Assembly: GCA_964534625.1 (NCBI GenBank)
Contig: CAZHRF010000014.1
Span: 32,809-48,722, forward strand
From: an uncultured archaeon
Lineage (GTDB): Archaea > Asgardarchaeota > Heimdallarchaeia > Heimdallarchaeales > Heimdallarchaeaceae
Reading direction: 5' to 3'
Length of the DNA stretch: 15,914 nucleotides
Shown: positions 1 through 15,914 of the stretch, one piece after another
Layout of the letters: each line of letters starts with the position of its first letter
How positions within the stretch are numbered: the first letter of the stretch is position 1
Notes under the pieces: generated by a model
The model's database searches: none
Told to the model about the DNA's origin: nothing
The model's input: only the letters and a program-made list of their open reading frames with translations
Position numbers and translations under genes: made by a program

Positions 1-465
1 AAGATATGTTTTAGAAATCAATTTTTCACATTATTCATAGATTTACTTTTTACTTTTCTATTTTTTCTTTTTTTTTCTTTTTTAAATAATTACGTTTATA
101 TATTATCTTCTTTTTTTCTCTCTTTCATCTCAGGCGTTTTCTTTAAGTTCATTTTGTGTAATAATTGAACTAGTATATATACAAGAATATGAAAAAAAAT
201 ACGGATAAAGCAAGCATCCCAGATACGATTTGACATGTTAAAGTCAGATAATAGATTAGTGACTGATCTAAGCACAGACCAAATCAAAATTAGTTTAAAA
301 GGATAAAGTAGTTATAATAATTAAAGTGACTACGATCCAGCCCTTGGTGGATTTTAAAAGAGAACAACATATCAATTGTATAATCTATGCTAATTTGACC
401 AAACGTGCAATCATCAATTATTTTACAATAGCTCTAAAAGTTGTTTTTCTCCGAATAAACGAAGT

Positions 466-473
466 TTTATATA
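466..473 (+). promoter_or_regulatory. Putative archaeal TATA box (TTTATATA) with purine-rich BRE-like sequence upstream
   Basis: AAACGAAGT-TTTATATA ends 25 nt before ATG 499, which fits a leaderless transcript. This favours ATG 499 over ATG 484. Confidence 0.5.
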
Positions 474-483
474 TTTTAATTGT

Positions 484-1179
484 ATGATTTACTTAACAAT
501 GCATCATATACCTAAAAGAAAGAAAGAATCGACACTAAAAAAAACCATCAAATATTCACTTGCATTATTTTTCATTGTTACTTTTGCTTTATATTCTTAC
601 TTCTATGGATCGATATTTTATCTGTTTTTATCTGTTTTTCTAGTTTTATTAGTTTTAGTAATTATCTTAAGCAAATTATTTGTCAATTATTTTACAGGTA
701 CAGGTTATGCTGTTTTTGCGGCTTTATCAGATTTAACATTTATCTTTATAGCCATACCCATTTTGGTTATTATGGCTGTTTATCTGCCATATAGTATTTT
801 GATTTTCTTTTTTGGTGTTGACCGTCTACTCATAATCAGAGCTATAATAACTCCCATAATATTAATGCAACTGGCTGCTGTAAGTTTTGTTATCAGAAAA
901 AAACTTAATGATATGGAAATGAGTTTGTTTGAATATATTAAATACCTGGTTGATTTTAAAAGAAGAATAAGAGAGGCTGAACTTCAACGCGAAAAAAGCC
1001 ATAAAATGCAAACCTTTTTTGATAACTTACATTTAATAGAAAGAAATATTTTACGTCAAAAGAATCAGGATCCCACACCTTTTACAGAGTTTGATTGGAA
1101 AGAGCGATTAGATGAAATATTTTTAGTAGATAAAGATTCAATAAAGAAACACAAAAAAGAAGAAAATGAGAAAAAATAG
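484..1179 (+). CDS. Hypothetical multi-pass membrane protein with charged C-terminal tail (start may be 499)
   Basis: 231-aa ORF with about 4 long hydrophobic segments (aa ~22-137) and a charged, helical C-terminus. No family recognised. Confidence 0.75.
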   Translation: MIYLTMHHIPKRKKESTLKKTIKYSLALFFIVTFALYSYFYGSIFYLFLSVFLVLLVLVIILSKLFVNYFTGTGYAVFAALSDLTFIFIAIPILVIMAVYLPYSILIFFFGVDRLLIIRAIITPIILMQLAAVSFVIRKKLNDMEMSLFEYIKYLVDFKRRIREAELQREKSHKMQTFFDNLHLIERNILRQKNQDPTPFTEFDWKERLDEIFLVDKDSIKKHKKEENEKK

Positions 1180-1255
1180 TCTTTAATTCTTATTCTCGTA
1201 CTATTTTATTTAGGTGGCTTGTACGAAAAGATTCACTTTTTCTCCTGTTGAAAAA

Positions 1256-1651
1256 TTACTCAATTTTTTTCTGGACTTCGTTAATTTTATCAAGCAACAA
1301 TCTAAGATTTGCTTCATTTCTTTCAAGTTTTGTAAATAGATCTCGCCATATGGGGGATCGTTGTAAAATAACTTGTTGTTCAGCATTATATGTTCCTTTC
1401 TTTAAATCATAATAGCCAACGATTGTTGATACTATGAAATATCCAACAATGAATATTAAAGCAAAAATCCAATAACTTTTAATCTCTGCTGGTATAAAAT
1501 ATAATTCTTCGACTAGTAATTTATATACAATAATAGTAAAGTTAATTATGGATAAACCTAGAGCAAACCAGTTACTATGCCCTCTAACCATGTATTGCTT
1601 GTATCTACCTATTTTATCAATTAATATTCTCAGTTTGTATTTAACTTCCAT
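1256..1651 (-). CDS. Hypothetical small membrane protein (2 TM plus C-terminal coiled coil)
   Basis: 131-aa ORF. Hydrophobic segments WFALGLSIINFTIIVY and YWIFALIFIVGYFIVSTIVG, followed by heptad-like LFTKLERNEANLRLLLDKINEVQKKIE. Confidence 0.75.
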   Translation of the reverse strand: MEVKYKLRILIDKIGRYKQYMVRGHSNWFALGLSIINFTIIVYKLLVEELYFIPAEIKSYWIFALIFIVGYFIVSTIVGYYDLKKGTYNAEQQVILQRSPIWRDLFTKLERNEANLRLLLDKINEVQKKIE

Positions 1652-1740
1652 TTCTACTCATTACTAACAAAACATGAATGTTCATAAACTTATTCAATTA
1701 CTTGCTAAGCAGAAATAGGGTTTCTCACACATTCTTATAA

Positions 1741-1770
1741 AAAATGAAAACAATGAAAAAAAGGAAAAGG
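1741..1770 (-). terminator. Oligo-T-rich archaeal terminator candidate for the receptor operon
   Basis: The minus strand reads CCTTTTCCTTTTTTTCATTGTTTTCATTTT a few nt after the stop at 1778. Confidence 0.4.
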
Positions 1771-1777
1771 GTCAAGT

Positions 1778-3247
1778 TTACTTATCTTCTTCATTAAAAG
1801 AAGATTTATACCAATCTATAACATTTTGAACGCCTCTAGCGAGTTCTCCAGTTTCATCTTGTCTACTTGTCAGATTTTTATCTACATATATATCATCTAG
1901 AGCGCTTAAAGGATCTTCTGATACAGATGATATTGAAAGTTTATTGACGACATCTTTCAATCTCTCGATAGGTTGTACCAGGTAATTAGCGACCAATACT
2001 CCAACAATAATTGATGTTACTGCTGTAATTACAATAATTAGGATTATTTGGTTTCTTGAAGCTATTTGAGTCTCAGACATCCTTTCTTGTAAAGGTTCCA
2101 ATGCGTCCAATGCCTCACTTTCGGGGACAATGATGAGACTAATGTATTGACCTAAACCTACTGGTTGATACGCCAAATAATATCTCTCATTATTCTTTTC
2201 GAATTGAGTTACACCTATTGCTCCACTCGTAATTTCACTGATTTGACTACTTGATAAAGCAGATGAATTATCATCATTTATTTCTATTTGATCAATGGTC
2301 TTGAAGTCAACTTCTCCTAATTCGGGTATGCTATCTTTATGAGCAATCACAAGACTTGAAGAAGTTATTAGAGCAGCATAACCTGTCTCAAGAACTTCTA
2401 CATTTAATATTTCATCAACAATATCCTGAATAGTGATATCACCACAAATTACTCCTAGGAAATCGCCATTTGGTTTTGTAACTACTCTCCCTATTGTAAT
2501 CAAAGGCACACCATCTATCTCGTCAAAATACGGTTCAGTAAAGACTATTTCACCTTCGCCTTCTAAAACTTCTTCATACCATTCTTCATCGACAGCGACA
2601 TAGGGATCATCTATTCTGTCTTGAAGTGTTCCACCCACTATACTACCTGGATAGTTTACAAAAAGTGTCGTATCAGCTACAGGAATCGCCGCGTATAACC
2701 ATCTAAATTCAGGCATATTCAAATGAATGTATTGGAATATATAATCCATATTGGCTACAGTTTGAATTGTCTGATTTAGTTCTTCGCTTTGCACTTGATA
2801 ATTTAAGTGGGTTGAGCCATCAAAGTAATAGCTTGCATAATTCCATGAAACATTTATTTGGTAACTAGGGTCATAAACTAGATCAGCTGGTACTAAGGAA
2901 GGCTCTGGATCAAATTCTTCGAAGAAATAATCGTAATATGCTTGACGGTAGTCATAACGATTATCTTCGGAAAATAGCATTTCCATTTCATTAGCCATCA
3001 TCTTGACCATCGATTCAGCATTTTTGAACTTTTGTTGAATAATTTCAGCGTTCCCCTCTGATGTAAGAAGTATGTTTCTTTGAATTTGAGTCTGTAACGC
3101 ATCAGTACTTTCTGTTATGGTGGTATCACTTACATTACCAACAAATGCAAAAGAGATCAACCCAATAGCAATCATAGCCAATAGGGTGAATAAAATAAAA
3201 CTTCCAATGATACTTGATTTTATACTTCGTTTTTTAATTACTTGCAT
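1778..3247 (-). CDS. Membrane receptor TM-dCache_1-TM-HAMP with no cytoplasmic output domain
   Basis: N-terminal TM. Cache motifs EEWY..FTEPYFD..LITIGR..GVICGDI and TGYAALI..VIAH..YLAYQPV. Second TM (IILIIVITAVTSIIVGVLVA), then HAMP (QPIERLKDVVNKL...DETGELARGVQNVI) and a stop about 11 aa later. ATG 3247 has a GAGGTG SD just upstream. The ORF track uses GTG 3256. Confidence 0.88.
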   Translation of the reverse strand: MQVIKKRSIKSSIIGSFILFTLLAMIAIGLISFAFVGNVSDTTITESTDALQTQIQRNILLTSEGNAEIIQQKFKNAESMVKMMANEMEMLFSEDNRYDYRQAYYDYFFEEFDPEPSLVPADLVYDPSYQINVSWNYASYYFDGSTHLNYQVQSEELNQTIQTVANMDYIFQYIHLNMPEFRWLYAAIPVADTTLFVNYPGSIVGGTLQDRIDDPYVAVDEEWYEEVLEGEGEIVFTEPYFDEIDGVPLITIGRVVTKPNGDFLGVICGDITIQDIVDEILNVEVLETGYAALITSSSLVIAHKDSIPELGEVDFKTIDQIEINDDNSSALSSSQISEITSGAIGVTQFEKNNERYYLAYQPVGLGQYISLIIVPESEALDALEPLQERMSETQIASRNQIILIIVITAVTSIIVGVLVANYLVQPIERLKDVVNKLSISSVSEDPLSALDDIYVDKNLTSRQDETGELARGVQNVIDWYKSSFNEEDK

Positions 3248-3258
3248 TTTTTCCACCT

Positions 3259-6021
3259 CTAATATTCGTTCTCAAAGTCAACACCTTCAACATCGACTTG
3301 GGATAGCATCTCCCTAACTTGATGAAAAGCATTTTGTATTGCTCTGTGGGCACTACCTGGTTGGTGTATGGGGATATATTTTCCTCTTGGTGCTTCTTTG
3401 GTAAGTCGAATAATTTTATTTTCAATTCTTCGCAGACCTCTACCAACACCTATAACTATTAAGTTAATGTTAAGAAAACTCTCCGATATTAGTTTCTGAA
3501 TAGATTTATCTTTGATACCTAATAAACTACTGAGTAAGCCTTGAGATCGTTGGGTTATGTTGTAGCGTCTACTTGAGTTGTCTTCACCATCAGTAAGAGC
3601 TATAATCCACCGTTGCTCATTACCTGTTCTATTTGCTAAGATATTGAAAGCATCACCTAACGCATCATAAAATGATGTTGCACCGTGCGGATTACGTAAG
3701 CGATTAATTTTATTGGTAATTTTGTCTCTATTTTCTTCAACAGGGGTTAAATCTAAAACAACACGACTATATGTATCAAAGGTGATTATACCCACTTCAT
3801 CTTGTGGATTAATTTGGGTATTGAAAACAGATAAAGCTCCTTCTACAGCGGCATCAATTCTTTTTCCTTGCATAGAGCCACTATAGTCGATAACAAAGAA
3901 TACTAATTTTTTATCAAAACTTCTCCGTTTCAATTCGTTATACATCGATTCGTAAAGTCTTACTTTTTTGATATCAGATCTAGCTTTAAACACAGCAACC
4001 AAATTTGAGAGTGATTGCTTAACTATGTTAACATTACGGATATCTTTTCCTATGGCTAGAGATTGTTCTAGGAATTTTTCTGCTTCATCATAATTTTTGA
4101 TATTTAGATAATATACACCAATATTGAGTTTAGATATAGCTATACCTCTCTCAAAACCTATATTTTCAGCTAAAGCTAAAGATTCAGAGAACATACGATA
4201 GGCAAATTTAACTTCTCCTTTTTGGAGATACATCAGACCTAGGTTGTTTTTATGAATAACGTTTCCTTGGCTGTTGTTAGATCTTTGATCGTATTGTAAC
4301 GCTAATTCAATATGATTCTTAGCTAATTGGAATTGACCTCTATCAAGCATTAACAAGCCTAAATTGTTGTATCTTGATGCCAATCCCACATAGTCATTCA
4401 TTTGTTTACCAATTTCAATCGATTCTAAATAGAGTTGTTCAGCTTTTTGAAACTCTTTTCTTGCCCTGTGCACATTAGCTAGATTGTTTTTTGTTAGAGC
4501 AATCCCACGTAAATTGTTAGTGGTTTTGAATAATTCTAAAGCTTTAACATAATTATTATAGGCCCTGTGTAGATCTCCGCGATAATAATCTTTGTTACCA
4601 TACCTAAGACTAGTTAAAAGGTTATCAAACGTGGAATGGAATACAGCTAATTCTCTGGGCAAAACATCTTTATCTTTAAAATCTCTTGATAAATCACCAT
4701 TTGCAACAAGATTAGCCATTTTTGTCACATCTTTTATAGGTTTAACAATGCGATTTGAATTTAAGAGTCCTAAGAAAATAATTAGTATAATCGCCACGAT
4801 TAAAATGACAAGCATAATAAGAACTTGTTGAACCGTTGCTCTAGATATAGTGTCTCTAATAGCCATGGCAGGGGCAATGATATTAGATTCTGGGACTACT
4901 AATGCCAAACTATATTTTGTTGTAGGCACAGGAGCATAACAGATGTACCAGTCAACACCATTTTTGGTATATTTCTCTGTACCTCGCTGTCCACTAGTCA
5001 TTTTATTCACTATGCTGTTAAATTGATTTAGCTCTTGGGTGTCATCACCTATTTCAAGAGCTGTTATTGTCTCAAATTCTTCACCTAAATCAGGGTGCAT
5101 GATAGTTGACCCTTCTTCGTCTACTAAGAAAGCATACCCATCATCCAATACTTGAATATTAAGAATCTCTTGTTTTAACGTGAGAATTGTGATATCAATA
5201 CCAACCATACCAATTAATGTACCATTGTTAAAATGAATAGGACGTCCCATACTTATTATGAGACCAATAGGGTCATAATATGGGGCTGTAAAAGCGGTTG
5301 AATCATCTTCTATATTAATGGCATTGATATAAAATTCTTCATCTTGAGGATTCCAGTCGTCATTAGGATCAACTGGATTATCTTCTTCGTCGAATTGTGT
5401 CCATTCCATTGAATCATACGGATAATTCCTGAACAATGAGTAATCGCCTTCAAAAGATGCATATATCCAAACAAAGTTGGGATTAGCTTCGTGCATGTTT
5501 TGAAACATATAATCTAAATTTGAAGAAACATTCAATAAATAGCCCAAATCAGAAGGCCAGGTAAATGGATCATTATTGGGAATCTTATTTCTTGGCATGT
5601 AGTATGCTGAAACATCAAAAGATATTTGGTCAGATTCATATAAGTCTACATATTCTTGACCTGGAATAGTACGACCCGTAGCATCAAATTCAGCATCTGC
5701 ATTCCACCAATAAGAATGATAATTTGAAATGTTTATTTCGCCATTAAATAGCGCTTCTGCATATATATCCAACATAGTAACTTGGTAAATAGATTGTAAG
5801 AACACTTGATTAATTCTTTCAGCTTGGTTTGTGACCGTACGGTTCAGTTGAGCTAACTCTTCTTCCAATAGTGCAAGGGAAGAATCATCAGCATTCTGAT
5901 CAGAAAGGATAATCAATCTTCGAGTAACAAGTATACCAAGAATAGCAGATGGAATTAATAAGAGCAGAAGCATAAATAATAATATTTTTCCTCTAATTGA
6001 CATCTTATTTGTAGAAAACAT
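3259..6021 (-). CDS. Membrane receptor TM-dCache_1-TM-HAMP-TPR array-vWA (MIDAS)
   Basis: TM1 at aa ~13-33. Cache motifs FTAPYYD..GMVGIDI and GYAFLVD..TIMHP..YAPVPTTKYSLALVVP. TM2 at ~4762-4824, then HAMP (KPIKDVTKMANLVANGDL..ELAVFHSTFDNL). About 5-6 TPRs of ~40 aa with NNLA/NNLG motifs. vWA with IDYSGS, GATSFYDAL and LTDGEDN. Alternative ATG at 6003. Confidence 0.92.
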   Translation of the reverse strand: MFSTNKMSIRGKILLFMLLLLLIPSAILGILVTRRLIILSDQNADDSSLALLEEELAQLNRTVTNQAERINQVFLQSIYQVTMLDIYAEALFNGEINISNYHSYWWNADAEFDATGRTIPGQEYVDLYESDQISFDVSAYYMPRNKIPNNDPFTWPSDLGYLLNVSSNLDYMFQNMHEANPNFVWIYASFEGDYSLFRNYPYDSMEWTQFDEEDNPVDPNDDWNPQDEEFYINAINIEDDSTAFTAPYYDPIGLIISMGRPIHFNNGTLIGMVGIDITILTLKQEILNIQVLDDGYAFLVDEEGSTIMHPDLGEEFETITALEIGDDTQELNQFNSIVNKMTSGQRGTEKYTKNGVDWYICYAPVPTTKYSLALVVPESNIIAPAMAIRDTISRATVQQVLIMLVILIVAIILIIFLGLLNSNRIVKPIKDVTKMANLVANGDLSRDFKDKDVLPRELAVFHSTFDNLLTSLRYGNKDYYRGDLHRAYNNYVKALELFKTTNNLRGIALTKNNLANVHRARKEFQKAEQLYLESIEIGKQMNDYVGLASRYNNLGLLMLDRGQFQLAKNHIELALQYDQRSNNSQGNVIHKNNLGLMYLQKGEVKFAYRMFSESLALAENIGFERGIAISKLNIGVYYLNIKNYDEAEKFLEQSLAIGKDIRNVNIVKQSLSNLVAVFKARSDIKKVRLYESMYNELKRRSFDKKLVFFVIDYSGSMQGKRIDAAVEGALSVFNTQINPQDEVGIITFDTYSRVVLDLTPVEENRDKITNKINRLRNPHGATSFYDALGDAFNILANRTGNEQRWIIALTDGEDNSSRRYNITQRSQGLLSSLLGIKDKSIQKLISESFLNINLIVIGVGRGLRRIENKIIRLTKEAPRGKYIPIHQPGSAHRAIQNAFHQVREMLSQVDVEGVDFENEY

Positions 6022-6074
6022 CTTCTATCATCTCGTAGAAAAAGTTGTAATCACATAAAATTTTGTTATACTCA

Positions 6075-6082
6075 TATATTAA
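6075..6082 (-). promoter_or_regulatory. Putative TATA box (TTAATATA) for the receptor operon
   Basis: AT-rich TATA-like octamer about 55 nt upstream of ATG 6021, in the divergent intergenic region. Confidence 0.35.
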
Positions 6083-6201
6083 TGTTGGTAAACGAGAATG
6101 AAGAATAATTAAGAATTTATCTTGATTGCCAAAGTAAAGTAAGTGACACAATCTATTCAAAAGATTTACATTTTGGAATAAAATCAAGTGTATCCCCCCA
6201 C

Positions 6202-6209
6202 TATAAATA
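6202..6209 (+). promoter_or_regulatory. Putative TATA box (TATAAATA) for the speA-RING operon
   Basis: TATA-like octamer about 70 nt upstream of the speA ATG at 6280. Confidence 0.4.
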
Positions 6210-6279
6210 GAAACAAATAAGTAAGACAATGTTTTATTCACCATAACGGGATAAACAGAATATCTTGTTGGTGTCAAAA

Positions 6280-8163
6280 ATGGAATGGACTTTAGATGAT
6301 TCACGTGTGGTTTATGGTGTGGCGAAAAACGATTTATATTTTTTAGATATTAACAACAAAGGCGATTTAGAATTAAATATCAATAATCACAAAATAACTT
6401 TTCAAGAAATTAATAGAATACTTGGAGAAAAAATAAAAGAAGAAGGTTACACAAGAGTTCCTTCCTACACTATGAGAATCCCCCAGCTAATAAAGAATCA
6501 AGTTAACAAATTATATGGTCTATTTCAAAATGAGATGCAAGCTTATGACTATAAAGGAAATTTTAGAGCTGTTTATCCCATAAAAGTAAATTCAATGAAA
6601 AGTGTTATTGAAACAATAAAAGATTCCCATCCATTATATCTTTTAGAAGCAGGAACGAAGACAGAGTTTATTTTGTTATTGAAATCTATAAAAAATGAAA
6701 AACATAGGACAATTTTTTGTAACGGGGTTAAAGACAAACAATACTTAAATATTGCAAAACAAGCTATGGAAGACGGGTATAAAGTTATTCTAAGTATTGA
6801 ATCAATTGCTGAACTACTTTTAGCATTAGACCTTTTACCTATAGATAAAATGCAAATAGCTTTACGAATAAAACCATATGCTACGGTAGGTGGTCGGTGG
6901 AAAACTTCATCGGGCAGATATAGCAAATTTGGTTTATCTATTTATGAATATCTTGAAATTCTTAAAATACTTGAACAGAAAAAATGTAAACATATTCTTG
7001 TTGCTACTCACTCACATGCTGGATCTCAAATTTCCGATTTAGAAGGAGTAAAAAATTATGCTTCATATATTGTTGATAGATATATTGAGTTACATAATAG
7101 AGGATTTACAAATCTATCTATCATTAATTTTGGGGGAGGCTTTCCAATCAACTATGATAATGATTTAAGCGAAAGTATTATTGAAAACTATGTGAGCATA
7201 CTAGTAAGAACTATTAAAGATAAATTGAAAAATGTGCATATCAAAGAACCAACCATAATGGTTGAAGCTGGGCGCTTTGTTACAGCTCAATCTGCTATTA
7301 TTATAGTCCAAACTCAAGATGTTTGGCCTATTTTTCCTCCTGCTACCGATGATTTGTATATTGAACATATGCACAAAATTGAACAAATTGATAACCCCAA
7401 AGAACTGTTAAAACTTTGGAAAGAAATCGAAGAAATAGATTGTGTGAAAGATGCTGAAAATATAGAAAAAACAGAAATGATTCGAGGAATAACCAAACAA
7501 CTTATCAGGAAAAAACTAGCCCAATTATTATCTAAATCCCAATACAACTTAATTGAGTTTGAAGAAGAATTACGCAAAATTAAACGGGAAATTTTTTCAG
7601 CTGATTATCTATTGTTAGGTAATTTTTCTGTTTTCAATAGCATTTGTGATCATGTACTTGTTAATCAATATTTCCCTTTGATGCCCATAACCAATCTCCA
7701 TAAACAGCCAGATACGATAGTTAGACTCATTGATTTAACTTGTGATAGCGATGGGGAAGTGTCCGTATATAAACAACAAAAAGGAGATAAGCTTCTTTTT
7801 ACATTTGATGGTTTCCCTTTAACAAGAACCAGTGACCGAGCTAGACTACTTAAAGGCATTCCTGTGGGGAGCCTTAATGAAATCGCGCATAGTTATGTCG
7901 CTATTCCCTTGGCTGGGGCATATCAAGATATCATTGAGTTTGATCATAATCTCATTGGGGACCTTGCTGACGTGGAAGTTAAAATTGGAGAGGATGGCCA
8001 GTGGTCAGTTGAATTGATTAATTTTGCTCAAAACATAGGTGAGCTCCTAACAGACGTTGGCTATAGTAAAGAGTATGCTGATAATCCCTATTTATCCTTA
8101 GATACGAGTCCAATAATTAACCGATTACGCTTAAACTTTAGGCATAATAAGGAGGAGAACTAA
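6280..8163 (+). CDS. speA: PLP-dependent (fold type III) biosynthetic arginine decarboxylase, bacterial SpeA type
   Basis: SpeA motifs in the expected order: YPIKVN (PLP Lys), LEAGTKTE, CNGVKD, SSGRYSKFGL, HSHAGSQI, NFGGGF, EAGRF, NFSVF..QYFPLMPI, DLTCDSDG, GAYQD..HNL. ATG 6280 (MEWT..) is preferred over TTG 6265. Confidence 0.88.
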   Translation: MEWTLDDSRVVYGVAKNDLYFLDINNKGDLELNINNHKITFQEINRILGEKIKEEGYTRVPSYTMRIPQLIKNQVNKLYGLFQNEMQAYDYKGNFRAVYPIKVNSMKSVIETIKDSHPLYLLEAGTKTEFILLLKSIKNEKHRTIFCNGVKDKQYLNIAKQAMEDGYKVILSIESIAELLLALDLLPIDKMQIALRIKPYATVGGRWKTSSGRYSKFGLSIYEYLEILKILEQKKCKHILVATHSHAGSQISDLEGVKNYASYIVDRYIELHNRGFTNLSIINFGGGFPINYDNDLSESIIENYVSILVRTIKDKLKNVHIKEPTIMVEAGRFVTAQSAIIIVQTQDVWPIFPPATDDLYIEHMHKIEQIDNPKELLKLWKEIEEIDCVKDAENIEKTEMIRGITKQLIRKKLAQLLSKSQYNLIEFEEELRKIKREIFSADYLLLGNFSVFNSICDHVLVNQYFPLMPITNLHKQPDTIVRLIDLTCDSDGEVSVYKQQKGDKLLFTFDGFPLTRTSDRARLLKGIPVGSLNEIAHSYVAIPLAGAYQDIIEFDHNLIGDLADVEVKIGEDGQWSVELINFAQNIGELLTDVGYSKEYADNPYLSLDTSPIINRLRLNFRHNKEEN

Positions 8164-8982
8164 TTGTGGAGAAAAAGAAAGAAAAGTAAAAATGATGATA
8201 AGCCAAATTATACAAGAGATAGAAAAGAGATTATTAATAGTTTAGAAAAAAATGGTTTTACTATAACAAAGATAATCGATTACGGGAGCAATTTTGGAAT
8301 AATAAGGGCGGAAAAAAGCGATTCGAGAATGCAAATAAGTACCTATGAAAAATTTGTTAATGATCATACAGAATTATATTTGGCGTTTGTTATACATACT
8401 GAACAGGTAAATAAAACAAATTTTAAACTGGTGCAACGAGAAGAAACTTCAGCTGATGCTGTGCCCAAGGCTTTTGATGATAGATTAGATATTATAAGTT
8501 TTGAAAGTCGAAATATAATAGATCAACTTCTACTTAACACCTCTAAAGGGGTAAAAGAAGGATTAAATAGTATTAAACCGCATCTAGAATATTTTACTCT
8601 TTCTGGTACTCAGATGGTGATAGAGTTGGGAGTGAAATATAACCTTACTACAGCCTTAGATGCTTTGAAATTCTTGTCCAATTTCCTAAATGTGATAAAA
8701 ACTCAATATAGCAAATTATTGGTCTTTTCTGGTGAAAAAAAATACATGTGTGTCTATTGCAGAAAAGAAATACCCCTTGAAGGAAAAACGTGCCCTCATT
8801 GTGGTAAAAAAGCCCCCATATGTGTTATCTGTAAAGTAGATCCTGAACCAGGGGAGGCAATAATACAATACGAGTGTTGTAACGCTTATGCACATTTAGA
8901 ACACGCTTTAAAATGGAAAGAAGTATCAGATATTTGTCCAAGTTGTAAAACTCGTGAGCCAAAGTTTAATAGGGTCGTATAA
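8164..8982 (+). CDS. Zinc-ribbon plus RING-finger-like protein (putative E3 ligase-like)
   Basis: C-terminal CVYC-x10-CPHC ribbon, followed by CVIC...CCNAYAHLEH..W..CPSC, a RING-H2-like pattern with the conserved Trp and Pro. The TTG start abuts the speA TAA, with a GGAGGAG SD at 8151-8157. Confidence 0.8.
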   Translation: MWRKRKKSKNDDKPNYTRDRKEIINSLEKNGFTITKIIDYGSNFGIIRAEKSDSRMQISTYEKFVNDHTELYLAFVIHTEQVNKTNFKLVQREETSADAVPKAFDDRLDIISFESRNIIDQLLLNTSKGVKEGLNSIKPHLEYFTLSGTQMVIELGVKYNLTTALDALKFLSNFLNVIKTQYSKLLVFSGEKKYMCVYCRKEIPLEGKTCPHCGKKAPICVICKVDPEPGEAIIQYECCNAYAHLEHALKWKEVSDICPSCKTREPKFNRVV

Positions 8983-9045
8983 ATCAATAAGATCAATAAT
9001 AATGAGATCTATCAGAACTCATGTTGCTTTAGTTACTCTTTAATT

Positions 9046-9235
9046 ATAAACTACCACTACCTAAAGACAATATAGTTTCCTGCTTCATATAAGTAGCTTA
9101 AAAATATCAGGTCCTATCTCTTCTCCACAGGATTCGTCTATAGTATTCAAAACATTTTGTTGATTTAAACTTGCTAGGGGGTATCCTTATTTCCATTCAC
9201 CACTTCTTAACACAGTACTTTCAAGAAGTGTTCTG
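9046..9235 (-). mobile_element. Degenerate non-autonomous IS200/IS605-family element (TnpB right end / omega-RNA-like remnant)
   Basis: The minus strand reads CCTGTGGAG...ATGAAGCAGGAAAC-hairpin(TTTA loop)-GGTAGTTTAT, the typical 3' end of tnpB-type elements. The far end has an 8-bp inverted repeat (CACTTCTT/AAGAAGTG, 9201-9230) preceded by TTAC|CAGAA. Confidence 0.65.
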
Positions 9236-9290
9236 GTAAGTAAGTTGCTTCTTTCTAAAACTTAATATAACTATTACTGCGGGCAAAACC

Positions 9291-9470
9291 ATTTCATCTG
9301 ATAATAAAGAATATTGTCCTAATTGTGATGAAATTATAATTACTCAAACTGATGTGTGCGACAATTGTGGAAATGAAATCAAACAGATCACCTCAGATAG
9401 CAACCCTTCTAATGTCGTGAAAGAAGAACAGAAACAAAGTGAACCAGAAAAGCAAGGTAAAAAAAGGTAG
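9291..9470 (+). CDS. Small zinc-ribbon protein (CPNC-x10-CDNC), probable ATT start; absent from the ORF track
   Basis: Open frame 9240-9470 contains (I/M)SSDNKEYCPNCDEIIITQTDVCDNCGNEIKQ...KKR*, with no ATG/GTG/TTG before the first CxxC. TTAATATA at 9262-9269 ends 21 nt before ATT 9291. Confidence 0.6.
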   Translation: MSSDNKEYCPNCDEIIITQTDVCDNCGNEIKQITSDSNPSNVVKEEQKQSEPEKQGKKR

Positions 9471-9500
9471 GAAAGAGAAAAAAAGATTTCTTTCATTTTT
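9471..9500. terminator. Bidirectional A/T-tract terminator between convergent genes
   Basis: GAAAGAGAAAAAAAGATTTCTTTCATTTTT lies between the stops at 9470 (+) and 9500 (-), giving T tracts on both strands. Confidence 0.45.
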
Positions 9501-11413
9501 TAATGAGATATAAGTAAATCTTTTCCTTTATATTCTCCTTCACCTTTGACTGTATAGGTTATTTCTACTTCTTGTTCTTCTTCAATAGTTGGGATAACCC
9601 ATTCTCTTATTTCTCCTTCATCTATTGTATCAATTACTTCAGATTCAATGGTTACCTCTTCTTCTTCAGTTTCAGGAATATTTACTTCGACATCCATTAA
9701 TTCAAATCCACTTGGAATAAGATCTTTAATAGAAACATCTTCAAGTTTTGTATTGCTTCTGTTCTTATAATAAAGCATAACTTGGTACATTCCTTCTTCC
9801 TCCATAGGTGTAACATCTTTGAATGCTGTGTATCTCCGTCTAACATGTACAATATTGAATTCGAGAATTGTATCCTCAATAGGAATATCTAAGGTAGGAG
9901 CAGGTTCTACTAATGTAGCATGAGCCATGGGTTCTGTCTCAAATTCCATTTCTGCAGGTGGGCCAGTAAGAATAGAAGTGTATTTTAAGTGAATCTGATC
10001 ATTAGGTTCAATCAACTGACTTATAGTACATACGAGATATTTTTTCTTATCTATGTCTGCACCACTAGGTTCAATTGAAAGTTCATAATCATCTGGATCA
10101 AGCTCTGTTTCTGAACCATCTTCTTTTATATGGATTACATTAACTTCTTCAAACTCGGGAGGTGCAAAGTACTCAGCAAGATGATCTCTTATGGTTAATT
10201 CTTCAAATCCAACGCTACCTTTGTTGGTAACAGTAGTTGTAACATCAACTGGAGAATTGCGGAAACTTGCAAATTTAGTTTCACTGTAACTCTTTTCACC
10301 GGTAGCATAAGCAACAGAAAGTTCGGTTTCTTCGACTTGAACATCACCAGATATTTTTGCTATAATTTCAGGTTTAACAGTATACCCTTCAACTTTTTTG
10401 AAATGAGGGAGATCTTCGCTTTCTGTCTGCCAAATTTCAGATTTCCATTTTTGTCCGCTTTCAATGATTATTTCATTAGCTTCAAAATATTCCTCGATAA
10501 TTTTTTCATCTTCAAAGGATATCTCAATCTGTCTTAATTCTATGGGAAATTCAGACGTATTCTCTATGATCAGGCTAGAATCCCACATATTTGGCTTTTC
10601 TTCTTCTTCATCAGAATCTATCCAGATTCTAGTACGAACAAAAGCATCAGCACCTGTCACAGAAAGTAAAGTTGAGCCCTTGCCTTCACCAGAATAAGTT
10701 ATGGTTATATTTCCAGTTGGTTTCTTATCTATCTCTTGTACATCATACTCACCACGTATAACTAAAGTCGCGAAAGTATCAGCATCAACATCAGCAATAT
10801 CCCAATATACCTTACCATCTTCGGTTCTAGATTCACCTAATGAAGTGGAGCTAATATCAATATTTTCCATACCAGAAGGTAAATCTTTTACTAGATGTAT
10901 TTCATTAATAGAACGTTCAAAATCAAACTCTAAAGTAATATCAGCAATAGCCCGATGACCATATACAAGTACTGAGGAAGTTTCGTCTTCTTCAGCTGCT
11001 GTATTAATAGTTTCTTTAAAAATAAACGGGAGATCTTCTTTTTCTACTTCTTTAACTGCATATGATTGCTCAAACAGCTCTTGTGGATTAAGATCATTTA
11101 TATAGAGATGGTCATCAAATTCATCAAAGTAATCGACATTTTCAAGTGCAACATCAACATCAAACAACACATCTTCTTCACCTAAGTTCTGAACAGAAAA
11201 ATAACCTTTTTTATCAATATTAAGTATATCCCAATCCCGGGAAAATTTACCGTTGATTTTTTCATCAATTGTAATAGTTAAACCATCCTCACTAGCCTCG
11301 TCTCTGTATACAGAATCTGTTCGCCAATCGTCAGAAGAGTCCATTTCATGCTGTTTTTTTTCCTCTTCTTTTTCTTTTTCATCTTTACGTCTTCGTCCAA
11401 ACAATTTATTCAC
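9500..11413 (-). CDS. Large acidic multi-beta-sandwich protein with mu-homology (delta-COP/AP-mu)-like N-terminal part and DUF11-like Ig modules
   Basis: 637 aa, GTG start, no signal peptide or TM. Repeated module V-x-V-x-N...I-x-D-x-L/I-P-x-G/F...W-x-I...E-x-x-I-x-Y. The N-terminal ITIDEKINGKFSRDW..G resembles the start of a mu-homology domain. Confidence 0.8.
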   Translation of the reverse strand: MNKLFGRRRKDEKEKEEEKKQHEMDSSDDWRTDSVYRDEASEDGLTITIDEKINGKFSRDWDILNIDKKGYFSVQNLGEEDVLFDVDVALENVDYFDEFDDHLYINDLNPQELFEQSYAVKEVEKEDLPFIFKETINTAAEEDETSSVLVYGHRAIADITLEFDFERSINEIHLVKDLPSGMENIDISSTSLGESRTEDGKVYWDIADVDADTFATLVIRGEYDVQEIDKKPTGNITITYSGEGKGSTLLSVTGADAFVRTRIWIDSDEEEEKPNMWDSSLIIENTSEFPIELRQIEISFEDEKIIEEYFEANEIIIESGQKWKSEIWQTESEDLPHFKKVEGYTVKPEIIAKISGDVQVEETELSVAYATGEKSYSETKFASFRNSPVDVTTTVTNKGSVGFEELTIRDHLAEYFAPPEFEEVNVIHIKEDGSETELDPDDYELSIEPSGADIDKKKYLVCTISQLIEPNDQIHLKYTSILTGPPAEMEFETEPMAHATLVEPAPTLDIPIEDTILEFNIVHVRRRYTAFKDVTPMEEEGMYQVMLYYKNRSNTKLEDVSIKDLIPSGFELMDVEVNIPETEEEEVTIESEVIDTIDEGEIREWVIPTIEEEQEVEITYTVKGEGEYKGKDLLISH

Positions 11414-11458
11414 CTTTTTAGGTCATAAATAGACCTATTCACTAGGTTAGTTTTCAAT

Positions 11459-11475
11459 TAATAAAAAGATTTTCG
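11459..11475 (-). promoter_or_regulatory. Putative BRE plus TATA (CGAAAATC-TTTTTATT) for the 637-aa gene
   Basis: BRE-like CGAAAA directly upstream of a T-rich TATA on the minus strand, about 45 nt from GTG 11413. Confidence 0.5.
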
Positions 11476-11743
11476 TCTATTTCATTATCAAATTATTGAG
11501 TATTGAAACTAAAACAAGCTCATTCAAAATGCTTAGAACCTAGATGTGATAGTATTTCCAAATTAACGTAAAAATTAAAGATTTTATCAAGTTAAAGCAT
11601 CTCTTAGCCTATTTGATTATTGAGATTTGGTTGTAAGGAATATACTATTTCGGAATACTATGTGAATGAAAACCTAATAATTGGAAAACAAAAATGTTCT
11701 TAAACGAAAGTTTTGTTCAATTATATGGAGTTGAAACAATAGC

Positions 11744-12058
11744 ATGTCAATTGAAGGATTAAAGATCCCAGGCGAGATTCATACTGTTGAAGGTAAAAAA
11801 AAGGATAAAGAAATTATGTTATTTACTATTAGTACCTGTCAATGGTGTCGTAAGGGAAAGAAATGGTTACAAGATAATGACTATACGTATTACTATTGTG
11901 ATATAGATAAATTAGATTTTGAAGATAAAACTAAACTCAAACAAGAATTAAAAGAGAGATTCAAGTCTAGGGTGGCTTTTCCATTTATAGTGGTAGATAA
12001 AGAACTATTTAATGTAGGATACAATCCCGAAGAGTGGAAGCAAATAATTGAAAAGTAA
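11744..12058 (+). CDS. Glutaredoxin/NrdH-like redoxin
   Basis: LFTISTCQWCRKGK CxxC motif, cis-Pro motif AFPFIVV, and GYNPEEW. Confidence 0.9.
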   Translation: MSIEGLKIPGEIHTVEGKKKDKEIMLFTISTCQWCRKGKKWLQDNDYTYYYCDIDKLDFEDKTKLKQELKERFKSRVAFPFIVVDKELFNVGYNPEEWKQIIEK

Positions 12059-12076
12059 ATAAAGAGGTCTTATATA

Positions 12077-12433
12077 ATGTCTGATACCAATAAAACTTTT
12101 GATGATGTCAAGGAATATGTAACAAGAGTGGCAAAAACAAGAGGATGGAAATTACATCCTAATCATGATAACACATTAGATATGCTTATAGAAGGATTAA
12201 GAGATTATTTTAATGCGGTTGGTTATTATAATTGCCCATGCAGAGATTCAAATAGAGATAGGAAAAAGGATCGTGATATCATGTGCCCATGCGATTATGC
12301 AGAGCCAGATATTGAAGAATATGGGAGATGTTATTGCGCATTGTTTTTTGATCCTGACTTTGATTTCGACGAAAAAACGATAGGGATGATACCTGAAAGA
12401 AGACCAATTGAAAAAGAGGCAGGATTTGAATGA
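12077..12433 (+). CDS. Ferredoxin:thioredoxin reductase catalytic (beta) subunit family protein
   Basis: Diagnostic CPCR...CPC...CYC motifs (4Fe-4S ligands plus redox disulfide). GAGG SD upstream. Apparently co-transcribed with the glutaredoxin. Confidence 0.92.
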   Translation: MSDTNKTFDDVKEYVTRVAKTRGWKLHPNHDNTLDMLIEGLRDYFNAVGYYNCPCRDSNRDRKKDRDIMCPCDYAEPDIEEYGRCYCALFFDPDFDFDEKTIGMIPERRPIEKEAGFE

Positions 12434-12529
12434 AAATATCTTTTTTTAGGAACATTTCATAAATAATCCGTTGAGAACCATTTTCATAATCCTTAATAAG
12501 ATATTGCCAAAAAAACCTTAGACGTAATT

Positions 12530-12718
12530 ATGATTTTAGGTGAAATTATTTTAGCAATTGGTATTTCATTTGTTTCAGTTTTTACTGCTGAACTAGGGCA
12601 TAAAACACAGCTTTTCTCGTTCATTTTAGGAACTTATTTTAATAAAAAGAGCTGGATTGTATTTTTGTCTGTTTTCATTGGGGTCTTCTTACACCTTTAT
12701 ATACCCCCTCTATTTTGA
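12530..12718 (+). pseudogene. Truncated TMEM165/GDT1 (UPF0016) family transporter fragment
   Basis: FVSVFTAELGHKTQL matches the EL/IGDKTQ motif but with D replaced by H. Only 62 aa, and the sequence loses membrane character after VFIGVFL. Confidence 0.6.
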
Positions 12719-13027
12719 CTACAAAGGTGAATCACCAAGCGGGTGTGGAAAAAAAAATCACAATGACTGGAAATACTTACAAAGTAACTTTAAAGAGAAA
12801 AAAGGGAAAAAACAGCTGATATTTCTCGACAGAGTATGAAAAAAGTGGACAAGTTTGTGGAAAAAGGTAGCGCGAAAAAAGGGGAGAGACTACACACGAG
12901 TGGGGACGATAAGCATAAAACCATTCAGCTTGTCAACGTATTCCTAGAAGTTTACAGTTTTCCTTTGCTTTTATATTGATGAACAGCTCTTAAAGGAAAA
13001 CTTAAGGGATAAACCAACTCTTTACAA

Positions 13028-13402
13028 TTAAATTGGGAGTTCTCTTATACGAATTCTTGCTGGTTCAACTATTATAATTGATCCCTTATCTAAAGCCTCT
13101 TTAATTTTTGGGATAGCATGTTGAAGTTTTCATCAACATTTGGAACTCTAAAATCATCGAACCTCAATATTATTGTTGATGGTTTTGAAGATTTACAGAA
13201 TGCTAGGATCTCTCCGAAATCTAAATCTGCGGTTATTATGTGATAATTATTTTCTATTGCATAACGATAGATTTCAGTGGTAGTTCATTGAAATCCCACT
13301 CTTTTTGCTAAGAACTTCATTGACTCTAACAACATTGTAGTTTAAACTTCTTAAAAAATTGACAGTTTTCGGAGATAATGCCATATCTACAAGAAATTTC
13401 AT
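13028..13402 (-). pseudogene. DUF5615 family PIN-like toxin, two frameshifts
   Basis: Reads MKFLVDMALSPKTVNFLRSLNYNVVRV..SGIS / TEIYRYAIENNYHIITADLDFGEILA..PSTIILR..VDE / KLQHAIPKIKEALDKGSIIIVEPARIRIRELPI*. Frame breaks near 13280 and 13130. The start overlaps the DUF433 stop (ATGA). Confidence 0.85.
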
Positions 13403-13620
13403 CCCATCACCGGTATTGAACTTTCTGATACACTCCAAGCAGCAAATTCTAAAGCAGCTTGAATATCATCTTCAGCTAGTTCAGGATAGGTTTCAAGAAT
13501 AGTTTTATAGGATACTTTCTTAGATAATAGTTTCAAGATAATTGTAACGGGTATTCGTGTATCTCTTATACATGGTTTTCCCCCCATTATTTCTGGGTCA
13601 ATTGTAATTTTATCAAACAT
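13399..13620 (-). CDS. DUF433 family putative antitoxin
   Basis: ITIDPEIMGGKPCIRDTRIPV...YPELAEDDIQAALEFA is the canonical DUF433 pattern. Confidence 0.93.
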   Translation of the reverse strand: MFDKITIDPEIMGGKPCIRDTRIPVTIILKLLSKKVSYKTILETYPELAEDDIQAALEFAAWSVSESSIPVMG

Positions 13621-13642
13621 TGTATGATAGTTGGAATCTAGC

Positions 13643-13650
13643 TATTTAAA
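13643..13650 (-). promoter_or_regulatory. TATA box (TTTAAATA), leaderless DUF433-DUF5615 operon
   Basis: Consensus archaeal TATA ending 22 nt before ATG 13620. Confidence 0.6.
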
Positions 13651-13947
13651 CAATATCACAAATATGATTATTAGCAACATGCAAAGCCATCACAACTATA
13701 GGCAATGGATTAGAGGTACTGGAAAATGAAAATATCGGGCACTTTTTGAAAGATTGTACATTATAACCCATCCACTTACACCTTTATCACAAATTTACAC
13801 CTAGAGGATTAATTGATTTATTCAACTAAGTCTTATTTAGGTTTAACCAAAAAACATTCATGTGTATATGATATATTTCCACCTTGGTTGGTAAGATTGT
13901 CTATTTTTCTCCTCTGTCATTTCAGTCAATTATATATAAAAAAAAGA

Positions 13948-13956
13948 ATATATATA
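13948..13956 (+). promoter_or_regulatory. TATA box for the leaderless menA-like gene
   Basis: An A-run followed by ATATATATA, ending 22 nt before GTG 13979. Confidence 0.5.
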
Positions 13957-13978
13957 GTCGTTTTTAGCTATATTTAAT

Positions 13979-15325
13979 GTGAATGAAAAAATACGCACTT
14001 TAATCAATTCTAGCTGTAAAATGACAATATCTACCAGTGGAGTAAAAAATCCTTCTATACAGAGGTTTAGCTATGTAAGAAAAAAGAAGAAATTATACAT
14101 AGCCAGCGTAGAAAATTCTAAAACTGCTCAACAAATCACATATTTTCCTCACGTTGAAATAATTATAGGCGGAGTTGAAACATATCTAAAGATAGAAGGA
14201 AGAGCCAGAGTAGTTAAAGATAATAAGGACGATAAAAAAGAAATTTTAAAAGATTTGAAGAATAAAGATCAATTAGAAGATCTAGGGATCTATTCTGTTG
14301 TATTAATCGAGATAATTCCAGTAAAAATTTATTTACCCAAAGAAGAAATCCTAGAAATATATGAAGAAAATACTCTCTCTTATATAAAGGAAGCACTCTT
14401 ATCTTTGCAATCTTCACTTAAACTTTTCTTGAAGAGTATAGGCTTACCTTTTTTATCTGCAAGTGGTCTCGCAGTTATAGTAGGAGCAAGTACAGCATAC
14501 TATGAAACAGGTTTTTTTAACTGGTATTTATTCATTTTAACATTATTGGGGATACTTCTGATTCACTCAGGCGTAGATTCAACTAATGACGTCTATGATC
14601 ATTTGAGTGGAACAGATGATATAAACAAACAAGTTACTCCTTTTTCCGCTGGAACTCAAGTGATTCAAGGGGGGCTTTATACAACATCACGGATGCTTAT
14701 TCAAGGATTAGTGTTATTTTTTTTAGGTGCAATCATTGGACTAATTATTAATTTCAGTATTCCAGGAAATACTGTTTTGTTTCTTGGAATAGGGGGTATT
14801 TTCCTAGGGTTCTTTTATGTTGCATTTCCCATTAAATATGCGTATAGAAGCTTGGGTGAAATAGGGTTGTTTCTAGGTTTTGGACCTTTAACTGTCTATG
14901 GAGCATATTATGTTCAGAATCATAGTTGGTCATTGCGCCCGTTATTACTTTCAGTTAATGTGGGACTACTAATCTATAGTACATTATTTATCAATGAATT
15001 CCCAGATGTGGAAGCAGATCTTTATGCAAAAAAGTATACCTGGGTAGTTAAGTTGGGAAAAAATAAAAGCAAGATTATTTATTCAATTGGAGTAGGGATA
15101 GTTTATCTGTTGCATGCAATATTTATAATTTTGAATTTTTTACCTGTCTTAGCTGTTTTTTGTTATCTTTCTCTCCCTATTGCATTAAAAGCAATGATTA
15201 TTACAATTAAGCATAGTGACAATTTTAAGATTATGCTGGGAGCACAAACATTGACTATTCTTACAATGATTGTGTACACCGCATTATTGTCTTTAATACT
15301 GATTATAAGCCGCCTTTTTGCGTAA
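13979..15325 (+). CDS. menA: MenA-like UbiA-family prenyltransferase with N-terminal pyridoxamine-5'-phosphate-oxidase-like split-barrel domain
   Basis: UbiA/MenA Asp-rich motifs NDVYDHLSGTD and NEFPDVEADLYAKKYT, plus YAYRSLGE, GFGPL and about 9 TM. The N-terminal ~125 aa (TISTS..P..LYIAS..S.TAQQI..PHVEI..IEGRARVV..LIEIIP) look like an FMN-binding split barrel. Confidence 0.82.
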   Translation: MNEKIRTLINSSCKMTISTSGVKNPSIQRFSYVRKKKKLYIASVENSKTAQQITYFPHVEIIIGGVETYLKIEGRARVVKDNKDDKKEILKDLKNKDQLEDLGIYSVVLIEIIPVKIYLPKEEILEIYEENTLSYIKEALLSLQSSLKLFLKSIGLPFLSASGLAVIVGASTAYYETGFFNWYLFILTLLGILLIHSGVDSTNDVYDHLSGTDDINKQVTPFSAGTQVIQGGLYTTSRMLIQGLVLFFLGAIIGLIINFSIPGNTVLFLGIGGIFLGFFYVAFPIKYAYRSLGEIGLFLGFGPLTVYGAYYVQNHSWSLRPLLLSVNVGLLIYSTLFINEFPDVEADLYAKKYTWVVKLGKNKSKIIYSIGVGIVYLLHAIFIILNFLPVLAVFCYLSLPIALKAMIITIKHSDNFKIMLGAQTLTILTMIVYTALLSLILIISRLFA

Positions 15326-15375
15326 TAAAAAAAGTATTTTTAGTTGTTTTTTTAATTATCACCAGTTATAATTAG

Positions 15376-15914
15376 CTAATATTTCTTTTTTCTATCTCTT
15401 AAGATAATTATATCAATTCCTGCTTCTTCTAAAAGTTCAAGAGCTTCTTCCCGTATGGTGGATTCTATAACGTATGTAATGAATAGTTTATGATCTGCTT
15501 TCCCAAATCTTTTTTCAATAAAAGCAACTTTGCGGAGAAAGGTTGTAATTTTATCAATTCTTTTAACAATTGCCGTTACTTCACCAATTACTAAAGGTTC
15601 TTCATTGAAAAGGTCTATTTCTACATCTTTGCTATTAGGAAAGACTTCATATTGTTGATCAAAGAAAGTTTTTTTCTTGATATCAATCTTTGGATACCCT
15701 TGCCCCTCCAAAAATGTTTCTAACCAATAACTATTGAATTCCTCAAAATCATGTCCAAATGATTCAGATAATTCATCCAATCTACTAAAAACTTTATTGA
15801 ATTGTGTATCCATTTTATCTTCAAATTTCTCAAAGCGCTTATCTATAGCTTCAAGGGCTTTTTGAAAATCAGACTTGGTGACCATAGCTTCAAAGCGTTT
15901 ATCCATAGCTTCAA
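15376..15914 (-). CDS. Heptad-repeat coiled-coil plus PD-(D/E)XK nuclease-like protein (DUF3782-like); 5' end beyond the window
   Basis: DKRFEA repeats, then G..FEE, EIDLF..LVIGEVT and FLRKVAFIEK. The frame is open to the window edge. Confidence 0.75.
   Translation of the reverse strand, partial: EAMDKRFEAMVTKSDFQKALEAIDKRFEKFEDKMDTQFNKVFSRLDELSESFGHDFEEFNSYWLETFLEGQGYPKIDIKKKTFFDQQYEVFPNSKDVEIDLFNEEPLVIGEVTAIVKRIDKITTFLRKVAFIEKRFGKADHKLFITYVIESTIREEALELLEEAGIDIIILRDRKKKY
15830..15914 (-). repeat. 21-bp-period coding repeat (DKRFEAM heptad)
   Basis: CCATAGCTTCAA at 15882-15893 and 15903-15914, with a degenerate copy at 15830-15854. Confidence 0.8.

Follow-up and report, generated by a model that had tools for sequence, protein, structure and literature searches.

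A dCache-HAMP receptor with a TPR-vWA arm and its output-less paralog: a conserved gene pair of Asgard archaea

No type of extracellular sensor is more common in prokaryotes than the Cache-HAMP receptor, and to our knowledge every characterised one feeds a kinase, a chemotaxis array, a nucleotide cyclase or a phosphatase. The window, meaning the whole 15,914-nucleotide stretch of DNA analysed here, encodes two receptors of this kind, A and B, and, as the preliminary description had maintained, neither Pfam nor NCBIfam detects a kinase, MCP, GGDEF/EAL, cyclase or PP2C domain in them (E ≤ 0.1). The locus raises the question of how such a pair would convey a signal, and what part is left to a member that ends without any output domain. 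In the explanation preferred here, A and B would be two subunits of one transmembrane sensor, with the dCache_1 domain of each outside the cell and an output by docking through A alone; without experimental or expression data, the probability of this explanation as a whole is put at roughly 0.55.

Gene order and domain architecture

Genes A and B lie in tandem on the minus strand (Table 1) and encode paralogs (29% identity over 450 residues, E 6e-45), which bears out the reading of the region as two linked paralogous receptors. On sequence grounds, the ATG at 3247 is the most likely start of B, rather than the GTG at 3256 given by the mechanical ORF call, since this ATG stands 11 nt after the A stop codon, with the AGGTGG site 5 nt upstream of it. 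The database form of the B protein likewise has 489 residues. The two genes are coupled in an operon-like manner. At the opposite end of A, the intergenic region towards the divergent decarboxylase gene is presumed, without promoter analysis, to be a shared promoter region; an alternative in-frame ATG of the decarboxylase gene is located at 6280.

Table 1. Coordinates of the genes, sites and protein domains discussed in the text, numbered from the first letter of the window
Feature	Position	Strand	Basis
Gene A, 920 aa, TM1-dCache_1-TM2-HAMP-TPR-vWA receptor subunit	3259..6021	-	ORF, Pfam, AF2 model, homologs
A TM1, residues 13-31	5929..5985	-	hydropathy scan, sequence
A extracellular dCache_1 sensor, residues ~40-395	4837..5904	-	Pfam, PDB sequence matches, column counts
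A TM2, residues 400-418	4768..4824	-	hydropathy, model
A HAMP, residues ~422-480	4582..4758	-	weak PF00672, invariant P428/E457, dimer contacts 425-472
A 11 TPR helices, residues 484-700, LGN/KLC-like	3922..4572	-	TPR_12 and related Pfam, model, Foldseek
A cytoplasmic vWA, residues 705-908, MIDAS intact	3298..3909	-	VWA_2/VWA Pfam, alignment, PDB sequence search
AGGTGG Shine-Dalgarno-like site, directly after the TAG of A	3253..3258	-	sequence read
Gene B, 489 aa, TM1-dCache_1-TM2-HAMP, without output domain	1778..3247	-	ORF, Pfam, homologs, tree
B HAMP, long connector, D464-E465-x-G467-x-L469 (P0122 numbering), then short acidic tail	1799..1987	-	alignment, PF00672 family matches, tails
AT-rich divergent intergenic region (243 nt), A/decarboxylase gene	6022..6264	.	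sequence, gene order
SpeA-like PLP-dependent arginine decarboxylase gene, 632 aa from TTG	6265..8163	+	NF003763, motifs vs 3NZP, neighbourhood

Protein A is defined by Pfam matches to dCache_1 (71.6 bits, cut-off 45), TPR_12 (81.3 bits) and VWA_2 (66.3 bits), and its AF2 model has a mean pLDDT of 85.6. B matches dCache_1 with 70.7 bits, and both proteins meet PF02743 membership, scoring above the gathering value and carrying two flanking transmembrane helices each (in B at residues 21–39 and 404–422 by hydropathy). A basic stretch preceding TM1 of A places its N-terminus inside. The A ectodomain adopts a double-PDC fold in the model, with Mlp24 (6IOP), CACHD1 and PctA as its best PDB sequence matches, and the helix spanning residues 378–440 is unbroken. 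The PF00672 matches are weak, at 16.6 bits in A and 15.4 bits in B against a cut-off of 25. Apart from a Pfam match, a HAMP domain should show two amphipathic helices joined by a connector right behind TM2, with a conserved Pro in AS1 and a conserved Glu in AS2. HAMP identity is accepted with both window proteins below that cut-off because among 53 B homologs 49 reach PF00672 at E ≤ 0.01, because the HAMP proline and AS2 residues are invariant in the family alignments (P428 and the AS2 glutamate E457 in A; P426, D464, E465, G467 and L469 in B), and because in the predicted dimer the helices of A and B come together in a four-helix bundle.

The A HAMP runs through an invariant G475-N476..G482 junction into the TPR array, which is followed by the vWA; the junction string FDNLLTSLRYGNKDYYRGD occupies residues 463–481. 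MIDAS membership of the latter, defined by D-x-S-x-S together with a distal Thr and a distal Asp, is met by all five residues (D712, S714, S716, T782 and D811), which are invariant in 76 homologs; the direct passage from HAMP into TPR and an intact MIDAS, as first perceived from the sequence, is thereby upheld. Full-length A homologs form about 95 clusters, almost all labelled Asgard, and more distant Cache-HAMP relatives contain PP2C or GAF domains (P0098, P0101). B was correctly seen to end right after HAMP, its C-terminus lying about 20 residues beyond helix AS2.

A recent truncation of B would have refuted the preliminary description. The B family comprises 79 clusters (full-length members of ~440–520 aa, some entries partial), in which a tail occurs only in eight HEAT-tailed forms, and no member ends in a kinase or MCP module. 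When the tree is rooted with the A paralogs, the forms with a Zn-ribbon+HEAT tail constitute a single derived clade that leaves the window's B outside. As judged from these alignments and the tree, tail-less B is the ancestral and dominant form and no recent truncation. B would be an ancient, obligate, output-less co-receptor and not a decayed gene.

Conservation and predicted pairing of A and B

The A–B pair is deeply conserved in Asgard archaea. The same-strand order A>B is found in 40 of the 44 Asgard genomes for which both places are listed, in at least six Asgard families, so the linkage noticed in this single locus holds across Asgard genomes; the A proteins of families that keep the adjacency and order are only ~33–37% identical. 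Several variants retain the pairing in altered form. Four genomes encode a sensor-less mini pair, consisting of an A′ of 574–577 aa (2TM-HAMP-TPR-vWA) followed by a B′ of 154–155 aa (2TM-HAMP only), for which the role of B′ can be little beyond TM/HAMP pairing. The eukaryotic protein P0102 is a B–A fusion that joins a B-like Cache-TM-HAMP part with NDEIGQLA to an A-like Cache-TPR-vWA part (E 3e-33), and a B>A pair is present in one giant-virus MAG. The family is not restricted to archaea; what had been proposed as a signalling logic for an archaeon has to be widened by the one eukaryotic fusion and the one viral pair.

Prediction of the complex between A(1–480) and B yields an ipSAE of 0.79 (runs 0.78–0.80), compared with 0.00 for the best of three controls, with a partner pLDDT of 82 and at least 80% of contacts common to the runs. 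Of 80 solved complexes 58 come up to the ipSAE mark, and of 110 mismatched pairs 2 do so; these figures are only approximate, since own alignments were used. At the family level, predicted axis contacts place A E72 (66/76) against B K73 (52/53) and A D65 (61/76) against B K or Q at position 65 (42/53); the pair of the window itself, with N65 and Q72 in A and G65, Q72 and K73 in B, shows this charge complementarity only weakly. The high score may merely mirror likeness to solved homodimeric dCache/HAMP receptors, and the model does not discriminate hetero- from homo-pairing, A–A and B–B models not having been compared.

Collectively, the mini pair, the B–A fusion, the giant-virus pair and the predicted heterodimer support a heteromeric A–B receptor. 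A heterodimer is inferred without experimental data and is considered likely, if not strongly so; the co-receptor role suggested earlier for the short paralog gains in-silico support to this extent, with the choice between hetero- and homodimer unsettled. In the proposed arrangement, A and B would pair in parallel along their N-terminal and membrane helices and in a four-helix bundle to which both contribute their HAMP helices, and a cytoplasmic arm, made of a TPR solenoid and a metal-dependent vWA, would be present in A alone. Heteromeric receptors in which one subunit signals include GABA-B GB1/GB2 of animals and the RetS-GacS type of bacteria. The logic proposed for A–B is alike in that paralogous ligand-binding subunits share an output carried by one of them, while folds and outputs are unrelated; we know of no Cache-HAMP receptor in which the output resides in one subunit of a heteromer.

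B could instead be a modulator, with A forming a homodimer with two TPR-vWA arms and B setting its sensitivity through ligand-buffering B homodimers or through non-productive A–B heterodimers acting as dominant-negative or gain-control species. The well conserved ligand pocket of B agrees with buffering, which is, however, impossible in the mini pair, where a 154-aa B′ is retained next to a sensor-less A′. An inhibitory heterodimer fits the heterodimer model equally well, no A–A comparison being at hand, although the predicted axis charges are complementary and not identical. HAMP receptors are normally homodimers, whereas B and A are covalently joined in the eukaryotic fusion; and one genome (G245), in which a B–decarboxylase pair is located far from the scored A gene, is set against an operon coupling that is 1:1 and nearly universal, B following immediately on A. 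On balance a modulator role appears unlikely but deserves to be kept in view, and the dominant-negative action considered in the preliminary description is not excluded.

Output of the cytoplasmic arm and comparison with known systems

Since only A extends into the cytoplasm as TPR-vWA, the output of the preferred two-subunit sensor would be regulated docking or release of partner proteins and not catalysis. Docking by this arm is inferred, no cytoplasmic partner having been identified, and is regarded as quite probable; a purely protein-protein output, as originally proposed, is consistent with the data in the absence of an experimental test. The A TPR resembles the TPR domains of LGN/Pins/GPSM2 and KLC1 (Foldseek of the model, TMt 0.5–0.6, ~20% identity), and the likeness to these peptide-binding solenoids suggests an extended peptide as the ligand of the A groove. 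LGN/Pins/GPSM2 and kinesin light chain are soluble eukaryotic adaptors and no receptor outputs, so that the likeness is one of fold only.

The closest counterparts of the ectodomain, by PDB sequence and by fold, are bacterial dCache_1-HAMP receptors such as Vibrio Mlp24/Mlp37 and Pseudomonas PctA/B/C; together with Cache histidine kinases, e.g. Methanosarcina mmHK1S, they share with A–B the sensor fold, the N-in topology, two TM helices and HAMP. In contrast to A–B, with its TPR-vWA output and obligatory output-less paralog, they are homodimers ending in MCP, kinase, cyclase or PP2C. Full-text literature searches returned no published description of the A–B pair or its architecture, which the preliminary description had taken to be undescribed. 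If the proposed mechanism is true, a TPR-vWA docking arm with a required output-less sister subunit would be a new output logic in prokaryotic signalling, and the family would bear on the origin of eukaryotic scaffold-based, heteromeric receptor signalling.

A and B may also act without transducing any signal, as a membrane anchor or assembly scaffold whose TPR-vWA part tethers a cytoplasmic complex (e.g. the decarboxylase, a coat or cytoskeletal element, or a MoxR/Bat-like assembly) and whose Cache domains are structural or adhesive ectodomains. Both vWA and TPR are classic modules of assembly and adhesion, and BatA/BatB of bacterial Bat/MoxR operons are membrane-anchored vWA and TPR proteins without an enzymatic domain, like A; unlike A, they have no Cache or HAMP, show the opposite domain order and reside in operons with a MoxR AAA+ ATPase, a type of gene absent from the window. 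The A′/B′ pair works without any Cache domain, yet HAMP, a dedicated signal-conversion module, is strictly conserved in both subunits, the mini pair included, and the Tyr and Asp of the Cache pocket, invariant by column counts, argue for ligand binding. The eukaryotic alpha2delta and CACHD1 proteins provide a precedent for Cache and vWA in channel-associated ectodomains (PMC8915833), and like A they unite dCache_1 and a MIDAS-type vWA in a single membrane protein. Among the PDB sequence matches of the A Cache region, CACHD1 ranks second (E 5e-11), and alpha2delta-1 is also matched; against the whole A model, Foldseek gives a TM of ~0.26. Their vWA is inserted within Cache, and the proteins are extracellular throughout and have neither HAMP nor TPR (PMC8915833), whereas the vWA of A is cytoplasmic and C-terminal. 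Common descent of the Cache-vWA combination is unsupported, because the only significant PDB sequence match of the A vWA is the vWA of CLCA1 and not alpha2delta. A pure scaffold is considered improbable, and the sensor reading is retained.

Sensor pocket and linked arginine decarboxylase

The dCache_1AA motif reads Y121-x4-R126-x-W128-Y129 ... Y144 ... D173 in PctA numbering (Gumerov et al. 2022, PMC8915833). It is not met by A (W223..E228-E-F230-Y231, Y248, D276; R126→E, W128→F) or by B (Y..E-E-W-Y; R126→E): the carboxylate-binding Arg of amino-acid sensors is replaced by Glu in both, and the equivalents of Y144 and D173, forming the amino-group half of the pocket, are retained. At the R126 position, 47 of 53 B sequences have E or D; of the 76 A homologs, 32 have E and 19 keep Arg, so that the ligand class may vary. 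The dCache_1AM amine sensors are reported, within archaea, from Halobacteriota only (Cerna-Vargas et al. 2023, PMC10589655). The acidic residue hints at amine sensing, which in the absence of binding data is suggestive and no more; an amine ligand for the Cache domains is plausible and unproven.

The A–B pair is linked to the decarboxylase gene. The protein falls slightly short of NF003763 (352 bits, cut-off 369) and well short of TIGR01273 (323 bits, cut-off 624), and compared with 3NZP it keeps the AVYPIKVN Lys and the HxGSQ, GGG, EAGR, CDSDGE and GAYQ motifs. By these motifs it is likely an active fold-III decarboxylase, with activity and substrate not shown. Of 21 wide loci, 17 have the gene next to the pair, in one or the other of two orientations; by count of listed places, it is adjacent in 66 of the 82 genomes with both. 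Across 301 genomes, these 82 stand beside 17 with A only, 17 with the decarboxylase only and 185 with neither; such counts overstate the support, because related genomes are not independent. In the closest relative (G220) B and the decarboxylase gene are co-directional (B>ADC), whereas in the window the latter is divergent, which indicates that the linkage survived rearrangement. The enzyme cannot be a universal target, since the f14 and f27 lineages, 11 of the 17 A-only genomes, keep A–B without a SpeA-like gene. The linkage lies outside positions 1778–6021 and is missing from the earlier reading.

On another interpretation, A and B would be independent homodimeric receptors from an old tandem duplication, B signalling via an unidentified HAMP-reading partner and the decarboxylase neighbourhood being mere hitch-hiking. 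The 29% identity and differing pocket residues of A and B would accord with this, but adjacency and order are kept across families with A proteins of only ~33–37% identity, and further evidence against it comes from the mini pair, from the fusion and from the viral pair. The non-universality of the decarboxylase and of the propeller protein is countered by decarboxylase adjacency in two orientations, also after rearrangement between close relatives. This interpretation is judged very unlikely.

Under the preferred two-subunit reading, the module in most lineages would consist of A–B and the SpeA-like decarboxylase, often with a soluble beta-propeller/Zn-ribbon protein; the gene for the latter is frequent in the module elsewhere, not universal, and not found in this genome (89.8% complete). 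The likeliest signal would be a cationic amine or arginine-related compound, e.g. agmatine or a polyamine, and the receptor would tune or report on an amine/arginine-related pathway. That the ligand is an amine, or that the receptor controls the decarboxylase, is an inference that remains tentative, at somewhat less than an even chance; the accessory arginine decarboxylase link nevertheless offers a concrete, testable physiological hypothesis of amine/polyamine sensing. A bolder version, which must be called a long shot, envisages an obligate heterodimeric receptor class predating eukaryotes and present in Asgard archaea, some protists (fused) and giant viruses, in which Asgard A–B directly controls polyamine/agmatine synthesis by docking the SpeA-like decarboxylase onto TPR-vWA upon sensing of an extracellular amine. 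Docking could then take place at the C-terminal D-P-Y-[MLF] tail, which is conserved in the enzyme, and if true, the enzyme would be controlled via membrane sequestration and not via phosphorylation or second messengers. A pyruvoyl arginine decarboxylase is also encoded in the genome, which makes the SpeA-like enzyme an extra decarboxylase.

Architecture of the two linked receptors

Genes A and B encode a real, ancient and hitherto undescribed receptor family, and the evidence best supports a heteromeric mechanism that works by docking, at an overall probability of roughly 0.55. The assembly holding the window (G000:C14:32809-48722) spans 3.37 Mb at a completeness of 89.8%. Open reading frames, Pfam matches and the A-B alignment (29% identity over 450 aligned residues, E 6e-45) bear out the preliminary description of A as a dCache-HAMP-TPR-vWA protein and of B as a dCache-HAMP paralog without an output domain, and an NCBIfam search adds no enzymatic domain to either. 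Read from the sequence, the B start region consists of the TAG stop of A, then AGGTGG, five A's and ATG. Because AGGTGG and ATG follow directly on this stop, the start of B is most likely the ATG at 3247, coupled to A; this start agrees with the 489-aa database form P0122. The frame lying over the start of A matches no family, has a low-complexity look and is treated as a shadow ORF.

Positions of the features discussed (window coordinates unless a residue range, contig or locus is given)
Feature	Position	Strand	Size or basis
Gene A, open reading frame	3259-6021	-	920 aa
Gene B, longest open frame	1778-3256	-	
A, dCache_1	residues 210-373		Pfam, 71.6 bits
A, HAMP (sub-threshold)	residues 422-448		Pfam, 16.6 bits
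A, TPR_12, three stretches	residues ~480 to 690		Pfam
A, vWA	residues 707-813		Pfam VWA_2, 66.3 bits
B, dCache_1			Pfam, 70.7 bits
B, HAMP (sub-threshold)			Pfam, 15.4 bits
A, long N-terminal helix	residues 9-92		AF2 model
A, double-PDC fold			AF2 model
A, unbroken TM2/AS1 helix	residues 378-440		AF2 model
A, AS2	residues 456-480		AF2 model
A, eleven TPR helices	residues 484-700		AF2 model
A, Rossmann-like vWA	residues 705-908		AF2 model
Frame over the A start	6005-6304	-	99 aa
Candidate HEAT-tail frame	1256-1651	-	
SpeA-like decarboxylase gene	6265-8163	+	
Decarboxylase tail	8060-8163	+	
Zn-ribbon/RING-like ORF	8164-8982	+	272 aa
Glutaredoxin-like and ferredoxin-thioredoxin reductase beta-chain genes	11744-12433	+	Pfam
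PNPOx-UbiA fusion gene	13979-15325	+	Pfam
Pyruvoyl arginine decarboxylase (G000, L074)	C19:17649-18155	-	PF01862, 51 bits
HEAT-tailed short paralog (G110)	L076:293-2290		
Two A-B pairs (G241)	L056 (G241:C1:1728000-1748000)		
Mini pair (G049)	L073:7754-9945		
Giant-virus pair	L090:5560-9927		
Tandem SpeA-like genes (G026)	L078:5643-10402		

Hydropathy places two membrane helices in each protein, and basic residues flank the N-terminal and post-TM2 sides of both, an arrangement that puts the Cache domains outside and HAMP, TPR and vWA in the cytoplasm. The AF2 model of A reaches a mean pLDDT of 85.6, with the HAMP region at low confidence, as expected for a monomer since the HAMP module needs a dimer. 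Among 76 full-length A homologs, the HAMP proline P428, the AS2 glutamate E457 and the junction residues G475, N476 and G482 are invariant, while across the 53 aligned B homologs P426 and D464-E465-x-G467-x-L469 do not vary and PF00672 is matched by 49 (E<=0.01). HAMP is accepted for both proteins on this family-level evidence, the window proteins themselves being sub-threshold. The vWA metal site (MIDAS residues D712, S714, S716, T782 and D811) shows no variation in the same 76 homologs, so that the site is intact, as originally noted.

A Foldseek search with the full A model returns part-wise matches only: dCache chemoreceptor ectodomains match one part, LGN/Pins and KLC1 TPR domains match the solenoid, and alpha2delta, which combines Cache with vWA, matches at a TM-score of about 0.26. 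In sequence, the Cache region of A matches CACHD1 (E 5e-11) and alpha2delta-1, and the sole significant PDB match of its vWA is the CLCA1 vWA. The vWA part thus lends no support to the idea that A and alpha2delta inherited their Cache-vWA pairing from a common source, and a specific evolutionary tie between them is unsupported. Full-text literature searches and targeted look-ups turned up no publication describing this architecture or the wider module, in keeping with the suggested novelty of the former.

Conservation of the pair and lineage of the tail-less receptor

A occurs in 99 of the 301 Asgard genomes searched, distributed by family as 1/28 in f1, 7/11 in f2, 5/21 in f5, 8/11 in f6, 61/76 in f11, 8/68 in f14, 5/19 in f17 and 3/7 in f27. 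B lies directly downstream on the same strand in 40 of the 44 genomes for which both places are listed, and the proposed pairing is therefore conserved; three of the other four are contig ends, and in the fourth (G245) B stands beside the decarboxylase, apart from the scored A gene. Nearly all members of the window's own family lack the module, the sole carrier being G220, whose protein shares 81% identity with A. Lateral gain of the window copy from f17 was considered, and no transfer can be claimed because f1, f6 and f17 form an unresolved trichotomy (support 0.03) within a well-supported clade including f5 in a FastTree of 32 A proteins. The complete Heimdall-group genome G241 carries two A-B pairs, the first adjoining the decarboxylase (45% identity to A) and the second (37%, 891 and 544 aa) lacking both the decarboxylase and the propeller protein beside it; at least two subtypes thus make up the A family.

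A tail-less receptor such as B could be the remnant of a longer protein, and the B family, defined as 79 clusters at E<1e-50 from bins labelled Heimdall/Hodarchaeales, Thor-, Loki/Prometh- and Odin-, bears on this directly. Apart from one 80%-identical cluster, the nearest relatives of the window B are eight forms of 577-670 aa that add a Zn-ribbon and HEAT repeats; the remaining clusters contain dCache_1 with or without HAMP only, at a full length of about 440-520 aa, and no cluster among the 79 bears a kinase or MCP tail. A quick IQ-TREE analysis confined to the region that the proteins share, with SH-aLRT as the sole support measure and A paralogs as root, unites the HEAT-tailed forms in one clade (support 96) and joins the window B, apart from them, to a tail-less clade of 23 members (support 89); all deeper branches are tail-less. 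The HEAT tail is consequently derived and B is not recently truncated, which upholds the preliminary view. The frame 3' of B is likewise ruled out as a split-off HEAT tail, having no similarity to one, and HEAT matches on contigs C2 and C40 of the same genome are generic. In the HEAT-tailed clade itself (P0124-P0129, P0142, P0168; given as 642-670 aa), each of the two subunits therefore ends in a protein-docking tail. A search for longer proteins found no fused forms of B, a weak result in that it missed the A family itself, and a single-protein search for related loci in genome contigs gave one true relative only.

Evidence for a proposed joint action of the two receptors

The mini pair of four f14 genomes, from one Asgard genus (L073, L079, L080, L081), has lost the Cache domain from both genes and kept the pairing. 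Its A' consists of 2TM-HAMP-TPR-vWA (574-577 aa; HAMP reaches 33.6 bits in a related cluster), directly followed by a B' of 154-155 aa in which two TM helices and a HAMP of the B type are all that is left; a propeller protein of 605-616 aa comes next. For a 154-aa TM-HAMP protein, little role is conceivable beyond pairing with another TM-HAMP protein. Moreover, the 1414-aa eukaryotic protein P0102 (EukProt) joins a B-like first half to an A-like second half through a low-complexity linker of about 200 residues and a third membrane helix. The first half, matching B at E 5e-5, runs TM-Cache-TM-HAMP, its HAMP having a long connector and the string NDEIGQLA; the second runs TM-Cache-TPR-vWA and is 26% identical to residues 507-906 of A (E 3e-33). 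In the gene model the second Cache passes into the TPR without a membrane helix or HAMP, which leaves the topology unclear or means that the model is incomplete. Additionally, a giant-virus MAG contig (IMG/VR GVMAG-M-3300023179-27) encodes a B-like protein of 503 aa directly followed by an A-like protein of 883 aa, the latter joining, on a long branch in FastTree, the second A subtype represented by the second G241 copy (f5) and G015 (f2).

Structure prediction of A(1-480) with B yields an ipSAE of 0.79 (runs 0.78, 0.79 and 0.80; best of three controls 0.00), with a partner pLDDT of 82 and at least 80% of contacts agreeing among runs. Of 80 solved complexes, 58 attained the mark applied, as did 2 of 110 mismatched pairs; these counts are approximate, own alignments having been used. 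The predicted interface follows the N-helices, the two TM pairs and HAMP, and because solved Cache/HAMP receptors canonically form just such a parallel dimer, the pass may come from likeness alone. Along the axis, predicted contacts read onto the family alignments set A E72 (66/76) against B K73 (52/53), and A D65 (61/76) against B K or Q at position 65 (42/53); such charge complementarity favours hetero- over homo-pairing at family level, and the A and B of the window show it only weakly. The heterodimer first put forward thus gains from the mini pair, the fusion, the viral pair and the complex score, but is not discriminated from homodimers, which were unmodelled.

The sensor pocket and the neighbouring decarboxylase

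In the dCache_1 amino-acid motif, Y-x4-R-x-W-Y ... Y ... D, Arg binds the carboxylate, and the amino group is held by the final Tyr together with the Asp (PMC8915833). Aligned to Mlp24 (6IOP), the pocket reads W..E-E-F-Y in A and Y..E-E-W-Y in B, with the distal Tyr and Asp kept and invariant in both families; the Glu at the Arg position is E228 in A and E221 in B (489-aa numbering), and the Asp is D276 and D270, respectively. Of the 53 B proteins, 47 have E or D at the Arg position, and the A family is mixed there (E 32, R 19, F 9, Y 7, Q 6); this replacement excludes A and B from dCache_1AA. With its acidic character and the residues for the amino group retained, the pocket would suit an amine or another cation, a plausible ligand class without proof.

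A survey of 20 wide loci picked regardless of neighbours, with ORFs clustered (21 with the window), finds the SpeA-like decarboxylase adjoining the pair in 17 of 21. It follows B co-directionally in f11, f6 and f2, and is divergent and upstream of A in f5 and the window. In the closest relative (G220) it lies co-directionally after B, whereas in the window it is inverted and flanks A at the end away from B; the linkage has therefore outlived a rearrangement. Across 301 genomes, A and decarboxylase co-occur in 82, A alone is found in 17, decarboxylase alone in 17 and neither in 185, counts that describe a pattern without a test because related genomes are not independent. By count of listed places, 66 of these 82 genomes have the gene beside the pair, the remainder being mostly split over short contigs. 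Eleven of the 17 A-only genomes belong to f14/f27 and carry A-B-F2 instead, where F2 is a soluble beta-propeller and Zn-ribbon/winged-helix-like protein (436-624 aa) present in 14 of the 21 loci and in 6 of 7 further f14/f27 loci. No F2 was found in the 89.8% complete genome of the window by tblastn with five queries or by a 19-sequence profile. For G119, the genome search gives B an open frame of 1117 aa, at variance with ORF calling, which yields a 493-aa B and a separate 607-aa decarboxylase.

The window enzyme keeps the PLP lysine and catalytic motifs and scores 352 bits, just below the SpeA equivalog cut-off of 369. Since a pyruvoyl arginine decarboxylase is also encoded in this genome, which thus has arginine decarboxylases of two unrelated types, the SpeA-like gene is an additional enzyme. 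A connection of the receptor pair with an amine and with the decarboxylase is a reasonable extension of the docking-based reading and remains unproven.

A D-P-Y-[MLFIV] C-terminal motif is common to 15 of 17 cluster-linked SpeA-like enzymes (loci L057-L072 and the window), positioned just past the region aligning to solved SpeA structures; the window tail reads D-N-P-Y-L-S. Judged from sequence alone, this tail could be a docking peptide. The 272-aa ORF beginning on the base after the decarboxylase stop ends in a Zn-ribbon and a RING-H2-like Cys/His cluster (weak zf-RING_2, E 0.008), and is rejected as a module member, having no homolog beside any other cluster examined. G026, from the window's family, lacks a Cache pair at its two tandem SpeA-like genes; the product of the first gene, 874 aa long, carries a KaiC/RecA-like ATPase segment at its C-terminus (PF06745, E 8e-12). 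Elsewhere in the window, on Pfam matches only, a gene for a ferredoxin-thioredoxin reductase beta chain lies beside a glutaredoxin-like gene, and another gene fuses a PNPOx-like domain to a UbiA-type prenyltransferase.

Follow-up and report, generated by a model that had tools for sequence, protein, structure and literature searches.

Cache-HAMP receptors are known to signal via kinases, chemotaxis adaptors, cyclases or phosphatases, and Cache receptors are usually homodimers. The dCache_1 sensors of solved structure (PctA, PctB and PctC, Mlp24, Mlp37 and the Methanosarcina mazei histidine kinases; 5ltx, 6iop, 5ave, 3li8, 3lib) have a double PAS-like fold with a long stalk helix, two flanking TM helices and then HAMP. 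Amino-acid sensing is marked by the AA_motif, Y121-x4-R126-x-W128-Y129 followed by Y144 and then D173 in PctA numbering, in which the arginine grips the carboxylate of the ligand, and the insertion of a VWA domain into dCache_1 has been dated to the last eukaryotic common ancestor (Gumerov et al., 2022; PMC8915833). In the amine sensors, dCache_1AM, the carboxylate-binding arginine is not conserved (Cerna-Vargas et al., 2023).

Here we analyse a 15,914-nucleotide stretch of DNA (the window) from an uncultured Heimdallarchaeaceae archaeon. For a 920-residue protein encoded there we show the order of the domains, the fold, the substitutions in the pocket, the pairing with a second gene and the distribution of the family. 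The protein is probably the long subunit of a two-gene, enzyme-free receptor of an Asgard (Heimdall-group) archaeon that is homologous to the animal calcium-channel subunit alpha2delta at the level of a dCache_1 subgroup.

Results

Domain architecture of the long subunit

The features of the locus are collected in Table 1. Pfam finds dCache_1 (9e-20), TPR_12 (6e-23) and VWA_2 (4e-18) in the 920-residue protein, the dCache_1 match (PF02743) reaching 71.6 bits against a cut-off of 45 and recurring in all 75 family members. The dCache_1 domain is uninterrupted and lies between two TM helices. Its AF2 model (pLDDT 92.4) has the double PAS-like fold and long stalk helix of the solved sensors, with which it aligns at Z 19-21 and an rmsd of 2.5-3.4 Å (profile scores 64-74 bits). 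Unlike those sensors, it has an ectodomain about 100 residues longer, a glutamate in place of the carboxylate-binding arginine and a long/short gene pair, and its output is made of TPR and VWA domains where theirs is an MCP, kinase, cyclase or phosphatase domain.

The linker after TM2 is modelled as helix-connector-helix and matches Pfam HAMP (PF00672) at 16.6 bits (E 0.01), below the cut-off of 25; a relative (P0144) reaches 26.9 bits. The TPR array is modelled as twelve paired helices, and its Foldseek matches are the TPRs of LGN/Pins and kinesin light chain. The C-terminal VWA domain has a Rossmann-like fold in the model and an intact MIDAS (D712-x-S714-x-S716, T782, D812), the metal-site residues being invariant or almost so among 60 relatives. 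By the positive-inside rule the N-terminus before TM1 would be cytoplasmic, and the VWA domain, following TM2, HAMP and TPR, is likewise predicted from the sequence to be cytoplasmic, in agreement with the original prediction of a vWA on that side of the same chain. The receptor has no enzyme domain, its inside carrying protein-docking domains (TPR and VWA) only.

Table 1. Positions of the receptor genes, their encoded features and the neighbouring gene in the window.
Feature	Residues	Position	Strand	Basis or remark
Long receptor subunit, 920 aa		3259..6021	-	ORF and translation; TM1, dCache_1, TM2, HAMP, TPR, VWA
TM1	13-33	5923..5985	-	Hydrophobic run in sequence; K/R-rich N-terminus before it
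Enlarged dCache_1 ectodomain, predicted extracellular	34-398	4828..5922	-	AF2 model, Foldseek and VIA
N-terminal half of membrane-distal module	101-230	5332..5721	-	Equivalent to Pfam VWA_N of alpha2delta
Degenerate amino-acid-motif segment DWNPQDEEFYI	222-232	5326..5358	-	Alignments to Mlp24 and PctA
TM2	399-420	4762..4827	-	Hydrophobic run; within predicted dimer interface
HAMP-like linker	421-475	4597..4761	-	Weak Pfam HAMP match and AF2 model
TPR array, about six repeats	480-690	3952..4584	-	Pfam TPR_12, three stretches
VWA domain, predicted cytoplasmic	704-905	3307..3912	-	Pfam VWA_2/VWA and motif positions
Short subunit, 492 aa		1778..3256	-	TM, dCache_1, TM, HAMP, no output domain; starts 2 nt after long gene's stop
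SpeA-like biosynthetic arginine decarboxylase		6265..8163	+	Divergent neighbour of long gene; NCBIfam PRK05354

Pairing of the long and short subunits

The order long-then-short is kept in five other genomes. Reading three loci base by base (the window, L003 and L006) gives a gap of 2-12 nt between the two genes; in the remaining loci, where it was counted between match ends, the gap is 28-52 nt. In the Cache tree the short forms make up a clade of their own (100/99). We infer that the two subunits form a heterodimer in vivo. A complex model of long-subunit residues 1-475 with the short subunit scored 0.77, the best of three controls scoring 0.02; 58 of 80 solved complexes attain this mark, as do 2 of 110 mismatched pairs. 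Contacts agree to at least 88% between runs, and the pLDDT of the partner is at least 81. The model does not distinguish a heterodimer from two homodimers, and because dimers of Cache receptors have already been solved, the pass may reflect likeness to these rather than the long/short pair as such.

The two proteins could instead be independent homodimers that are merely co-transcribed, the short one acting as a decoy or signalling via another protein. Homodimers are the usual state of Cache receptors, and the complex model has no power to separate this arrangement from a heterodimer. Nevertheless, two families of the order have kept the long and short genes tightly coupled in this sequence, a single large non-Asgard contig, possibly of a giant virus, has both genes adjacent though divergently transcribed, and the short form both lacks an output domain and belongs to one old clade. 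On this evidence we regard independent homodimers as rather unlikely.

The ligand pocket and the gene neighbourhood

The long subunit does not carry the AA_motif of the dCache_1AA sensors. Relative to PctA, Y121, R126 and W128 are replaced by W, E and F with Y129 kept, giving W-x4-E-x-F-Y, while the equivalents of Y144 and D173 are retained. Glutamate occupies the R126 position in both subunits, and the consensus of the long family is Y-x4-E-x-W-Y. The best PDB match of the short paralogue is the amine-type Methanosarcina domain 3li8.

The divergent neighbour of the long gene matches PRK05354 over its full length (6e-105; 352 bits, below the cut-off of 369). Next to it, at 8164-8982, a 272-residue protein is encoded. 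An arginine decarboxylase gene adjoins the receptor pair in all five genomes with testable contigs (G002, G020, G028, G030 and that of the window), in two different arrangements. The window has no kinase, MoxR ATPase, phosphatase or other usual VWA partner, and no conserved candidate for an output partner. A 99-residue ORF at 6005-6304 (minus strand) overlaps the beginning of the long gene. It has no family match, does not resemble the ORF at the same place in L006 and is unlikely to be a genuine gene.

Since the arginine is a glutamate in both subunits, the residues for the amino group are kept and an arginine decarboxylase gene lies alongside, the ligand is likely to be a small cationic amine such as agmatine or a polyamine, a proposal based on one change of charge and the gene neighbourhood. 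A canonical amino-acid sensor (dCache_1AA) binding L-amino acids, like PctA, Mlp24 and alpha2delta, would fit the best bacterial matches, which are the amino-acid sensors Mlp24, Mlp37 and PctA-C, as well as the conserved equivalents of Y129, Y144 and D173; the full YDPRxRxWY motif is, moreover, kept by a protist member (P0137) and by the VWA-inserted family described below. However, three motif positions are changed, the glutamate at the arginine position extends to the paralogue and the family consensus, and the residue lost is the one that binds carboxylate (PMC8915833) and is not conserved in amine sensors, which makes an amino-acid sensor improbable here.

Likeness to alpha2delta and CACHD1

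The original prediction placed at 5330-5720 a Cache stretch resembling the VWA_N-Cache region of alpha2delta and CACHD1. The in-frame limits are 5332-5721, 1-2 nt away, and all the quoted motifs are present: YWWNA at residues 104-108, QISFDVSAYYMP at 132-143, LNVSSNLDYMF at 163-173, FRNYP at 197-201 and DWNPQDEEFYI at 222-232. The paralogue (1778-3256, minus strand) has the equivalent stretch that had been described, with VSWNYASYY, ANMDYIF, PEFRWLY and FVNYPG. The alpha2delta pattern is reproduced, marginally, by a profile of 75 orthologous ectodomains but is not significant from the window's protein alone, whose N-terminal stretch scores -2.6 bits against CACHD1. Positions 55-213 of the profile align with residues 106-249 of alpha2delta-1, the VWA_N region, at 15.9 bits (conditional E 2e-7, independent E 0.04). 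ISF is thereby paired with ISY, LNxSSxLDxxF with LNWTSALDEVF, FRNYP with ARYYP and DYDP..WY with YDVRRRPWY, which is the pairing of the original prediction. A second match, strong (49.7 bits) and colinear with the first, lies after the VWA.

This resemblance exceeds chance, and the profile and structure alignments bear out the homology of the stretch with VWA_N, one part of the dCache_1 that is split in alpha2delta and CACHD1. The first dCache_1 of these proteins (8fd7, 7mix, 8x90, 8s7c) has a homologous distal module with the N-terminal element, sharing the motifs SYY, IS..S.YY.P, N.SS.LD..F and FRNYP. Unlike them, the window's protein has neither a VWA insertion after the WY motif nor the amino-acid motif, and its VWA is C-terminal, predicted to be cytoplasmic and of another VWA lineage, whereas alpha2delta and CACHD1 are wholly extracellular. 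Pfam finds no second dCache_1 and no VGCC_alpha2 (PF08473) match in it.

The profile search suggested as a check spoke against a special link. Pfam VWA_N (PF08399; gathering threshold 34.7 bits) has no match at E<=10 in the ectodomain or in residues 95-240, nor in the paralogue; 11 of 75 relatives match weakly (best E 0.0018), and other prokaryotic Cache proteins score 38-40 bits, higher than the long-subunit family. The N-terminal element also occurs in the short paralogues and the VWA-inserted family and, in a shorter form, in two enzyme-output sensors.

It had further been proposed that the protein, rightly taken to be archaeal (the organism is an Asgard archaeon), is a candidate relative of the eukaryotic Cache/vWA proteins with the two modules in another topology; on this reading it would be a specific relative of alpha2delta and CACHD1 that keeps two ancestral modules in one chain with the vWA moved to the cytoplasm. 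CACHD1 and alpha2delta-1 are indeed among the top PDB matches by both sequence profile and Foldseek, the structure alignment of the AF2 model with alpha2delta-1 is the longer one (289-322 residues at 22-23% identity, against 213-261 residues for solved bacterial domains), and FRNYP and other motifs are common to starfish alpha2delta-3. In the Foldseek and VIA comparisons, however, alpha2delta is tied at Z 19-22 with the solved bacterial and archaeal dCache_1 sensor domains. Ordinary sensors match CACHD1 and alpha2delta-1 as well or better: P0088, with a kinase output, scores 62 and 52 bits, respectively, and P0083, with a phosphatase output, 44 and 42, against 45 and 35 for the window's protein, both controls being metagenome-derived sequences. 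Against the PDB, the family profile scores 87.5 bits with CACHD1 as the sum of two Cache domains (56.3 for the best stretch by itself), 70.6 bits with Mlp24 (6iop) in one stretch, and the 15.9 and 49.7 bits given above with alpha2delta-1. In the profile search alpha2delta and CACHD1 score 74-87 bits, while each of the 150 nearest representatives scores above 130 bits.

Nor does the VWA domain have a specific kinship to that of alpha2delta. Its best solved relative is the VWA of CLCA1 (9e-9), alpha2delta being absent at E<0.01, and with the VWA profile of the long family bacterial VIT/CLCA-like VWAs reach 36-50 bits but alpha2delta 27-29. In the Cache tree a branch with 98/97 support parts the long family, including two eukaryote sequences, from alpha2delta. 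With about 200 columns and a long alpha2delta branch, the AU test rejects neither a grouping of alpha2delta with the long family (delta lnL 3.53, p 0.356) nor one with the VWA-inserted family (p 0.319); insect alpha2delta-3 sequences were used in part, their long inserts having broken the profile alignment. The refutation test of the original prediction gave a divided answer: the VWA_N similarity is not above that of ordinary sensors, but in the trees the long family makes up a separate clade of Asgard and eukaryote sequences and does not fall among bacterial sensors.

An Asgard family with the VWA insertion

The archaeal counterpart of alpha2delta is a separate Asgard family in which a VWA interrupts dCache_1 at the alpha2delta site. 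Its members (570-630 residues, for example CEE45_10555 of Heimdallarchaeota B3_Heim) share with the window's protein an Asgard origin, a place in the membrane and a related, enlarged dCache_1, and they score 40-58 plus 30-80 bits against the long-family profile. Unlike the window's protein they have the junction YDPRxRPWYvGAvTGakD followed by a MIDAS, and the canonical amino-acid motif. Their matches to CACHD1 (7e-44) and alpha2delta-1 (2e-36) each run colinearly in a single stretch. A search of the window's genome (90% complete) for this family returned only weak Cache matches, to the receptor pair itself, and no member turned up in 18 genomes of the family to which that genome belongs.

With an insertion at the identical junction in this family, which coexists with the long family in G020, G022, G028 and G030, with ordinary sensors as close to alpha2delta, and with a broken amino-acid motif and no Pfam VWA_N match, it is highly improbable that the window's protein is a specific archaeal relative of alpha2delta and CACHD1, even though the AU test does not reject the two as one clade. 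The likeness is true homology at the level of a dCache_1 subgroup that is related to the amino-acid sensors and also holds ordinary kinase- and phosphatase-output sensors; the protein is probably a cousin of the alpha2delta module and not a rearranged version of it.

Distribution and protist relatives

About 80 orthologue clusters have the layout of the long subunit, the named ones being exclusively Asgard except for one record labelled Zixibacteria, and an exhaustive profile search returned 172 representatives at E<1e-30. All the full-length relatives that were found belong to Asgard archaea, to a few deep-branching protists or to contigs resembling giant viruses. A Cache-HAMP-TPR-vWA layout attributed to protists in the original prediction does exist, in EukProt proteins of Andalucia godoyi (ANDGO_00932), Stygiella incarcerata and Platysulcus tardus and in one further transcriptome, three of the four members coming from transcriptomes. 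The protist proteins have the same domain order and MIDAS; they can be aligned to the window's protein from end to end (24-25% identity, E 2e-75 and 9e-68) and fall in the same clade as the Asgard long family in both Cache and full-length trees. They differ in that the named Asgard sequences form a clade without them (100 SH-aLRT), and the Platysulcus protein, unlike the window's, keeps the canonical arginine motif. A word-index search starting from the Platysulcus protein gave no close relatives; it was the exhaustive profile search and cluster look-ups that brought in the other eukaryote members. In a literature search of incomplete coverage we found no paper joining Asgard archaea with dCache or alpha2delta, nor one describing a dCache_1-HAMP-TPR-VWA protein.

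Discussion

The receptor described here departs from the usual outputs of Cache-HAMP proteins in that its inner side consists of protein-docking domains only. We propose that it could work as follows. The long and short subunits would pair via their stalk helices, TM helices and HAMP, and a small cationic ligand would occupy the distal pocket. The signal would then travel via TM2 and HAMP and reposition the cytoplasmic TPR-VWA arm, whose MIDAS and TPR groove may recruit or release a partner protein. The conserved link to arginine decarboxylase makes the ligand hypothesis directly testable.

The question of where the gabapentin-target module came from is sharpened by these findings, the window's protein probably being a cousin of alpha2delta while another Asgard family has the diagnostic VWA insertion. 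Asgard archaea and early eukaryotes may share the long/short Cache-HAMP-TPR-VWA receptor, as a signalling system, by common descent; it would then survive in jakobids, in one basal stramenopile and probably in giant viruses. We consider such a history unlikely; if true, then together with the VWA-inserted Asgard family it would make the eukaryotic Cache/VWA proteins, alpha2delta included, archaeal in origin and not bacterial as hitherto proposed. The distribution over Asgard archaea, protists and giant-virus-like contigs is typical of candidate eukaryotic signature proteins.

Receptors without an enzyme domain in Asgard archaea and some protists

The window protein belongs to an undescribed family of enzyme-free receptors found in Asgard archaea and some protists. 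Every motif that the original prediction had quoted for the stretch is present in its 920-residue open reading frame, and the equivalent motifs ascribed to the neighbouring paralogue were likewise confirmed (see table). Pfam assigns to the long protein a dCache_1 domain (9e-20), a weak HAMP domain, TPR_12 over three stretches and a VWA_2 domain (4e-18) in which the MIDAS is intact (D712, S714, S716, T782 and D812). Hydrophobic helices at residues 13-33 and 399-420 flank the Cache domain, and the positive residues beside them suggest that this domain is extracellular and the HAMP-TPR-VWA portion intracellular. In AF2 models that are confident for both parts, the ectodomain (pLDDT 92.4) is predicted to adopt a double PAS-like fold with a stalk helix of 58 residues and the cytoplasmic part (pLDDT 85.4) to comprise a pair of HAMP helices, a TPR array of twelve helices and a VWA domain with a Rossmann-like fold. 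This array is similar to TPRs that bind peptides in LGN and in kinesin light chain. 

Features of the window (G+C content about 32%) and of related loci
Feature	Position	Strand	Remarks
Short paralogue, 492 aa	1778-3256	-	Next gene downstream of the long gene; starts 2 nt past its stop; equivalent motifs present
Long receptor, 920 aa	3259-6021	-	Open reading frame and translation
Stretch under study	5332-5721	-	In frame, residues 101-230 of the long receptor; all quoted motifs present
SpeA-like arginine decarboxylase	6265-8163	+	Full-length match 6e-105; 352 bits, just below the curated 369
272-aa ORF	8164-8982	+	Starts at the base after the decarboxylase stop; weak C-terminal RING-finger match (E 0.008, below cut-off)
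637-aa very acidic protein	9500-11413	-	Weak matches to DUF11 and bacterial alpha-2-macroglobulin MG10-like domains
Glutaredoxin-like protein and ferredoxin-thioredoxin reductase catalytic beta chain	11744-12433	+	Adjacent genes
448-aa ORF	13979-15325	+	N-terminal pyridoxamine-5'-phosphate-oxidase-like and UbiA prenyltransferase domains
VWA-inserted family member, related genome G025	L011:1501-3222
VWA-inserted family member, related genome G030	L012:1501-3192

An exhaustive search with the family profile returned 172 representatives at E<1e-30. Full-length relatives of 880-960 residues form about 80 clusters, and those that are named come from Heimdall-, Hod-, Thor-, Loki- and Hermodarchaeota, with a single record labelled Zixibacteria as the sole exception; below these clusters there are only partial matches to other proteins. 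According to cluster look-ups, four of the 172 are eukaryotic EukProt records, from Platysulcus tardus, Stygiella incarcerata, Andalucia godoyi (a genome-based gene model) and one unnamed transcriptome. The Platysulcus (9e-68) and Andalucia (2e-75) proteins align with the window protein from the first transmembrane helix to the end of the VWA domain at 24-25% identity and have the same Pfam domain order, so that protist proteins with a Cache-HAMP-TPR-vWA layout, which the original prediction had mentioned, do exist. Two further members lie on contigs of non-prokaryotic appearance. One, of 130 kb (JGI 3300072015), carries many ORFans, an intein-bearing UDP-glucose dehydrogenase and large glycosyltransferases, with a short Cache gene adjoining the long gene; on the other, the neighbouring genes include zf-MYND and XPA_C. 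Both look like giant-virus or eukaryote-associated DNA, and our guess is that they are giant viruses. In a full-length tree (45 rows, 887 columns, quick search) the four eukaryote sequences fall outside the named-Asgard clade (100 SH-aLRT), in an unresolved zone beside the probable viral group.

Likeness to alpha2delta and CACHD1

The likeness of the stretch to alpha2delta is real. When the ectodomain was compared as a single sequence, CACHD1 scored 45 bits and alpha2delta-1 35 bits, the matched part lying after the VWA domain, and the stretch itself was colinear at -2.6 bits. A profile of 75 orthologues reproduced exactly the pairing with the alpha2delta VWA_N region given in the original prediction, its positions 55-213 aligning with alpha2delta-1 residues 106-249 (15.9 bits, independent E 0.04), and gave a further stretch of 49.7 bits after the VWA domain. 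With the ectodomain model as query, Foldseek ranked alpha2delta-1 first (E 5e-14, TM 0.65-0.67). VIA-align placed alpha2delta level with bacterial domains (Z 19-22), although 289-322 residues of alpha2delta were aligned at 22-23% identity and only 213-261 residues of the bacterial domains.

This likeness is, however, not specific. As controls we took two ordinary sensors that the first search had returned, and against CACHD1 and alpha2delta-1 respectively they scored as well as or better than the window protein (44 and 42 bits for the sensor with a SpoIIE phosphatase output, 62 and 52 bits for that with a histidine-kinase output). In an alignment the N-terminal element SYY.., IS..S.Y..P, N.S..LD..F also occurs in the short paralogues and in a separate VWA-inserted family, and it is present in shortened form in both controls. 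Pfam VWA_N (PF08399) did not match the window protein and matched 11 of 75 relatives weakly, whereas other prokaryotic Cache proteins with the canonical YDPRxRPWY reached 28-40 bits. The family profile gave alpha2delta and CACHD1 74-87 bits, against more than 130 bits for each of the 150 nearest representatives. The closest solved structure to the long-protein VWA domain is that of CLCA1, and a profile of the family's VWA domains scored alpha2delta (27-29 bits) below generic bacterial VIT/CLCA-type VWAs (36-50 bits). Of the proposed archaeal relative of alpha2delta, homology and archaeal origin thus stand, but a specific kinship does not.

The phylogeny is less decisive. In a Cache tree of the distal module (IQ-TREE, C20 PMSF, 74 rows, 207 columns, with the VWA cut out of split domains), a branch supported at 98/97 separates the long family, which includes two eukaryote sequences, from alpha2delta. 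The alpha2delta branch is very long (2.27) and belongs to a polytomy that also holds the enzyme-output sensors, the short paralogues (100/99) and the VWA-inserted family (100/100). Yet joining alpha2delta to the long family gave a delta lnL of 3.53 (p 0.356) and joining it to the VWA-inserted family one of 2.74 (p 0.319), and the AU test rejected neither.

A VWA-inserted archaeal counterpart of alpha2delta

Among the high-scoring representatives of the profile search, one proved to have a dCache_1 domain split by a VWA, and a search with it retrieved 22 Asgard proteins of 570-630 residues (P0268-P0289), the named ones from Heimdall B3_Heim, Hodarchaeales, Kariarchaeaceae, Thor- and Promethearchaeota. 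This is a distinct paralogous family and the real counterpart of alpha2delta in archaea. Its consensus reads YDPRxRPWYvGAvTGakD with the MIDAS directly after and the amino-acid motif canonical; alpha2delta-1 has YDVRRRPWYIQGAASPKD at the same junction, followed by its own MIDAS. The profile of the family matches CACHD1 (7e-44) and alpha2delta-1 (2e-36), each in a single colinear stretch through VWA_N, VWA and Cache. Because the insertion site is shared, alpha2delta is tied to this family rather than to the window protein. The family was found in seven of 31 searched relatives, four of which also have the long/short pair, and neither in the window genome (an Asgard MAG of 3.37 Mb, 90% complete) nor in 18 genomes that share the taxonomic family of the window genome. 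The VWA insertion has been dated to about the last eukaryotic common ancestor and eukaryotic dCache_1 derived from bacteria, in a study that does not mention Asgard archaea (PMC8915833).

A 993-residue protein on a compact, prokaryote-like contig (P0141, L007:1416-4397) combines a VWA-inserted dCache_1 with a second, complete dCache_1. Another (P0148, L008:2619-5210) has both of these Cache domains without the VWA; its gene adjoins a sigma-70 gene, which suggests that the contig is bacterial.

Pairing, output and putative ligand

The long-then-short gene order is common to two taxonomic families, with a gap of 2-12 nt in the three loci that were read at single-base level (the window, L003 and L006). 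A complex model of long-protein residues 1-475 with the short protein scored 0.77, and the best of three controls scored 0.02. Among solved complexes 58 of 80 attained that mark, among mismatched pairs two of 110. Runs agreed in at least 88% of contacts, with partner pLDDT of at least 81, and the modelled interface comprises TM1 with the stalk, TM2 and HAMP. The pass may owe something to solved Cache dimers, and the model leaves room for the long and short proteins each to form homodimers. No conserved partner gene for an output was seen in the window, and we therefore only infer the output step. Four metagenomic proteins of 1146-1598 residues (P0204, P0249, P0208 and P0172) have two Cache domains per chain and may be fusions of the pair; P0204 and P0249 also carry a C-terminal VWA, and Pfam detects none in P0172.

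In amino-acid sensors the carboxylate of the ligand is held by Y121, R126 and W128 and its amino group by Y144 and D173 (PMC8915833). The first three positions are W, E and F in the window protein and Y, E and W in the short paralogue and the family consensus; equivalents of Y144 and D173 are retained. In amine sensors the arginine at position 126 is likewise not conserved and D173 is (PMC10589655). The decarboxylase gene is divergent from the receptor pair in the window, and in four related genomes (G002, G020, G028 and G030) it is again an immediate neighbour of the pair but comes downstream, following the short gene in the same orientation; a rearrangement has left this neighbourhood intact. 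The pocket substitutions and the arginine decarboxylase neighbour make a cationic amine, for example agmatine, our preferred, if still doubtful, candidate for the ligand.

Other genes of the window

The RING-finger match is the sole match of the 272-residue ORF, which had none in NCBIfam. The 637-residue acidic protein may be a surface protein of beta-sandwich repeats.
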